DNA of 64,000 nucleotides from positions 1 through 64,000 of the IMG/VR virus record IMGVR_UViG_2602041664_000001. One strand, written 5' to 3'. Under the pieces are notes generated by a model. It had not been told where the DNA came from and searched no databases. It worked only from the letters and a program-made list of their open reading frames with translations. Numbering within the stretch: the stretch's first letter is position 1; the number at the start of each line of letters is the position of its first letter. The position numbers and the translations under genes were made by a program. Shown piece by piece: positions 1-64,000 of this stretch. Source of the stretch: a virus. Lineage: Duplodnaviria; Caudoviricetes.

Positions 1-60
1 TTTTCTAAAACAACGCAACTATTTTCTAAATCATAGCAACTGTTTTCTAAAACAAGGCTA
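1..60. repeat. Iteron-like 21-bp direct repeats upstream of rep (truncated by window edge)
   Basis: TTTTCTAAA at 1, 22 and 43 with GCAACT in the spacers; lies immediately 5' of the initiator gene. Confidence 0.6.
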
Positions 61-88
61 TTAAATAAGTATTCCAAAGATACATAAT

Positions 89-1591
89 ATGGGATATAAA
101 CGTATTAATAAAGATAAGCGACTTTCTTTATTGGAAAGTTCTAACGTTATCTTTGCTGACCTTCGGGAATCAAAGTGGCTTTACAACCCTCTTGTCTATT
201 CACAGATTAGTGGAGATTTTACGTTGATGCAGCAGCGTATCTTGTTGGGTATTGTTGAGAAACTACAGCAACGTATTATTGATAGTGTTGCTGAGAAGGA
301 AAAGAATAGAACTTTCCCAGACATCTTCGATTATTCTTCTTTGATGCAAAGAGACACACTTGACTTTACACTTTCGGCTGTTGATTTGGGTGTTGGTCGT
401 GATCATTACGATGATTTGGAAGACGCTGCAAAGGTTCTTAGTTCCATTACTATGAAATATCCTGTATTCGATGGTCGTGGACGTATTAGTAAGTATGTAG
501 TTGCTTCTCTGTTTCCTCGAATAGAATTGCCTAAGAGCGAGAACGAAATACGCCGCACGGGTATGTTACGTATCGTTATGCTTACAGAGAATATCCGTGA
601 GATATTCACTATGCAGTATGGTTACGTGATGCACCTCTCACATATTGCACGGATATGTAATAAAAAGCGTACCCCCCGCCTTTATATCTACCTAAGTCGT
701 TATCGCGATATTGGTCATAAGAAAGTTCCTTATACCGACCTTCTTGAATTTCTGGGGCTTACAGATGAGTATTTCAGGCAAACGAACGAAGGGAAGAACC
801 CTTATAACAATTGGAGTAACGTCCGTATCATGGTTCTTGACCCTGTAAAGAAAGAAATGGATAAACTGATGGAACGTGGTGAGATTGATTTCTCTTTTGA
901 GTATTCACCAGTCTATCCGGCAGGTAAGAAGCGTGGAGCACCATATGAAGTTGAGTTTGTTATCAAGAAAGGTCAGCTTGCTCTCTTGCGTGATGCGAAC
1001 AATCACAGAGCTTCGTCTGAGATAAAGTTTATTGATAGTTATGTGGCATGGTGTCCAGAGCTCTCTGCTTTTGCTTTGCGTATGCTTATGTCAGACATGG
1101 ACGATGATCAGCTTCAATCCTTCCTTGAATTTGCTTATAAGGATATGCGACGTATCGTCGAGCGTAAGCAGCCTGACGATGTAGCGGCTTATGTAATGGG
1201 CGTTTTGCGTAAGTGGAAGCGAGACTATCAGACGAGAAAAGAACAGCGTCAGACTGATTTATTCGGTTCAGCAATCGTTCCCTCTGTTGTAAAGGACGAG
1301 CAACCTGCTTTTGTACCTGGTGCGTTGTCTACAGAGTGGCAAGACGTTTTAACGGCATACGGTGAAGGTCTTTTTGCTTCATTGCTCCATAGCGCAAAGC
1401 ATATTGGTTCTTATCTTGGCAATATCAATGTCGAGTTTGTAACGAAGGAAGAACGTGATACTTACCTTTCACTTTGTAATGACAAGAAAAATCAGACTGA
1501 ATATAAACGTCTGATTTCTATTATAAAGAAGGCTATTGGTAGAAAAGATAGTGGTGTCTGTCTGATTACTTCTGTGTTAAAAAAAAGATAA
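89..1591 (+). CDS. Plasmid-type replication initiator (Rep_3/RepB winged-helix family)
   Basis: 500 aa; N-terminal FTLMQQRILL, RLYIYLSRY and VLDPVKKEM..L resemble Rep_3 initiators; upstream iterons. Confidence 0.7.
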   Translation: MGYKRINKDKRLSLLESSNVIFADLRESKWLYNPLVYSQISGDFTLMQQRILLGIVEKLQQRIIDSVAEKEKNRTFPDIFDYSSLMQRDTLDFTLSAVDLGVGRDHYDDLEDAAKVLSSITMKYPVFDGRGRISKYVVASLFPRIELPKSENEIRRTGMLRIVMLTENIREIFTMQYGYVMHLSHIARICNKKRTPRLYIYLSRYRDIGHKKVPYTDLLEFLGLTDEYFRQTNEGKNPYNNWSNVRIMVLDPVKKEMDKLMERGEIDFSFEYSPVYPAGKKRGAPYEVEFVIKKGQLALLRDANNHRASSEIKFIDSYVAWCPELSAFALRMLMSDMDDDQLQSFLEFAYKDMRRIVERKQPDDVAAYVMGVLRKWKRDYQTRKEQRQTDLFGSAIVPSVVKDEQPAFVPGALSTEWQDVLTAYGEGLFASLLHSAKHIGSYLGNINVEFVTKEERDTYLSLCNDKKNQTEYKRLISIIKKAIGRKDSGVCLITSVLKKR

Positions 1592-1636
1592 AGGATTTTC
1601 AACACTCTCTTTGAATCTTATAGTTCTTTAAAAACT

Positions 1637-1694
1637 AAGGTATATACTTTGCGAACGTAAAGTATATACTTTAGCACTATAAAGTATATAGTTT
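1637..1694. repeat. Palindrome array A1: 3 x AA(A/G)GTATATA(C/G)TTT, 22-bp period
   Basis: Units at 1637, 1659, 1681. Confidence 0.9.
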
Positions 1695-1742
1695 ACGTTT
1701 TGAGGTAAATTTACAACAAAATAGAACTTTTGCAGGATATCC

Positions 1743-2033
1743 TTAATTTTCTCTTAGACAAACGAAATAAGCTGGTTCTCCTGATAGGCTTACTTTCATT
1801 ATAAATCCGTTCTCCCTTAGTATGCTTGTGTAAATCGACAATGGGTCGCCTAATGTACAAGGCCATGCTTTGAAGAACTGGCGTAATTTAGCATCTGTAT
1901 AGACTTCGTCGCAAGTGCTTTCGTCTTTAGCTGGTTTGTAGTGTTGAATGAAAGCATTAATTTTGTCTGGGATAACGTAATCTTCAAGTGAAACACCGCT
2001 ACTTTTCTCTTCTTCGTTATTGTCTTTTTTCAT
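1743..2033 (-). CDS. Hypothetical protein
   Basis: 96-aa ORF with upstream TAnnTTTG box on the minus strand (2065-2072). Confidence 0.6.
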   Translation of the reverse strand: MKKDNNEEEKSSGVSLEDYVIPDKINAFIQHYKPAKDESTCDEVYTDAKLRQFFKAWPCTLGDPLSIYTSILRENGFIMKVSLSGEPAYFVCLREN

Positions 2034-2141
2034 ATTATTGAATGTTTTGTTTAATTAATTAAAGCAAAGGTATAATTTTTAATCAATATGTTTTGTAAAA
2101 TTAATGTTTTTATTTAACTTTGTCGACAAAATAATAAGATA

Positions 2142-3077
2142 ATGAAGTATTACTACAAACTACCTGCGCTTTCTGAAACGGGAAAGCGACTTCGGAAGTT
2201 TAATTCGCAGGCTATCCTTGCTCTTCGTCGAGCAGATGCTTATGCAAAGCGAATGGGGGCTGTGGCTTACCATTCTTCTAACGATGCGTTTGCTGGTGGT
2301 GTAGCTTTTCTTATCTTTGAGAAGGAACCTAATCCTGCGGTGTTTCGTGTAGCAACCAAGATTGATGACGAGTTATGCTATGAGCCTAATGTAAAACTGG
2401 ACTCGGGTGTGGTCGTTGTCAAAAAGAACGAGTTGCCGAAAGATGATCCAGATTGTTTGTATGACCGTTCTAAATTGTTGTCTTGGGCAGATGTTCGTGA
2501 TAGATATTCTTTGGCTACTTGGGCACAGACAGCTAACATTACTGATGCTGATAAGATGACGGAGGATGCGCTTCGAGAAGAAATAACAAAGCGAATGAAG
2601 GACCGTAATTTTATTTCTTATCTTCGCATCTCAGATATGCCTGCGCCTGACTTAGTTCAATCTCGTCAACTGCGAAAGGATAGTCGGGTGCATCTTCGTG
2701 CGGTTCGCCCTTCCGTAAAGGTCGCCTCTCGTGCTGTTACCGCTGAGCGTCAGCGTATGGCTCTGCCTATTATGAGTATTTCTTCGCTGCTTGACATCCT
2801 GACAGGCGGTAATACTACTGTGGCAGCAGAGTGTGGTACTACGCCCATCTTTTTTGAATGGCAACGAAATTGGTATATCGGTGTTGACGTTCCTTGCGAT
2901 GATAATAAGGATATGCAGCTGATAGAAAGTTCGGCTTTTACGTTCATGCTGAATACAAAGAAACAAACGCTTGCTCGTGAAGCAGCCGATTTTGATGAGT
3001 ATTGCAAGGAGGAAAAAGCTGAACGGGAACGTTTGATAGCTGAGAAAAAGGAAATTGATAGATTAAAAGGTAAGTGA
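2142..3077 (+). CDS. Hypothetical protein
   Basis: 311-aa ORF preceded by TAACTTTG at 2115-2122. Confidence 0.75.
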   Translation: MKYYYKLPALSETGKRLRKFNSQAILALRRADAYAKRMGAVAYHSSNDAFAGGVAFLIFEKEPNPAVFRVATKIDDELCYEPNVKLDSGVVVVKKNELPKDDPDCLYDRSKLLSWADVRDRYSLATWAQTANITDADKMTEDALREEITKRMKDRNFISYLRISDMPAPDLVQSRQLRKDSRVHLRAVRPSVKVASRAVTAERQRMALPIMSISSLLDILTGGNTTVAAECGTTPIFFEWQRNWYIGVDVPCDDNKDMQLIESSAFTFMLNTKKQTLAREAADFDEYCKEEKAERERLIAEKKEIDRLKGK

Positions 3078-3129
3078 TAAGGCGAATTTTCAGTTCTTTC
3101 TATATTAAGTGTGAATATACTTAGAATTT

Positions 3130-3161
3130 AATCGCAACTGTCTGTGAAGATGGTTGCGATT
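3130..3161. terminator. Hairpin terminator between convergent genes
   Basis: AATCGCAACTGTCT-GTGA-AGATGGTTGCGATT followed by T-rich sequence. Confidence 0.7.
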
Positions 3162-3172
3162 TCGTTTTCTTT

Positions 3173-3697
3173 TTACCATAGATTAATGGTTGCGTCTGTG
3201 AAGGTGTCAAGTATTGACACTTGTCCTTCATATCCATAGAAGTCTACGAGATAGTCCCTAATTCGCTCTTGTAGGTGGCGATACTCCATCATGATTGCTG
3301 GACGGTGCGTTTGTCCGCCTGTTGGGTCCCATATAGCGATATATCTGTTGCGAAATCGTGCATTCTTACTCCTCTCCACATTCTCAGCCTTTCGCTTCCC
3401 ACCGACACCAATATCTACATATCGCATATAGTCGTTGTAATTGAATACCAGTGTAACATTTCCTGCTTGGTCTGCTCTTACTAATCTTGACTGAAACGAC
3501 CTTGAACCGTCACCTGTAGAGTGGGGTAGACCGTCTCGTTTGTTTGCTTCATTCTTAATTTTGTAGCCTGGATAGATTTCGGTAGGCCAAACCTTCTGTG
3601 TGATAAGGTTGGCTTTAATTTGCATGTTTGTTTGCTCCATAAAGCGTCTTACGACTTTATTGAGCGGGAATATCGGATTTGAAATTGGCTGTGGCAT
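3173..3697 (-). CDS. Putative virion morphogenesis/neck-tail completion protein
   Basis: 174 aa; YMRYVDIGVG resembles phage neck-protein motifs; divergent from tape measure and under the same promoter class. Confidence 0.4.
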   Translation of the reverse strand: MPQPISNPIFPLNKVVRRFMEQTNMQIKANLITQKVWPTEIYPGYKIKNEANKRDGLPHSTGDGSRSFQSRLVRADQAGNVTLVFNYNDYMRYVDIGVGGKRKAENVERSKNARFRNRYIAIWDPTGGQTHRPAIMMEYRHLQERIRDYLVDFYGYEGQVSILDTFTDATINLW

Positions 3698-3720
3698 AAT
3701 GTCGTTTTAATGTTATAACG

Positions 3721-3755
3721 CAAAAATACTGAATGTTTTTCTTTATCATGGGACA
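3721..3755 (-). promoter_or_regulatory. TGTCC-N22-TAnnTTTG promoter
   Basis: Reverse complement reads TGTCC-22 nt-TATTTTTG, upstream of 3173..3697. Confidence 0.75.
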
Positions 3756-3761
3756 TCCTTT

Positions 3762-3796
3762 TGTCCCACCTTCTTTTCTAAAGATGTTTACTTTTG
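3762..3796 (+). promoter_or_regulatory. TGTCC-N22-TAnnTTTG promoter
   Basis: TGTCC-22 nt-TACTTTTG upstream of tape measure. Confidence 0.75.
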
Positions 3797-3823
3797 TTTA
3801 GAAATCATAGTTAACGTGTAGAT

Positions 3824-6800
3824 ATGGCAAGTACGAAACAAGCACAAGTAGTAATTACAGCGAATGCTACCACCGCAAAAAAAGTGATGGACGAGCTAAA
3901 AAACAAGGCTAAGCAGTGTTACAATCAAATGCAGCAGTTAGCACAGACTGGTCAACAAAATTCTAAAGCTTTTAAAATGGCTGAAAAGGATTTTAATGCC
4001 TATAATAATGCTATTGCGCATAATATTTCTGCAACAAAACGTGTTGACGAGGTTATGAAGAACCTTGCTGGTACTTCTACGCGTGATTTAAAACGAGCTC
4101 TCGGTGCCGCTAAGCGTGAATTGAATGAGATGGCGGGTAATAATCCGAAACTCAAACAGATGCAGAAGAACATAGCTGCTATAAAAAATCAGATAGACAA
4201 GAATAACGGTTCTGTACGAACGCATAATAGTCTGTGGAAGAATGCTGTTAAAAACATAACGGCTTATATTGGTGTTTTTGGTGCGTTTAATTTAATTCGC
4301 TCAAAGTTACAAGGTGTTATTAGTGATAACTTAAAGTTCTCTGACCAGTTGAATGATATTCGTAAGGTTAGTGGCTTGACTACGGCGGAGGTAAATAAGT
4401 TAGCTGTAAATCTTTCTAAACTTGATACGCGCTCTACGATTCAGTCTTTGGCGCAGGATGCCTATGTGGGTAGTAAACTTGGTATGGGTAAGTATGGTGT
4501 TGAAGGTTTGGAAAATTTCGTAAAGGCTGCCAATCAGGTGAAGGTTGCTTTGTCTGAAGATATGGGCCCAGAGTCTTTGACTGCTCTTGCTAAGATGACT
4601 GAAACGATGGGACTTATTCCTAAGTTTGGTGTAGAAAAGTCAATGTTAAAGATTGGTTCTGCTCTTTTCAAGTTGTCATCAACGACCACATCATCTTCTA
4701 ATAATATCGTTGAGTTTTCTAAGCGTCTTGTTGGTACGGCTCGCGTTGCGGGTATTACAACCGATCAATTGCTTGCTTTGGGTTCAGCTTCTGATTCTAT
4801 GCAGCTGATGCCTGAGGTGGCTTCAACAGCCTTTACAAAGTTGTTTGTTGCTTTACAGAAGAATCACAACCTAATAGAAAAGGTCTTGAATATCGAACCA
4901 GGTACTATCAATAGACTGTTCACAGCTGGACGCACTATGGATGCGGTAGTTCTTATTCTTGAGAAGATGAAAGCTAAGGGCAATATGAATGCCTTGCAAG
5001 ATACCTTTGAAAAGATTGGTGGTAACGGCTCTCGTCTTGGTAATGTTATGGTTACTATGGCGAAGAATGTAGATATGCTGAAAGAGCATCTTGAAACAGC
5101 TAAGGTGGCTTTTCGAGAAGGTACCGCGGCAACTCAAGAATATGAAATGCAGCAGGAGAGTGCGCAAGCTATTCTTGAAAGAGCTAATAATATGTGGGAG
5201 AAATCATTTGTTAATCCTAAAGGTGTCAGTGCTGTTAAGGACATGGCGCAAGCATGGTATGATTTCTCTAAATCATTGACAGAGTCGTCTATCGTTACTC
5301 ATAACATCAGTTTCTTTTTAACGATGCTGGCGGGTACTGTAAAGACTATTTTAACTTTACTCCCTGCTCTTGTTACTTTCTTTTTATTTAAAGGTGTCTC
5401 TTTTGCCGTCTTAACGATTGTTGAAAGCTTTAGATCTATGAAGGATGCAATAATGGCATCTGCTATAGCCCAGCGTTTCCGTGCTGCCGCAGATAGAGAG
5501 GAAGCTGTAGCGGCTACAGAAGCAAAGATTGCGCAGGAAGGATTGAACAAAGCTTTATATTCTAATGTCTTTGGACTTGTGGTAGCAGCTATAGTTTCAC
5601 TTATTTATTACATCGTTGAATTTACAAGTAAGACAAAAGATGCAACTACAGCTATGAGCGAGTTGGATAAACAGGTAAAGAATACTGTTTCGTCTTTCAC
5701 TGTTGAAAAGGCCACGTTGGATGCTCTGAAAGATAAAATCGACAAGGCTAATATAGGTACAAAAGCACGTGCTGATTTAATTAAAGAGTTTAACTCTAAA
5801 TATGGCACGTACTTAGGTCACATGCTTACCGAAAAATCTACGGCAGAGGATCTTGCTAAGGCTTATAAAAAAGTTGTCGACCAACTTAAGGAGAAAGCTG
5901 TACAGGAGGGTATTGATAAATATCGTAAGAGTCATTATGATCCGTATGCACAATACGAGGTTAACCATTTGATTAATTATGACACTTTTGCTAAAGATAA
6001 CAAATTAAAGACACGCGGTGCTGATTTGCGTCATATAGTAGAGGATGCGGGGAGAAAGGGAGTATCACTTCATTCATTGGCGATGTCTTTGGGCAAACGT
6101 TTTGGTTTAGATTCTTCTGCTGTTGAAGATTTGTATCGTTTTCGCTCTGGTGCGTCAACGATGTCTTTTGATTCTTATGGTAGAGGTCAAGCGATTATTT
6201 CTGGTGAATATTATGCTTTCTTGCAATATAAAAAACGAGGTGAACAGTTTCTTAAAGCTATGAAATATGCTACACAAGCATATAGTAACAAAGGGCGTTC
6301 TAAGGATGTAGCCAATGTTGAGTCTGTTTTGCGCGATAAAATAAATGTTGCTACGGATGACACTCCCGATAACAATGGTAGCTTAGATTTGGAAGCTCCT
6401 GATAAAGCTGCCATCCTTGCAGCAAGAAAAGCTGCACGGGAGGCTAATGCACGGAGAAAAAAGGAAGAGCGTGAAGCTCGTCAGGCTAAACGTTATGAAC
6501 TAAAAGATGCTCAGGAAGATGTTAAGGCTATTATTGATAATGTAAAGAATTATTACGACCGACAAATAACAGCTTTGTATAAGCTTGCCTCGGCTACTGA
6601 TATGGAAGAAACTTTGCGCGACCAATTAGAGGCTGGTATCAAGGCACGTATGAATATAGCTTTGTCGAATGCACGTAAGAACATCGCTGATGTTAAAAAT
6701 GATTGGAATGCTTTTAAGAAGACGATGGCTTCTGATTTGATAGAGCAGAATGACAAAGACGGATATAATGAGAGTAAAGTGTTGCTTGAACGTATTGGCG

Positions 6801-9175
6801 AGGTGAACATTGGTGTACTCCGTGGACGTATAACGCAGTTGTCAAATGAATTGAAACGTCCTGGCACGTCCTTGTTAGATCAAGTGTGGCACAATGCTTC
6901 TAAGAATGAACAAGCTAATGCTAAGTCGGCTAACAAGGTCGAACAGGCTCGTCGACAAAAAATATTGGAGGACGATTATACAGGTAAGGTTGATAATGAT
7001 TACTTAAATACCTTTGAGCAGTTAAGCTTCTCTCCATTTGATGCTTTGCATAGTCAGGCGGTCTTGAGCGGTGGCGAGAATGCACGAGACGTTATCCGCA
7101 CACGTAATGCCTCTATTCAGTCAATCTTTGAGAACTCACGTGAGAATTTTGATGCGTTACAAATGTTGAACATTGATAGCATGGAGGGACGAAAATCATT
7201 GGTTGACATCTTGTTTGGTACTGAAGATGAACGTTCGGCAGCAGCCGTCGACCTTGGTATTCTTTTTGATACGCTCACTGAAGGTGCAGAGGTTGGCGGC
7301 AAGGCTTCTGAAGGCATTCGTCTTTTCTATGATACGTTGATAAAGTATAATGACGATTATACAGAGGCGTTGAAAAAAGCTGCTGATAGACAAGAAAAAC
7401 TTTTATCTTTCCGTTGGAACCATACAGACGAAAAGGCCGCTTTTGACGCAGAAAATGTTCGATTAAATCAGCAGAAGGAAGGTATTTGGCAGTTTACCTC
7501 TGATGCTGAACGGAGACGAGATGAAGGTGATAATACTACCGAAAATCATGGCGTATATGGTAATTGGGAAGTATTACAGTCGTTTGGTGTTGACCCAGAG
7601 GTTGAGCTCTATAAGGTGAAGATGCAAGCCGCACAGGCTTATTACGAATATCTAAAAGCAGCTCATGCTGATGAAGCAGTACTTGCTTCGGCTGAGAAAC
7701 GAGCACAAGAGGCAAGTATAGAATATACAAAATCGTTGGTTCTACAGATGAAGAACCGTATGGATGAACTTTATGGTTTGTTTGCACCTATAGAATCTTT
7801 TGGTACCGAGTTAGGAGAGGCTTTGGTGTCTTCTGAAAAGACCGTTAAACAGGCTGTTGGTGGTATGATAAATAGTTTCTTAAAGTTGACTGTAAATATG
7901 ATGCAAGAGACTATCAAGCGTCGTATGTTTCAGTTGATAAATGATCGTCTTGTTAGTACACAGATGGCTGCTTCTGCGAGGGAACAGGAAACTATTGAAA
8001 TGTCTAAGCAGGAGAAATTTTCCGCTATAGATAAAGGAGGTCAGAAGGTTCGTAAGATGTCTTTCAAAGAGTTTTCTCTGCAAATCTTTGGATTAAAGAA
8101 AAAGAACAAGAAAAAAGAAGTGTCTATTGAGACGGATGGAATTAAGGATGAGCGTAAAGTGCAAAAGAAAGGCGTTAAATCTTTATTGAAATCCATTAAG
8201 AGTAACTTCGCTTCTTTATTCCGTACAAAGAAGAAACAGAAAAAGCAAGAAAAGAAACTTGAAGAAAAGAGCGGTAAAGAAACGCTTGAGGTTAGTAAAG
8301 AGGCTGAGACTGCAAAGCAAACCTTAACAGAGGCTTCTGGGCAGACGATACAACAGTCGTTGGATAAGACGGCACAGACGGCTATTCAGACTCAACAGAC
8401 GCAGGCTGCTGAAAGCGTACAAGCTAAGTCGGGAGAAACTCAAGCGAAAACAGCCATGGGTATAACCAGTGGTGCTGCTGATATTATTGGTAAGCTTGGT
8501 TGGTGGGGTATCCCTCTTGTTGCTGTTATTACAGCATTGCTGAATGGATTGCTTTCAGCTGCTATGGGTAAAGTCTCTTCATTGTTTGGTGGTGGTAGCA
8601 AGTCTTCTGATGCTTCAACGAATACTAAACTTGTTAGTGGTATGTTGACTTATGATGCTGGTAACGTTCAAGCCTTTCGTGGTGTCAATGATGGTAAGAC
8701 TTATCCTGTAGTGGGTGATGACGGACAAGTGTATGCTGCTACAGAAGCAGGTGAGCTATCAACTGAATTGATTAAAGACCCTATTACCACGCTTATTAAT
8801 GGTCAGCCGGCATTGGTTGCGGAGCGTGGTCCAGAAATGGTTATCGGACGTGAAACTACGGCAGCATTGATGATGGCTCGTCCTGACTTGATTTCAGAGA
8901 TTGTCCGCTTTGATAAGAATCGAAGCGGTATGAGCTATAGGGCTTATGATAGTGGCAATGTTGCACAGTTCACTGTTGCTGATTCGGTGAGTTGGCAAGG
9001 ACAAATTCTGGAGTTAGGAGCAACAATAGCACAGCTTTCCTCTGTTCTGTCTGAGCTTCAGAAGAACGGTGTCAAGGCACATGTGAATAAATTTGGACGT
9101 GGCGGTTTAACTGATGCAGCTGCTGATGGTCGTCAGTTTATGTCACGTTACTCAAAGAATGGTCGATACGAATAA
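3824..9175 (+). CDS. Phage tail tape measure protein (TP901-like core)
   Basis: 1783 aa, Ala/Lys-rich and helical; FSDQLNDIRKVSGL...DTRS and EVASTAF motifs; hydrophobic segments; C-terminal AERGPEMVI. Confidence 0.9.
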   Translation: MASTKQAQVVITANATTAKKVMDELKNKAKQCYNQMQQLAQTGQQNSKAFKMAEKDFNAYNNAIAHNISATKRVDEVMKNLAGTSTRDLKRALGAAKRELNEMAGNNPKLKQMQKNIAAIKNQIDKNNGSVRTHNSLWKNAVKNITAYIGVFGAFNLIRSKLQGVISDNLKFSDQLNDIRKVSGLTTAEVNKLAVNLSKLDTRSTIQSLAQDAYVGSKLGMGKYGVEGLENFVKAANQVKVALSEDMGPESLTALAKMTETMGLIPKFGVEKSMLKIGSALFKLSSTTTSSSNNIVEFSKRLVGTARVAGITTDQLLALGSASDSMQLMPEVASTAFTKLFVALQKNHNLIEKVLNIEPGTINRLFTAGRTMDAVVLILEKMKAKGNMNALQDTFEKIGGNGSRLGNVMVTMAKNVDMLKEHLETAKVAFREGTAATQEYEMQQESAQAILERANNMWEKSFVNPKGVSAVKDMAQAWYDFSKSLTESSIVTHNISFFLTMLAGTVKTILTLLPALVTFFLFKGVSFAVLTIVESFRSMKDAIMASAIAQRFRAAADREEAVAATEAKIAQEGLNKALYSNVFGLVVAAIVSLIYYIVEFTSKTKDATTAMSELDKQVKNTVSSFTVEKATLDALKDKIDKANIGTKARADLIKEFNSKYGTYLGHMLTEKSTAEDLAKAYKKVVDQLKEKAVQEGIDKYRKSHYDPYAQYEVNHLINYDTFAKDNKLKTRGADLRHIVEDAGRKGVSLHSLAMSLGKRFGLDSSAVEDLYRFRSGASTMSFDSYGRGQAIISGEYYAFLQYKKRGEQFLKAMKYATQAYSNKGRSKDVANVESVLRDKINVATDDTPDNNGSLDLEAPDKAAILAARKAAREANARRKKEEREARQAKRYELKDAQEDVKAIIDNVKNYYDRQITALYKLASATDMEETLRDQLEAGIKARMNIALSNARKNIADVKNDWNAFKKTMASDLIEQNDKDGYNESKVLLERIGEVNIGVLRGRITQLSNELKRPGTSLLDQVWHNASKNEQANAKSANKVEQARRQKILEDDYTGKVDNDYLNTFEQLSFSPFDALHSQAVLSGGENARDVIRTRNASIQSIFENSRENFDALQMLNIDSMEGRKSLVDILFGTEDERSAAAVDLGILFDTLTEGAEVGGKASEGIRLFYDTLIKYNDDYTEALKKAADRQEKLLSFRWNHTDEKAAFDAENVRLNQQKEGIWQFTSDAERRRDEGDNTTENHGVYGNWEVLQSFGVDPEVELYKVKMQAAQAYYEYLKAAHADEAVLASAEKRAQEASIEYTKSLVLQMKNRMDELYGLFAPIESFGTELGEALVSSEKTVKQAVGGMINSFLKLTVNMMQETIKRRMFQLINDRLVSTQMAASAREQETIEMSKQEKFSAIDKGGQKVRKMSFKEFSLQIFGLKKKNKKKEVSIETDGIKDERKVQKKGVKSLLKSIKSNFASLFRTKKKQKKQEKKLEEKSGKETLEVSKEAETAKQTLTEASGQTIQQSLDKTAQTAIQTQQTQAAESVQAKSGETQAKTAMGITSGAADIIGKLGWWGIPLVAVITALLNGLLSAAMGKVSSLFGGGSKSSDASTNTKLVSGMLTYDAGNVQAFRGVNDGKTYPVVGDDGQVYAATEAGELSTELIKDPITTLINGQPALVAERGPEMVIGRETTAALMMARPDLISEIVRFDKNRSGMSYRAYDSGNVAQFTVADSVSWQGQILELGATIAQLSSVLSELQKNGVKAHVNKFGRGGLTDAAADGRQFMSRYSKNGRYE

Positions 9176-9223
9176 AAAGAACTCTTGTTTACTACATAAT
9201 ATTTATTTTGTTTATGTGAATCG

Positions 9224-9261
9224 CCTCCGTAGTCCGTGATGGATAACGGAGGTTTTTATTT
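9224..9261 (+). terminator. Rho-independent terminator
   Basis: CCTCCGT...TCC-GTGAT-GGA...ACGGAGG followed by a T tract. Confidence 0.75.
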
Positions 9262-9310
9262 GTAAGTCGTCACTTGTATTATAAAGGTGCTATTTGAGGT
9301 CTTATAAAAC

Positions 9311-9964
9311 TTAAATAAGAGAAATTTTTTCAGTTAGTCGTTCTATAATATCCATTAAACGTTTTTTTTCTGCATCAAACCGTGTCTGGCTTTCTTGTCT
9401 AATTCTATTTTCTTCATCCTTATGCTTTCTTTCTATCTCCTTTATTTGGCGTTCGTATAAAAGTTGGATTCTTGTGATTTTACTTTCACTTTCTTGAGAC
9501 GCTTGATGATCTTTCTCGTTGTCTCTTTGAGACTCCAGTATTTCAGGATTCTTCCTTATAAGTTCTGTGTTCGTAGCATTTTCATTTGTGTTATTGATGC
9601 AAACAGTGTCTACAAAAGGAGGTATTATACTCGTTCTTTTTTCTATAATAGTTTCACTTGATATGTTTCCTTTGCTTTTATATTTTTCTGCTCCGGTTTT
9701 TTCCGGCTGTAGACTTGATAGAATAATGTCAGCATTAGGCATTTCTTTTATCTTTTCTTCGTCATAGAAGAAGGCTCCTATTGGGATGCTAAACGTATTA
9801 CATAAACGTAAAATTGCTTCAACGTGCATAGGAATACTTCCTTCCATCCATTTTTTTACACTTCCGTAGTCTTTTGTTCCTAATGCTCGTAAAACATCCT
9901 TTTTTGTCTTTTGATTAACTTCCATCCATTGAAGAAGAAAGTTGTAATTGTAACGGTATTCCAT
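9311..9964 (-). CDS. XRE/CI-like HTH repressor
   Basis: N-terminal HTH-like segment (KKDVLRALG...SVKKWMEG...ILRLCNTFSI); divergent from the early operon. Confidence 0.7.
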   Translation of the reverse strand: MEYRYNYNFLLQWMEVNQKTKKDVLRALGTKDYGSVKKWMEGSIPMHVEAILRLCNTFSIPIGAFFYDEEKIKEMPNADIILSSLQPEKTGAEKYKSKGNISSETIIEKRTSIIPPFVDTVCINNTNENATNTELIRKNPEILESQRDNEKDHQASQESESKITRIQLLYERQIKEIERKHKDEENRIRQESQTRFDAEKKRLMDIIERLTEKISLI

Positions 9965-10151
9965 ATTTTAAATTTTATTGTTAAATATTTGTATGTAAAG
10001 TTTGTTGTTTTATCTTGAAAAATCAATGTTTTACTTTAATCTAATTAGGGAAATAGTTAAATTCACAAATTAAATTGAAGAAAAACATTGTTTGTTTAAA
10101 GAAAACATTTAACTTTGTACCGAAATTTACAAAATATATTATTAAGCATCT
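9965..10151. promoter_or_regulatory. Divergent immunity control region with -7 box and AATGTTTT operator-like motifs
   Basis: TAACTTTG at 10110-10117; AATGTTTT/AAAACATT at about 10025, 10082 and 10102. Confidence 0.55.
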
Positions 10152-10667
10152 ATGATTTTACAAAATTTAATAAGAGAAAAAAAACTGCAATCTTCAGATG
10201 TCTCTGTGATTGATAAAGAAAAACTTTATTCCTTAATGGAGAAATATGGTGCTTCACGTGGATTTACTTATGATAGGTTCTTTAAGGAAGGCTTTCGTTT
10301 GTGGGAATTAGTAGGTGTTGATTTTGTAAAAGATTTTTTCCTTAGAAGTAATCAGAAAAAAGCTGTCCTCGATTACCTTAATGTCTTGCGACTTAATGGT
10401 GGGTCGGGTGATGGATGGTTCTGGACTGCTATAGGAGAAGAATGGGGCCTTCGTGCTTCTTTTAAAAACTTTATGGCTCTTTTAGGTATGCTAAGTGATG
10501 TTACTATTCAGAAACGTTTTTCTTCTGACAACTGGAAGGAATTTGAACGTATTGGAATCGTTGCTATCCTTCGTGAACTTGAGCCTTCAAGTGATGTATC
10601 CTTTGATGCTGAGCAGATGCTTGAGGAAGTTTGGCAACAATCGCTCTCTAATAGGTGTGTTAAGTAA
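10152..10667 (+). CDS. Cro-like/early regulator (hypothetical)
   Basis: First gene divergent from the repressor; internal duplication (RF..EGF..WE..G / RF..DNW..FE..G). Confidence 0.5.
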   Translation: MILQNLIREKKLQSSDVSVIDKEKLYSLMEKYGASRGFTYDRFFKEGFRLWELVGVDFVKDFFLRSNQKKAVLDYLNVLRLNGGSGDGWFWTAIGEEWGLRASFKNFMALLGMLSDVTIQKRFSSDNWKEFERIGIVAILRELEPSSDVSFDAEQMLEEVWQQSLSNRCVK

Positions 10668-10704
10668 TGAATTGTTAATAATGTGTTTGATTCTTGTTTA
10701 GAAG

Positions 10705-11067
10705 ATGAAACGTGAAGCGTGTGTATCTTTATTGCGCCCTGTGGCTTATACTATCGATTATCGAGGTCAGTATGATGATAAGTTGACCTTTCTTTTTCGT
10801 GGTGCTTGCTGGGCGCAGTTGGTACACACCTTTGCGTTTCTTGTTGGAGAAGGGCGTGGAATAGCACAGGATGCCTTTATTTATCGTTGCACAGATGCTG
10901 TTGCACGAAATGGAAAAGGCTCGTGGTATTATGCCGTTGAACTTGATGAGCCTAATTTTCATTTTTCTTCTTTAGAGGACATGAAGCTCTTAATAGAATC
11001 ACAACTTGTAAACAAACAGACCTGTAAGGTAAAGTATTTGAACTTAGATAGATTTTTAAATATATAG
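10705..11067 (+). CDS. Hypothetical protein
   Basis: 120-aa ORF in the early operon. Confidence 0.65.
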   Translation: MKREACVSLLRPVAYTIDYRGQYDDKLTFLFRGACWAQLVHTFAFLVGEGRGIAQDAFIYRCTDAVARNGKGSWYYAVELDEPNFHFSSLEDMKLLIESQLVNKQTCKVKYLNLDRFLNI

Positions 11068-11069
11068 AC

Positions 11070-11744
11070 ATGAAACATTTAGATGTTACCTTTGATTTAG
11101 AAACCGCGAGTCTTTCGCCTACAGCGGCTATTATACAAATCGGTGCGGTTGCGTGGAACCGCTTTGAAGAAAAGTCAGAACGGCTATTTGAAGATGCTTA
11201 TGAGGTCTCTTTTGGTGTAGACCTTCGTTCGGCTATGATGTCCGGCTTTGACATTGACCCGGAGACTTGTAAGTGGTGGAGTAATAGAGATGCTGCTTTG
11301 AAGAATAGTATTCTTAGCGAGCATGTTGAACATATAAAAGATGTTCTTCTGAGTTTTAAAGCATGGCTTGAAGAAGTTCGTTCTACGTCCAGTGCGGAGA
11401 GTATTTGTTTATGGGCACAAGGCTCTGACTTTGATGTGCCAGTTCTTCGCAATGCTTTTGAAACTTTTAATATAGAGTTTCCTGTAAACTATCATGCTAT
11501 CCGTGATGCACGTTCTGTTGTTCTTGAAACTTTCGTACGTGAATCTATTTACTCAAAAGAAGAAGCATTATCCTTGATAAATAAGGATTATAATAAGGTG
11601 TATGACACAGTTTGCAATGGTTTTCGTAGACCTGAATGTTTGTCGGTAAATTTAGCGCATAATGCTCTTTATGATGCGAAACTTACAGCTTGGAGTACAT
11701 GGTGTGCTCTTCATGGTGTGGATAATGTAAAACATGAGGGATAA
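11070..11744 (+). CDS. 3'-5' exonuclease, DEDDh (Rv2179c-like)
   Basis: DLET, WAQGSDFD and HNALYDA motifs. Confidence 0.85.
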   Translation: MKHLDVTFDLETASLSPTAAIIQIGAVAWNRFEEKSERLFEDAYEVSFGVDLRSAMMSGFDIDPETCKWWSNRDAALKNSILSEHVEHIKDVLLSFKAWLEEVRSTSSAESICLWAQGSDFDVPVLRNAFETFNIEFPVNYHAIRDARSVVLETFVRESIYSKEEALSLINKDYNKVYDTVCNGFRRPECLSVNLAHNALYDAKLTAWSTWCALHGVDNVKHEG

Positions 11745-11749
11745 GGCGG

Positions 11750-12667
11750 ATGAAATACGGATTACCTTATAAAGGAAGTAAGAATAAACTTGCAGAACGC
11801 ATCCTGTCCATTCTGTCGAATAAAGAACATTTCTTTGATTTGTTCTGCGGTGGTTGTGCCGTTTCGCATGCTGTGTTATTGCGCCGTAAATTCAAGACTG
11901 TCCATATTAATGATATTAATTGGATGTGTCCTGAGTTGTTCGTTGCTGCCTTGGAAGGTAAATACGTTAATGAAAAACGTTGGATAAGTAGAGAGGACTT
12001 TTACAAGTTGAAGGATACTGACCCTTATGTGGCAATCGTCTGGAGTTTCGGTAATAATATGCGTGATTATCTTTATAGTCGTGAACGTGAACCCCTAAAA
12101 CGAGCTATTCATTATGCCTTAGTTTTTGATGATTACGGTCCTGGCTTAGAACTGGGTCATGACTTTTCTTTCCTTAAAGAAATAAAAGGAAATAAATCTC
12201 GCTATCGAGCTATAAAGACTTACTTCTTCTGTAGCGATGGAGATTGTCAGTCTTTTGAACAGACTGAAAATCTTGTTAGACTACAGAGTCTTGAGCGTTG
12301 TGTGCACTTGTCTTATTTTCCTTTTTCGTGTGGAATGGCTGAACTCTCATATAGTTCTGTTGATTATGCGGATGTTGCTATTCCTAAAGACAGTGTTATT
12401 TATTGCGACATTCCTTATAAGGGTACTAATGTCTATACTGCTGCTGAAGATTTTGATTACGATCGTTTTTACCGTTGGTGCGCTGAACAACAGCAACCTG
12501 TATTCATCAGTAGTTTCGAGATGTCTTCAGATCATTTTCTTTGTGTTGCTGAATGGGAACACCAGAATACCTTCTCGGCTTCGGATTATAAAGTAGTTAA
12601 GGAACGCTTGTTTATCCCTATTCATCAAGAACCTCCCCAACTTATAACACAGGGCTGCTTATCCTAA
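11750..12667 (+). CDS. DNA adenine methyltransferase (Dam/D12 class)
   Basis: PYKGSK, DLFCGG, INDIN and DIPY motifs. Confidence 0.85.
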   Translation: MKYGLPYKGSKNKLAERILSILSNKEHFFDLFCGGCAVSHAVLLRRKFKTVHINDINWMCPELFVAALEGKYVNEKRWISREDFYKLKDTDPYVAIVWSFGNNMRDYLYSREREPLKRAIHYALVFDDYGPGLELGHDFSFLKEIKGNKSRYRAIKTYFFCSDGDCQSFEQTENLVRLQSLERCVHLSYFPFSCGMAELSYSSVDYADVAIPKDSVIYCDIPYKGTNVYTAAEDFDYDRFYRWCAEQQQPVFISSFEMSSDHFLCVAEWEHQNTFSASDYKVVKERLFIPIHQEPPQLITQGCLS

Positions 12668-12718
12668 TATAAAGTATGAAAGCCTGAATGTTAATGAACT
12701 TCTAAACAAAAGAACAAT

Positions 12719-15700
12719 ATGATTTTTGACCCTCTTATCTCGGAGATAGCAGCATTGCCGCTAACGATGCTTGTTCGTCCTGCTGACGTGCAGAATGACG
12801 ATACGCAGACGGCTTGCTGGTGCCCTTTCAGTAAGGAAGAGGGCGATGGTGCTAATACTCCTCATTTTATCATCTATAAGAATGAAAGAGGCGGATTATA
12901 CAAAGACCCTGTTTCACGTTGGATGTGTACTCGCACAAAACGACAGGGCTATGGTGCTATCGAACTCTATGCGGCTATTCATAACCTTGGCTTCTGGAGC
13001 GAACACAAGGGATGTGCATCTTCTATCACCGTAGAGGGAGAGAACTTGCGCAAGGTGTGCCGTGAACTTGCCGTGAAATGTGGGTACAGTGAAGACGAGA
13101 TTGCGAAGCGGTGGCCGTCTATCTTGCACCGTGATAATCGTGGTGCTAGCGACCGTCCTTTAACGTCATTCGATTTTCAGCCTAAGACCGACTTCACACC
13201 ACAGGAACTTACATCTCTTGGGTGTTCGGTATGGGTGGATAGTAGCAATAAGGCTCACTTTGGATTTGATACTGACCGACTGGATAGTAAATGGCATTTT
13301 GAGCCTTACTTTATTCAGCAGGATTTCTCAATCTATTCCCTTACAGAATGTACCTTACCAGCTGTTAACCGTAACGGTGAACCCGTCAGCGAGAAGATTT
13401 ATGGAACACCATTTAATCCTCTCTTTCTCGCTTACGTCGACGCAGAAGATGAACGTTGTGGTTGCGTGTTCCGTCCTGCTATGGATGTGCCGCCTATTGT
13501 CTTTAGTAATGATGAAGAGGTTAAACCTTCCAAAGTGTCACGATGGTTGTCTGGTGATAGGGTCTTTACCTTTGCTGTAGAACACCGTACTACAGAGTCT
13601 ACCGCTGTTTGTCGTGCTATAGATACGCTTGATCCTGATGAAATTGTGACTGAAACTAAACAGGTCTGGGCTGAGGGGGAAGATAAAGACGGCATGCCTA
13701 ACGGTCGTTGGCAATTAACAGAAGAACCTATCGAAGACAAGGACATCAAGGCGCAAGGCGTAATTTATTGCACGACTCCACAGGATGCAGTGGCTACTTA
13801 TTATCATCTGAAAGCTCTTAGATACACTTTTCCTAAGACACAGCAGAAATGGTTCCACGTAGCTTTTAGTTATGGTAAGGTTGATTTCTCACCTGTACAT
13901 TATAATAAGTTGTCGCGCTTTGCTGAAAGAGTTTATACGCTTTTCCCTAATGACAATCGTAGTGTCCTTGCTGCTCGTGCTATAGGAAGGCGTTATCGTG
14001 ACATACTGAGAGCATCCTTGCCTCCTAATATGTCCGACCGTCTTTATCTCCGCACTCCTCGTGTCTTTGCACGTCCTGTTCGTTCCGTTCGTGACTTCTT
14101 CCTTGCTTATCGTATGCCTAAAGAAGAGAGCTTCCTCTATGATGACGCCCTTGATCGCCGTTTCGTTGCTTGTATAACTTCGGCTTTAAGTTCTTGTCCT
14201 ATGGAGAAGAAGCAGAAACGAGATACACGTGGACGAGTGAAGGAAGACTATTACGTGATTGACCCTGCTACCGTCTGGGAGTTCATGGCTGCCGAGGGAT
14301 ATGTGCGTGATGTTGATATGGAGTCTACAGATAAAATCGGTCGTTTCGTGCATATTAGCGGACCTTTCGCTGACGAGTTGGACGCTCCTTCTATGGTTCA
14401 GCGTGTGCAGGAATGTTTGACAGAATATGCACGCCAGAACAACTCTGACCCTGAAGACTATCGTCTGATGGTGCAAGCTATCAGTCGTGACAATAGAGAG
14501 GTAAACGAGAAAACTATCGGTTCGCTCCCTGCTGTTCAGGTAAACTATAAGGATGGTTATGGGCCAGATGTAGATTACTTCTACTTTCAGAATGGTGCTC
14601 TTCGTATTACTAAGGACGACATAACGCTTGTGCCTTATTCGCAGATTGATTTTAACATCGACCGTGGTGAGGTAATGCCTTGGCCATTCTATATGCCACA
14701 GTCTCATCCTTTTGCTATTGAGGAAAATCCTGTTTACCAAGATAGAAAGAAGGCGATAGAGGCTAAGCGTGAACAGAAAGATGACAATGGTCAGCCGCTT
14801 TACACCCTTCAGCAGCTCGCAAGCGAAAGTACCGAACTTGCTCTTTGGGCACAAGGTCATCGTTGGATGGTGGACTGGAAAGGCAAGCAAGATAAGGATA
14901 TGTGTCCGTCTTTGCGTGTATTGCGTGGCTTTGCTAACGAGGATTGGAAGACAGAACAAGACCTTCTTCATGCTGGTAAAACGTTTTCTTTAGAAGAACA
15001 ACTTGAGTTGGACGGACGTATGGCCAACCTTGTATTCTGTCTCGGACGTGTGTTGTGGCGTTACCGTGAAAGTAAGTCGAATTGTATTCCTTATCTTGTC
15101 GAGAACACTGTCAGTAGCAATGGCCGTGCAGAAGGTGGTTCTGGTAAGAGTACCTTCGTGAAGATGTTTGCCGGTTCGTGCTGTTATATCCTCGATATTG
15201 ACGGTAAGAACATAGAGCCGAGTCGTGATCTTAGTTTCTCGCTTTCCCGTTATGTGCATCGTCATCATCGTGTGGTCCATTGGGAGGATGTCAATCAGAA
15301 CTTCTCGATTAAGTCGCTTTACAACTATGCAACAGGCTCTTTTGTTACACAAAAGAAATTTGTTGATCCACAGGAAATCAAGTTATCTGAAGGTCCTGGA
15401 CACGTGGTTTCAAGTAACTATCCACTTTCCGATATGGACGATTCAACTATGCGCCGTGTGTGCTTAGGCGGTTTTAGTCATAGATTTAGTGGTGAGAATA
15501 TTCTGAAAAACAAGGCAGCTCGATATATCTCTGACGTGATGCCCGACTTTAATCCTGTGTCACTCGACAGAGTGAGCAACCGCACCCGCTCACAGCTCAT
15601 TATGATCTGTGCCATTGCTGTACAGTTCGTTATGCGCTTTGATGAAAAGGTTGATGCACAGAAGAAGTATATGGAGCAGCGTACGCTTACTCAGTCGCTT

Positions 15701-16336
15701 GGAGAGTCTTTCTTGCGTTTCGCTCGTGTATTCTTTGGTCAGGAACACGTTTACGGTGTACCAATCGACCTTGATTCAATGTTGGAGGAGTATAAGGCTG
15801 ACTATGCCGAAGCGTCTAAGAATAAAAACGATTCGTTCTCTACAAAGGCTTTCAAGCATCGTGTGATGGACTATTGCGAAACGTGTGGTATCACTATGAA
15901 CCCTCCACAGATGTTCAGAAAGACAAAGAATGGTCAGCCAAGCAAGGCCGAGCAGACAAACTACTTTGCGCACCAGGCTTGGTGTACACGTCGATACTTT
16001 GAAGGACGTGAGTGGGAAGGAGATACGACTATTCAGCCGAAGCAGGTTCGTGAGTTAGTTCGCACAGAACACGCTGTTTATTTCTATCGAACAAAGGATA
16101 AGCAGCCTGCCGATTATGACGAGCTGATGGCAACTTACACCGAGTTCTTGAAACAACCAGACCCTGCGCCTATCCTCGATGATAAAGGCAATGTGGTTGC
16201 TCTTACCGAGGAAGAGCGACAGCGTTGGCGTGACTTTAAGGATCGTAAACAAGGAAAGTATAGCGGTGGTGGCGGCACTGTTACAACAACAACCCCCGCA
16301 CCTCCCGCAGTAGATGAAAGTGATTTACCTTTTTAA
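12719..16336 (+). CDS. Large DNA primase/helicase-like replication protein
   Basis: 1205 aa; N-terminal CPF zinc-finger-like start; FQNG..ITKD motif; P-loop GGSGKS; SSNY..D.ST.RR in the NTPase domain. Confidence 0.7.
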   Translation: MIFDPLISEIAALPLTMLVRPADVQNDDTQTACWCPFSKEEGDGANTPHFIIYKNERGGLYKDPVSRWMCTRTKRQGYGAIELYAAIHNLGFWSEHKGCASSITVEGENLRKVCRELAVKCGYSEDEIAKRWPSILHRDNRGASDRPLTSFDFQPKTDFTPQELTSLGCSVWVDSSNKAHFGFDTDRLDSKWHFEPYFIQQDFSIYSLTECTLPAVNRNGEPVSEKIYGTPFNPLFLAYVDAEDERCGCVFRPAMDVPPIVFSNDEEVKPSKVSRWLSGDRVFTFAVEHRTTESTAVCRAIDTLDPDEIVTETKQVWAEGEDKDGMPNGRWQLTEEPIEDKDIKAQGVIYCTTPQDAVATYYHLKALRYTFPKTQQKWFHVAFSYGKVDFSPVHYNKLSRFAERVYTLFPNDNRSVLAARAIGRRYRDILRASLPPNMSDRLYLRTPRVFARPVRSVRDFFLAYRMPKEESFLYDDALDRRFVACITSALSSCPMEKKQKRDTRGRVKEDYYVIDPATVWEFMAAEGYVRDVDMESTDKIGRFVHISGPFADELDAPSMVQRVQECLTEYARQNNSDPEDYRLMVQAISRDNREVNEKTIGSLPAVQVNYKDGYGPDVDYFYFQNGALRITKDDITLVPYSQIDFNIDRGEVMPWPFYMPQSHPFAIEENPVYQDRKKAIEAKREQKDDNGQPLYTLQQLASESTELALWAQGHRWMVDWKGKQDKDMCPSLRVLRGFANEDWKTEQDLLHAGKTFSLEEQLELDGRMANLVFCLGRVLWRYRESKSNCIPYLVENTVSSNGRAEGGSGKSTFVKMFAGSCCYILDIDGKNIEPSRDLSFSLSRYVHRHHRVVHWEDVNQNFSIKSLYNYATGSFVTQKKFVDPQEIKLSEGPGHVVSSNYPLSDMDDSTMRRVCLGGFSHRFSGENILKNKAARYISDVMPDFNPVSLDRVSNRTRSQLIMICAIAVQFVMRFDEKVDAQKKYMEQRTLTQSLGESFLRFARVFFGQEHVYGVPIDLDSMLEEYKADYAEASKNKNDSFSTKAFKHRVMDYCETCGITMNPPQMFRKTKNGQPSKAEQTNYFAHQAWCTRRYFEGREWEGDTTIQPKQVRELVRTEHAVYFYRTKDKQPADYDELMATYTEFLKQPDPAPILDDKGNVVALTEEERQRWRDFKDRKQGKYSGGGGTVTTTTPAPPAVDESDLPF

Positions 16337-16351
16337 TTAAATAGTAACAAT

Positions 16352-16939
16352 ATGGCAAGTTTTAATGGAAACATCGACTTATTAAAGCTAAAAGGCTCTA
16401 AGTTGATGAGTATGGAAGAGAATGGTAAAAAGCGTAACTACGTTTGTATTCCTTTAGATTTCAACGAAATCGCAATTAAGGAGAATCAACAGACCCACGA
16501 ACAGATGGCTGTTCTGCGTGTGAACATCTGGCCTTATAATGAGGCTTATGGTAACGCTATCCGTCAGAAAGCAATCCAACGTGGCGACGACCCTAACAAG
16601 ATTGACGTACCAAGTCATGAAATGGTGATGAACTTTTCGCCCGAGTTTGTTAAGTTCTATGCTAAGGCAATGGCTAAGAAGGTGATTGATGCTGACGGTG
16701 GTAAGCATCCTGAATGGGCTACACAAGATCCTATGGATGAGAACACCTCTCTCTTTAAGGCTATACGAAGTCGTATGAACTTCCGTCTTTGCAATCTCTA
16801 TCTTCATAAGGCGCAACCAAAGCCGCAGGCGGTCTATACGGCTCCTGTTGCACAGGGAGTTTCTGGTTACGTTGCACCTAAGCCTGATGAAGATCCATTT
16901 GCAGGTGCACCGACAAATGAGGACGACCTACCATTCTAA
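16352..16939 (+). CDS. Putative single-stranded DNA-binding protein
   Basis: Acidic tail EDDLPF; lies between primase and clamp. Confidence 0.55.
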   Translation: MASFNGNIDLLKLKGSKLMSMEENGKKRNYVCIPLDFNEIAIKENQQTHEQMAVLRVNIWPYNEAYGNAIRQKAIQRGDDPNKIDVPSHEMVMNFSPEFVKFYAKAMAKKVIDADGGKHPEWATQDPMDENTSLFKAIRSRMNFRLCNLYLHKAQPKPQAVYTAPVAQGVSGYVAPKPDEDPFAGAPTNEDDLPF

Positions 16940-17045
16940 ACTGATTATCTGATGCTCGCTGCTTGTCGTCCCGCACCCTAATTCCGATAGAGAGTAGGGC
17001 GGCAGCAGCAGCTTTCTCTGAATAACAATTTATAATAACAACAAT

Positions 17046-18191
17046 ATGAAATTTACTTTTCCTATTGCGGAGATGGTCCGCACGTTAAATGTTCTTGGTA
17101 AGGTGATTCAAAAATCTTGCCCTATGCCTATCGTCCAGAACGTACTGATTACTAAACCCGACCCAAAGGAGGAGGTTTATCTGATGACAGCGGGAAGTGC
17201 CGAGAGCATGATGACTATCAAGGTTAATATTACTATGGTAGACGGCACAGCCTTCAAGCCTATCTGTATCCCTCATGGGCAGTTCCTTCAGGTGCTTTCT
17301 GCTTTGCCTGAGCAGCCTATCACAGTCGAAGTGGATGACAAAACTCGTGAAATCAAGGTGCATTATGACGGTGGAGAGTTTGCTTTTGCCGGCTTTGGCA
17401 CGGATGAGTATCCTGTATTGAAGTCGTCTCATACTAATCTTGTTACGGTCTCTGTGCCTACCGATATTCTCCTTCCTTGTGTAAGTAATGCGCTTTTAGC
17501 ATCGGCAAAGAAGAGTGAGCTTCGCCCTGTTCTAAGTTCTGTTTACTTGGATATTAAGGATGACGGTATTACTTTCGTTGGTACTGATGGGCATAATCTC
17601 TTTCGTTACGTGTGGGAGCATGGGGTTCCGTTCATTACTGAGGGTAAAGCTGCTGGCGTAGCTGTTCCGAATATCTTTGTATCTGCTCTCCTTTCAGCTT
17701 TCGATAAGGTCAGCGAAGTGGAGATTTCGTTTGATGGCTATTGTTGCACGGTGTCTGCGGATAACATTACCTTTATCTTTAGTACGAGTGAGCAACGTTA
17801 TCCAAACTACTCAAGCGTTATCCCAAAAGAACAACCTTATCATATTACGCTCGACCGTGACCGATTGAAGCAGTCGCTTCGACGTGTTTCTATGATGGCA
17901 AGCGAGGCGAACAATCTTGTTAAGCTGACAAAGCAAGCTGATGGTCTTCTGTTAGAAGCGGTTGATGTTGATTTTGCCCGTAGTGCTAACGAACTTGTTC
18001 CTCTTGGAGAGGATAGTAATATCCCTGACGGTTTCACTATCGGTATGAAGTCGTCTTCTTTGATGAACATGCTTTCACCTATCGCATCGACTAACGTTGT
18101 GCTCAAGTTGATTGATGCTTCTCATGCGCTCGTTCTCACAGAGGAAGGCAATAGTGCGCTAATTTGTATGGTAATACCAATGGTTGTCTGA
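17046..18191 (+). CDS. dnaN: DNA polymerase III beta sliding clamp
   Basis: 381 aa; RPVLSSV, GTDGHNL, YPNYSSVIP and C-terminal VIPM motifs. Confidence 0.92.
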   Translation: MKFTFPIAEMVRTLNVLGKVIQKSCPMPIVQNVLITKPDPKEEVYLMTAGSAESMMTIKVNITMVDGTAFKPICIPHGQFLQVLSALPEQPITVEVDDKTREIKVHYDGGEFAFAGFGTDEYPVLKSSHTNLVTVSVPTDILLPCVSNALLASAKKSELRPVLSSVYLDIKDDGITFVGTDGHNLFRYVWEHGVPFITEGKAAGVAVPNIFVSALLSAFDKVSEVEISFDGYCCTVSADNITFIFSTSEQRYPNYSSVIPKEQPYHITLDRDRLKQSLRRVSMMASEANNLVKLTKQADGLLLEAVDVDFARSANELVPLGEDSNIPDGFTIGMKSSSLMNMLSPIASTNVVLKLIDASHALVLTEEGNSALICMVIPMVV

Positions 18192-18194
18192 TTT

Positions 18195-18608
18195 ATGGGA
18201 AAGATAAAAGTCTATCTAAGTATGCCTATCAGCGGTCGCCCTATCAAAGAGGAGATTGCTGAGGGCAAGCGCATCGTCAAAACGCTATCAGCAGCACATC
18301 CAAACTGGGAGATCATTAATCCACTTGACATATCAGCAGGACTACCCAAAGAGGTTTGGAATCTTTCAGGACGTAAGCGTTATGCAGCTTTCATGGGTGC
18401 TGACATAGAGGCTCTTTTAGGCGAAGCGGATGCTGTTGCCTTTACAATGGGAGCCATTGTTAGTAAAGGGTGCCGTCTGGAACTTTGTTTGGCTAACGTC
18501 TATGACTTGCCAAGGATCTTCTTGGATGCCGCTGATAACGTTTCCCGCGTCGAGGGAATTGATACAGCGTTGTACAGAGAGTTAAGAAAAGAAATCAATC
18601 AAGAATAA
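18195..18608 (+). CDS. DUF4406 / nucleoside deoxyribosyltransferase-like protein
   Basis: VYLSMPISG, INP, ADAV and SKGCRLE motifs. Confidence 0.7.
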   Translation: MGKIKVYLSMPISGRPIKEEIAEGKRIVKTLSAAHPNWEIINPLDISAGLPKEVWNLSGRKRYAAFMGADIEALLGEADAVAFTMGAIVSKGCRLELCLANVYDLPRIFLDAADNVSRVEGIDTALYRELRKEINQE

Positions 18609-18620
18609 TATACCTGACTT

Positions 18621-18992
18621 ATGAAAGAAAAAGATATAAAGGAACTCTTAGAAGCAGCTAAAATAGTAAACCGTTTTCGTTCGTTAGCATCGACGTTTGT
18701 GTGTCCTATTTGTGGCGAACCTCTTGAAGGGGACATAGAATCTATAAGTCTTACCCGTATTGTTCCTTTCGGTGGGCTCTTTTGTCCCAATTGCAAACTT
18801 TTCAGGGTTGAAGGTCCAACTATCTCTGATACTGGAGATGGTAAGGACGGGAAGAAACTCTCTCGAAAAGAGGTTCTAATAAAGGCTTCTACTGGCGTGG
18901 TAGCCCTTGTAGAGCGTTATACTCACTTTACTTTACTTAGTGCTGAACACGAAAAGGATTTCTCGGATAAAGATATCCCATTCCTTAGATAG
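18621..18992 (+). CDS. Zinc-ribbon hypothetical protein
   Basis: CPICG...CPNC. Confidence 0.65.
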   Translation: MKEKDIKELLEAAKIVNRFRSLASTFVCPICGEPLEGDIESISLTRIVPFGGLFCPNCKLFRVEGPTISDTGDGKDGKKLSRKEVLIKASTGVVALVERYTHFTLLSAEHEKDFSDKDIPFLR

Positions 18993-19189
18993 TGCTGATG
19001 ATGAACTTTCCTCTCCCTTTTTCGCTACCTCTTAGGAGTAGTATTTTATTCGATGGGTGTGAACTTTTAAAATCTCTCTTACATAAAGGAAAGAATAGAA
19101 AAGGCTCTACCCCGTATGCGAATAGACGCAATCGTAAACGTAAAAACCGCACAAAGCGAAAGTAAACAACCCTTAAACTTAAACGACCT

Positions 19190-19693
19190 ATGTTTAGTTT
19201 CAAAAAGTATTTTGATAAGAAGAAAGAAAAGAAACGCATTGCACAGCAACATGTCTTGGAAAAGAAGTGCGTTGATTATTTCGACAAGTCTGTCTCTCGA
19301 ATGACTGGAAGTCTGGAGATGTTGGTAGGCGATATGCCTTTGTCTGTAGAAGGAATCTACTTGCTTGGAAAGTTTATTAATGATAGTTTTCCCTTGCAGG
19401 CGGTGAGACTTCATTGTCTTTACGAGGGTGGTCGCCCTGTCTTGTCTTATGGAGATTATCCGCAACGCTCGCCGTATGAATGGTTAACCGCGGTGGAGAA
19501 TTTTCCTGAGGAACTTTGGCTTTCAGTTGATGACTATCCACGTCCAACCTGTCCTGCATTGCTCTTGTGCGAGTATGGTGGCGGACATTATGAGGTAGTC
19601 GAATATGAAAACAAGACGTGGACAACAGAGCTTTGTTTTCCTGTTAAGCCTACTCGCTATTTCGTTCTTGATTTCCTTAAAGATAAAGAATAA
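19190..19693 (+). CDS. Hypothetical protein
   Basis: 167 aa; C-terminal WLSVDDYP resembles DUF551-type phage proteins. Confidence 0.65.
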   Translation: MFSFKKYFDKKKEKKRIAQQHVLEKKCVDYFDKSVSRMTGSLEMLVGDMPLSVEGIYLLGKFINDSFPLQAVRLHCLYEGGRPVLSYGDYPQRSPYEWLTAVENFPEELWLSVDDYPRPTCPALLLCEYGGGHYEVVEYENKTWTTELCFPVKPTRYFVLDFLKDKE

Positions 19694-19741
19694 CCGTCTT
19701 CACGTCATTCTTTAGTCCACTTCGCTTTTAAGAATGAGCCA

Positions 19742-19847
19742 AAAGTGTACACTTTGGCAGCATAAAAGTGTACACTTTCAACTCTCAAAAGTGTACACTT
19801 TCGCATCACTAAAGTGCACACTTTAGTATCACCAAAGTGTACACTTT
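19742..19847. repeat. Palindrome array A2: 5 x AAAGTGTACACTTT, 23-bp period
   Basis: Units at 19742, 19765, 19788, 19811 (one mismatch), 19834. Confidence 0.92.
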
Positions 19848-19868
19848 TAGTTTTCGCAGGTATATATC

Positions 19869-19903
19869 TGTCCTAACTAAAATATAACGTTTAATTATCT
19901 TTG
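19869..19903 (+). promoter_or_regulatory. TGTCC-N22-TAnnTTTG promoter
   Basis: TGTCC-22 nt-TATCTTTG upstream of the HU-like gene and MTase locus. Confidence 0.75.
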
Positions 19904-19907
19904 CTAT

Positions 19908-20312
19908 ATGAAAAGAATGGCAATCAAATACAAGGTGCAGCATCGACGCTCACAGGTGTCTGGTAAGCATTATGCTTCTTTAGCTGCTGTCTCTAACGGA
20001 CGTATTTCTTTAAGCGACCTTTGCGAGGATGTAGCCTCTAAGTCGCACATGGAAGCTCACGAGATTCGTGGCGTTATGGAACGTCTGGCAAGTCGTGCGC
20101 AAACACTTCTCTCTCGTGGTTTTCGTGTAGAGTTTGGCCCTGTCACTATCTTTCCAAAATCGTCTGGTACGCTTACCGATACTGAAACGCACGCTGCTAC
20201 CGCTGACGACCTCTCGGTGGTGAAAGCAAAGACTACGCTCGGTGCTACCGTCTCCCGAAAGTTTACACGTGACTTTGCAGAAGGTTGTAACTGGCAGAGG
20301 ATAGACGAGTGA
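19908..20312 (+). CDS. Bacteroidetes HU-like DNA-binding protein
   Basis: ISLSDLCEDVA...IRGVM...LLSRGFRVEFG, typical of the Bacteroides histone-like family. Confidence 0.8.
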   Translation: MKRMAIKYKVQHRRSQVSGKHYASLAAVSNGRISLSDLCEDVASKSHMEAHEIRGVMERLASRAQTLLSRGFRVEFGPVTIFPKSSGTLTDTETHAATADDLSVVKAKTTLGATVSRKFTRDFAEGCNWQRIDE

Positions 20313-20480
20313 TGCAGAAAGAGGTGATAAGTAGAACTATCTTTAATCCAGAAACGGGGGGGGGTAGTAAGAATACTTAAAGCGAACTATTACAAGATGG
20401 GTCATCGGAACTTTCTGTTTCGTTCTGATGGCTTTATCGCATCTTGTGTACTGAGTGAATATAGTTTTGAGAATTTTTGA
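20312..20480 (+). pseudogene. TRD-like mini-gene 1, out of frame at a G9 tract (possible phase-variable OFF state)
   Basis: With G9 it stops at 20380 (22 aa). With G8 it reads MQKEVISRTIFNPETGGVVRILKANYYKMGHRNFLFRSDGFIASCVLSEYSFENF (55 aa). Confidence 0.6.
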
Positions 20481-20625
20481 TAAAAAGACACTATTACCTA
20501 TCTGTGTAACTGTTGATAATTGTGTGGTAACACTTGTCTCCAGATATGGTAATATGGATTGGTCTAATCTTATAGGTACACAGCATTATCCTATGACTGC
20601 TGTAATGGTTGAATATGATTTGTAA
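20467..20625 (+). CDS. TRD-like mini-gene 2 (52 aa)
   Basis: TTG start; MRIFDKKTLLPICVTVDNCVVTLVSRYGNMDWSNLIGTQHYPMTAVMVEYDL; paralog of 22361..22558. Confidence 0.65.
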   Translation: MRIFDKKTLLPICVTVDNCVVTLVSRYGNMDWSNLIGTQHYPMTAVMVEYDL

Positions 20626-21897
20626 CTTTGTTGGTTGGACACGTGACGATAAAGGAAAGGTTCTAAACAGGCACTTTAAGGATATTTGTAATACGATTAC
20701 TTCCAAGGCTGGTAGAAATGGTAATACCTCTCCTTTTGTGTGCATTAGTAATAATAATTCTAATAAAAGTATGATTGCAAAGATTTATCCTGACGGGCAT
20801 CCTGACTTGTTGGGAAAGAAAGATCCAACGCATCCTGTGCGTTATTTCGATATTCGTAAATTGACGCCGACTGAATGCTTTCGTTTGATGGGTGTAAGCG
20901 ATAATGATATTGAGAAGATTTTGCAAAGCGGACTGAGTAAGTCAGCTTGCTATAAATTGGCTGGTAATTCTATCGTTGTTGATTGTCTCTACTATATCTA
21001 TCGTAATATATGGCTGACCGAAGACGAACAACCACGGACGGGTGATGTTATGAGCTTGTTTGACGAACCTACTTTTCGTGCTCCATTACCTAAAACTATC
21101 AATATGGTTACGTTATGTTCAGGTTATGATTCGCAGTGTTTAGCTATGCAACGTCTTATTTCAGATGCTAAACAGCAGGGCTATGATGTGACGTTCGACT
21201 TGAAGGCGTGGAGTGAGTTCGACCCTGAAAGTCGTTCTGCCTTGGAGAAACAACCGGCGGTTGTGGCACACAACTCTCTTTTTCCTCAGTTTGCTGACCG
21301 TAACGTGGGTGATATGACCAAAGCAGATTGGTCGTTTCTGAAGGGTGAAAATATTGATTTGCTTACCTATTCAACTCCTTGCCAGTCTATTCTCAAGCGG
21401 GAAAGCGGACAGGGATAAAACGTGATAGCGGTACACGTTCATCTGTGTTGTGGTACACAGAGAATGCTATTCGTGCCTTGCGTCCTAAGTTTCTCTTACA
21501 AGAGAATGTTCGTGCGTTGGTTAACAAGATTAATGTCGATGATTTCAAGGAATGGCAGAAGGTATGCCAGGATTGTGGCTATACGAATTATTGGACTATT
21601 ATGAATGCAAAAGACTTTGGTGTTCCACAGAATCGTGAACGTGTCTTTATGCTTTCAGTTCGTAATGACTTAAATCTCCCTACTTATCGTTTTCCTAAAC
21701 CTTTCCGTCTCGACAAAGCTATTGTTGATATTCTTGAGGAGGATGTGAATGAATCTTATTTCTTAAAGCCAGAGAGCGTTCTTAAGTTCTTCGAGGCTAA
21801 TGAAAAGCCAGAAGATGCAGGTATTCATTATCTTGTAACCGATCATAAGCTGTCAGATGTGGAGATTGCTAATGTGCGTGGTGCTGAAAAATCGTAG
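20615..21897 (+). CDS. Circularly permuted DNA (cytosine-5) methyltransferase with N-terminal TRD; 1-nt frameshift at about 21391
   Basis: Order: TRD (NTITSKAG), IX (IRKLTPTECFRLMG), X (YKLAGNSIVV), I (TLCSGYDSQ), IV (STPCQS), then in another frame SQAGKR..GTRSS, VI (QENV), VIII (PQNRERVF). Confidence 0.85.
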
Positions 21898-22054
21898 GAC
21901 TGACGAGGGCAAGGCTGTTCGTCGTTTGTATGGCGACAACAGTGGTATGTGTCGCTTTGCAGATAGACAGCTTTTCCCCTCGTCCGCTTGTTGGTCGAAT
22001 ACTGTTACTGGTGTTGATAAGGATAATTTGATGTTGGTGGAATATGATCCGTAG
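21857..22054 (+). CDS. TRD-like mini-gene 3
   Basis: RTDEGKAVRR...SNTVTGVDKDNLMLVEYDP. Confidence 0.65.
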   Translation: MWRLLMCVVLKNRRTDEGKAVRRLYGDNSGMCRFADRQLFPSSACWSNTVTGVDKDNLMLVEYDP

Positions 22055-22202
22055 AGATAATATTTGTGTTGTCGGTCTTTTGCCGTTTATAACTTGGTTT
22101 AGACCTGATCGTGTAGTTCTTTCTGTAGAAGGGGTTAGTACTACCTTACAGACGCAGATGAACTCTAAACTTCAGAAAATATTAGTAGAGTATGACTTGT
22201 AG
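22044..22202 (+). CDS. TRD-like mini-gene 4 (52 aa)
   Basis: MIRRDNICVVGLLPFITWFRPDRVVLSVEGVSTTLQTQMNSKLQKILVEYDL. Confidence 0.65.
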   Translation: MIRRDNICVVGLLPFITWFRPDRVVLSVEGVSTTLQTQMNSKLQKILVEYDL

Positions 22203-22374
22203 AGAAAAAACTATTCGTGCAAAGTGGTTGCCAAATGGAAATATCCGTTTCTTTAGGGATGACGATAAGAAGAGTGGGGTAGGTGAGCTTTGTTGTACCG
22301 CTTGTTGTAATCCTTCTGCGACAGTTATCCGTGGTGTTGTGGGTTGTGTTATTGTTGATTATGAATTTGATTAG
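22192..22374 (+). CDS. TRD-like mini-gene 5 (60 aa)
   Basis: IRFFRDDDKKSG...PSATVIRG...VIVDYEFD; starts within the previous EYD codons. Confidence 0.6.
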   Translation: MTCREKTIRAKWLPNGNIRFFRDDDKKSGVGELCCTACCNPSATVIRGVVGCVIVDYEFD

Positions 22375-22558
22375 TCTTTGCTCGACGGCTGTTTCCGTTC
22401 CTAAATTTCTTTTTTGGGGTCAAATGGCTGCTGTGAATGTTTGTACGGGTAATGTCGCTTGTACGCTAAATACTCGGTATGAGTATATGGGTAAAAGTGA
22501 TTTCCTTTCTTTAGTGCATTTCCCTAAGACTGTGGTTTTGTGTGAATATGATATGTAA
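22361..22558 (+). CDS. TRD-like mini-gene 6 (65 aa)
   Basis: VNVCTGNVACTLNTRYEYMGKSDFLSLVHFPKTVVLCEYDM. Confidence 0.65.
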   Translation: MNLISLCSTAVSVPKFLFWGQMAAVNVCTGNVACTLNTRYEYMGKSDFLSLVHFPKTVVLCEYDM

Positions 22559-22775
22559 CTGTCCTGTTTTGTACGTTCGTGACGTGCGTCCATCCGATTC
22601 CTCTTCGCCTGTACGTATTAGTGCGAGTCGTGGACGTAACCCGTCATCTCCTAAAAAAAGGGCAAGGAGTGGAGAAACGTTCTTGCAGTTTGTTGAAATA
22701 GGTAGTGGCGTGGTTACGAATACGATTACTTCTGTTTCTAAAGATAACTGGTTATGGATAGAAAAAGACTTATAG
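22548..22775 (+). CDS. TRD-like mini-gene 7 (75 aa)
   Basis: ASRGRNPSSP...QFVEIGSGVVTNTITSVSKDNWLWIEKDL. Confidence 0.7.
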   Translation: MICNCPVLYVRDVRPSDSSSPVRISASRGRNPSSPKKRARSGETFLQFVEIGSGVVTNTITSVSKDNWLWIEKDL

Positions 22776-22894
22776 GTACATCCGTTCACCCTTTATCCCA
22801 TAAAATAGAGTGGAGTGGGTGGCTCTCACATTCGCCCGCATTACGCTCGACGGATTACAAATGTCCGCATTGCTTGGTATTTGAATATGAATAA
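22754..22894 (+). CDS. TRD-like mini-gene 8 (46 aa)
   Basis: MDRKRLIGTSVHPLSHKIEWSGWLSHSPALRSTDYKCPHCLVFEYE. Confidence 0.6.
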   Translation: MDRKRLIGTSVHPLSHKIEWSGWLSHSPALRSTDYKCPHCLVFEYE

Positions 22895-23045
22895 AGGAAA
22901 TGTGTCTTTGATAGTCTTGGGGAGATATTCGCCTTCTCAAAATGGTGTAATCGTATCTCCCCTTGGTCTGTCTCCTTGCATTGTTGGTGGAGATACCGGG
23001 CATGATACGGACGTACCGAAGATTTTGTGTGAGCGTGATCTGTAG
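22887..23045 (+). CDS. TRD-like mini-gene 9 (52 aa)
   Basis: MNKGNVSLIVLGRYSPSQNGVIVSPLGLSPCIVGGDTGHDTDVPKILCERDL. Confidence 0.65.
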   Translation: MNKGNVSLIVLGRYSPSQNGVIVSPLGLSPCIVGGDTGHDTDVPKILCERDL

Positions 23046-23048
23046 GTT

Positions 23049-23083
23049 TGTCCCACATCGTTGTTTTTGTTTTCCTATCTTTG
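23049..23083 (+). promoter_or_regulatory. TGTCC-N22-TAnnTTTG promoter
   Basis: TGTCC-22 nt-TATCTTTG. Confidence 0.75.
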
Positions 23084-23131
23084 TATCGTCTTCTATTGGA
23101 ATTGTCCTTTGGAGAATGAAAAAGTATTGGT

Positions 23132-23701
23132 ATGGTTTCACGATTTGATAATATACTTGAACATTGGGCACAAATTTATCGTCCGCTTTCGCATAACCCA
23201 GAAAAGGGCAGCAAGGAGAAAGCTTTCTATCGCATTGATACTATCAATACGCAGAATGAATTTGTGCGCAATGTTAACACCGCTGCTTCACCAGCTTTGG
23301 CTTACTCGTCTTTGATAGATGCTGAATTGCACGACTCTTTGAAGACGGTTCATTATCGACATACGTTATATTTCCTTGCTAAACAGCCTCAGGTATCGCT
23401 GGCTAAGTCGGCAAAGCAGGACGATGATAATGCTGCTGCTCTGAAGGTTGAAATGGACGAGTGGGTGAATGACTTGCTTATATGGTTGTTCTCTGTTCGT
23501 AGGAAAGGGAAATGTCCCATAACTGGCAAGGTGTTTAGTGATGTTGACTTACAGGCTTTGCGAGGATTGGATTTAGATAATGCTTCGTGGGCAACTATTC
23601 CTATGATGTATAATGGTTGGTGGGTGTTGGGCTTAGAACTTAACCAGGTGTCTCCTCGTAAACAGTGCATTGAAAATGAACGCTATAAGAAACTTCTTTA
23701 G
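23132..23701 (+). CDS. Hypothetical protein, possibly tail terminator-like
   Basis: 189 aa; own TGTCC-type promoter; ends in a GWWVLGLEL strand. Confidence 0.5.
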   Translation: MVSRFDNILEHWAQIYRPLSHNPEKGSKEKAFYRIDTINTQNEFVRNVNTAASPALAYSSLIDAELHDSLKTVHYRHTLYFLAKQPQVSLAKSAKQDDDNAAALKVEMDEWVNDLLIWLFSVRRKGKCPITGKVFSDVDLQALRGLDLDNASWATIPMMYNGWWVLGLELNQVSPRKQCIENERYKKLL

Positions 23702-23739
23702 AGTGTATTAAACTCGCGCCATAAGTATTTAATTGAAAG

Positions 23740-23772
23740 AATGCCTATCACCTGTGAAGGTGGTAGGCATTC
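23740..23772. terminator. Hairpin terminator between convergent genes
   Basis: AATGCCTATCACC-TGTGAA-GGTGGTAGGCATT. Confidence 0.7.
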
Positions 23773-23808
23773 GCTATTAATAGTGGTTGAGTTAGTTTGT
23801 GTTCCTTT

Positions 23809-24507
23809 TTATCCTTCCGCTATTCGAGCAGCAAGTGCGTCGATGTCGCTATGCTTTTTACGCATACTTTCTTTCTCACTATTGATTTCTTGTAGCGCAC
23901 TTTGTACATCTTTCCATAGTGCCATATTCACTTGTTGCGTGATAGGGTTGTAATCTCCTACGGCTATGACGTGATTGGTTGCTTCTTTACTTTCCTTTGC
24001 AGCGTTGGTTGTTTCTTCGCTAACTTGAAGATACGACCCCTCATAATTGTCGCCAAGGATGAACAATTCAAATGGCTTTATCTCAATAGCGTTCTTCTTA
24101 GCCTCTTGTACCTCGCTTCTGCGCTGTCTTCGGATGCGCTCTATATCCATCTTAGTCAGCATAGCATACTTTCTTTTTGCACGTCTGACGGCTTTCAATT
24201 CCTCATTGCGAATATAACTATCCCAGCTGTCTTGCACCTCCTTGTAATACTGCCAATACGCTATATTCTGTAAGAAGGCTATCCATCCTTGCTCTTTTTG
24301 TATCATAAGGATAGCTAACGGCTCCGCTATGAACAGTCTTCTGTTCTTCGTGTCCCACAGCAATAACCCTTTCTTTTCCATTGTCTCTAATGTAGCGAAT
24401 ACTTGTGAAGCGTCCGTTCTTAGTCTCTCACGTTTTGTCTTTCTTGAGAAAAGTTTCTTCAGAAAATTCATGTCTATACTTTTTTCTTGTTTATATTCTT
24501 CGTTCAT
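23809..24507 (-). CDS. Hypothetical protein
   Basis: 232-aa ORF with its own promoter. Confidence 0.75.
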   Translation of the reverse strand: MNEEYKQEKSIDMNFLKKLFSRKTKRERLRTDASQVFATLETMEKKGLLLWDTKNRRLFIAEPLAILMIQKEQGWIAFLQNIAYWQYYKEVQDSWDSYIRNEELKAVRRAKRKYAMLTKMDIERIRRQRRSEVQEAKKNAIEIKPFELFILGDNYEGSYLQVSEETTNAAKESKEATNHVIAVGDYNPITQQVNMALWKDVQSALQEINSEKESMRKKHSDIDALAARIAEG

Positions 24508-24520
24508 CTAATCTCTGTCG

Positions 24521-24555
24521 CAAATTTAACATTTCACCTTTATTCGGTAGGGACA
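24521..24555 (-). promoter_or_regulatory. TGTCC-N22-TAnnTTTG promoter
   Basis: Reverse complement TGTCC-22 nt-TAAATTTG. Confidence 0.7.
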
Positions 24556-24559
24556 AAAT

Positions 24560-25200
24560 TGTCCTCTCACCCTCTTTGTGATTGACATTTAGTCTTCTCA
24601 AATCGCCTCTTTTCTCACCTTGTTTTAACTCAAAAGGAGACTTCAAGGATGCAAAAGGAGATTTTTATTTTCTCGTCTTTTTCTCTAAGTGGCTGATTTT
24701 CAATCTAAAACGCTATTTTCTTGTATTTAAAAGGAGAAAAAGACGTTTTTTCTTGATACCCTATATATTATTTTGAAGAAATTTTTCTTGCCAAGTAGCA
24801 TTGTTTTTCCGTACCTTGAATTGTATATAGTAAATAATTAAAGCTCCGCTTTCACTTTGGTTATTAGCGTTTTACGAATAGTTGAAGGATAGCAAAGAGC
24901 GGGGGTATGTACTTGTTTTTCTCTATTTTACTTTACTTATTTTTTTCTCAGTGCGCTATAAGTTTATGAAAATATATCTTATTTTCTCCTTTTAAAGTAT
25001 AACTTATTGATTAGTAATGATATAAGCGAGATTCGTTTTCTCCTTTATGTCTCCTTTTACATCTTTCTGTATCTTTTTAATTCGTTTTTGTCTTTCACAA
25101 AATAAGTGATTCAGTCTTTTTGTGAAAAGTCAGGGAGATTTTAAGGCAAAAGGAGATTTTTCACTTTAAGTTTCTCCTTTTGGATATTGAATGAACTTTT
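24560..25200. repeat. AT-rich non-coding region with repeated AAAAGGAGA/TCTCCTTTT (candidate origin or packaging site)
   Basis: Copies at 24632, 24653, 24729, 25148 (+) and 24985, 25039 (1 mismatch), 25050, 25173 (-). Confidence 0.55.
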
Positions 25201-25349
25201 CATGGAGTATTAATGATCTTTGATATAATTTATAGGGTATGGCAAATGTTAAAAAAGTGGTAAGGATTAAATGTTTTCTTTGTTTTATTTTGACAAATTA
25301 AAGTAAATGTTTAACTTTGCAGCGTAGAATTAAATAAAAGCATTGTAAA

Positions 25350-25757
25350 ATGAACAAAAACTTAAAATCCATGAAGCTTTGCTTTGTTGTAGAGATACTT
25401 TTATTATCTTCAGCGAATATCTTAGCTTTGCTTTTTATGGATAGTATATATATAAAGATAGGAATGGCGATGTATCTTTTCGTTATTTTCTTCTTTATGA
25501 TCCTTCCTGTTACACGTAAGAATACAGATGAAGAAATGGGTTTCTTTTTAGGAAGGCTTTATGATAAGTCATATCTTACTGAGATAGGAACACAAATAGC
25601 AATTACGATAGTGTTCTATTTGTTCAGTTTCTTATGGTCTTTGCTTCTTTTTGCAGTTGGATTTCACTTGCTGTGGACTTTTGCTTTGCTTATTGAAGTT
25701 GTTGATAAGTGGATTTATTCTAAGTATAATCAAGAACGTGAGGAAGATAAAGTATGA
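25350..25757 (+). CDS. Membrane protein (about 4 TM)
   Basis: Hydrophobic, low-GC ORF after TTTG...TAACTTTG promoter (25289-25319). Confidence 0.65.
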   Translation: MNKNLKSMKLCFVVEILLLSSANILALLFMDSIYIKIGMAMYLFVIFFFMILPVTRKNTDEEMGFFLGRLYDKSYLTEIGTQIAITIVFYLFSFLWSLLLFAVGFHLLWTFALLIEVVDKWIYSKYNQEREEDKV

Positions 25758-26668
25758 GCATCTTTGATGTGAAATGTAGCGTTTATCGTTCGGCTAAGGA
25801 TAGGATAGGAACTGGTGATATGACGATTGCTGAGTTTCTACTTGGTGAACGTTGGAAGGAACCTGTCTTAAGGTTACGGGACATGGTGGCGGAGTATGGT
25901 CCACTTGAAGCAAAAATGCACGAGGACTATAAGCTGACTAAACAGCAGTTGCCAGGTGCTACGCTTTCTGGATTATTCTCAAGGCGTAAAGGTGATTGCT
26001 TGATACAGCACACAGGCTTTGTTGCTATAGATATTGACCTTGGAGACAACACAAGCATCGGTAACTTTGGAACCATTCTGCGCACTCTTCGCCATCGTGC
26101 CGAGGTTGCTATGTATATGCGTTCATGTTCTGGTACAGGATATTTCGCTTTGATACCGTTGGCATATCCTGAACATCATAAGGAACAGTTCCGTGCTTTA
26201 CAAAAGGAATATGCAGCGATGGGTATAGTGCTTGATAATGCTTGTAGCGATATAACCCGCATCCGCTTTGCTTCTTATGATGAGCATCTTTATGTTAATG
26301 AGCAGGCTATTCCTTATATGGGAGTGGATTTAGGAAGCCAAACACTCGCTCCTCGTGCGGCTGTTTATGGTGGTCATGTTGATAGTATGGATAGTAAGGT
26401 TCAAGCCGTTGAAACTTTGGTCTCAAAGTTAGAGATGCACCATATAGACATTACTGATAGCTATAATGATTGGTATCGCATTGGCTTTGCTTTGGCAAAT
26501 CTTCCTAATCCAATAGGCAGGCAGATGTTTCACCGTGTTTCAGCTATATGCAAAAAGTATAATCCTCAAGAATGTGATAAAAAGTTTGATACATTACAAC
26601 GTCCTGAAAAGATAGGGTTAGGAACTTTCTTCCATATCTGTGAGGACTATGGTATAACTCTTAAATAA
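25754..26668 (+). CDS. VirE N-terminal / PriCT-2 primase-related protein (BT4734-like)
   Basis: KQQLPGAT.SG.F, IDID, RSCSGTG, D.AC.D.TR.RF.SYD; C-terminal YNDWYRIGFALA. Confidence 0.8.
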   Translation: MSIFDVKCSVYRSAKDRIGTGDMTIAEFLLGERWKEPVLRLRDMVAEYGPLEAKMHEDYKLTKQQLPGATLSGLFSRRKGDCLIQHTGFVAIDIDLGDNTSIGNFGTILRTLRHRAEVAMYMRSCSGTGYFALIPLAYPEHHKEQFRALQKEYAAMGIVLDNACSDITRIRFASYDEHLYVNEQAIPYMGVDLGSQTLAPRAAVYGGHVDSMDSKVQAVETLVSKLEMHHIDITDSYNDWYRIGFALANLPNPIGRQMFHRVSAICKKYNPQECDKKFDTLQRPEKIGLGTFFHICEDYGITLK

Positions 26669-26679
26669 TTTATAAAAGT

Positions 26680-26964
26680 ATGGTGGTAAAAGTTTCAATT
26701 GATTTGGACGACATCGACGAGTATGACCTCGTTGAGTATTTAGAAGATCGTGGCTATCTCGTTGAGAAAGAAAATCTATCAAGTGATGATAGTAATAGTG
26801 CTATTGATACTGGCTATAATGGTCAGGCTAAAAGTGTCGTAAGATATATAAATGACAATGGCGAAGAGACCTTATTTAAGGAGGTTCTATATGAGTACTT
26901 AGGTATGGGTCACTTTAATGATGTTGATACTCTTTGTGAGGAACTAAAAAAGAGATTAAGCTAA
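26680..26964 (+). CDS. Hypothetical acidic protein
   Basis: 94-aa ORF in operon. Confidence 0.6.
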   Translation: MVVKVSIDLDDIDEYDLVEYLEDRGYLVEKENLSSDDSNSAIDTGYNGQAKSVVRYINDNGEETLFKEVLYEYLGMGHFNDVDTLCEELKKRLS

Positions 26965-27842
26965 TGAAAATTATTAAACCTGATGTAACTTCTTGGTTAT
27001 GTCCTGAAGACTGGCACACCTTGGTCGCTCGTGCGGCACGTGTTTGCTATGGTAGTGAGACTGGAAAGCGCACGGCTGAAGAGTTGTGCAGCTTCTTAGA
27101 AAAGCGCAATCACCTCTCTATGTTCCGTCATGGAACAAAGTACTTTGTATTCTCGCTTAATGATGTTAGCGACTATCTTACTATCTCCCGCTTGTTGTTC
27201 TCACCGTATATCGGTCTGACTTATAAGAAAACTAAGAAGCAGCGTGTTTATTTTGTTGCTATGAATGTGCAGGCATTCATGGAGTTGACTCCTAACATAC
27301 ATAATGAGCTGGACCCACACGAGGTAAGTCTGTCTGAATTTGTTGAGAAGGTTAAGCAGTATAAACATCCTACGGCTTTTGCGTTGATTCGCTATACCGT
27401 TTGTGTTACGACACAGATTAGCACGAGTCGCGAACTCAATCGAACTTCTCCAAACAACATAGCCGAGCAGAGTACACGTTATGTTAGTTTTGGTAAGCGT
27501 GGCGGTATAATTATCTGTGAGCCGCATTGGTACTCTGGTGTTTCCAAACTGAAACGTTTCACGGCTCGCCTTGGCTGGCGTGTTGAAGGTTTATTCTATT
27601 CGCTGATGATGCGAATGGGATTAAAGGCAGAGGATGCACGTGGTTATCTTCCCCTTGATGCGGCAACTCGTGTCGTTTATACCTACAATGTCTTTGAGTG
27701 GCGACATATATTAGAACTTCGCCTATTGGGAAAGACCGGTAAACCTCATCCGAATGCGAAGCTCGTTGCGCAGATGATAGCAGACGAGTTGCAAGAGGCA
27801 ATAGTCGATGTTACAGGAAATGTAAACTATAGAATAATTTGA
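26964..27842 (+). CDS. thyX: FAD-dependent thymidylate synthase
   Basis: AARVCY, H.SMF.H, SRELNR...EQSTRY, EDARGYLP, W.H..LR...HP motifs. Confidence 0.8.
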   Translation: MKIIKPDVTSWLCPEDWHTLVARAARVCYGSETGKRTAEELCSFLEKRNHLSMFRHGTKYFVFSLNDVSDYLTISRLLFSPYIGLTYKKTKKQRVYFVAMNVQAFMELTPNIHNELDPHEVSLSEFVEKVKQYKHPTAFALIRYTVCVTTQISTSRELNRTSPNNIAEQSTRYVSFGKRGGIIICEPHWYSGVSKLKRFTARLGWRVEGLFYSLMMRMGLKAEDARGYLPLDAATRVVYTYNVFEWRHILELRLLGKTGKPHPNAKLVAQMIADELQEAIVDVTGNVNYRII

Positions 27843-27845
27843 TTT

Positions 27846-28229
27846 ATGGATTTGAACGAATATCAAGAGAAGGCAATGAGAACTTGTATGCCCACGTGCG
27901 ACAACCTTCTTTATATGTTGACTAACCTTATGGGCGAGGTCGGTGAGTTTGCAGGAAAGATAGCAAAGCACGTACGTAAGGGTGACCTTTATGTTTCTCA
28001 CGCTTCGCATCGTGATGAAAATGGTGATGTACTTCATTCTCAAGCTATCCTAATAACTGATGAGGAAAAGGACGCTTTAGCCAAGGAGGCAGGCGACATT
28101 GCTTGGCAGCTTGCAGGCCTTTGTCATGTGATGGGCTGGTCGCTTGAAGACGTTTGTCAACAGAATTTGGATAAGCTCGCTTCACGTCAACAGCGTGGAG
28201 TGATAGATGGAAATGGGGACGAACGCTAA
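27846..28229 (+). CDS. MazG-like nucleotide pyrophosphohydrolase
   Basis: LNEYQ, GEVGE, KEAGD..W and N..KL..R motifs. Confidence 0.88.
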   Translation: MDLNEYQEKAMRTCMPTCDNLLYMLTNLMGEVGEFAGKIAKHVRKGDLYVSHASHRDENGDVLHSQAILITDEEKDALAKEAGDIAWQLAGLCHVMGWSLEDVCQQNLDKLASRQQRGVIDGNGDER

Positions 28230-28936
28230 TGACTGATAGTAGAGTTCCTACAGACCGCAAACGATTACGGGAAGCCTTGTTTGTTCCTCCTTATCATAAA
28301 CGGCAGCTCACAGATTACCAGTTGGAGTGGCTGAAGGATCATTTTCACGACAAAGAGAATAGCAAACTCGCCTCTGCTTTGAACATCTCTCTATCAACCT
28401 TGCATCGCTTTGCACGTGAGTTGAAACTAACGAAGAGTGAAGCTGGTATGCGAGCAATAAAGAAGCGGCAGGCAGCTCAGATAAAGAAAGTGTGTGAGGA
28501 GAATGGCTACTATGATTCACTTAGAGGCAAACCCCCCTGCACTGCTGCTTTGGAAGCTACGCGCCGACTACGCAAGGCGGGCTTTGTTCCTCTTGTACGT
28601 CTGAAAGAGATAAGCCCTTATCGCTATCGAAAATGTATGAAGGAGAGATCCGAGAGACGTCGATTACTTATCAGTAAAGAACGCAGGCGCATCCGCTTTG
28701 GAATGGAACCGCAGACACGTCTCGGTAAAATCCTACAGCAGAAGCAATTTTTACGTAAGGCTACCTGTTTACGTTACAATATGCTAAAGAAGGGGTATAT
28801 ATTGGGTGATAAGTCGTTTGATAGTGACGAACGTTGGGTAATTTACTATGATAGTGATACTATCCGTTCGGCTATCCGTGAGCGAAATGCTGTGAACTGT
28901 GGCTTTAAGATACTTCCTTTACCAGTTGAAGAGTAG
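28229..28936 (+). CDS. Basic HTH-containing protein
   Basis: LASALNISLSTLHRFARELKL HTH-like segment. Confidence 0.65.
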   Translation: MTDSRVPTDRKRLREALFVPPYHKRQLTDYQLEWLKDHFHDKENSKLASALNISLSTLHRFARELKLTKSEAGMRAIKKRQAAQIKKVCEENGYYDSLRGKPPCTAALEATRRLRKAGFVPLVRLKEISPYRYRKCMKERSERRRLLISKERRRIRFGMEPQTRLGKILQQKQFLRKATCLRYNMLKKGYILGDKSFDSDERWVIYYDSDTIRSAIRERNAVNCGFKILPLPVEE

Positions 28937-28952
28937 ATAACTTAGAATGAAT
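28899..28952 (+). repeat. 54-bp direct repeat, left copy
   Basis: 48/54 identical to 30225..30278. Confidence 0.85.
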
Positions 28953-29129
28953 AACTTTGAATTAAGGTTAAACAAAAGGAAAAGCAAATCACGTGCAGGT
29001 TCAATACCTTATGCAAGTAAAAGGAAAAAGAAACGTAAAAAGTAAATAATTATGAAAGTAGATATAAGTGTATAAGTTGATATGAGAACTCTCCGCAGGA
29101 AGTGGAGATTAGACTGAAAAAATAACAAA

Positions 29130-29336
29130 ATGGATATAGATACTTCAAAAGGTCTGTATTATATCGTTGACGCGAATACAGACTATAAGGTTAGAGAAGC
29201 TCTTGGATTAGCAAGAGCAATGGCACAAGATAACTATCCACATCTGATAGGCAATATAGACTTTGCTATCAAGATGTACGATGAGCGAACGAAAACGATA
29301 GCAAGTAGTAATGGAAAGATAACACTTAAAGAATGA
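29130..29336 (+). CDS. Hypothetical protein
   Basis: 68 aa; overlaps the start of the next gene. Confidence 0.5.
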   Translation: MDIDTSKGLYYIVDANTDYKVREALGLARAMAQDNYPHLIGNIDFAIKMYDERTKTIASSNGKITLKE

Positions 29337-30202
29337 AAATATTAGTACAATTTAGCGGAGGCAAGGATAGCCAGGCTTGCCTTATCAAGGCGGTAAATGA
29401 CTATGGCAACGACAAAGTTACAGCAGTGTTCTCAGATACAGGGTGGGAGCACGAAGATACTTACACACATATTCATAATGTTTGCAATCAGTTAAATGTA
29501 GAACTGATTACACTCAAAAGCTGTAAATACAAAGACTTCGTGGATATGTCTATCAAGAAAGGTAGATTTCCATCAACTATGGCAAGGTTCTGCACGTCAG
29601 AACTAAAAAATATTCCAATGATAGATTATATTCTATCGCAAGATGACCATTTTATCATCATTCAAGGTATTAGAGCGAAAGAGAGTAAGGCACGAGCAGG
29701 CTATGATGTGGAGTGTTCATATTTCAAAGAATACTTTAACAATGAAGTGAAAGGGTTGTATCACAAGAAAGCGGTGTTGGAATGGTGCAAGACACACGAT
29801 GCAAGTGTGTTACGACCTATTTTTCACTGGTCAGCACAACAAGTAATAGATTATATCCTTGAAAATGATCAGCGTCCAAACCCTCTATATGAACGAGGCT
29901 TTTCAAGGGTAGGCTGCTTCCCTTGTGTTATGTGTAGACAGCGTGAAGTACAGTTGATTTCAAAAGATGAATGGGCAAGCAACCGATTGATAGAGGCGGA
30001 GCAAAGAATGAAGGATGAAACAGAACTCGGCTCGTCGTTCTTTCCACCTACTTACATACCTAAGCGTTTTTGCGCCAACGGCGAATACCCCACAGTGCAG
30101 GAAGTGTTCAAATATGTAAATCGCAATGATATAGAGCTTGATTTGTTTGAACCAGAGGGAGGGTATAGCTGTATGAGCTTATATCACGGGTTGTGTGAAT
30201 GA
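29333..30202 (+). CDS. PAPS reductase family protein
   Basis: SGGKDS PP-loop, DTGWEH, RFCT..LK, GIRA.ES and NPLY..G..RVGCFPC motifs. Confidence 0.88.
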   Translation: MKILVQFSGGKDSQACLIKAVNDYGNDKVTAVFSDTGWEHEDTYTHIHNVCNQLNVELITLKSCKYKDFVDMSIKKGRFPSTMARFCTSELKNIPMIDYILSQDDHFIIIQGIRAKESKARAGYDVECSYFKEYFNNEVKGLYHKKAVLEWCKTHDASVLRPIFHWSAQQVIDYILENDQRPNPLYERGFSRVGCFPCVMCRQREVQLISKDEWASNRLIEAEQRMKDETELGSSFFPPTYIPKRFCANGEYPTVQEVFKYVNRNDIELDLFEPEGGYSCMSLYHGLCE

Positions 30203-30224
30203 AGTGAAAACTAAGTAATGAGAA

Positions 30225-30278
30225 GTGGCTTTAAGATACTTCTTTTACCAATCAAAGAATAGATAACTTAGATTGAAT
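30225..30278 (+). repeat. 54-bp direct repeat, right copy
   Basis: Duplicates the 3' end of 28229..28936 plus its downstream bases. Confidence 0.85.
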
Positions 30279-30285
30279 TACATAT

Positions 30286-30594
30286 ATGAATAGAAAAGAA
30301 ACAGAGGCATTGCTTGCCGAGAAGAGAAAACAAATATTAGCGTTACAGCAAGAGATGGGACGTATCGGAGAGACTTTTCTTGCAGAGAATAAGCCTTTTG
30401 AAGTGGGTACTCTTTGCGAGTATAATGGTCGTCAGTTCCGTATTGCTGGCTATAATTACTACTTTGAGCCTAATGTCCTTATTAATCCGATGAAGCAGAA
30501 TGGCAAGCCTTCCCGCCTTGTGCGTTACCTCAGAGGTGTTGATTGGGACGACTTGAAAGAGAAGTTGACTGTGATAGGCTTCGCAGAGGATTAG
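30286..30594 (+). CDS. Hypothetical protein
   Basis: 102-aa ORF. Confidence 0.65.
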   Translation: MNRKETEALLAEKRKQILALQQEMGRIGETFLAENKPFEVGTLCEYNGRQFRIAGYNYYFEPNVLINPMKQNGKPSRLVRYLRGVDWDDLKEKLTVIGFAED

Positions 30595-30624
30595 ACTGAT
30601 ATTGTTACATAAGAATAGACGAAT

Positions 30625-30969
30625 ATGAATAGTAAGATAACGCCTGTCTGTATGGCAGAAGAGTATTGGGCAAATAGTCAGTTGTCTGTTGTAAGACATT
30701 TTGGCGAGATAGATTTCAACGGACATCATTATATCATCGTAAACAAAGAGGGTATCAGTGTCCTTGAATTGTCTGACCCAAAGAGCAAGCATTACGCAAA
30801 GGATGGTATGGCTATCCCAGCAGGCGAGCCGTGCGACTTGATACTTGCCGACTTTCAGCCCTATTATCGTTCCTTAGGTCGTGATGCCTTCCTTGAGGTC
30901 TTGAAAGAGAAACCTTCTACGGATCTAAAGACCTTGAAGCGTATCTATAAAGAAAAGATTCGTAAATAA
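30625..30969 (+). CDS. Hypothetical protein
   Basis: 114-aa ORF. Confidence 0.7.
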   Translation: MNSKITPVCMAEEYWANSQLSVVRHFGEIDFNGHHYIIVNKEGISVLELSDPKSKHYAKDGMAIPAGEPCDLILADFQPYYRSLGRDAFLEVLKEKPSTDLKTLKRIYKEKIRK

Positions 30970-31110
30970 ACTATGCGAGCAACAGAACGAAACTATAAGC
31001 AAGCTGCCCTTGCAGTCTTACTGACCTTAAAGAGAGAGTATGACGCTTGTGCTACGCTTGAGGATGTGATAAATGAAATTGAAACAGAACTATTAGGTTA
31101 GGAATTAGCA

Positions 31111-31461
31111 ATGGAGAAACAAGAAATTGAAAAACTGAATGCTGAGTATGTTGAGCATCTAAATACTATGGATGCCTTATGTGAGCGTATGGGAAGGAAG
31201 TTTCTATATATGGATAACTTCTCTATACTTCGCTTTGGGAAAGCCAATATGGTAGAAATATCTGAGGTGCTCTTGTTTAATATGTTGCGGCAAGAAAGTG
31301 TGTTTGAGTTGTTTCGCAAATGTGTTGAGTCTGCTGCAAAGGTAAAGAAAGAGAAACCTGCTTGGCTCCATGAACTGATAGAGAAGGACAATGAAGTTCA
31401 GACACAGTATGTTGTAGATAGTTTGTTGAAGTCTAACGGGATGAAACGAGAAGGGCAGTAA
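31111..31461 (+). CDS. Hypothetical protein
   Basis: 116-aa ORF. Confidence 0.6.
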   Translation: MEKQEIEKLNAEYVEHLNTMDALCERMGRKFLYMDNFSILRFGKANMVEISEVLLFNMLRQESVFELFRKCVESAAKVKKEKPAWLHELIEKDNEVQTQYVVDSLLKSNGMKREGQ

Positions 31462-31472
31462 GTCGACACAGA

Positions 31473-31576
31473 TTGCTATAATAACTCCCTAAAGGGTGAT
31501 ATAGCAAGGCAAAGCGGGTTACTATAGTAACTCTAAGCGTCTTGCTATACTAACCCGAAGTGACTTACTATAGCAA
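31473..31576. repeat. Palindrome array B: 5 x TTRCTATAGYAA-like, 23-bp period
   Basis: Units at 31473, 31496, 31519, 31542, 31565. Confidence 0.8.
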
Positions 31577-31595
31577 CTGAAAACGCTGAAAATTT

Positions 31596-31630
31596 TGTCC
31601 CTATGTATGTTTGTAAATGAACTATCTTTG
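31596..31630 (+). promoter_or_regulatory. TGTCC-N22-TAnnTTTG promoter
   Basis: TGTCC-22 nt-TATCTTTG. Confidence 0.75.
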
Positions 31631-31663
31631 TGATGATAATTCTAATGTTCAACCTTAAAAAGA

Positions 31664-32194
31664 ATGTATATTATGGCAAGAGTCAAATATACCGTAAGGG
31701 AAAACAAAAAGTTAGGTAAGCATAGTTTCTATGCTGTTCCTATTCCTAACGACACTCTGACCTTTGCAGAGCTTTGTCGTGAGGCGTGTGATAACACCTC
31801 TATCGAGCCTTCTATTATGCAGGCGGCAGTGACTGACTTTATGAAAGTCGTTCAGCGCAATGTGCTGAAAGGTTTCCGTTGCAATTTAGGAGACAAGTTC
31901 TTAACAGTCTATCCTAACCTTCAGTGTTCGGTAAAAGACACCGACAAGGTTACGGCTACGGCTAAGATGGTCAACGCTGCCAATGGCAGAAGCCGTTTAG
32001 GTTGCACGGTGAGCATCAAGTTCAGTCAGCAGTTTGCCGCAGAGGTGAGCTGGCAGAAGGTGGACAACCGTGGCGTTGCTATCGAGGAAGACAACATAGT
32101 CGAGGAGGGCAAGGAACATCAGCCGGGCGGTAAGCCTGGTGGTGGTGGTGCGGGAGTTAATCCGCCTTTGCCTGGAGGAACGGTAGAGGGATAA
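31664..32194 (+). CDS. Second Bacteroidetes HU-like DNA-binding protein
   Basis: LTFAELCREA...VLKGFRCNLG, Gly-rich tail; paralog of 19908..20312. Confidence 0.8.
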   Translation: MYIMARVKYTVRENKKLGKHSFYAVPIPNDTLTFAELCREACDNTSIEPSIMQAAVTDFMKVVQRNVLKGFRCNLGDKFLTVYPNLQCSVKDTDKVTATAKMVNAANGRSRLGCTVSIKFSQQFAAEVSWQKVDNRGVAIEEDNIVEEGKEHQPGGKPGGGGAGVNPPLPGGTVEG

Positions 32195-32240
32195 TAGCTG
32201 GCATTTCTTTTATAGTTTTATAGTTATTATAATCTTCGTT

Positions 32241-32312
32241 AAGGTCGGTCTGCGTAAGATTCTTTATCTTGCATACTGAAACTTGCCTAAGCGGACTGAC
32301 CTTTTTCTTTTT
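32241..32312 (+). terminator. Long stem with branched loop and T tract
   Basis: AAGGTCGGTCTGC pairs with GCGGACTGACCTT, followed by TTTCTTTTT. Confidence 0.55.
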
Positions 32313-32313
32313 C

Positions 32314-32406
32314 GCCCGTGCGACTGCCACGCGGATAGGCAGAGGAAATAAGGCTATGATTGCCGAAAGCTGAGGACAAAGTGCGGTTCGACTCCGTACA
32401 TGGGCA
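32314..32406 (+). ncRNA. tRNA-like RNA (acceptor stem and T-arm, non-canonical centre)
   Basis: GCCCGTG/CATGGGC-A acceptor stem; TGCGG-TTCGACT-CCGTA T-arm; CTGCC/GGCAG hairpin; no canonical anticodon arm. Confidence 0.55.
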
Positions 32407-32436
32407 CAAGTAGTAATTGAGAAAGTAAAGGAAAGT

Positions 32437-32658
32437 ATGAGTAAAGTCGTGAGAATAATCGGACGTGGATTTATGATGGCATTCGTAACTATCTATATCG
32501 TGGTTGCTTATGTTCTGTATGTGCTATACGCTTTTTTTCGTGCACTGGCAGATTTAGACGAGTTTGGTGATTTCGTGAGAGATACGACAACTTTGCTTTT
32601 AACACCATTGAAGGTATTCTTTAAGATGCGTTCAAAATCACGAAGAGAAAAGCTATGA
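32437..32658 (+). CDS. Small membrane protein
   Basis: 73 aa with one hydrophobic segment. Confidence 0.55.
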   Translation: MSKVVRIIGRGFMMAFVTIYIVVAYVLYVLYAFFRALADLDEFGDFVRDTTTLLLTPLKVFFKMRSKSRREKL

Positions 32659-32894
32659 GCAAGGCAAATACTTACATACAACGTGCGGCAGACTTCCTGC
32701 GCACTATAGACAACGATAGCGATACACAGGCAGACCTGCGTAAGAAACAAGAGCTTCGTTGGCACGACCTTCAGGTACTTCGTAGATATGAAGCCTATCG
32801 ACGTGGATCAGGTTCAATTGAAGATTGTCCGCCTCCGAAGGTTGTTACTGCCTCAATTGAAAGGGCTATCAGAGAACTGAAAAGTCATTTTTAA
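32655..32894 (+). CDS. Hypothetical protein
   Basis: 79 aa; ATGA overlap with previous gene. Confidence 0.6.
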   Translation: MSKANTYIQRAADFLRTIDNDSDTQADLRKKQELRWHDLQVLRRYEAYRRGSGSIEDCPPPKVVTASIERAIRELKSHF

Positions 32895-32960
32895 GAGTAG
32901 TTGCCCTATCGTTACATAAGCACTCTTATGATAAATAAACCCTAAACCATATATAAACAA

Positions 32961-33389
32961 ATGAGTAAAAAAAACAAAGCAAAAGAGACTTCTCCAACTG
33001 CTGCCCCACAGAAGAAGGTAGACAGCAGAGTAGAACACCCAAGTTACTATAACGCTCACCCATCAGGTGTAGAGTGCATTGCCATTGTTCGACATTATAA
33101 CTTCAATGTTGGCAACGTAATTAAGTACCTTTGGCGACATGGCTTAAAGCGTGAAGAAGGTATGAACAATAAGGCAAAAGCACTGGAGGACTTGCGTAAG
33201 GCACGTTTCTATCTTGATGATGAGATTAAGAGATTGGAGCGTGAAGCAGTTAAGGAAGACAGAGAACTTTGTCGTAAACATATTCAAAGTTATGTCATCC
33301 CGTTCAGTGATATTGTTTCTGCTTCTCGTATTCTTCGTGAACTTCTCAATACTGAGGGTAAGGCTGAAAGCAAGAAAGGAGGCCGCTAA
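32961..33389 (+). CDS. DUF3310 (SaV-like) protein
   Basis: VEHPSYY, ECI, GNVIKYLWR and EDLRKARFYL motifs. Confidence 0.85.
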   Translation: MSKKNKAKETSPTAAPQKKVDSRVEHPSYYNAHPSGVECIAIVRHYNFNVGNVIKYLWRHGLKREEGMNNKAKALEDLRKARFYLDDEIKRLEREAVKEDRELCRKHIQSYVIPFSDIVSASRILRELLNTEGKAESKKGGR

Positions 33390-34072
33390 TGTCAGCACAG
33401 AAGAAGAAAGTTAACTCTCGTGAGATAGCAAAGACCTTTATGAGTCCGACTGTTCACGCCTTTACGCTTGACAATCTTAAAGGTGAAGAGTATGGTGATG
33501 TGCTTGATATGCTCTTCCACGAAAAAGAATGGACAGAACGTATCGAAAAACGCAACCGCCTCTATCATGGTATAGATCGTATGCCAGAGCAGAACCGTCC
33601 GGCTGCTATTCGTGCCTTGAAAGATGCTGATACTTGGCTGGGCAATCGTTTGTTGCAGACGTTGGTGATGAAGTCGGTTCATGTAGGGACGATAGAACAT
33701 AAGCCATTGAAGGAGTATTACGCTGAACTGCCTAAGGACAAGGAATCAATGGCAAAGCAAGATAAAATCTCCTTCCTCTTGAACGCTACCGTCTTTCTAT
33801 GCGATATTATCGAAAGTAAGATTAAGGACGTAAACACCTTGCTCCGTGAGTTGTTCAACGATGACTCTATGGGCTTTGAACAGATGGACGGTGTGCTGAT
33901 AGCCCTTAAGCAGATGAGTGATTTCTTTGAAGCTACGCGTGATAAAGCTTCAACAGCAGAGAAGGAAATCTTTGCCGACTATGCAGAAAGTATAGAGAAG
34001 TATATGGACGGCCGTATGAAGACTTATCTCGAACGTATTAAGAAGATACGCTTGGAGAATAGTAAGAAGTAA
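33389..34072 (+). CDS. Hypothetical protein
   Basis: 227-aa ORF. Confidence 0.75.
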   Translation: MSAQKKKVNSREIAKTFMSPTVHAFTLDNLKGEEYGDVLDMLFHEKEWTERIEKRNRLYHGIDRMPEQNRPAAIRALKDADTWLGNRLLQTLVMKSVHVGTIEHKPLKEYYAELPKDKESMAKQDKISFLLNATVFLCDIIESKIKDVNTLLRELFNDDSMGFEQMDGVLIALKQMSDFFEATRDKASTAEKEIFADYAESIEKYMDGRMKTYLERIKKIRLENSKK

Positions 34073-34077
34073 GGACT

Positions 34078-34791
34078 ATGGCGAATATCTATCTGCAAGT
34101 GCAGTCTTACGTAGCGGCTTATTACCGCAATCGTGATGATAATAACGTTTTAGGAGTGAACGACCCTGTTAAGTTCTGCTCTTTCTCGCAAGAGCAATTC
34201 GTTCTGCAATCCTCCTTGGTACCGCTCAGCGCACAGTTGCAAGCGCACTCGAGATGCTATTCAGCAAGCGTGTGGAACACAATGCTTACAGGTAAGTCGC
34301 CTATTACGGGCAACTTACTTGTTAAGCGCGACCGCCACGATTGGCTTACCTACAGCGAGGTTTGTACTATGATGAGTACACGCTACTTGCCGCAGAAGGA
34401 TAATTGTGATTACCTTTGTATTGCTATCCCTGACACGGTAATGATAGGCAATACACAGCACAGGACGACAGCACTCTTTGCGCTTGATCATACGGCCTCC
34501 TTCCAGTTGCAACGTCTACTTCATGACGAATTTGTACGCGCTTTGCTTACTTGGTATCAGTCGGATTTAGAGTTTTGTGCTGAGAAAGGTATATCACGCT
34601 CACGCATTGAGATGCTTGAACGCTTCATGCTTCACTATGACATCCCTGTCGGACCGTCTAAGATAGAGCGTGATAGTTTGCGTAGATTGCTGAACCGTTG
34701 GCTATCCCAGTCGTTGTCGCCTTCCTTTGCTCGTGTGTCTGTAAACAATACGGATATAACCCGACTTAATGGGAAAGAGGAACTAACTTAA
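34078..34791 (+). CDS. Hypothetical protein, possible transcription regulator
   Basis: 237 aa; C-terminal ERFMLHYDI...DSLRR..RW HTH-like segment; lies just before the head genes. Confidence 0.5.
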   Translation: MANIYLQVQSYVAAYYRNRDDNNVLGVNDPVKFCSFSQEQFVLQSSLVPLSAQLQAHSRCYSASVWNTMLTGKSPITGNLLVKRDRHDWLTYSEVCTMMSTRYLPQKDNCDYLCIAIPDTVMIGNTQHRTTALFALDHTASFQLQRLLHDEFVRALLTWYQSDLEFCAEKGISRSRIEMLERFMLHYDIPVGPSKIERDSLRRLLNRWLSQSLSPSFARVSVNNTDITRLNGKEELT

Positions 34792-34928
34792 TAGCTTTCT
34801 TGTGTTGTTTCCTTATGTTAAATCTATTCTAAATGAATGTTAAATAATTTAATCAAATAAGCTATCTTTTTAACGCTGATTTGTTTTCGTGTTTTTTGAT
34901 AGTATTTTGACTTATAATCTCTTAAAAT

Positions 34929-35405
34929 ATGGATAGTAGTTTGTCTTGTAAGGAGTTGTTCCTTGATGATATAGTTAAGTTGGAAATCTTTCCCGCTGAT
35001 CAGTGTCGCTTTCTTCTACCAGCTAATCTTGCTTTGTCGGAGATGTCGGGTGCGGTCTTTAGTGAACATTGTCTGACGATTGACTTAACGGGTGAAGCTG
35101 ATGTACAGGCGGCTGATGTTCCTACGTTGAAGATTAGCACTGCTCGTTCTATGGCAGGACTGACTTATATACACGATTTGCAGGTGTCGGTTCAGTTCGG
35201 TGCGCCTCTTGTTTCAGCGGCTATCGTGTATCTGAAAAACGCTGATTTCCACGTAGTTTACACGAAAGCCGACGGTACTCGGTGGTTGTCTTATTCGTTG
35301 TGGAATACGTCTTTGATTGACTTTGACGATACCCACGCTACGGCTCGTGCTTGTCAGTTGAAAGTGAAACTGACATCTATGAGTGACTTGATACAGTTGA
35401 AATAA
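34929..35405 (+). CDS. Hypothetical protein
   Basis: 158-aa ORF preceding the head protease. Confidence 0.65.
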   Translation: MDSSLSCKELFLDDIVKLEIFPADQCRFLLPANLALSEMSGAVFSEHCLTIDLTGEADVQAADVPTLKISTARSMAGLTYIHDLQVSVQFGAPLVSAAIVYLKNADFHVVYTKADGTRWLSYSLWNTSLIDFDDTHATARACQLKVKLTSMSDLIQLK

Positions 35406-35545
35406 GTTCGTTCTATATAATATAAGGTATAGTTAGTGTTTTTGCAGGCCATAAAAACATTTGGCGTGTTTTGACAAGGTAGATAGATTTGTTCTTGGAT
35501 AACATTCTTTTTGTCTTGAATGACAGAAGAAAACCTTGTTCGTTT

Positions 35546-35579
35546 GCCTTGGAGCTCGTGAGAGTTCCAAGGCTTTTTT
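35546..35579 (+). terminator. Rho-independent terminator
   Basis: GCCTTGGAGCTC-GTGA-GAGTTCCAAGGC-TTTTTT. Confidence 0.8.
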
Positions 35580-35622
35580 GTTTGTAAATGTTGCCCAAAA
35601 ATGTCAAATACGCTTATAAATA

Positions 35623-35657
35623 AGTCCTTACTTCGTCTTTTTGCCTTCATACATTTG
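35623..35657 (+). promoter_or_regulatory. AGTCC-N22-TAnnTTTG promoter variant
   Basis: AGTCC-22 nt-TACATTTG upstream of the head operon. Confidence 0.7.
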
Positions 35658-35685
35658 CACTATACAATTTTATTAACCAAACTGT

Positions 35686-37227
35686 ATGAACGGATTACTT
35701 GAAATATTAACGACACGCAAATGGATGATCTCACCAGAGTTTGTTCATTCTATTCGTGAAGTTGTTGAGCGTAATATGAATGGACATGCTTCCCTTAGTT
35801 TAGGTGTTAAGTCTATGGGATACACTGCTGCTGTTGGTAGTAATGGTATTGTTGAGTATGCAACTGATGAAGAAGGTGTTGGTGCTTGGGAGCCTAAGAA
35901 TATGACTAAGCCCTTCTTTAATGTCGTTTCCGTTGACGGTCCTATTACACGTAATGGCGGTGCTTGTAGCTATGGCTCTATTGAATTTCGTGATATGGTT
36001 TTCGAGGCAGCTAACAATCCTTTGTGCCTCGGTCATCTCTTTGTTATCAATACGCCTGGCGGTTCAGCTTGGGCAAAGAACGACTTTCAGCAGGCTATTG
36101 ATTATGCACATGACAGGAACCAGCCTGTATTGGCTTTTGTAGATGGAATGTGTTGCTCGGCTGGTATGTATCTCGCTGCTTTGTGTGACGAACGCTATTA
36201 CATGCACCCAAAGGATGAAATTGGTTGTATTGGTGTAATGGCTGCTTTCTACACACAGAAAGACGGTAGCAAGAACGAATATACAAACGAGACCTACCAC
36301 GAACTCTATGACCCAGAGTCTTTTGAAAAGAACAAGTGGGTTCGTGATGTCGCTAATGACGATAAGACTGACTTACTTGTTGCTGACCTTGCTGCCTTAG
36401 GCGTTGAGTTTCGTGCAGACGTAAAGGCTAACTGTCCTAATGCGACTGACGAGCATTTACACGGTAAAATCTTTGCCGCTGAAGACGTTAAGGGCATCCT
36501 TATGGACGGTCAGAGTACAGTGCTTGGCTGTTTCCAAAGAATTAAGTTGTTGGCTAAGCAACGTGGAAATAAAGCCTCTGAATCTTTGAGTGAACAATCA
36601 AAATCAAATTTGAATATGGATAAGAAGTATCAGAACATTGCTACTGCGTGTGGCGTGAACGAGTTGGTTATTACAGAGGAAGGTACACATCTCGACCTCT
36701 CTTTGTGCGATAAGCTCGCTGAGACGCTTGGTCAGGCTGAGGAAACTAAGACAGCTCTTGACAAGGCGAACGAGACTATTAAGGGTTTGGAACAGCAGTT
36801 AGAGGAAACGAAAGCGGCATCCGAACAGGAGAGAAACAACGACTTTAAAGGTCTGAAGAAAGAGCAGGAGGCAGCTATTGCGGCTCTTACCGAGGCTAAC
36901 GAGAAGGCTATGGCAGAGGCAAAGGCTGAATCTGACAAGGCTATCGAGGCTTTGAAGAGTGAACTTGATGCTGCTAAGACTACTCTGAAAGAGGCTGAGC
37001 AGAAGATTGCTGACCGTGACGAGCAGATTCAGACTTTGACAGCAGCCCCTGCTGAGACTGAGGGCGAGGAAAGTCCTGCTTCTAATGGTACTGGTGCTGA
37101 GCAGTCACACTTGGTAACTGGCGTTCCTCAGTATGACCCAACAAAGTCACCATCAGAGAACAGACGTGCAATGGAAGAGTACGAGCGTAAGTTGCAGGCA
37201 ACTATTGGCTCTAAAACCTCAATCTAA
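35686..37227 (+). CDS. S49 family prohead protease fused to coiled-coil scaffold
   Basis: INTPGG, GMCCSAGMY and IGCIGV motifs; Ala/Glu coiled-coil C-terminus. Confidence 0.88.
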   Translation: MNGLLEILTTRKWMISPEFVHSIREVVERNMNGHASLSLGVKSMGYTAAVGSNGIVEYATDEEGVGAWEPKNMTKPFFNVVSVDGPITRNGGACSYGSIEFRDMVFEAANNPLCLGHLFVINTPGGSAWAKNDFQQAIDYAHDRNQPVLAFVDGMCCSAGMYLAALCDERYYMHPKDEIGCIGVMAAFYTQKDGSKNEYTNETYHELYDPESFEKNKWVRDVANDDKTDLLVADLAALGVEFRADVKANCPNATDEHLHGKIFAAEDVKGILMDGQSTVLGCFQRIKLLAKQRGNKASESLSEQSKSNLNMDKKYQNIATACGVNELVITEEGTHLDLSLCDKLAETLGQAEETKTALDKANETIKGLEQQLEETKAASEQERNNDFKGLKKEQEAAIAALTEANEKAMAEAKAESDKAIEALKSELDAAKTTLKEAEQKIADRDEQIQTLTAAPAETEGEESPASNGTGAEQSHLVTGVPQYDPTKSPSENRRAMEEYERKLQATIGSKTSI

Positions 37228-37273
37228 GGTGTTCTTCCCATAAAAAGTATTCATTCAATAAACTTATAAAGAT

Positions 37274-38548
37274 ATGGCAAAAGCAGAATTTATTGGTCTT
37301 CACGCACTGACTCACATTGCTGATCAGTTCGCACCACAGATTATCATGGGTGCAAGCTACTTCCGTCCTGAAGAGATGGACCGCCTGCACATTAAGGTGA
37401 TTTCTGGTATTCAGTTCCGCAACACTGCAACGGTGATGGCTCGTAAGGGCGGTACCACTCGACGCAAAGTTGTTGGCAAAAAGGTTGATAATCCTATTGG
37501 CTTCTTGAAGGAGCGTGTTCTTACAGCTAAGCTGACTATGAACCGCTTCAGCGACAATCAGGATAACTATGTTGAGACACCTTACCAAGTGGAAGGTAGT
37601 TCAGACTACAGCTATCCTATGTCAGAAGCAGCATTCAAGGCTATCACCGCTACCTATGGTGAAGACTTGTTTGCAAACCTCTTCCATGGCGATCTTGCCA
37701 ATGATGAGAACGGAGAGAAGGGTGCTCTTTCTTTGTTCGACGGCTTCCTGACTTGCATTAAGCATGATGTCGAGGATGGTCTTATCAGTGAAGCAATGGG
37801 TAACCTTGTTAACTGTGATGCTATTACTGCTCCTACTTCATCTACTGACACCGCAGCTTGGGACGCTTTTTGTGCATGGCAACAGAAGTGGAATGGCTCA
37901 TTGAAGAACCAGCTCAAGGTCATTGTTTACTGCTCTACTAAGACAGGAACGGCTTTAGCGAGAGCATACGCTAACGTTTGGCACGGCAATCAAGGTGTAA
38001 GATACCTTCAGGTGAACGGTATCGAAACTTACAACTTTACCGTACCAGAGTACCCTAACATCGAGTTCGCTCCATCGGATATTTATGGTGAAGGTGACAA
38101 GTTGATTGCTACCACCCCAGAAAACTTCCAGTATGGTGTAAACAGCGAAGACAGTCGAAGCAAAATCTCTGTCAAGTTGGGTAGCGACACTGATAACCTC
38201 GATATTACCTTCCAGGTAGAGAGTATTCAGGGAGCTCGTCTCCTTAATCCGTTTGCTTCTGCGTTCTGTATGAGTAACGGTACTCTTGTTGAGAAGGTTG
38301 TTCTTGGTGACTTCACTCGTGCTATTTTCGCTGTTTCTGCGAATGACGACGCACTTGGTACTGTAACGGTCAATAGTGCTGCACCAGATCCTAAGAAGGA
38401 CTACGCTGCTAACGAAACACTTACTTTGAAGGCAACTCCAAAGGGAAGTAATAAGTTCGTTAAATGGAGCAACGGTAAGACTACTCCAGAAATCACCGTT
38501 GTAACAACTGGTTATCCAGACGCTATTGTTGCGCTTTTCTCTAAGTAA
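37274..38548 (+). CDS. Major capsid protein with C-terminal Ig/InlB-B-like domain
   Basis: Follows protease; LFDGF motif; C-terminal GTVTV...TLTLKATP...FVKWSNG. Confidence 0.7.
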   Translation: MAKAEFIGLHALTHIADQFAPQIIMGASYFRPEEMDRLHIKVISGIQFRNTATVMARKGGTTRRKVVGKKVDNPIGFLKERVLTAKLTMNRFSDNQDNYVETPYQVEGSSDYSYPMSEAAFKAITATYGEDLFANLFHGDLANDENGEKGALSLFDGFLTCIKHDVEDGLISEAMGNLVNCDAITAPTSSTDTAAWDAFCAWQQKWNGSLKNQLKVIVYCSTKTGTALARAYANVWHGNQGVRYLQVNGIETYNFTVPEYPNIEFAPSDIYGEGDKLIATTPENFQYGVNSEDSRSKISVKLGSDTDNLDITFQVESIQGARLLNPFASAFCMSNGTLVEKVVLGDFTRAIFAVSANDDALGTVTVNSAAPDPKKDYAANETLTLKATPKGSNKFVKWSNGKTTPEITVVTTGYPDAIVALFSK

Positions 38549-38556
38549 TAATTATT

Positions 38557-38596
38557 AAGTCTATCGGCAGAGGACTTTTCTCTGCCGAAGACTTTT
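38557..38596 (+). terminator. Hairpin after capsid gene
   Basis: TCGGCAGAG...CTCTGCCGA inverted repeat. Confidence 0.6.
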
Positions 38597-38624
38597 AGTA
38601 ATAAAGAAATAAAAGATTATATAT

Positions 38625-39197
38625 ATGGCAGTAACAGTTCAGTGCCCAACTATGGGTGATATTCTCGCCGGCAATCAGTGCTTGGAGAATTTTGCTGGTC
38701 TTGGTTCTACGGTTTATGTTGGTCTGAAAGAAGACTTGACTGAGCCAATGAAACTGACCGACGGTGTTTACTCAACCCCTAAGTTTAAGAGTGGTAAAGG
38801 TCTTTATCGTTTTGACTGTAAAGACGATGCTCAGCAGATTCAGGGTTCTTCTCTGAAGAATAACAAGGGTTTTGAGTTGACTGGTCATTTTGTTATCGAC
38901 GCAGTTAGTAAGCTCACGGCTAAGTATTCACGTTCAGTGAATAACCTTAAGTTGTTCTTCATCTTCCTTGATGGTGAGGAAGACTCTCAGATTTTGTACG
39001 ACCCAACTCGCAACGTTCGTTTCGATGATGGTGGTATTAAGTCTGATACTGGTAAGGAAGCTAAGGATGAACGTACAACGACTTTCGAGTGCAAGCTCGG
39101 TCCTGTTCGCTATGATCATCTCTACGTTACCCCACCAACTACAGGTGGTTGGGATTCTCTCCTTGCTAACAAGGGTACTGTAAGCCCTGGTGGATAA
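38625..39197 (+). CDS. Putative major tail tube protein
   Basis: 190 aa, beta-rich; follows capsid and precedes a strong terminator. Confidence 0.5.
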   Translation: MAVTVQCPTMGDILAGNQCLENFAGLGSTVYVGLKEDLTEPMKLTDGVYSTPKFKSGKGLYRFDCKDDAQQIQGSSLKNNKGFELTGHFVIDAVSKLTAKYSRSVNNLKLFFIFLDGEEDSQILYDPTRNVRFDDGGIKSDTGKEAKDERTTTFECKLGPVRYDHLYVTPPTTGGWDSLLANKGTVSPGG

Positions 39198-39253
39198 GTT
39201 AATATTTTTACCTGCCTAATAAATGGACTGATAGGTTTTTTATGTTTAGGGTT

Positions 39254-39295
39254 GCCCCTCACGTTTGGAAGTGTCCGTTCGTGAGGGGCTTTTTT
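39254..39295 (+). terminator. Rho-independent terminator
   Basis: GCCCCTCACG...CGTGAGGGGC-TTTTTT. Confidence 0.8.
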
Positions 39296-39375
39296 GTGTC
39301 CATTCTTTTTGGATAAGTTTCTGGTCTAAAAAGCTCCTATTGTTACGTCTTTTGCTTTATGCACCTTCCCCTTTT

Positions 39376-39410
39376 TGTCCTATACAGGGGAAGTTATCTT
39401 ATTACCTTTG
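39376..39410 (+). promoter_or_regulatory. TGTCC-N22-TAnnTTTG promoter
   Basis: TGTCC-22 nt-TACCTTTG upstream of the packaging operon. Confidence 0.75.
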
Positions 39411-39468
39411 TATAGAACAAAAGCAAATCAGAGAATGTTTCTCATTAAGTTTCATAGACTTTTAGCGA

Positions 39469-40581
39469 ATGGATAAACTCTTTTCTACATTAAGTGCAGA
39501 AGAACGACAGGCGTGGATAGCTGATTTTCAAACGTGGGTAGCATCTAAGTTTCCTGTATTGGAAGATGCGTCGTGTGCTTGGTCATCTGAAGATAGAGAG
39601 CAAATGGTGTATGGGTTAAACTTGATTAATGCCTTTCCTTTCTGTCGTTCCTTTGTCGCAGATTCCTTGATGTTCCAAGACTATAATAGGCGTGTGACAG
39701 CGATGCGCCGTTGTATTAATCAAGTCTTAGAGGAGATTAAGAAGGAAGTATCATTACAGGCTATAGACCTCTCAGACCCGAAATTACTTGTTCGTCATCG
39801 TGGTAGACCTACAAAGTTAGAGCAAAAAGCCCGTGCTTTGGAGGAAGAACGAAAACAGAAAGAAGCCGAAGTTGAACACCCTTCTTTGTTTGAAGAAGAC
39901 GAGATGAAGAACGAGCCTGTTGCACTTCATACAGTAAGTGGTGCTGCTGGTTATGGTACTTTGTTTCATCTTGATCAGTGGAAGTGGTTAATGAGTAAAG
40001 ATTTGCAAGAGGCTGTTGATACGATTCGTGATTTGCGCTCAAATGCTGCTGCTGCCGCTGAGAAAGCCAAGGCTTTGGCTGAAGCTGGTGTTGAGCCAGA
40101 TAAGGTGAGTGTTTATGCTAAAGAAGCTGCTAAGAGTACCGAAGCCTATGAGCGTATCTATGAACGTGTAGATAATGAGTTAGCTACTGTTTATGTTCGT
40201 TTGAAAGAGGATAGCACCTATAAGACACAGATGCTAAAACGAAAGGTGCAAATACCAGAGTTACGTTCTTTGTTGCGTCCTTATTACGACCGACAGCCTG
40301 AAGGATTTAAGGATAAGGTTATTCAAAGTATTATGGATAATGATCCTCGTCAGGCTGCTATTCGTGATAAGCGTAAAGCCTTGAAATGTCGTGTTGATGC
40401 AATACGTAAGTATCTTTTACGCACTGATAAGCCTAATACTCCTAAACGTATTAAGACTATGACAGAAAGAATTAAAGAACTGGAGAAACTTATAGGCAAA
40501 GCAGAAACAGAACCTTACTATAAGGTGTTAGAGGCTGCAAAGAATAATCCTTATGTGAAACCTAAAAAGACAAAAGCATAA
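39469..40581 (+). CDS. Hypothetical protein
   Basis: 370 aa, helical, with an RGRP AT-hook-like motif. Confidence 0.75.
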   Translation: MDKLFSTLSAEERQAWIADFQTWVASKFPVLEDASCAWSSEDREQMVYGLNLINAFPFCRSFVADSLMFQDYNRRVTAMRRCINQVLEEIKKEVSLQAIDLSDPKLLVRHRGRPTKLEQKARALEEERKQKEAEVEHPSLFEEDEMKNEPVALHTVSGAAGYGTLFHLDQWKWLMSKDLQEAVDTIRDLRSNAAAAAEKAKALAEAGVEPDKVSVYAKEAAKSTEAYERIYERVDNELATVYVRLKEDSTYKTQMLKRKVQIPELRSLLRPYYDRQPEGFKDKVIQSIMDNDPRQAAIRDKRKALKCRVDAIRKYLLRTDKPNTPKRIKTMTERIKELEKLIGKAETEPYYKVLEAAKNNPYVKPKKTKA

Positions 40582-41318
40582 TGAGCAGACCTTCGCAAAA
40601 CTACCTTGATAAGGTAGAAAAGTGGTTAATGGGTGGGTTAACCCTTGACCGTATGGCAATGACCCTTGATCAGAAATTTCGTGCTAAGTTGGTTTATGAA
40701 GCATATCAAGTATGGTTGCAAGATAAACAGATACGTCCTACCGACCTTATGCGTCGTCTTGCAGCCCGTGAATATCCCATTTTGTTACAGAAGGCAGGTG
40801 AGGGAGATGAAGCCGCTTTAGAGGTTGTTCGTCTGCTGAATATCCGTGAAGGGGTACCACGTAGCTTTACTGAAATATCTAATGATGTTTCTGTGTTCAA
40901 TTGGATTGTAGGGCGTTTTGATACAGGTATAGAACATATTGAGAAGGCGAAAGTCGTTGATGCGTCTGATTGGCTTATTCGTGAAGGAATGAAGATGGGT
41001 GATGTCCGTGCGGTAAAGAGTGGTGCAGATATAAAGATGCAACTTAACAACAACTTCAATGAAAAAGAAGATGCTGCCTCTAAAATGCCAACGACCGAGA
41101 TTAATATTACAGGTGATGTTTCTATTATTAAGAGTGACAGAGTGAATTATACGCCTGAAGAGCGTAAGCGTCTTGCTAAGCGTTTCAATCTTTCAGAGAA
41201 GGAGTTTACGGATATGATCCAAAATGAAGATGGTACGTGGGAAATGCCAGCAGAAGATACAGAGAAGGATTTTACTCCTGATGTTTTCGACCCGACACAA
41301 GAACAACGTCCATTATAA
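40581..41318 (+). CDS. Putative terminase small subunit
   Basis: Immediately upstream of the large terminase. Confidence 0.5.
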   Translation: MSRPSQNYLDKVEKWLMGGLTLDRMAMTLDQKFRAKLVYEAYQVWLQDKQIRPTDLMRRLAAREYPILLQKAGEGDEAALEVVRLLNIREGVPRSFTEISNDVSVFNWIVGRFDTGIEHIEKAKVVDASDWLIREGMKMGDVRAVKSGADIKMQLNNNFNEKEDAASKMPTTEINITGDVSIIKSDRVNYTPEERKRLAKRFNLSEKEFTDMIQNEDGTWEMPAEDTEKDFTPDVFDPTQEQRPL

Positions 41319-41330
41319 AGACCTAAGATT

Positions 41331-43316
41331 ATGCAGCGACGTGACGTATATATGAACCATAAACAGCAGCAGATATTCTATGCGAATGCACGGGATGTCC
41401 GTCTTCTTGCTGCTCGTCGATTTGGAAAGACTGATGGCTCTATTGGTCCGCGTATCTACTCTGTTAGTATGAGTATGCCACGTGGAACTAATCTCTGGTT
41501 GGGAAATAGCCGTAAGCAGCTTTACACAAGAACGGTACCTGGTACGATAGCGGCTATTGAGCGTTTCTTTGGTTTACGTGAAGGTGAACACTTTGGATGG
41601 GGAAGACCGCCACGTTGGGTGTCGAAGCCTATCTTACAACCTAAGACATGGGATAACGTGATATGGTTTGCCAATGGTAGTATTTGGCAACTTATCTCTT
41701 TGGCTGTTTCTGGTTCTGCAAACAGTATTACCGCAAATTCTATTGTGGCCGATGAGTGTAAGTTTATGTCGAAGTCTAAGATTGACGGAGAGGTTATGCC
41801 AGCCCTCTCAGGTATAACGCATCCGCTTGCAGATCCTGCTTTCTCTGAAAGTAATCCTTTGTATAAGTCGACTTTCTTTGCCTCTGATGCGTCTTTAACG
41901 GCTAAAGGTAACTGGCTGGAGAAAGAAGAAGATAAGCTTGACCTTGAACTAACTGACGGCATATTTAAGGGAAAAACCTATCGTGACATACAAAATGAAC
42001 TAACATATTATGCTGATAGGGTTATTTACTTCAATGAACTTCTGCGCAATGCAAAAGCAACAGGGCGTGAGGTTATGGTTGTCAGACCTGAAAAGCGTGC
42101 TGCTATTCAAGCGTTAGCGGCTCAGGCGATAGCTCATGAAGGACCTTTCAAGATTATGCCACGTAATTGGAAGAACATAAATAAGTCGTTCGTCGATATG
42201 CTTATCAATTATAAACTTATCGACCCCAATGATGCCGAAATGCTCTTTAATCACGAGTACTTGATAACTCCTGATGAGCATTTTGAACTTTCTATGCTTC
42301 GCAATTCAAAGAAATATGCACGACACATAAACGACCTACGTTGTAATGCTTTCGCTTTTTATCGTGCATCGACGTTTGATAACATAGACTTGATAGGTGC
42401 TGATTATATTGCGAAGATGAAACGTGACTTGCCGCCAGTTGTCTTTGCTATTTCTATTGGAAATATGAAGGCTGTTAAGAGCAATGACGGTTTTTATTCC
42501 AATCTTGATATAGAACACGTCCACGGTTACATACCTGACGACTGTCCGGCTATTGAGAACGCTATGCACCTTCGTATAGCAAGTACGGTAAGCGGGGGAT
42601 GTAAGATAGATACTGAATACGAAACACCCGATTTTAGAGAGCTACAGGAAGTAAAGGATTGTACGCTTGATGGTGATGTAATTGAAAACCAACCGCTTTA
42701 TATTTCCTTTGACTTTAATGCAAACATAAACTGGGTTGTAACAGGGCAGCAGTATAAGCGTGATGGAGTTGATGCCTTAAATGTGGTATCTTCTATGTTT
42801 GTTAAGAATGAACGTAAGTTGCGTGAGCTGTTGCAAGATTGGAATAAGTATTACACTCCGCATCGTTCTCATTGCAAGGAGGTGTTTTTCTTCTATGATT
42901 CTACTGCTAAATTCAAAGTTTACGCAGTGCAATCTGAAGATTATAAGGACACCATTATAGCCGACCTGACTAAGTATGGTTGGACGGTACATCCTATAGA
43001 TATGGGTTCTCCTATGCAACATGAGCAGAAATACAAAGAGATTAACGAGTGCCTTGCTGGTGCTGCTTATCCTGCTGTTCGCTTTAATAGAGATAACAAT
43101 GAGGCTTTGATTGTTGCTTTACAGACTGCCGAGGTTAGTATCGGTTATAAAGGATTTAGAAAAGACAAGTCAGGTGAGAAACTCAGCGAGGAAGCCGATG
43201 ATGCGGTAAGATTGGAATATAGAACGGACGGCACTGATGCTTTCGACACTTTACTTATTGGTGTTAAGCGTTTTCTATACCGTATGAGTGGAATGTGTTT
43301 CCCAAGTGGAACATAA
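41331..43316 (+). CDS. Terminase large subunit
   Basis: ARRFGKT Walker A, IVADE Walker B, SFDFN and C-terminal TDAFD nuclease motifs. Confidence 0.85.
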   Translation: MQRRDVYMNHKQQQIFYANARDVRLLAARRFGKTDGSIGPRIYSVSMSMPRGTNLWLGNSRKQLYTRTVPGTIAAIERFFGLREGEHFGWGRPPRWVSKPILQPKTWDNVIWFANGSIWQLISLAVSGSANSITANSIVADECKFMSKSKIDGEVMPALSGITHPLADPAFSESNPLYKSTFFASDASLTAKGNWLEKEEDKLDLELTDGIFKGKTYRDIQNELTYYADRVIYFNELLRNAKATGREVMVVRPEKRAAIQALAAQAIAHEGPFKIMPRNWKNINKSFVDMLINYKLIDPNDAEMLFNHEYLITPDEHFELSMLRNSKKYARHINDLRCNAFAFYRASTFDNIDLIGADYIAKMKRDLPPVVFAISIGNMKAVKSNDGFYSNLDIEHVHGYIPDDCPAIENAMHLRIASTVSGGCKIDTEYETPDFRELQEVKDCTLDGDVIENQPLYISFDFNANINWVVTGQQYKRDGVDALNVVSSMFVKNERKLRELLQDWNKYYTPHRSHCKEVFFFYDSTAKFKVYAVQSEDYKDTIIADLTKYGWTVHPIDMGSPMQHEQKYKEINECLAGAAYPAVRFNRDNNEALIVALQTAEVSIGYKGFRKDKSGEKLSEEADDAVRLEYRTDGTDAFDTLLIGVKRFLYRMSGMCFPSGT

Positions 43317-43343
43317 ATGCAAACTATATTCTTGTGTATTTCA

Positions 43344-43449
43344 AAAGTGTACACTTTCGAGATACTAAAGTGTACACTTACGTGATATGAATGTGTACAC
43401 TTTGGAGATATGAAAGTGTACACTTTAGCACAGCCAAAGTGTACACTTT
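43344..43449. repeat. Palindrome array A3: 5 x AAAGTGTACACTTT, 23-bp period
   Basis: Units at 43344, 43367, 43390, 43413, 43436; a lone CTTGCTATAGCAAG follows at 43481. Confidence 0.92.
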
Positions 43450-43522
43450 GGTATCACTGATAAACTTTAAGTAGTCCACCCTTGCTATAGCAAGTGGTAT
43501 ATAGATAAAGGTTAAGTAGATT

Positions 43523-44116
43523 ATGACTAAAGACTGGACAGGAAACGGAGCTTCTTTATTTAAGACGATTGGCGCAAGTAATCATTGTGCACATGAACGT
43601 CAGCCGGACGATTATTACGCAACAGAACCGAAGGCTACAGAGTGGCTTTTGAAGTTAGAACGCTTTGAGGGTCCTATCCTTGAACCTTCATGTGGAGAGG
43701 GGCACATATCGAAGGTACTTATAGATGGGGGTTATCAGGTTGTGAGTCGTGACTTAATAGACCGTGGCTATGGCTCTGTTGCCGATTTTCTTTCTAAGGA
43801 TAACACAGAATGGAATGGCGACATTGTTACCAATCCTCCTTATAAATATGCACAAGAGTTCGTTGAGAAAGCGTTGGAGATAATACCAGAGGGGCATAAA
43901 GTTGCAATGTTTCTTAAACTACAATTCTTGGAAGGTAAGCATCGTAGAATGTTGTTTGAATCTATGCCTCCTAAGCGTGTCTGGGTGAGTACGTCACGAT
44001 TAAAGTGTGCGATGAATGGCGACTTTGATAGTGTTGGCGGAAGTGCTACTGCTTATGCTTGGTTTGTTTGGGAGAAAGGCTTCAGTGGCGACCCTATTAT
44101 AAAGTGGTTTAATTAA
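43523..44116 (+). CDS. Phage N6-adenine/N4-cytosine DNA methyltransferase
   Basis: DYYAT, ILEPSCGEG, IVTNPPY and YAWFVW motifs. Confidence 0.85.
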   Translation: MTKDWTGNGASLFKTIGASNHCAHERQPDDYYATEPKATEWLLKLERFEGPILEPSCGEGHISKVLIDGGYQVVSRDLIDRGYGSVADFLSKDNTEWNGDIVTNPPYKYAQEFVEKALEIIPEGHKVAMFLKLQFLEGKHRRMLFESMPPKRVWVSTSRLKCAMNGDFDSVGGSATAYAWFVWEKGFSGDPIIKWFN

Positions 44117-44120
44117 CTTC

Positions 44121-44155
44121 TGTCCTACCTTTATCTTTCGTCTTTCTTACCTTTG
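44121..44155 (+). promoter_or_regulatory. TGTCC-N22-TAnnTTTG promoter
   Basis: TGTCC-22 nt-TACCTTTG upstream of the portal operon. Confidence 0.75.
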
Positions 44156-44176
44156 TTATAACAAAACATCAAGGAT

Positions 44177-44494
44177 ATGCCGTACAAACAACCGCAGCAA
44201 TCGTTTCAGTCTTTGCGCAATTATACAGAGAAATTCTCTTGGATAGAAGAGCGAACAGGACTACGTACGACAGGATATAACCCACCAAAGGGAGCGCAGG
44301 ATGTACAGCGTGTTCCCTTCTTTGTACGTTTTGTTACTCAGAGTGGACGGCTTGAAGAGGGTAACGTGGTCTGTTTGAAAGTAAATAGACGTAGGCATCA
44401 ACGAATGATTCAGTTTGTTGAAAGTCAAGAGATACGCATCCTCTGTGATTATCTTGTTATTGAAGTCGATGGTATAAGAATTTTAACGCATTAA
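44177..44494 (+). CDS. Hypothetical protein
   Basis: 105 aa, directly before portal. Confidence 0.7.
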   Translation: MPYKQPQQSFQSLRNYTEKFSWIEERTGLRTTGYNPPKGAQDVQRVPFFVRFVTQSGRLEEGNVVCLKVNRRRHQRMIQFVESQEIRILCDYLVIEVDGIRILTH

Positions 44495-44498
44495 GGAT

Positions 44499-46262
44499 AT
44501 GGCTACTAAGATTAAGAGTAAGAGAAACATAGTCCGAGTTGTCGGCTCGGAGAAACTGAAGGAGGAAATGAGTTATCTTGAGTCTCAAGGTTATGCTGTG
44601 CTTCGTCCTGGAGGTATTAAGGGGAATGATGCTGCTGATGAGACTTGGCACGACTTCTTTTCTAACCAAATGACCGCTGGTGTTGGAGGAGGAAAAGGTG
44701 GGCGTAAATCCGTACCAACTCTCTTTGCCAGCAGCGGTTCAGAACAAGCGGTTTCCGAGGATGTTGGTACGAAAGGGCTTGGATGGATGGAATGGGGTGT
44801 AGGCAACAGATTGCCTAATGTCGTCTCTCTACTTTGTGGTATTCTTCCTTACACAGCGGCTGGTTTGAAATTCAACACAGACCTCTGTGCGGGTCTTGGT
44901 CCTGAGCCAATGTATCGCTACACACAGTATGTTGGCGGGAATATTACTACGAAAGAAATTCCATATTCAGAGGCAAGTAAACTTATCTCTGGCTTGATCA
45001 TCGACCGACTTCGTGAGATTAAGAACTTAGAGAATAGTGATTCTTCTGCGTTTGGAACGACTGCTAAGAGTGATAATAAGGCTTTGATTGAACAGCTTAA
45101 TAAGGAAATAGAATCCTTGAAAGCCGCCCTTACTGTGTGGGAAAGAACGGCTCCCGAGGTGGCAGAGTTTCAAGAGCGTAACAATCTTGCACAGACTTAT
45201 CTTCAGCTTTCTGGTGATACTCAGATGTTGGGAATGTGTTTCCCAGAGTTACAACTCAACTCTCAAGAACTTGATGAGCGTGGAAAACCGGTAAAGACAA
45301 CGCTTTGGAAGCCTAAGGTTGTAGGTATTGGCTACCGTTCAGCACATACTTGCCGTTTGGAGCGTATGGACGACCAGAATAAGATTAATTATGTTTATGT
45401 AAGTAATCGTTGGTTAGATCAGCCCGTAGCGTCAGTGCAAGAAGCATCTTCTAAAGTCGTTGCTTATCCTGCTTTGTCTATACAGACCCCATTGGCTGAC
45501 TTGAAAGCTGCTGTGCGAACGGCACGAGATAAGAATGTCAGTGCTAAGAACCGCCCTACCCGATTCATATTTCCTTCAAGTTATCCTACTGTAGGTCGTC
45601 CTTACTATCCGTCTCCAGCATGGCATAGTGTCTTTGTTGGTGATGTGTATGAGTATATTGCGACTATCATCTCTGACCGCTTCAACCGTCGTAAAAACAG
45701 TAATGTTATTGGTCGAGTGATTTATATTCACAACGACTATATGCAGCAACTCTTCATTCAAGCACAGGCACAGAGTGATGCTGATAAACAGAATGAGATA
45801 CGTGATAAGTTGTATAAGGACATCAATACGTGGCTTAGTAATCGAGACAATAGCGGTCAGTCTCTCCTTGCCTTCACCTTTATGGGTACTGATGGTAAAG
45901 AGCATAAGAGCTTTGAAATCGTAGAGGTTGAGAGCAGTAGTAAGTCGGTCGCTGATGCGAATGAAAAGGAAACAGCCGAGGTGGCAAGTATCATCTTTAT
46001 GGCTATGGGACTTGATGCGAAACTACTTGGCTCTACCCCACTCTCCCTTGTTGGTCAGAGTAGTGGTACTGACTTGCGTATTCGTTTTGGTGTAAAACAA
46101 GTTCAGATGGCACCGACACAAAAGATAATGCTAAAGAGCCTTGAGGTGGCAAGCCGTTTTAATGAATGGGATAAGCATCTCGTTTGGCGTATCAATCGTG
46201 AGGTGCTTACCACGCTTGATAGTAGTAAAACTGGTATTACCCAAAAAGAAGAGGAGACATAA
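44499..46262 (+). CDS. Portal protein
   Basis: 587 aa; WG.GN.LP, YYP.PAW and SG+D.R motifs as in Bacteroidetes phage portals; position after terminase. Confidence 0.7.
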   Translation: MATKIKSKRNIVRVVGSEKLKEEMSYLESQGYAVLRPGGIKGNDAADETWHDFFSNQMTAGVGGGKGGRKSVPTLFASSGSEQAVSEDVGTKGLGWMEWGVGNRLPNVVSLLCGILPYTAAGLKFNTDLCAGLGPEPMYRYTQYVGGNITTKEIPYSEASKLISGLIIDRLREIKNLENSDSSAFGTTAKSDNKALIEQLNKEIESLKAALTVWERTAPEVAEFQERNNLAQTYLQLSGDTQMLGMCFPELQLNSQELDERGKPVKTTLWKPKVVGIGYRSAHTCRLERMDDQNKINYVYVSNRWLDQPVASVQEASSKVVAYPALSIQTPLADLKAAVRTARDKNVSAKNRPTRFIFPSSYPTVGRPYYPSPAWHSVFVGDVYEYIATIISDRFNRRKNSNVIGRVIYIHNDYMQQLFIQAQAQSDADKQNEIRDKLYKDINTWLSNRDNSGQSLLAFTFMGTDGKEHKSFEIVEVESSSKSVADANEKETAEVASIIFMAMGLDAKLLGSTPLSLVGQSSGTDLRIRFGVKQVQMAPTQKIMLKSLEVASRFNEWDKHLVWRINREVLTTLDSSKTGITQKEEET

Positions 46263-46265
46263 ACT

Positions 46266-47312
46266 ATGTTGATAACAACGACTAATGAACTTAGGCTTTA
46301 TTCGCCTGCAAACGCAATAGATGCTATAGAAACTCTGACGGGCTTCATAGACAGTAGCGAGCACGATTTCCTTGAAGAAAAGTTAGGAAAAGATTTGTTT
46401 GTGCTGTTGCAGAAGTATTATCGTGGTATTGGTGAAGCGGGCATTATGACCCTGATTGAAAGTATTCAGCGTAACGAAACGCTTTTACCCTATTCACAGT
46501 TACTAATGTTGGCTCAGCGTTGTGTCTGCTTTGATGCCTTGGGTAGAGCTATTGATATGCAGGCTATCAGCGTGAATGGTTCGGGCGTGAACGTGGCAAC
46601 TTCTGACGATTATGGTAAGGCTGATAAAGATGCTATCAGTGCATACAAACAGACTTGTTATAAGGAATCTCATTCGGCTGTAAACCGCTTGCTCATTGTA
46701 CTTGAAGAGTGGATGCGTGAGGTTGCGTCTGTTACTGGAGAAGGCAAAGACACTGATGAGTACCGAGAGAAAAAGGAAATTACAGATGCTTGGCAGAAAA
46801 GTCGATATTTCTTCCTTGTTGGCTCTCTGTTGATTCCTTCAGCACAGGTGCTGCAAGAGTACGTGAACATATATGACAATCGTGAGAAGTATATTACACT
46901 TTTGCCTGATTTGCGTTATATCCAAGAGGATATTCTTGCACCAGTTGTAGGTGAAGAATTGTTGGATTTCCTTACAGACAATGCTATTAAAGGTGCAAAA
47001 GATAAGAAACTCGCAAGGCTTATTCATCGCTTACGTAAGGCGATGGTAAAGCATCTTATTGCAAGAACAAACTTCTTGAAGCTGTCTGCTCCTGACCTTG
47101 CTACCGTTCATAATGAAGCCGTCTTAATGGTGAATAATTGCGTCGATTATATACGTATGTATCAGTCAGACTTTCTCAGCTTAGCCAAGGATGCTATGGA
47201 AGCCTCGCCTATCTATGACGCTTCAGAAAATAAGGTTCGTGAACCCTACGAATCGACATTTAAGAACAATGAGGATGGGAATGTAATGTTTGTTATACCA
47301 GCTTTGAGTTAA
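46266..47312 (+). CDS. Head-tail adaptor-like protein (DUF6712-like)
   Basis: MLITT..EL...; internally repeated E...L...LG.+L motif; follows portal. Confidence 0.55.
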   Translation: MLITTTNELRLYSPANAIDAIETLTGFIDSSEHDFLEEKLGKDLFVLLQKYYRGIGEAGIMTLIESIQRNETLLPYSQLLMLAQRCVCFDALGRAIDMQAISVNGSGVNVATSDDYGKADKDAISAYKQTCYKESHSAVNRLLIVLEEWMREVASVTGEGKDTDEYREKKEITDAWQKSRYFFLVGSLLIPSAQVLQEYVNIYDNREKYITLLPDLRYIQEDILAPVVGEELLDFLTDNAIKGAKDKKLARLIHRLRKAMVKHLIARTNFLKLSAPDLATVHNEAVLMVNNCVDYIRMYQSDFLSLAKDAMEASPIYDASENKVREPYESTFKNNEDGNVMFVIPALS

Positions 47313-47314
47313 AT

Positions 47315-48397
47315 ATGTTTGAAGAAAAACGACACATTGACCTTCGTCTTCCTCGTTCTTGGAACGACTGTTCCACGGAGGACCTCCGTATTGTTGCACG
47401 TGTTTTGATGTCCTGTGCTTCAAAAGCAACCCGTTACAAGCCTTTCTCTTTAAAGGAAGTAAAGATTGCTCTCTTCTTTGCCTTTACAGGTCTTGAAATT
47501 GTAGAACCTATTAATCCTCGTGTTGACGTAGAACGGCAATATTATGTGGTACGCTTTCGTGATAAGTCTTTCAGTTGGTTTCATCGTGCGTGGCGTTGGT
47601 GTCGTAAACGGCTGACAGGTGAAGACCCGTCTGTATTCAACCTTTATCTTTGGCAAATATCTTCTTGGATTGAGCCTGAGAAAGACTTGAATAGTGGGCG
47701 CGTTCTTCGTGCAGGTCTGCTTGACTGGTTGGACTGTGAGGGGAATAATCACCTATTTGTATTCCCTTTCCAAGAGATAAAGCGTAGTCGTTCTTGGTGG
47801 CGACGTAAACGTGTCTTTCGTGGTCCTGAAACGTTAATGCAAGACTTTACTTGGCAGCGTTATCGTTTCGTTCAGGATTACATGGAGCATTATGTTACGC
47901 AACAAAATCTATTACTTCAAATGCAAGAGAAGGGTGATCAAGTCAGTGATAGGGACTTGATGAAACAAGAAAAGGCTACTGACCTCGCTCGTGCTTGCTT
48001 CTTAGCAGTCTTGTATAAGGCTAAAATTCGTGTTGTTGAAGATAAAACACAACGTATTCGTGTTGACTTTGAATATCAGAGTAATCAAGTTTCGGATTAT
48101 GCGCCTTACTTTAGGAACTTTCCTGAAGAAGATTGGCAGGTTATTCGTTTTTGGTGGGAAGGTATGATGTTCTATTTGCAAACAGAATATCCGCGTTGCT
48201 TTAAGCGTCAAGTTGTGAAAGGACAGCCAAAGCAAAACAATCCGCTTGAACTCTATACACGTACAACGGCAACTATGCAAAAGTATCTTGGTTTAGATGA
48301 GACGGAGGTTAATAGTCAGTTCTTCCAACTTGTATTGCAGCACATGGATAATATGGCTAAAGAGAATGATGAACTTGAAAGGATAAAGGGTAGTTAA
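47315..48397 (+). CDS. Hypothetical virion assembly protein
   Basis: 360 aa; starts with LPRSWND. Confidence 0.65.
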   Translation: MFEEKRHIDLRLPRSWNDCSTEDLRIVARVLMSCASKATRYKPFSLKEVKIALFFAFTGLEIVEPINPRVDVERQYYVVRFRDKSFSWFHRAWRWCRKRLTGEDPSVFNLYLWQISSWIEPEKDLNSGRVLRAGLLDWLDCEGNNHLFVFPFQEIKRSRSWWRRKRVFRGPETLMQDFTWQRYRFVQDYMEHYVTQQNLLLQMQEKGDQVSDRDLMKQEKATDLARACFLAVLYKAKIRVVEDKTQRIRVDFEYQSNQVSDYAPYFRNFPEEDWQVIRFWWEGMMFYLQTEYPRCFKRQVVKGQPKQNNPLELYTRTTATMQKYLGLDETEVNSQFFQLVLQHMDNMAKENDELERIKGS

Positions 48398-48440
48398 TGG
48401 TATTTATATCGTAGCTTTATGTTTATATATTGGTAGTGTT

Positions 48441-48477
48441 GCCTTCATTGTCCGTGATGGATAGTGAAGGCTTTTTT
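48441..48477 (+). terminator. Rho-independent terminator
   Basis: GCCTTCATTGTCC-GTGAT-GGATAGTGAAGGC-TTTTTT. Confidence 0.8.
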
Positions 48478-48485
48478 GTTGCTTT

Positions 48486-48520
48486 TGTCCCATACTCTCT
48501 TGTTTAGTTTCCTATCTTTG
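48486..48520 (+). promoter_or_regulatory. TGTCC-N22-TAnnTTTG promoter
   Basis: TGTCC-22 nt-TATCTTTG. Confidence 0.75.
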
Positions 48521-48533
48521 CTATATAAATGAT

Positions 48534-49187
48534 TTGATTATGGCAAATATTGATGCTAAGTTAGAACGATTTAAGAAGCTTTGTACAGATATTCTTTCTC
48601 AGAGTGGAAATTGTAAGGAGAGCCAAGCGGACATGGCAGCAGCTAATACGGTACCAGAGTTGGTTGCCGTGTGGCTTAAGTATTGGCATGGACTTATTAC
48701 AGAAGTTCCACAGCAGACAATTGCAGCTCTCTCTGAGGTGTATGATGATTATAAAGACGAGATAAATGCTGCTGGTGTCTATTTTAACGAGAGCACTGAT
48801 AAGGGAGAGGTTCTTGTTAGTGATTGTCCTAACGTGTTAAAGTTTAGAGATAAGGCTAAGGTTTATGTACTTGGTAAAGCCGAAGTTTGTGCTTATGATC
48901 ATGTCTACGTTTATGCGGATAATGAAGAAGCAAAGGTTTTATTGAATGATTACTCTCGTGGTAATATTCATAAAAGTACAGTTCATGCTTGCGACTGGTC
49001 TTCTGTTATCACAGACTCTAAAAAGGTGTTTTGTGCTGATGCTGCTACGGTTGATATTACTGGTGGGGTTGTTTGTGATGCTGGTCATCGTGAGATAAAT
49101 GCTTATAAAGGCTCTGTGGTTTACTCAGACTTAAAGAAAGGTATCACTTTGGATAATACATCTAAATTATTAAAGAAAAATAGTTAA
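48534..49187 (+). CDS. Hypothetical protein with beta-helix-like repeats
   Basis: Repeating A.V.A.D-type units. Confidence 0.65.
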   Translation: MIMANIDAKLERFKKLCTDILSQSGNCKESQADMAAANTVPELVAVWLKYWHGLITEVPQQTIAALSEVYDDYKDEINAAGVYFNESTDKGEVLVSDCPNVLKFRDKAKVYVLGKAEVCAYDHVYVYADNEEAKVLLNDYSRGNIHKSTVHACDWSSVITDSKKVFCADAATVDITGGVVCDAGHREINAYKGSVVYSDLKKGITLDNTSKLLKKNS

Positions 49188-52100
49188 TGAAGTCACACGT
49201 TACTATAAAGGCAAAAAGGAAACCACTTGTTCTGCCTGACGATTTTACGCTTGATATTGATGATCAGAACCCACTGTTCAACGAAACAGAAATGTTCTCC
49301 TACCCTGTCAATATTCCTTTGATAGGTAATCGTTTCCTTGTAGGTAACGTTGATAGCGCAATAAGTGATATTCGTCCTGTTCAGTTGGAGCATACCCCTA
49401 TGCGTATTCTTGTTGATGGTCTTCCCTTTCGTAGTGGTACTGCTGTCCTTGCCGATGATGACGAGGTAGAAGATGGTGTGTCTATGAATATAGCTTCTTC
49501 TTCGCAAAGTTTCGATAGCCTTATCGGGGATTTGTCTTGCCAAGACATACCCGTGAAGGATAAAATTCAGATCGGAGAGAAGATTGGTAATCTTGTTAGT
49601 GAAGTTACATATTCTTTTAGAGCGAAGATTGAACATAAAGGAAAGAAAGGAGGTAAAGAATATACTTCTGATAAAGATGGTGTCGCTAATGGAACTTTTG
49701 AACCACAGGCTTTAGGGTTCTCTTATCCTGGTGTGTGCGTTGTCTCTGGTAATAAAGAAAAGGCAGAAAGGAAGACAACTTTATCTTATCCTGATAAGAA
49801 CTCTGTTACTGTTCCAAAGGTTAAAACGAGCTTTATAAATGTTTCAGAGGCCTATCCTACAAAGCCTTATTGTAATGCTCGTGTTTGTTATAAGCATTTA
49901 GGACTGAATGATGATGGAACAACAAGTGATAGCGTTATTGCGGCAAAAGACGCTACCAATACTAATGAGGATGCTTATCCTTATTGGGTTTTGGATGCTG
50001 ATCGCCCACAGTCAGGTATCTGTTTCTATGTGCTTTACTTTCTTGATTGTTTGTTTGAATATTTAGGAGTGTCGTTTGATAAGAGTGCATTAACAGAAAT
50101 AGGTGATTTCAATCGACTTTGTTTCTTTACCACTCATTGTAAGTACGATACTGTTCCTATTCATGGTGAAGGCGAGAAAAAATATATTTGGAAAAAGAGT
50201 GTTATAAAAGATTCTAAGGAGCGTATTATAGAGTCTACCGACACACTTTGTCTTGGTTCTTTATTGTTAAAAGCGAATAGTATAGCGAAGATTGATGAGT
50301 TCTATTACTTTTCTGATTCTCAATCTGAAATGCCTATTATACCTCTGTCTGAAACTGAATTGAATGGTTGGAAAACCTCCCCTTCCGAAGCTACAGAGGA
50401 TAAACCTTATGTCTGGAATGTAGAGATTTTTACATACACAGATGGAACAAAAACGGTGGGTATTCCTCATTTCCTTTGTACTTATAGGCAAATACCTATA
50501 GCGTCTGTTGAACATCAATATGCACCAAGTGATAATACTGTTACACCTCCTGTAAATAAATGGGCTATTACGCCTCCGCAACACGAGGATGCCAATCCCT
50601 TCTTCGCGAATATCGATGAGATTAATGAGTGGTTGGATAGTCGTGGTTGTGGTGGTCGATTGAAATTTGAGGATGAAGGCTCTAAGGATGTCACCAGTTT
50701 TACGGTTCGTTTTGATGATGGAAGTGAACCCCAAACGTACAATGTCGGTGATGGCTCAATTCAGTCTATTACTATTGAGTCGGATGCTAAGACGCATAAT
50801 GTGTCTGGCAATGTCCTCGCTATGTATGCAAATAGTGAGAATTTTCCAAAGGAGAGTGTTAGTACTGTCATTAAGTCTTTAGAGAACAGTTTCGGTATTA
50901 AGTTCTATTATGATTATGAGCAGAAGAAGGTAACGGCTTATTTACTTCGTAAAGTCTTTCGTGATCAGGCGCAACCGATAGACCTTCCTTGTAAGGTTAT
51001 CTCTATGCGTAAGGTTAATGAGAAAATCACGGGTGTCCGTATGTGTTATTCAGCAGAAAGTGATACAAAGGAACAACGACAGAATATCAAACAGAATAAG
51101 AAAGACTATAATACTGATTACGACTATATTGAGTATCCTCGTTCAAGAACAGTGACTAATAAAGTCTATGGTCAGATTTTCAAGGCTTTGTCATCTTCTG
51201 ATATGAACGTTTATGTTGATAAAACAACCGGTAACGCTTATCGTGTAAAGGTAGACAGTGAAGCTAAGGATGCTAACTCTTTACATCCTGCTTTATTTGA
51301 GGTTGGTGCTTTCAAAGGCGTTGAATTAGGCGATTGCTCTAAGATGAATGAAGACTATGTTCAGGAGTTTAGTAGTGAGTTTACTCCGATGGTTTTTAAT
51401 GATGTAAACTATCAGAATGAAATCGCTCTTGCCTCTGGTTCTGCTACGGGTGTTGATGAAAAAGGACGACGTGGTTCTGTTTCAAACATCAACGCAAAGC
51501 GTAGACAGCCTATTTTATCGGCTTTCATAGATGAGGAAATGGAACACGAGTTTGTCTTACAGAAGATTCGTAATCTATTGTCTACTTCTTGGGCTGATTT
51601 CTATCTGACAGAGGAACTTCGTTTGCGTGAGAGTTATGACACTACAAAAACAGAAGATGGCAACTCTCCCTTGCAATCGCACGACTGGGGACTTTCTATT
51701 GCTATTATGCGTGGCGGTGGTATTGATTCGACAATTGAAAAATATTCTTTCGATTATGATGGCTTTGGAAATAGTAAGTGGCGAACCGTGGCAGGTCAAT
51801 ATGCTCTAACCTCCGACTCTATTGACATGATGGGTAACGAGTTTGATTATAATGGCGTGCAGCCTGGTGTTGGTAATGAAGAGAGATTCTCTCTGAAGAT
51901 TCGAGCTTTCAAACAGCCTGACTGGTCGCCTGTGCCTCTGTGTAATCCTGATGTTATGAACGAGAATGGAACAGTTGAGACTAAGATTCGTACACGTGGA
52001 TTGTTTGATACTTTTATGTCGGAGTTTGCTTATTTCCTTCTTAATCGAAAGAAATATCGCATTCGTTTGTTAGCTACTCCAGCGGCTATTGCTGATATAC

Positions 52101-52222
52101 CGAACCATTGGCTTCAGCGTTATCGTATTAATGGGGTTACTGGTTATATAAATAAGGTGTCTTACTCCCTTTCTGCAAAAGAGGGTATAAAGGATATTGA
52201 AATAGAATTTTACGCATTATGA
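49187..52222 (+). CDS. Tail/baseplate hub-like protein
   Basis: 1011 aa; N-terminal NPLF....FSYP and C-terminal ING....INK.SY typical of Bacteroidetes tail proteins. Confidence 0.6.
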   Translation: MKSHVTIKAKRKPLVLPDDFTLDIDDQNPLFNETEMFSYPVNIPLIGNRFLVGNVDSAISDIRPVQLEHTPMRILVDGLPFRSGTAVLADDDEVEDGVSMNIASSSQSFDSLIGDLSCQDIPVKDKIQIGEKIGNLVSEVTYSFRAKIEHKGKKGGKEYTSDKDGVANGTFEPQALGFSYPGVCVVSGNKEKAERKTTLSYPDKNSVTVPKVKTSFINVSEAYPTKPYCNARVCYKHLGLNDDGTTSDSVIAAKDATNTNEDAYPYWVLDADRPQSGICFYVLYFLDCLFEYLGVSFDKSALTEIGDFNRLCFFTTHCKYDTVPIHGEGEKKYIWKKSVIKDSKERIIESTDTLCLGSLLLKANSIAKIDEFYYFSDSQSEMPIIPLSETELNGWKTSPSEATEDKPYVWNVEIFTYTDGTKTVGIPHFLCTYRQIPIASVEHQYAPSDNTVTPPVNKWAITPPQHEDANPFFANIDEINEWLDSRGCGGRLKFEDEGSKDVTSFTVRFDDGSEPQTYNVGDGSIQSITIESDAKTHNVSGNVLAMYANSENFPKESVSTVIKSLENSFGIKFYYDYEQKKVTAYLLRKVFRDQAQPIDLPCKVISMRKVNEKITGVRMCYSAESDTKEQRQNIKQNKKDYNTDYDYIEYPRSRTVTNKVYGQIFKALSSSDMNVYVDKTTGNAYRVKVDSEAKDANSLHPALFEVGAFKGVELGDCSKMNEDYVQEFSSEFTPMVFNDVNYQNEIALASGSATGVDEKGRRGSVSNINAKRRQPILSAFIDEEMEHEFVLQKIRNLLSTSWADFYLTEELRLRESYDTTKTEDGNSPLQSHDWGLSIAIMRGGGIDSTIEKYSFDYDGFGNSKWRTVAGQYALTSDSIDMMGNEFDYNGVQPGVGNEERFSLKIRAFKQPDWSPVPLCNPDVMNENGTVETKIRTRGLFDTFMSEFAYFLLNRKKYRIRLLATPAAIADIPNHWLQRYRINGVTGYINKVSYSLSAKEGIKDIEIEFYAL

Positions 52223-52476
52223 TTATGAAGAGTGAGGTTGAATATTTTATTTACAGCTACTTGACCCGATTGTTTGGTCCTAAGTACTTGTTGGATTATA
52301 GAACTGATTTGACAAAAGACCTTGGGCTCTCCAGTATGGACCTTTTGCAAATCGTGATGGACGTTGAAACTCGTTTTAACATCTTTATTGACCCGTCTCG
52401 ATTCCAACAGGACCGTTCTATGGGGACTATTGTTAGTGTTATTACAAACATAATTAGAGAACAACATGGCTTCTAA
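52219..52476 (+). CDS. Acyl carrier protein-like
   Basis: 85 aa; DLGLSSMDLLQIVMDVETRFNIFI aligns to the ACP consensus DLGxDSLDxVELVMxLEEEFxIEI. Confidence 0.7.
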   Translation: MIMKSEVEYFIYSYLTRLFGPKYLLDYRTDLTKDLGLSSMDLLQIVMDVETRFNIFIDPSRFQQDRSMGTIVSVITNIIREQHGF

Positions 52477-53485
52477 TCTCGTTTTAAAATCTGGCTCACC
52501 GCACATTGGTTCGCCTATTACTTATAAGGTAACAGCTGCTTCACTTACGGGTATCATTTCTTTCCATAGGGTTGTCGTAAAGGTGAAAGCAGCTCTTAGC
52601 ACTGATACTGATTGGACTATTACGCAGGTTTCTACTCCTGTTAATGAAGGCGAAATCGTTGAGTTAGATATTTCTTCTGCTCTTCAGGCTGTTGCTGACC
52701 GCTATCAATACGATCCTATCCCACCTACGGCTTATCCGTTCGTAAAATATTCGCTTTCTGCCTATGATGAGTATATGCAAAATGGTGAGGTTCATCAGAC
52801 GGAGGAAATAAGTAATGAAGGTGGTAATGCTCTCTTGGGTGCTAAGACCGACTTAGAAAGGCTCTTTAGTGATGGGAATAGTACCGCACAACATTTCTCT
52901 CGGAAACCTAAGTCTGAGTATGAAATTGTTTCCGTTGGAGAGGCTGTTGTTGTTCCTCAGTCTTTTCCTGCTCCTGTGTCGTTGGGTAATGTAACGACTG
53001 GCCCCTCTTCTGCTGTCTTCCCTGTAACAACAGCTGGTATGCAAACGATAGGCGGACGTGATTTCTACGCTTTGAATAGTTCTTCGTCTGATCGTTTTGA
53101 GTTTCGCTTCGTGAATGGCTTGGGATGTCTTGAGAGCATATCTCTTCTTTCGCTTCGTTCGGTAGAGGTGAATATTACAAGTGAGACTTATATTCGTTCT
53201 GTTCAGGAAACATTTGGTAACTTTTTCCGTGGCTTAATTACAAAACAGAATGATTATGAAACGTGGAAACTATCAAGTGGACCTGTCAGTCCCGCAATGC
53301 AAGCGTGGTTTCTTCATGAGTTCCTTATGACTTCGGCAGCTTGGATAAAGGTAGGAACTGTGTTTATCCCTTGTCATATCGTACCAGAAGAAACTGTGAC
53401 GGGTGTCAATCGTGCAGATGGTTCTATGCGTGAGGTTCATTTCTCGGTACAGTTTGATGTTAATGGCTCGCCTGAATTTAGTTGA
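52466..53485 (+). CDS. Tail protein (distal-tail-like)
   Basis: 339 aa; F.F.N..G..ES, SSG and W..EFL.S motifs. Confidence 0.55.
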   Translation: MASNLVLKSGSPHIGSPITYKVTAASLTGIISFHRVVVKVKAALSTDTDWTITQVSTPVNEGEIVELDISSALQAVADRYQYDPIPPTAYPFVKYSLSAYDEYMQNGEVHQTEEISNEGGNALLGAKTDLERLFSDGNSTAQHFSRKPKSEYEIVSVGEAVVVPQSFPAPVSLGNVTTGPSSAVFPVTTAGMQTIGGRDFYALNSSSSDRFEFRFVNGLGCLESISLLSLRSVEVNITSETYIRSVQETFGNFFRGLITKQNDYETWKLSSGPVSPAMQAWFLHEFLMTSAAWIKVGTVFIPCHIVPEETVTGVNRADGSMREVHFSVQFDVNGSPEFS

Positions 53486-53528
53486 ATAGGGTAAGTGTCC
53501 TCTCCTACCCTATTTAGGCTTAATACGT

Positions 53529-53586
53529 AAAGTATATACTTTAGCATCATAAGGTATATACTTTATTTCGTTAAAGTATATACTTT
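53529..53586. repeat. Palindrome array A4: 3 x AA(A/G)GTATATACTTT, 22-bp period
   Basis: Units at 53529, 53551, 53573; shares CGTAAAGTATATACTTTAGCA with array A1. Confidence 0.9.
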
Positions 53587-53650
53587 ACGTTTTGTGGGTA
53601 TATTCACTCCTCTTTTTATTAGTCTTATTTTGTCTGTCCCTAAATAATTC

Positions 53651-53685
53651 TGTCCCACACATTCCTTATATCAATTTTATCTTTG
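53651..53685 (+). promoter_or_regulatory. TGTCC-N22-TAnnTTTG promoter
   Basis: TGTCC-22 nt-TATCTTTG. Confidence 0.75.
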
Positions 53686-53704
53686 CATAAAACAATGATA
53701 AAAT

Positions 53705-56659
53705 ATGACAGAAGCAAGCGCAAGTAATTATTGGATTAGTTCCACGGCTTTGAGTATAACGCTTAATGCTATGGGTGATGCTGACTATATTCAGGCAAAT
53801 GTAGCCAGTGGTGCTATGATAATGTGTTATATGCGTAACATAGACGGATTGGGCTATGATGCAGGACATAACTATCGCCGTTGGAATTTGATAGCCAACC
53901 CAACTTATTTCAATTCTACGACCGAGAAATATGTCTATGCTGCTATCCCCCGCAAGCAGCAAGAGAATGGCACGGCATTGATTGTGTTCCCTTCTGAGCG
54001 TGTTGATATTTATGGTAAGTCAGCCACTGAAGTTCAGCTTGGCTCTGAAGATTATTATTACATCTTCCTCGGTGGTGTTATCAGTCCTTCGGTTGTTGGC
54101 GGTGTGTTGCAAAACAGAACGTGGACACAACGCGTTGATACCGGTAAATTGGCTTCTGACGAAGCTATCGCTGCTGGCGGTGATAATACTTGGTGGCTCT
54201 ATAGTGCTGTTGATGATACGGTGACTTTCTTGAAGGCTATTGTTCGTGCCGCATTCGATAATATCGAGGCTAAGTATGCGACCGTAAAGAACCTTATTAT
54301 CGGTGGAGAAACTTTGACGGGTGTCGCTAATAATGAAACGCCAAAAAACTCTCGTGTCGACGTGGTTACGCCTGACTATCTTTTTGGTAATTCTGATGCT
54401 CGATATATCCGTAAGGATATTGATGATAGGGTTTCTTCTATACTTACTTTTCTTAATGGCGTTCACTTTGGCGATGACTTTGAGAAAGATCTTCGTGGTG
54501 CTGGCATTTATCGCGACGAACAAGGAAGTTGGCATATCGACACTGATTATATTCACGCACGCAAGAAGCTGACAGCAGAAGAGGTGGAGATAATGAAGAC
54601 CTCCCACATCAAAGGAAAGGTCGTGAACTCTGCTGGCGGCTTTGTCATTTCACGAATAGAGAAGATAAATGGTGCATGGCGGTGTTTCTTTGTTCAGCAG
54701 GATAGTGAAGGGCGTAGGGTGTATAACTCCATGCTTAAGGACGACTTGGCTCTTTGCGAGACGTTTAATCTTATTGACAATAACGGACAAACAGCTAATC
54801 ACTACTGGTATAGGCGTGTTACTGCTGTCGGTACTGATTACGTAGATATTGCTGACAATACGAATGTAGATTACTATGCGAGTGGTAGCGATGTTCCACA
54901 GGTGGGTGACGAGGTTGTGCAGCTTGGCAACCTCACAGTCAAAGAACGTCAGAGTGCTATTATTCAGTCAGCAGCAGGAGAGGGTAGTCCGTACTTTAAG
55001 ATTATAAAGGGCATCAATAGTTTTATCCTCCCTGATCCTATCTTCTTATTTGATAAGCAGAACTTCGAGATACGTGTCGAGAACCCAGCTAATCGTGGTG
55101 AGTATATCCCTCTGCAAAACTTCTTGGAGACGATGCAAGGACGTCTCAATGCTGTTCAGCAGCAATCAGATAAGCAACTGGTTATTTGGTTTGGTGACGT
55201 GGTACCAACGCTCACCAGTGAACCCGCTAACGAGTGGACGGACGATGAAACGAAAGAAATGCACGAGCATGATGTATATTACAATCGCTCGTATGCTGAA
55301 ACTGGTGGCGGTCGTGCTTATTCTTTCGAGAAGAATCCAGACGGCTCTTTCTCTTGGCACGAGATTACAGATGCTGATGTCCTCAAATCATTAGAAGCAG
55401 CAAAGCGAGCACAAGATACGGCAGACGGTAAGCGTAGAGTTTTCGTGCAAGCCGTACCAGTTCCTCCATACGATAAAGGCGACCAGTGGAGTAATGCTAC
55501 CTTCGAAGATAAGTATAACAATGATTTGCTTGTTTGTGTTCGCCCGAAAGCGACTGGCGAGTCTTTCGATATTGAGGATTGGACTTCTGCACAACACTAC
55601 ACCACGAAGCAGTTTCAGGCAGAGTTTAACGTGGGGGGAAATAGTATCTCTGCCGTTGTTCGTGACCTTTCTACAGGTCTTAAGCGTGTCGGATTCAATC
55701 TTGACGGTGAGAATAGCACCTTTGACATTGTTGCAGACACATTCAAGGTCACGACTACAACGGGCAAAGTCCCGTTCTTTACCAGTAACGGAAAGCTAAA
55801 CGCTTACTTTATTGATGCAAAGTCAATAGTAACTGAAGGCATCAAGGCTCAGACTATCGATGCAAAAGGAGCTACATTTCAGAATATCACCGTTACTGGT
55901 GAAAGTAAATTCGGGGGTGAGCTTGATGGAGCAAGCGGAACATTTAAGGTTCTTAGATGTCTTAACAGCAACAGAGAACCTACTGGTGGTATTTATTTTG
56001 AGGAAAGAGGAAGCCAAGCTATTATGGCAATTGAGGGCGATTTGGGTATGCGTAAGAACGTTGAGGGAAAATTTCGTAAACGCCTGCCACGCTTCTATGC
56101 TAAAGATGTTTGGTGTCAAGGACAGTTCGGGCATTATGCTAAGATTTGTGCTGTCGTTAAAGATGATATGATGTACGTTCATCATGGTGGGCATATTGAG
56201 ACAAATGGAGTAAAAGTACAGTTGCCTACCGTAACTGTAAAAAGTGGTGGAAGTGATATCGTCTGCTATAAAATTCCATTATATGCACCGGGCTATCATG
56301 GAGCAGATGGAGATAACGGAGTTGTGAGGGATGTTGATAATCCTGCCTTACATCCGGGTCTTACTGATTTTGAAAGAGAGATTCCTTATGGTGCTCCTAT
56401 TGACATGGTAATCTTTAACTGCGAACAACCTCACAGTTATGTCTTCTTTGAAATGGGATATGGCAAAGAATGGGTAGTGTTTAATGGCAAAGACAATGTT
56501 GAAGTTTATATCTGTGATCATCGAGAGATTAGAAAACTTGATGGTGGTTGGGTGAGTCACTATTTATATGTTAATCCGTTATGGCTTACTCCATCTAAGA
56601 GCAAAGAAACTCCGGGAGCAGGTATTATTTACACAGGTACAGTTGATTTTGACTGGTAA
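53705..56659 (+). CDS. Tail fibre / host specificity protein
   Basis: 984 aa; P.VGDEVVQLGN...RQSAII and ADGKRRVFV..P.PPYD.GD motifs. Confidence 0.7.
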   Translation: MTEASASNYWISSTALSITLNAMGDADYIQANVASGAMIMCYMRNIDGLGYDAGHNYRRWNLIANPTYFNSTTEKYVYAAIPRKQQENGTALIVFPSERVDIYGKSATEVQLGSEDYYYIFLGGVISPSVVGGVLQNRTWTQRVDTGKLASDEAIAAGGDNTWWLYSAVDDTVTFLKAIVRAAFDNIEAKYATVKNLIIGGETLTGVANNETPKNSRVDVVTPDYLFGNSDARYIRKDIDDRVSSILTFLNGVHFGDDFEKDLRGAGIYRDEQGSWHIDTDYIHARKKLTAEEVEIMKTSHIKGKVVNSAGGFVISRIEKINGAWRCFFVQQDSEGRRVYNSMLKDDLALCETFNLIDNNGQTANHYWYRRVTAVGTDYVDIADNTNVDYYASGSDVPQVGDEVVQLGNLTVKERQSAIIQSAAGEGSPYFKIIKGINSFILPDPIFLFDKQNFEIRVENPANRGEYIPLQNFLETMQGRLNAVQQQSDKQLVIWFGDVVPTLTSEPANEWTDDETKEMHEHDVYYNRSYAETGGGRAYSFEKNPDGSFSWHEITDADVLKSLEAAKRAQDTADGKRRVFVQAVPVPPYDKGDQWSNATFEDKYNNDLLVCVRPKATGESFDIEDWTSAQHYTTKQFQAEFNVGGNSISAVVRDLSTGLKRVGFNLDGENSTFDIVADTFKVTTTTGKVPFFTSNGKLNAYFIDAKSIVTEGIKAQTIDAKGATFQNITVTGESKFGGELDGASGTFKVLRCLNSNREPTGGIYFEERGSQAIMAIEGDLGMRKNVEGKFRKRLPRFYAKDVWCQGQFGHYAKICAVVKDDMMYVHHGGHIETNGVKVQLPTVTVKSGGSDIVCYKIPLYAPGYHGADGDNGVVRDVDNPALHPGLTDFEREIPYGAPIDMVIFNCEQPHSYVFFEMGYGKEWVVFNGKDNVEVYICDHREIRKLDGGWVSHYLYVNPLWLTPSKSKETPGAGIIYTGTVDFDW

Positions 56660-56680
56660 TTATTTATAAACAAAAGAGAA

Positions 56681-56965
56681 ATGAAGAATTTTTTAGATTG
56701 TGTTTACAGGATTTTTAGGAAGATCGCTACTATTGGTAGCGACAAGTACTTACACCTCATTGCAGGTCTTATCGTAGCCTTCGTGCTTGGTAGGCTGTTG
56801 GCAAACGTTGAAGCGTGGGCATTTCCTGCAATTACGGGTGTCTTGCTACTGATGGTAGCGAAGGAGTGTGTTGATTATTACCTCCGTGATGAGCAGTTCG
56901 ACTTGAAGGACGTAGCTGCTGGTCTGGTGGGTGCAGTTGTCGGAGTAATACTTTGCTTATTATGA
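56681..56965 (+). CDS. Small membrane protein
   Basis: DKYLH...KE..D...FD..D pattern; three hydrophobic segments. Confidence 0.65.
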   Translation: MKNFLDCVYRIFRKIATIGSDKYLHLIAGLIVAFVLGRLLANVEAWAFPAITGVLLLMVAKECVDYYLRDEQFDLKDVAAGLVGAVVGVILCLL

Positions 56966-57453
56966 ATTACCTTGAACAATTCAAATACGTAATGTGTAGT
57001 GTCATCAGCGGAATGCTGAGCTTGTTTTTCCCGATACGTGATTTCATGTATGCAATGTTGATTGTGTTCGGTGTCAACTATATCTTTGGATTAGTTGCAG
57101 GGCTGAAACATGGCGAGGACTGGAACTTGAAAAAGTCAATGGTATTCTTTTATCATTGTTGTTTGTTCTTCGTAATGTCAGCTTCTATCTTCATTACCGG
57201 CTATTTCCTCCACGCTGGAGAAGAGACACTCGGAGTTGTAAAGGCATTGTGCGGTGTGGCGATTTGGTTTTACTCAACGAATATCGTCCGTAACTGGAGG
57301 ATGATGCTTGTCGAGAATACTACGATGTGGAAAGTAGCCGGCTTTGTTTATTACGTTCTGACACTGAAAGCAATCGACAAAGTGCCGTTCCTTAGCGAGT
57401 ATCTTAAGAGCTCGCACGTTGATGTAGATGATGATAAACCAAAATTTGATTAG
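56953..57453 (+). CDS. Holin
   Basis: Multiple TM segments; directly upstream of the endolysin. Confidence 0.7.
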   Translation: MLIMNYLEQFKYVMCSVISGMLSLFFPIRDFMYAMLIVFGVNYIFGLVAGLKHGEDWNLKKSMVFFYHCCLFFVMSASIFITGYFLHAGEETLGVVKALCGVAIWFYSTNIVRNWRMMLVENTTMWKVAGFVYYVLTLKAIDKVPFLSEYLKSSHVDVDDDKPKFD

Positions 57454-57455
57454 AC

Positions 57456-57908
57456 ATGGCAAATTTTTCGATAGCGGAGCTGGTACAATCCTGCACCGCT
57501 GAACAATTAAAGATAAACAATAACCCTCCTTCTATTGTGAGGGTTCATCTAACAGAGACGATTACGCTCTTAGAGTGCATCCGTGCGGAGTGGGCAGAAT
57601 ATTGCGAGCGTCACGACCTCGGTACTCCTGCTATACGCATTACAAGTGGCTATCGCTCACCAGAATTGAACAAGGCTGTAGGAGGTGTGAAAAACTCTGC
57701 TCATGTCACAGGATATGCCGCAGACTTGCAGCCTGTCAATGGTAAGCAGGATGAGTTTGAACGTTTCTTTGTGACAGAGTTCTCGCGGATGGGGTATGCT
57801 TACGACCAAATCATCGTCGAGAGGTCTAAGTCCTCTCGCTGGGTGCATGTAGGGTTTAAGCGTGCTGATGGAAAGCAGCGCAGACAATGTTTCACATTAA
57901 ATGTATAG
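57456..57908 (+). CDS. Endolysin, peptidase M15 family
   Basis: ITSGYRS..LN.AVGG..NSAH..G.AAD and WVHV motifs. Confidence 0.9.
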   Translation: MANFSIAELVQSCTAEQLKINNNPPSIVRVHLTETITLLECIRAEWAEYCERHDLGTPAIRITSGYRSPELNKAVGGVKNSAHVTGYAADLQPVNGKQDEFERFFVTEFSRMGYAYDQIIVERSKSSRWVHVGFKRADGKQRRQCFTLNV

Positions 57909-58456
57909 TTATGGACGACAAAGAAATTAAATACTACGTGTATTCAATATTAACCCTCATAGGGTTACTTGTACTTACGGCTCTCTGCCTTACAAGCTGT
58001 TCTCATAGAGTGTATGTCCCTGTGCAGTCTATTCGCACAGATACTATCTACATGTCAAGGAAGGATAGCGTACATATCAAGGATAGCTTAATCACTCGGC
58101 AAGTGATTAACATCCGTGATAGTGTCGCTATTCATGACAGCGTTGTCATCATCAAGGACGAGCAAGGCAACGTCAAGGAACGGCTTATAGTTCGTTATCG
58201 TGACCGCTGGCATGCGACACAGGACAATCTGATGCTTCAAAGAATGATTGACCGCTACAAGGCGAGCAATGACAGCCTACGTGCTACCAAGAAGGAACAC
58301 ATCGAGGTTCCTAAGGTCATTGAGCGAGAACTAAGCCGGTGGCAGAAAATCAAGATGGATGTAGGCGGATGGGTAATAGGTGCTCTCTCTGCTACTCTGT
58401 TAGCTGCTATTGCTTATATCATTATATTGCTTCTGAAAAAGTATAGACGGATTTAA
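57887..58456 (+). CDS. Spanin-like lipoprotein
   Basis: Lipobox LTSC and C-terminal TM; follows endolysin; true start probably the internal MDDK. Confidence 0.6.
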   Translation: MFHIKCIVMDDKEIKYYVYSILTLIGLLVLTALCLTSCSHRVYVPVQSIRTDTIYMSRKDSVHIKDSLITRQVINIRDSVAIHDSVVIIKDEQGNVKERLIVRYRDRWHATQDNLMLQRMIDRYKASNDSLRATKKEHIEVPKVIERELSRWQKIKMDVGGWVIGALSATLLAAIAYIIILLLKKYRRI

Positions 58457-58677
58457 TGAAGCATATCAAGCTACATCTCACAGAGAGCCGTACGAAAGAT
58501 AACCGTTTCGCACAAGCATCTATCCGTGGCATTGAAGACAATACGGGTGAGAATTTTACGAGTTCTCACCCTAAACTCCTTCAAGACATCATTTGTCATG
58601 CGCTATCTCTTGCGCACGGTGTCGAGATAGAGGGCAACAACGGTTTTACATACACATTCCCATTCAGATTATCATAA
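58456..58677 (+). CDS. Hypothetical protein
   Basis: 73 aa, tightly coupled to neighbours. Confidence 0.55.
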   Translation: MKHIKLHLTESRTKDNRFAQASIRGIEDNTGENFTSSHPKLLQDIICHALSLAHGVEIEGNNGFTYTFPFRLS

Positions 58678-58678
58678 C

Positions 58679-61600
58679 ATGGCGATAGAGAAGTTATACT
58701 TAGAACACAAACAGACAGGCGGACGACTGACCGCTGAGGAGTTTAACAAATTGCCTGAAAAGGTCAACGAGTTAATCGACGCACAGAACTCCGAGGAGGA
58801 ACGTGTGAAGAAGACGATTGCAAAGAATCGTCCTACGCTTGGGCAACTCTCAAACGTGAATAGCGAGACAGACGAACTCACATCCGAGACGTGTGTACTC
58901 GTATGGAATGGCGACGAGTGGGGCCCTATGAAGCTGTCTGAACTTAATATTGGGCAAGGTGGCGGAGGACAACAGCAATCTATTCTCTATTATCTCCGTG
59001 CCATCAATCAGTCGCCTTCTACTACGCTATCGGCCTCTAAGTCAGCAGGTGAGTGTGCTATTCGATTTATGTTCGTGTCACGCACTAAGGATTTTGGGCA
59101 GGCTGATTATGTTGACTCTGGCGAATGGGGAACGTACGAAATATTCGCCAAAGCAGGTGATGGTACTTTCGTCAGTAAGGCTCGTGGTCGCTGTCAGTCG
59201 AACACAGTTACGACTGTTGATGTATTCAAGTTCCTTGAGAGCGGACAAAATAACATCATGGTAAAGATTACAGGTGAGGTGACAGGACAAACCTCTCCTG
59301 CGTTAGTCTATTCAATCACACTGTCTGCCCTCTTCCTTTCTATTTCTGAGTTTAACTGGTGGAAGGCTTATCAAGGCGACATTGTCTTGCCGTGTTACAT
59401 TAGCGGTAACATCTCTAAGACGCTTCATGTGAAGATAACAGGTGAAGGCTACGAGCAGACGTATGAGCGTCAGTTCGGTACTGCAACTTACACATCTTCC
59501 CCTGTCGCTTACACCGTGCCATTTACGAATAAGACTGGTATCTTCCATCTCTCTGCTTGGCTATCAAATGAAGACAACACCGTGCAAACTACGCCAGTAG
59601 GCTACGACTTTATGGCGGTAGCTAATAACGAGGCTGTGAAGATGGTCGTTGTTAATAATAAGGCAGAGAAACTGCTGAACTGGTATGAAAATAAGGTGTT
59701 GGAGTACGCTGTATATGACGGCAAGGCTGTTACGACACCGCTGTCAATCCTGATGAAGAAGGATAACGAGGTCCTTCAAGAGAATGTTTCTGAGAATACT
59801 CTGACACAAACAAAGATGCAATACACCCTTTCGCTTGAGGTTGAGACTATAGACAACTCCGACTTTACAGCGTTAATTGGGTTCAAAACTCACCCAACTG
59901 ACGAGGTGCGTTTGCGTGACGCTATTCCTTTCCCAGTGGATAACTCGCAAGGTTACTCTGCAACAGCTGGAGCGGTATTCTATTTGAATGCTAAGAACAG
60001 AAACAACACCGACACCGACCGTAATATCCTCCGTAATCTCATCAATACCGAGCATATCGGTGCTGAGTGGCAGAGCGTTGCCTTCTCACGTGACGGCTGG
60101 GTGACGGACGATGAGGGTGCACGCACATTGCGACTGCTCGCTGGTTCTCGATTGACAATAGATTACAAGCCATTTGAGAAGGAAGCTGCTCAAAGCGGTA
60201 AGACTATCGAGATAGACTATCAGATTAATAACACCTCTGATTACGATGCTGAGTGTATCTCTATTGCAATGCCTTATCAGAAGGGTTATATCGGATTGAA
60301 GGTGAAGCCTTCTTCTATTATGTTCGCAACTCGTAGCGAGCGTAATCCTGATGTGCAGGCAATGAGCACAGATGATGGTGTGCGTATTCGCCTGGCACTC
60401 GTGATTAGTCCTAAGAAGTACACTTATGTACTGAATGGAAACACGTATTACCTTAACCTCGTCTATCTCTATATTGACGGCATTGAAGCTCGTAAGTTCG
60501 CCTACTTGCTTACCGATTCTATGCAGATAGGTTCAGGCGGTGGTATCGTTATAGGATCTGATAAGGCTGATGTCGATTTGTACTCTATTCGCATTTATGA
60601 CAGTGCAATGGACGCAGCTAATGTTCATCAAGATTATATCAATGCTCTTGCAACCGTAGGAGAGAAGAGTGCCGAGAAATTGGATAATGACATCTACGAC
60701 ACGCTCGGTACCACAGTCGACTTTGACAAGGTCCGTGGCAAGGTGAACGTATTTACATTTGATAAGCCACTCCCAGCGTATGAGTATGGTAAATCATATA
60801 GACCTAAAGGCACGCTTGAGATATATCCGAAAGATGGTAATACCAACCTTAACCGCTTGACAATTACCAACCTTCAATTACAAGGTCAAGGTACATCTTC
60901 TATGCTTTACTATCTTTGGAATTGGAAAGCAAAAGTAGCTAAGGATACTACTATTGTATATGAGGATGGTCAGACAGCGCAGAAGAAGTTTGAATTATTC
61001 AAGAACCTGCCTAAAATCTCTAAGCTGACAGCAAAGAAAAACATCGCTTCTTCTATGCAATATCACAAGTTAGGTTCTGTGAACTCATATACCGACCTAT
61101 GGAAGGCGGTAGGATTAACTAACGAGGGTATCGAGCAGGATAGCGAAGCACGAGTGTCTATTTACCAAGAGACATTCGTTGGCTTTGAGAAACAGACAGC
61201 AGAAGACGGTACTGTTACGTACAAGTTTGTCGGTCTGTTTACACTCGGTCCAGACAAAGGAGATTCTGCAACCTTCGGATATGATAAGGACCTTTTCCCC
61301 GACCTCTTATCTATTGAAGGCTCTGATAACTCTCCACGCTTGACGCTCTTTCAAGTACCTTGGGACAAAAGGCGCATCCGCTACAATGCGGAGGAAGAAG
61401 CATACCAGTACCAAGTCTCTGAACTCTCTTGGGAGAATTGCTGGGATTTGGACTATGCCGACCTCCCAGCGGATGATAAGTCAACAGCAGATGATGAGAC
61501 CCGCCAGCGAGCAGAGCAGCTCGTTGAATCGTATATCACTGCTTATAACATCGTATATCAGTGCAATACTTTCATTGAGCCTTTCAATGGTACACTTGAC

Positions 61601-61987
61601 GAACTAAATGCTGACCCTCATTCAACACACATTGAGTATTGGATTGCAAAGGCTGGTGATCCAAACCAATACAACCTATATTATTACGACTCGCTTTACA
61701 AGAAGTTCTGCCCGTCGACACTCGATAGCGGTGTATCGGTGGTTAATCTTCGACAGCAGTTAGTCGGAGATAAGTACGGATTGACTGAGACGATATTTAG
61801 CTCAGTTAGTGACGCAGCCCAGCTCAATGAGTTATTCAAGTCTGCACGTATTCAGAAGTTCCGTGCTGAGCAATCCCAATACTGGGACATCACAGATACC
61901 TTATATCATCAACTATATGTTGAAGCGGTGGCAGCGACCGATAACTGCGCAAAGAATACTTATCCTTATTGTTTTAACGAAGAATAA
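58679..61987 (+). CDS. Large tail-associated protein (LamG-like plus CotH-like region), N-terminal part
   Basis: LYIDG...IVIGS...DLYSIRIYD; QGTSS..Y...NWK; DNCAKNTY at the extreme C-terminus. Confidence 0.65.
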   Translation: MAIEKLYLEHKQTGGRLTAEEFNKLPEKVNELIDAQNSEEERVKKTIAKNRPTLGQLSNVNSETDELTSETCVLVWNGDEWGPMKLSELNIGQGGGGQQQSILYYLRAINQSPSTTLSASKSAGECAIRFMFVSRTKDFGQADYVDSGEWGTYEIFAKAGDGTFVSKARGRCQSNTVTTVDVFKFLESGQNNIMVKITGEVTGQTSPALVYSITLSALFLSISEFNWWKAYQGDIVLPCYISGNISKTLHVKITGEGYEQTYERQFGTATYTSSPVAYTVPFTNKTGIFHLSAWLSNEDNTVQTTPVGYDFMAVANNEAVKMVVVNNKAEKLLNWYENKVLEYAVYDGKAVTTPLSILMKKDNEVLQENVSENTLTQTKMQYTLSLEVETIDNSDFTALIGFKTHPTDEVRLRDAIPFPVDNSQGYSATAGAVFYLNAKNRNNTDTDRNILRNLINTEHIGAEWQSVAFSRDGWVTDDEGARTLRLLAGSRLTIDYKPFEKEAAQSGKTIEIDYQINNTSDYDAECISIAMPYQKGYIGLKVKPSSIMFATRSERNPDVQAMSTDDGVRIRLALVISPKKYTYVLNGNTYYLNLVYLYIDGIEARKFAYLLTDSMQIGSGGGIVIGSDKADVDLYSIRIYDSAMDAANVHQDYINALATVGEKSAEKLDNDIYDTLGTTVDFDKVRGKVNVFTFDKPLPAYEYGKSYRPKGTLEIYPKDGNTNLNRLTITNLQLQGQGTSSMLYYLWNWKAKVAKDTTIVYEDGQTAQKKFELFKNLPKISKLTAKKNIASSMQYHKLGSVNSYTDLWKAVGLTNEGIEQDSEARVSIYQETFVGFEKQTAEDGTVTYKFVGLFTLGPDKGDSATFGYDKDLFPDLLSIEGSDNSPRLTLFQVPWDKRRIRYNAEEEAYQYQVSELSWENCWDLDYADLPADDKSTADDETRQRAEQLVESYITAYNIVYQCNTFIEPFNGTLDELNADPHSTHIEYWIAKAGDPNQYNLYYYDSLYKKFCPSTLDSGVSVVNLRQQLVGDKYGLTETIFSSVSDAAQLNELFKSARIQKFRAEQSQYWDITDTLYHQLYVEAVAATDNCAKNTYPYCFNEE

Positions 61988-61989
61988 AT

Positions 61990-64000
61990 ATGGCAAAAAG
62001 CAAATGGAAATTCAGACAAGATGACCTCGATACTATCTTCACGGTCATTAACCAAGGATTGATGAAGAAACCCTACTCGGTGGAATATCACGATACATAC
62101 GATGATGGTACACCTGTTTGGAACGGTGAGAAATCCGTACTATGGAATCTTATGGAGCAGGCATATCCCGAAGAGCGTGCGCAGATGATGCGCAGAATGC
62201 TTGCGAAGATGGAGGAACTCGGAGGGTTGCAGAAAGGATCACACCAGCAGAAGCTCTTTGCATTCTTTGCTAAGTACTATTTTTCTGTGATTGATAAATT
62301 CTCATCTATGCTCTACAATGAAGATGGCAAGCTATATGAGAAGATGAAGCTCGCTATGCTACAGGGAACATACACGAACGATACCGACCCACTCGGTCAG
62401 TCGCTCGGTGATGGGCAATCACCCGAGGTTGCGTGGGTAAAGAAGCGCATTCAATACCTTATGTCTAAGTATTCCTTCGGAGATTATGATGCCAAGACTG
62501 CTGAAGGTGCGATTACTGTTCGTACATCAGCACAGGCGGATGCAACAACTAACTCTATTACCTTACGTTTGACACCTGCAATGAAATTGTACCCTACTAT
62601 TGCGTACGGTACCACAATTATGCGTGGTGCTCGCACAGATGCAGGTAAGCCTTGTGAGATAGTTGTCGATATCAACGGCACGTCCGACCAGCAGCTATCA
62701 GTTAAATCAGCAGACTACCTGCTCGATATTGGCGATTGGTCATCATACGTCATTAATGGTGCGCTCTCTATCATTGGTAAGCGACTCAAGCGATTGAAGC
62801 TCGGTGATGAGAAAGAACAGAAGGTGAAGATACTAATATCTTCGCTCACGCTCGGCAATACAACATCCTTAGAGGAGATAGATATTCAGAACATATCTAC
62901 CCTCGGAGGTGCGCTCGATATGCGTGGGAACTTCCGCTTGCGTAAGTTCCTCGCTGGTGGTTCCTCGCTCACCGAAGCACACTTTGCAGATGGTGCTGCA
63001 CTCGAGGAGGTCGACTATCCAGCTACGACATCATACGTGGAATTAAAGAACCTCGATAAACTCACGAACGAGCACTGCGACACAGAAGCGTGCGCTCCTA
63101 ATGTAATGAGTTACTTTGTTAGCGGGTGTGACAATCTCCAGCCGATTAAAATGCTCATTGGAATAATGGATGCACAGGTTGGGCAAGTTCCTCATGCTCT
63201 GCGTTACGTGCGCTGTGTCGGTTTCAATGAGACTTTCACGGACGGACGAGCATTCGATAAACTCTCCCAGTTAGTCGATGGAACATATCAAGGAATCGAT
63301 GCAGAGGGTCAGTACGGCAACGACCCCTACCCAGTTCTCGACGGCACTATCAATCTCTCCACAGGTGCATATCGTGATACCTACGATGCACTTATGACGC
63401 ACTATCCTAAGCTCAAGCTGAACATCGCTAAGTGGTGGATTCGCTTCGAAGACCCAGAGGTGAAGCGAATCTGTGTTGAGAATTGGGACAAAGACGGTGA
63501 TGGCGAGCTCTCTATGGAGGAAGCCGCTTCAGTTAGTTCCATCGGGACTATCTTTAGGGGTAACATAAAGATTAAAGACTTCTCCGCATTCACTTTTTTC
63601 ACAGAAATAAAGGGAAACGAAGGGGGTATTTTTGATGGATGTAAGAATCTTGAAAAAATAGCAATACCTACGGGATATACACTACAACATACGATGTTCT
63701 CTAATTGTATTCGTCTAAAAGAAGTAATCTTTCCAGTCAACATGAAGTCTTCACCAGTCTTATACGAGACCTTTTCACACTGTATAGCACTCAAAGTTCT
63801 TGATTTCCCTGAGACGTTTACAGGCATCATTAACTCAGGAACCTTCAGAGGTGTTACTGCTATACTTATATTCAGGGCGCAGACTGTTGTGAAATTCGAA
63901 CGATATGCAGGTTGGCCATTTTTTTACAAAGGCAACAACATCTATGTACCTGATAGTTTGGTAGAGAAATATAAGATTACTGACGGCTGGAATGATAAAT
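61990..64000 (+). CDS. Tail-associated protein, C-terminal part with BspA-type leucine-rich repeats (runs off window)
   Basis: Frame open from ATG 61990 (MAKSKWKFRQDDLDTIF); includes IRFEDPEVKRICVENWDKDGDGELS, FDGCKNLEKIAIP and IYVPDSLVEKYK. Confidence 0.8.
   Translation, partial: MAKSKWKFRQDDLDTIFTVINQGLMKKPYSVEYHDTYDDGTPVWNGEKSVLWNLMEQAYPEERAQMMRRMLAKMEELGGLQKGSHQQKLFAFFAKYYFSVIDKFSSMLYNEDGKLYEKMKLAMLQGTYTNDTDPLGQSLGDGQSPEVAWVKKRIQYLMSKYSFGDYDAKTAEGAITVRTSAQADATTNSITLRLTPAMKLYPTIAYGTTIMRGARTDAGKPCEIVVDINGTSDQQLSVKSADYLLDIGDWSSYVINGALSIIGKRLKRLKLGDEKEQKVKILISSLTLGNTTSLEEIDIQNISTLGGALDMRGNFRLRKFLAGGSSLTEAHFADGAALEEVDYPATTSYVELKNLDKLTNEHCDTEACAPNVMSYFVSGCDNLQPIKMLIGIMDAQVGQVPHALRYVRCVGFNETFTDGRAFDKLSQLVDGTYQGIDAEGQYGNDPYPVLDGTINLSTGAYRDTYDALMTHYPKLKLNIAKWWIRFEDPEVKRICVENWDKDGDGELSMEEAASVSSIGTIFRGNIKIKDFSAFTFFTEIKGNEGGIFDGCKNLEKIAIPTGYTLQHTMFSNCIRLKEVIFPVNMKSSPVLYETFSHCIALKVLDFPETFTGIINSGTFRGVTAILIFRAQTVVKFERYAGWPFFYKGNNIYVPDSLVEKYKITDGWNDK

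What the first reader, a model, noticed from the sequence alone, without database searches (positions are those of the whole stretch)
20312..23045. Circularly permuted C5-MTase with a library of free-standing TRD mini-genes: candidate modular multispecific anti-restriction system
Seen: the core has motifs in the order TRD-IX-X-I-IV-VI-VIII. It is flanked by 2 upstream and 7 downstream overlapping ORFs of 46-75 aa, several below the ORF-track cutoff. Each has a T/A/C-L/I/V core (VTL, NTV, TTL, ATV, CTL, NTI, PAL, PCI, RIL), and most end in hydrophobic-E-Y-D/E. They fall into paralogous pairs: 20467 with 22361 (TL..RY..M...H(Y/F)P.T.V), 21857 with 22548 (NT(V/I)T...KDN), and 22044 with 22887 (V(V/L)G...S..G.S...KIL). 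Known: Bacillus phage multispecific MTases (M.SPR, M.phi3TI) hold several TRDs between motifs VIII and IX of one polypeptide, and permuted (M.Alw26I-type) and split (M.AquI) C5-MTases exist. Inference: this locus is such an enzyme opened inside its TRD array, with each TRD a separate peptide that may dock on one catalytic core in trans. That would give up to about 10 exchangeable specificities. I do not know of a described system like this.
Basis: partly seen in the sequence, partly recalled or inferred. Interest (0 to 1): 0.92.

Follow-up and report, generated by a model that had tools for sequence, protein, structure and literature searches.

The report
Phage methylase with detachable, switchable specificity mini-genes
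A Prevotella-type phage carries a rearranged cytosine DNA methylase surrounded by about ten tiny genes that each encode only a DNA-recognition module; relatives show the modules are kept as separate proteins and are individually switched on and off by runs of G, an arrangement I could not find described.

Summary
Window 20312-23045 holds a circularly permuted C5-MTase core flanked by 2 upstream and 7 downstream mini-ORFs. Each ends in hydrophobic-E-Y-D/E-x-stop, with the next ORF's ATG embedded in that junction.

The window's core is broken by a 1-nt deletion at motif IV; five 93-96% relatives have it intact.

Evidence that the mini-ORFs are genes:
- Four of the five downstream mini-ORFs shared by all relatives are under purifying selection in their own frames (omega 0.09-0.23; core 0.13).
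- They match TRD units of ordinary single-chain multi-TRD MTases.
- The architecture recurs in 22 contigs, two of them Prevotella or Prevotellaceae assemblies.

New findings:
- In 11 of 22 contigs the core starts just before motif IX and has no TRD at all. One locus is simply one TRD gene plus a TRD-less core.
- In distant relatives nearly every mini-gene carries a G6-G10 tract. G8 is mostly in frame (20 ON, 9 OFF) and G7 mostly out (2 ON, 29 OFF). Tract lengths differ between near-identical genomes.
- The window keeps one tract, G9 in c0, out of frame.

Best reading (about 0.6): separately translated, trans-acting specificity subunits for one catalytic core, phase-variable in relatives.

The parts
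20312..20380 (+). c0 leader ORF. Its ATG overlaps the stop of the upstream HU-HIG gene, and it runs into the G tract and stops out of frame.
20356..20364 (+). G9 homopolymer tract, the only one left in the window's locus. The same site is G8 in L001 and run X2 (in frame) and G7 in L005 (out of frame).
20365..20480 (+). c0 TRD body (family H), out of frame with its leader. It ends E-Y-S, and a T5 run (20474-20478) then gives a stop. L001 and runs X2, X3 and X4 have one T fewer, and in L001 c0 and c1 form one 110-aa ORF.
20455..20625 (+). c1 mini-ORF (family A TRD). It has a GTG start in the window and ends V-E-Y-D-L-stop.
20615..20770 (+). Family E TRD fused in frame to the core. It starts at the junction ATG. 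In relatives such as L009 this TRD is a separate mini-ORF.
20771..21418 (+). Core, first part: the invariant N-terminal segment (M-I-A-K-I-Y-P...), motifs IX, X and I, and motif IV (P-C-Q). It then runs out of frame to a stop because one T is missing at about 21389 compared with relatives.
21391..21897 (+). Core, second part (rest of motif IV, then VI and VIII, and the start of the variable region), in the -1 frame.
21857..22054 (+). c3 mini-ORF (family C). Absent in L002-L006. L001 has a 1-nt frameshift in it.
22044..22202 (+). c4 mini-ORF (family L). Absent in L002-L006.
22192..22374 (+). c5 mini-ORF (family G). Omega 0.14.
22361..22558 (+). c6 mini-ORF, a second family A copy. Omega 0.62 with no codon-position bias, so selection is relaxed.
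22548..22775 (+). c7 mini-ORF (family C, the N-T-I-T-S type). Omega 0.23. Free-standing relatives exist down to 36-64% identity.
22754..22894 (+). c8 mini-ORF (family D). Omega 0.09.
22887..23045 (+). c9 mini-ORF (family B). Omega 0.13. Relatives have a G tract at the Gly run, but here the run is interrupted.

Best explanation
The locus encodes a phage self-protection C5-cytosine DNA methyltransferase built from separate parts. One part is a circularly permuted catalytic core (IX-X-I-IV-VI-VIII). The others are small proteins of 46-75 aa that each consist of one target-recognition domain (TRD).

Each mini-gene is translated on its own from an ATG embedded in the preceding gene's E-Y-D tail. 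Each product then pairs non-covalently with the core. The shared V/I-L-I-E-Y-D/E tail probably sits next to the core's invariant N-terminal segment. The core would thus gain one specificity per TRD present.

In most relatives every mini-gene, and often the core, carries a G or C homopolymer tract whose length sets the reading frame. Each specificity is therefore switched on or off by slippage.

The window's lineage is a derived, largely locked form. One TRD is fused to the core, seven downstream mini-genes have no tract, and only c0 keeps a tract (G9, out of frame). In this genome the core itself is inactivated by a 1-nt deletion at motif IV.

Shown: the anatomy, TRD homology, purifying selection, recurrence of the architecture, TRD-less cores, and the link between tract length and frame. 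Inferred: separate translation, trans docking, multispecific methylation and the anti-restriction role.
For: (1) The core is a C5-MTase. Pfam PF00145 matches it. A model of the intact L001 ortholog has pLDDT 80.5, and Foldseek places it on M.HhaI (E 2.9e-14), M.MpeI and M.HaeIII.

(2) The mini-ORFs are TRDs. Profile A1 gives 390 hits at E<=1e-3. Nine of 10 long hits checked carry PF00145. P0052, P0061 and P0066 are single chains with TRD units in series that end hydrophobic-E-P. Six of 9 window cassettes hit internal segments of such proteins.

(3) They are coding. Omega is 0.14, 0.23, 0.09 and 0.13 in the annotated frames and above 1 in the other two frames; the core has 0.13.

(4) The junction ATG is a real start. 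In L002-L004, which lack the upstream cassettes, the core ORF has no earlier ATG.

(5) Many cores have no TRD. This holds in 11 of 22 contigs. Six of 11 fetched database homologs start at M-I-A-K-I. L018 consists of one TRD ORF plus a TRD-less core, with about 160 nt between them.

(6) Position does not matter. TRD families B and E occur upstream in some loci and downstream in others.

(7) Fusions are tolerated where a split enzyme would predict them. These are TRD-to-core (window lineage, P0243, P0252, P0272) and TRD-to-TRD (the c0+c1 ORF of L001).

(8) The tracts behave as switches. Up to 13 G/C runs of 7 or more lie inside a locus, against 0-2 outside. Frame states by tract length: G7 2 ON/29 OFF, G8 20/9, G9 3/6, G10 0/3. 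In 45 of 54 single-tract OFF units the leader is open from a junction ATG to the tract. G7 units need +1 in 22 cases and -1 in 1 (3 ambiguous). G9 units need -1 in 5 of 6. Seven of 14 indels between L008 and L011 (96.5% identical) are tract-length changes. The c0 tract is G9, G8 or G7 in three close genomes.

(9) Natural and artificial C5-MTases split in the variable region complement efficiently (passages of PMC5944983 and PMC3404938).
Against:
- The AF2 model gives the cis TRD (residues 1-51) pLDDT below 50, so even its placement is unknown.
- The window's own core is frameshifted at depth about 1079 in its probable source run. In this genome the system may be dead or decaying.
- c6 shows relaxed selection (omega 0.62). 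L001 has a frameshift in c3.
- Five contigs and the window lineage have a TRD in frame with the core, so cis use exists too.
- Nine of 29 G8 units are out of frame, and 12 tract-less units were scored OFF by my heuristic.
- The omega counts sum over non-independent pairs.
- Only contigs were available, so tract-length variation within one population was not seen.
- Free 50-aa TRDs may not fold or bind on their own.
Confidence: 0.6

Rival explanations
1. Cis assembly by recoding. Ribosomal frameshifting at the stop-containing junctions, or ribosomal or transcriptional slippage on the G tracts, joins cassettes to each other and to the core. The active species would then be a fused multi-TRD polypeptide like M.SPRI.
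For: - Six of 7 cassette-to-cassette junctions in the window move to the +1 frame directly at a stop codon.
- The core-to-c3 junction lies next to an A5 run.
- A G7 tract read with a -1 slip gives the same frame as G8.
- In-frame TRD-core and TRD-TRD fusions exist naturally.
- Single-chain multi-TRD homologs exist.
Against: - The codon before the stop varies (TTG, CCG, GAT, ATG, TTA, GAA, CTG), with no re-pairing site.
- One junction shifts -1/+2 (22754).
- L018 has about 160 nt between its TRD ORF and the core.
- Any OFF cassette would end a serial fusion, yet most cassettes in distant loci are OFF.
- 125 of 153 cassette ends carry an out-of-frame ATG in the last 18 nt, which fits re-initiation.
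- Tract lengths differ at the DNA level between close genomes.
Confidence: 0.12
2. A reservoir of silent cassettes. The mini-ORFs are donors that recombination, using the conserved junctions, moves into the position next to the core. They would work like pilS or vls cassettes and are not themselves functional proteins.
For: - L005 lost c1 by a crossover inside the junction, leaving a hybrid tail.
- L002-L006 lost 21880-22210 with a hybrid N-terminus.
- The window lineage has a family E cassette fused to the core.
- Cassette order differs between loci.
Against: - Purifying selection on the cassettes is as strong as on the core.
- Each cassette has its own ATG.
- Per-cassette frame switches would have no purpose in untranslated donors.
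- Eleven of 22 cores have no TRD slot to convert into.
- All cassettes are direct repeats, so exchange would mostly delete them.
- The core's TRD is the same in all 6 genomes of the window lineage.
Confidence: 0.08
3. The mini-proteins are made but do something other than supply specificity. For example, they could compete for the core to regulate it, or bind DNA or host restriction enzymes as decoys.
For: They are conserved, separately startable ORFs. No binding or activity data exist. The window lineage already has a cis TRD on the core.
Against: They are homologous over their whole length to recognition units of working multi-TRD MTases. TRD-less cores would have no recognition module at all. 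About 15 recurrent TRD families fit a library of specificities better than a single regulatory role.
Confidence: 0.1
4. Decay. The region is the wreck of a once-continuous multispecific MTase gene, and the small ORFs are leftovers.
For: Compared with relatives, the window has three homopolymer-type frameshifts (G run, T run, core). L001 has one in c3. c6 evolves almost neutrally. L009 and others have cassettes split by frameshifts.
Against: - Omega is 0.09-0.23 in 4 of 5 shared cassettes.
- The same stop-plus-embedded-ATG junction is kept across cores only 52-69% identical.
- The frameshifts in distant loci sit at G tracts, with a regular rule linking length to frame.
- The core is intact in 5 of 5 close IMG/VR relatives that span it and in runs X2 and X3.
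Confidence: 0.05

Closest known systems
Multispecific Bacillus phage C5-MTases (M.SPRI, M.Phi3TI and relatives). These names are recalled; the single-chain multi-TRD homologs P0052, P0061 and P0066 were seen.
   Same: One catalytic framework serves several independent TRD units of about 40-70 aa. The units are homologous to the cassettes here and end in a hydrophobic-E motif. The genes are phage-borne and lack a partner nuclease, so self-protection is the presumed role.
   Different: In those enzymes all TRDs lie in one polypeptide between motifs VIII and IX. Here every TRD is its own ORF with its own stop and start. The core is circularly permuted and often has no TRD. Units are switched individually by homopolymer tracts.
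Natural circularly permuted C5-MTases (M.BssHII, M.Alw26I, M2.Eco31I, M.Esp3I, M2.BsaI; 'type H'). Passages of PMC5944983.
   Same: Motifs IX and X precede I-VIII. In the window lineage the N-terminus lies in the variable region ahead of a TRD.
   Different: In the TRD-less relatives the N-terminus lies after the TRD and just before motif IX. The TRD is therefore excluded from the chain. Sequence relatedness to those named enzymes was not tested.
Two-subunit C5-MTases M.AquI and M.EcoHK31I. Passages of PMC3404938.
   Same: The active enzyme is assembled from separate polypeptides, and the chain break lies in or near the variable region.
   Different: The small subunit of M.AquI carries the distal variable region plus motifs IX-X. 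That of M.EcoHK31I carries only motif IX. Neither has a TRD-only subunit or a library of alternative subunits.
Type I restriction-modification HsdS specificity subunits and their phase-variable loci (recalled; programmed inversions are listed in PMC9881135, seen in a search listing only).
   Same: The logic is the same: catalysis and sequence recognition are on different polypeptides, and a population varies its recognition modules.
   Different: The enzyme class differs (N6-adenine, unrelated TRD fold). Variation there works by inversion between hsdS copies. Here it works by homopolymer slippage in each of many small genes.
Simple-sequence-repeat phase variation of MTase genes (phasevarions, Campylobacter poly-G genes; PMC4889913 seen as listing and abstract) and poly-G tracts in Campylobacter phage receptor-binding genes (recalled).
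   Same: G tracts inside coding sequence set the frame, and their length varies between close relatives.
   Different: In those cases one tract switches a whole enzyme. Here up to about 13 tracts in one 3-4 kb locus each switch a single recognition module, and a further tract switches the core.

Membership tests
C5-cytosine DNA methyltransferase (Pfam PF00145) | Significant match to the family profile, with motifs IV (P-C-Q), VI (E-N-V), VIII (Q-x-R-x-R), IX and X | tested here: met
   PF00145 matches at E 1e-11 and 4.5e-31 on the two halves. The motifs are visible in alignment A2. The window copy is interrupted just after P-C-Q by a 1-nt deletion.
C5-cytosine DNA methyltransferase (Pfam PF00145) | C5-MTase fold | tested here: met
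   AF2 model of the intact L001 ortholog has pLDDT 80.5. Foldseek top hits are M.HhaI 2uz4 (E 2.9e-14), M.MpeI 4dkj and M.HaeIII 1dct.
C5-cytosine DNA methyltransferase (Pfam PF00145) | Transfers a methyl group to C5 of cytosine | not testable with these tools
   No biochemical data are available.
Circularly permuted C5-MTases (M.BssHII type) | Motifs IX-X lie N-terminal to motifs I-VIII in one chain | tested here: met
   Profile positions 269-322 match residues 67-134 of the first ORF. Positions 74-204 follow in the second ORF. The order is the same in 8 aligned cores.
Circularly permuted C5-MTases (M.BssHII type) | [quoted passage not shown] | tested here: inconclusive
   Met in the window lineage (6 contigs). 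Not met in 11 of 22 contigs, where the chain starts after the TRD.
Multispecific phage C5-MTases (M.SPRI type) | Several TRDs in tandem within one polypeptide between motifs VIII and IX | tested here: not met
   Every unit ends in a stop and the next is in another frame. The core is permuted.
Multispecific phage C5-MTases (M.SPRI type) | TRD units homologous to those of multi-TRD enzymes | tested here: met
   Six of 9 window cassettes hit such proteins.
Multispecific phage C5-MTases (M.SPRI type) | Each TRD confers an independent target sequence | not testable with these tools
   Needs methylome mapping.
Heteromeric (split) C5-MTases (M.AquI type) | Catalytic and recognition parts lie on separate polypeptides encoded by adjacent genes | tested here: met
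   TRD-less core plus TRD-only ORFs in 11 of 22 contigs. L018 is the minimal pair.
Heteromeric (split) C5-MTases (M.AquI type) | The subunits associate and both are needed for activity | not testable with these tools
Repeat-mediated phase-variable genes (contingency loci) | A homopolymer tract inside the coding sequence whose length decides the frame | tested here: met
   In the window this applies only to c0 (G9, out of frame).
Repeat-mediated phase-variable genes (contingency loci) | Tract length varies between very close genomes more than other sequence does | tested here: met
   Seven of 14 indels between L008 and L011, and 2 of 7 between L009 and L010, are tract changes. The c0 tract is G7, G8 or G9.
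Repeat-mediated phase-variable genes (contingency loci) | Reversible switching within one population | not testable with these tools
   All runs found are kept as contigs only.

The most novel reading that the evidence does not exclude
A phage-borne combinatorial methylation switchboard. One TRD-less, circularly permuted C5-MTase core is served in trans by a library of up to about 15 TRD-only subunits. Each subunit is toggled by its own poly-G tract, so a phage population samples up to 2^n methylation patterns. That would hedge between hosts whose restriction enzymes are blocked by a given methylation and hosts whose methyl-dependent nucleases are triggered by it. It would be the C5-MTase counterpart of the Type I HsdM/HsdS division of labour.
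Probability: 0.45. Interest if true: 0.93.

Novelty: new variant of a known kind. Interest (0 to 1): 0.86.

Why it matters
C5-MTases are textbook single-chain enzymes whose specificity sits in a built-in TRD. A natural system in which the TRD is a free, exchangeable subunit would change that picture.

It would explain how gut phages of Prevotella-like hosts might cope with many restriction systems using one small locus. It would also be an example of dense, per-module phase variation in a virus.

Practically, about 15 compact TRD families that may plug into one core would be a toolkit for programmable cytosine methylation. The family is large: 6661 core homologs at E<=1e-5. It is annotated only as generic cytosine methyltransferase, and the mini-genes match no Pfam or PHROGs family.

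Tried and rejected
- Pfam (E<=1) and PHROGs (E<=0.01) found no family for the mini-ORFs. Their TRD nature had to be shown with a custom profile.
- A blastn search of 19900-23800 against the phage collection gave one 5% match.
- Locus scans with P0039 and P0117 found nothing. The context of the small TRD-like proteins from other lineages (P0064, P0092, P0094, P0100, P0102, P0110, P0117) stays unknown.
- The promoter and terminator scan found no more sites than in shuffled sequence.
- In the AF2 model of the natural TRD-core fusion (L001), the TRD had pLDDT below 50. It says nothing about where a TRD sits.
- All sequencing runs found were contigs, so heterogeneity within a population could not be read.
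- I considered a uniform +1 programmed frameshift. I rejected it as the main mechanism because the codons before the stops vary and one junction shifts the other way.
- I considered a genetic-code change. I rejected it because long ORFs elsewhere in the window are intact under table 11.
- The paralogous pair 22044/22887 was not supported.
- Six literature searches found no description of free-standing TRD genes or per-TRD tracts. Subscription journals and REBASE notes were not searchable, and supplements are closed.
- Correction: my notebook says 8 of 14 indels between L008 and L011 are tract changes. Recounting one search gives 7 of 14.

Full report
SETTING. The window is the first 64 kb of an 82,871-bp virus record with inverted terminal repeats, rated complete. 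Genes lie almost all on the + strand. Long ORFs of up to 1783 aa are intact under table 11, so neither a code change nor general sequence damage explains the small ORFs.

ANATOMY IN THE WINDOW.
- An HU-HIG gene (19908-20312, PF18291) ends where unit c0 starts (ATG 20312).
- c0 has an 18-codon leader, a G9 run (20356-20364), and a TRD body in another frame that ends E-Y-S. A T5 run then creates a stop.
- c1 (20455-20625) follows.
- The core starts at an ATG inside c1's tail (20615). It carries a TRD (to about 20770), a segment beginning M-I-A-K-I-Y-P, and then motifs IX, X, I and IV.
- After P-C-Q-S-I the frame breaks. The rest of the core (motifs VI and VIII and the start of the variable region) continues in the -1 frame to 21897. 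Pfam PF00145 covers both halves in the permuted order.
- Seven mini-ORFs follow, up to 23045.
- Every unit ends hydrophobic-E-Y/K/R-D/E, then 0-2 residues, then a stop. In six junctions the next ATG lies within gaATATGAn, which produces the regular +1 frame step. The c7/c8 junction uses an ATG 22 nt upstream, a -1 step.

CLOSE RELATIVES. Six IMG/VR loci are 93-96% identical in DNA.
- All five that span the core have it intact, at 427-438 aa, with one extra T where the window is broken. Two other sequencing runs, X2 and X3, agree. The probable source run of the window reproduces the window exactly at depth about 1079.
- The mini-ORFs keep their frames and stops in all relatives.
- Substitution counts over the 7 sequences give omega 0.14 (c5), 0.23 (c7), 0.09 (c8) and 0.13 (c9) in the annotated frames, and above 1 in the other two frames. 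The core gives 0.13. c6, a second copy of family A, gives 0.62 with no codon-position bias. The pairs summed are not independent, but the third-position excess is large.
- Differences between genomes are cassette-wise. L005 lacks c1, with a hybrid tail at the junction. L002-L006 lack 21880-22210 (c3 and c4). L002-L004 have an unrelated ORF in place of c0 and c1. L001 has c0 and c1 in one 110-aa ORF and a frameshift in c3.
- In L002-L004 the core ORF contains no ATG before the junction ATG, so that ATG is a genuine start.

ARE THE MINI-ORFS TRDs? Pfam and PHROGs do not recognise them.
- A search restricted to small proteins found 42 relatives of c7. Thirty-seven are near-identical copies of about 77 aa from many contigs. 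Five are 36-64% identical and still free-standing, with the same tail.
- A profile of these (A1), run against 1.84 billion representatives, gave 390 hits at E<=1e-3. The top ten are small proteins, followed by 229-657-aa proteins matched in an internal stretch. Nine of the 10 long hits checked carry PF00145.
- P0052, P0061 and P0066 are ordinary-order MTases with several recognition units in series, each ending hydrophobic-E-P. They contain homologs of at least four cassette families.
- Six of 9 window cassettes give BLASTP hits to internal segments of the 54 long proteins held. c1, c4 and c6 do not.
- So the cassettes correspond one-to-one to TRD units of single-chain multispecific enzymes. 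Each is cut exactly at the unit boundary, just before the point where motif IX would follow.

DISTANT RELATIVES CHANGE THE PICTURE. Using a distant free-standing homolog and then a core alignment as queries, I obtained loci from 22 distinct contigs, the window included. Their cores are 52-69% identical to the window lineage. All 22 have at least one tail-motif mini-ORF beside the core.
- The number ranges from one (L018) and three upstream only (L022) to about 15 (L020/L013, L021/L014).
- Tail-motif ORFs are essentially confined to the locus.
- The pooled tail consensus over 153 ends is V/I/L, L, I, E (140 of 153), Y (120), then D or E. One residue before the stop is the commonest spacing (91). 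An out-of-frame ATG lies in the last 18 nt in 125 of 153 ends.
- In 11 of 22 contigs the core ORF begins at or within 18 codons of M-I-A-K-I-Y-P and therefore has no TRD.
- In 5 contigs a TRD of another family is in frame upstream, behind a G tract. In the 6 contigs of the window lineage a family E TRD is fused. In L009, L011 and others that same family E TRD is a separate mini-ORF with the usual tail.
- The database holds a large family of such cores: 6661 hits at E<=1e-5. Most of the best 120 cover about 86% of the query, that is, they lack the TRD. Six of 11 that I fetched start directly at M-I-A-K-I.
- The N-terminal 32 residues and the C-terminal T-D-H-K-L-S segment are the most invariant parts of the core. 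Both chain ends border the gap where a TRD would sit.
- Clustering 159 cassette ends gives about 15 recurrent families. Families B and E occur on either side of the core in different genomes.

HOMOPOLYMER SWITCHES. In the distant loci almost every cassette holds a G6-G10 run on the coding strand, usually encoding a Gly-Gly stretch. Several cores hold a C7-C10 run.
- Runs of 7 or more number up to 13 inside a locus, against 0-2 in the remaining 6-7 kb.
- I scored a unit ON when a junction ATG is in frame with the E-Y-D end. The 120 units of 17 loci gave: G7 2 ON/29 OFF, G8 20/9, G9 3/6, G10 0/3, G6 0/3, no tract 33/12.
- Of the 54 OFF units with exactly one tract, 45 have a leader open from a junction ATG up to the tract. 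The length change that would restore the frame is +1 for 22 G7 units (-1 for one, 3 ambiguous), -1 for 5 of 6 G9 units, and -2/+1 for 3 of 3 G10 units. The in-frame length is therefore typically 8.
- Between L008 and L011 (96.5% identical over 6.6 kb), 7 of 14 indel events are length changes in these tracts. Between L009 and L010 the figure is 2 of 7.
- In the window lineage the tracts are replaced by interrupted codons, except in c0. There the run is G9 in the window (out of frame), G8 in L001 and run X2 (in frame), and G7 in L005 (out of frame).
- This is the signature of contingency loci. It only makes sense if each cassette is translated on its own.

MECHANISM. I take the system to be a split, permuted C5-MTase in which the recognition domain has become a family of free subunits.
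- Shown: the gene structure, homology, selection, TRD-less cores, position independence, and the rule linking tract length to frame.
- Inferred: the small proteins fold onto the core at the canonical TRD position, with their common tail next to the core's invariant N-terminus and their N-terminus near the core's C-terminal tail. Each then directs methylation of its own motif, and the phage uses this against host restriction.
- Two observations make the inference plausible. Natural fusions occur at just these ends (TRD-core and TRD-TRD). [quoted passage not shown] M.AquI and M.EcoHK31I are natural two-subunit enzymes (PMC3404938 passages).
- A possible reason for per-TRD switching is a trade-off between methylation-sensitive and methylation-dependent host nucleases, or competition of many TRDs for one core. 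This is speculation.

THE WINDOW'S OWN COPY. It is probably inactive at present, because the core is frameshifted at motif IV and c0 is out of frame. The downstream cassettes are still intact, so the break is recent or a minority state.

RIVALS. I considered four alternative readings.
- Recoding into fused chains fits the direction of most frame steps. It does not fit the variable codons before the stops, the -1 junction, the 160-nt gap in L018, or the many OFF cassettes.
- A silent-cassette reservoir fits the junction crossovers seen between genomes. It does not fit the selection, the start codons, the switches or the TRD-less cores.
- Simple decay fits a few broken units only.
- A non-specificity role for the peptides cannot be excluded without experiments.

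COMPARISON AND NOVELTY. The core is a member of PF00145 and has a permuted motif order like M.BssHII-type enzymes. It fails the defining single-chain feature of multispecific phage MTases. It resembles M.AquI in being split, but its subunit content differs. Six full-text searches found no description of TRD-only genes, of TRD-less permuted cores working with them, or of per-TRD homopolymer switches.

Noticed in passing
P0213, P0218, P0221, P0224, P0226, P0230, P0234, P0239, P0259: Several homologs of the permuted core are 530-743 aa long and carry intein and homing-endonuclease domains (PF14890, PF14528, PF13403). Some copies of this MTase are therefore invaded by inteins.
   Followed up: no
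L009:3544-4995, L011:3290-4771, L014:2852-4354 (alignment A2, columns about 55-165): The cores of the distant clade have an insertion of about 100-130 aa between motifs IX and X. It is partly very acidic and is absent from the window lineage and from L012. Its function is unknown.
   Followed up: no
L012:3360-3724: In L012 the family E TRD ORF is cut short after the Gly run. About 360 nt holding an 88-aa ORF of unknown nature lie between it and the TRD-less core.
   Followed up: no
L008:3383, L009:3638, L010:193, L011:3384, L013:3338, L022:4791: A C7-C10 tract lies inside the core gene, at the Pro codons in or just after motif IX. The core is out of frame in L008 (C9), L013 (C10) and L022 (C7), and in frame in L009, L010 and L011 (C8). 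The catalytic subunit itself therefore looks phase-variable.
   Followed up: partly
L008-L014 tracts, for example L008:2659, 2844, 2953: Many G tracts share the context purine-G(n)-CAA, encoding R/x-G-G-Q. This is more regular than slippage alone requires. It may reflect common descent of the tract segment or a further sequence requirement.
   Followed up: no
window 20344-20355 (run X3): In run X3 two contigs end on either side of the c0 G tract. This would fit tract-length heterogeneity in that sample, but it could also be an ordinary assembly break.
   Followed up: no
L002:2630-2880 and the same place in L003 and L004: Three close relatives carry an unrelated ORF of about 60-83 aa in place of cassettes c0 and c1. 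It has a helical-looking, charged C-terminus and no TRD tail.
   Followed up: no
P0064, P0092, P0094, P0100, P0102, P0110, P0117: These are small (57-70 aa) proteins from other lineages that consist of one c7-type TRD, start with M and end soon after the hydrophobic-E position. Free-standing TRD genes may exist beyond this phage group. They could also be fragments.
   Followed up: partly
window 19908-20312: An HU-HIG (PF18291) DNA-binding protein gene lies directly upstream. Its stop overlaps the ATG of c0 (TGATG), and it is under strong purifying selection (omega 0.04).
   Followed up: partly
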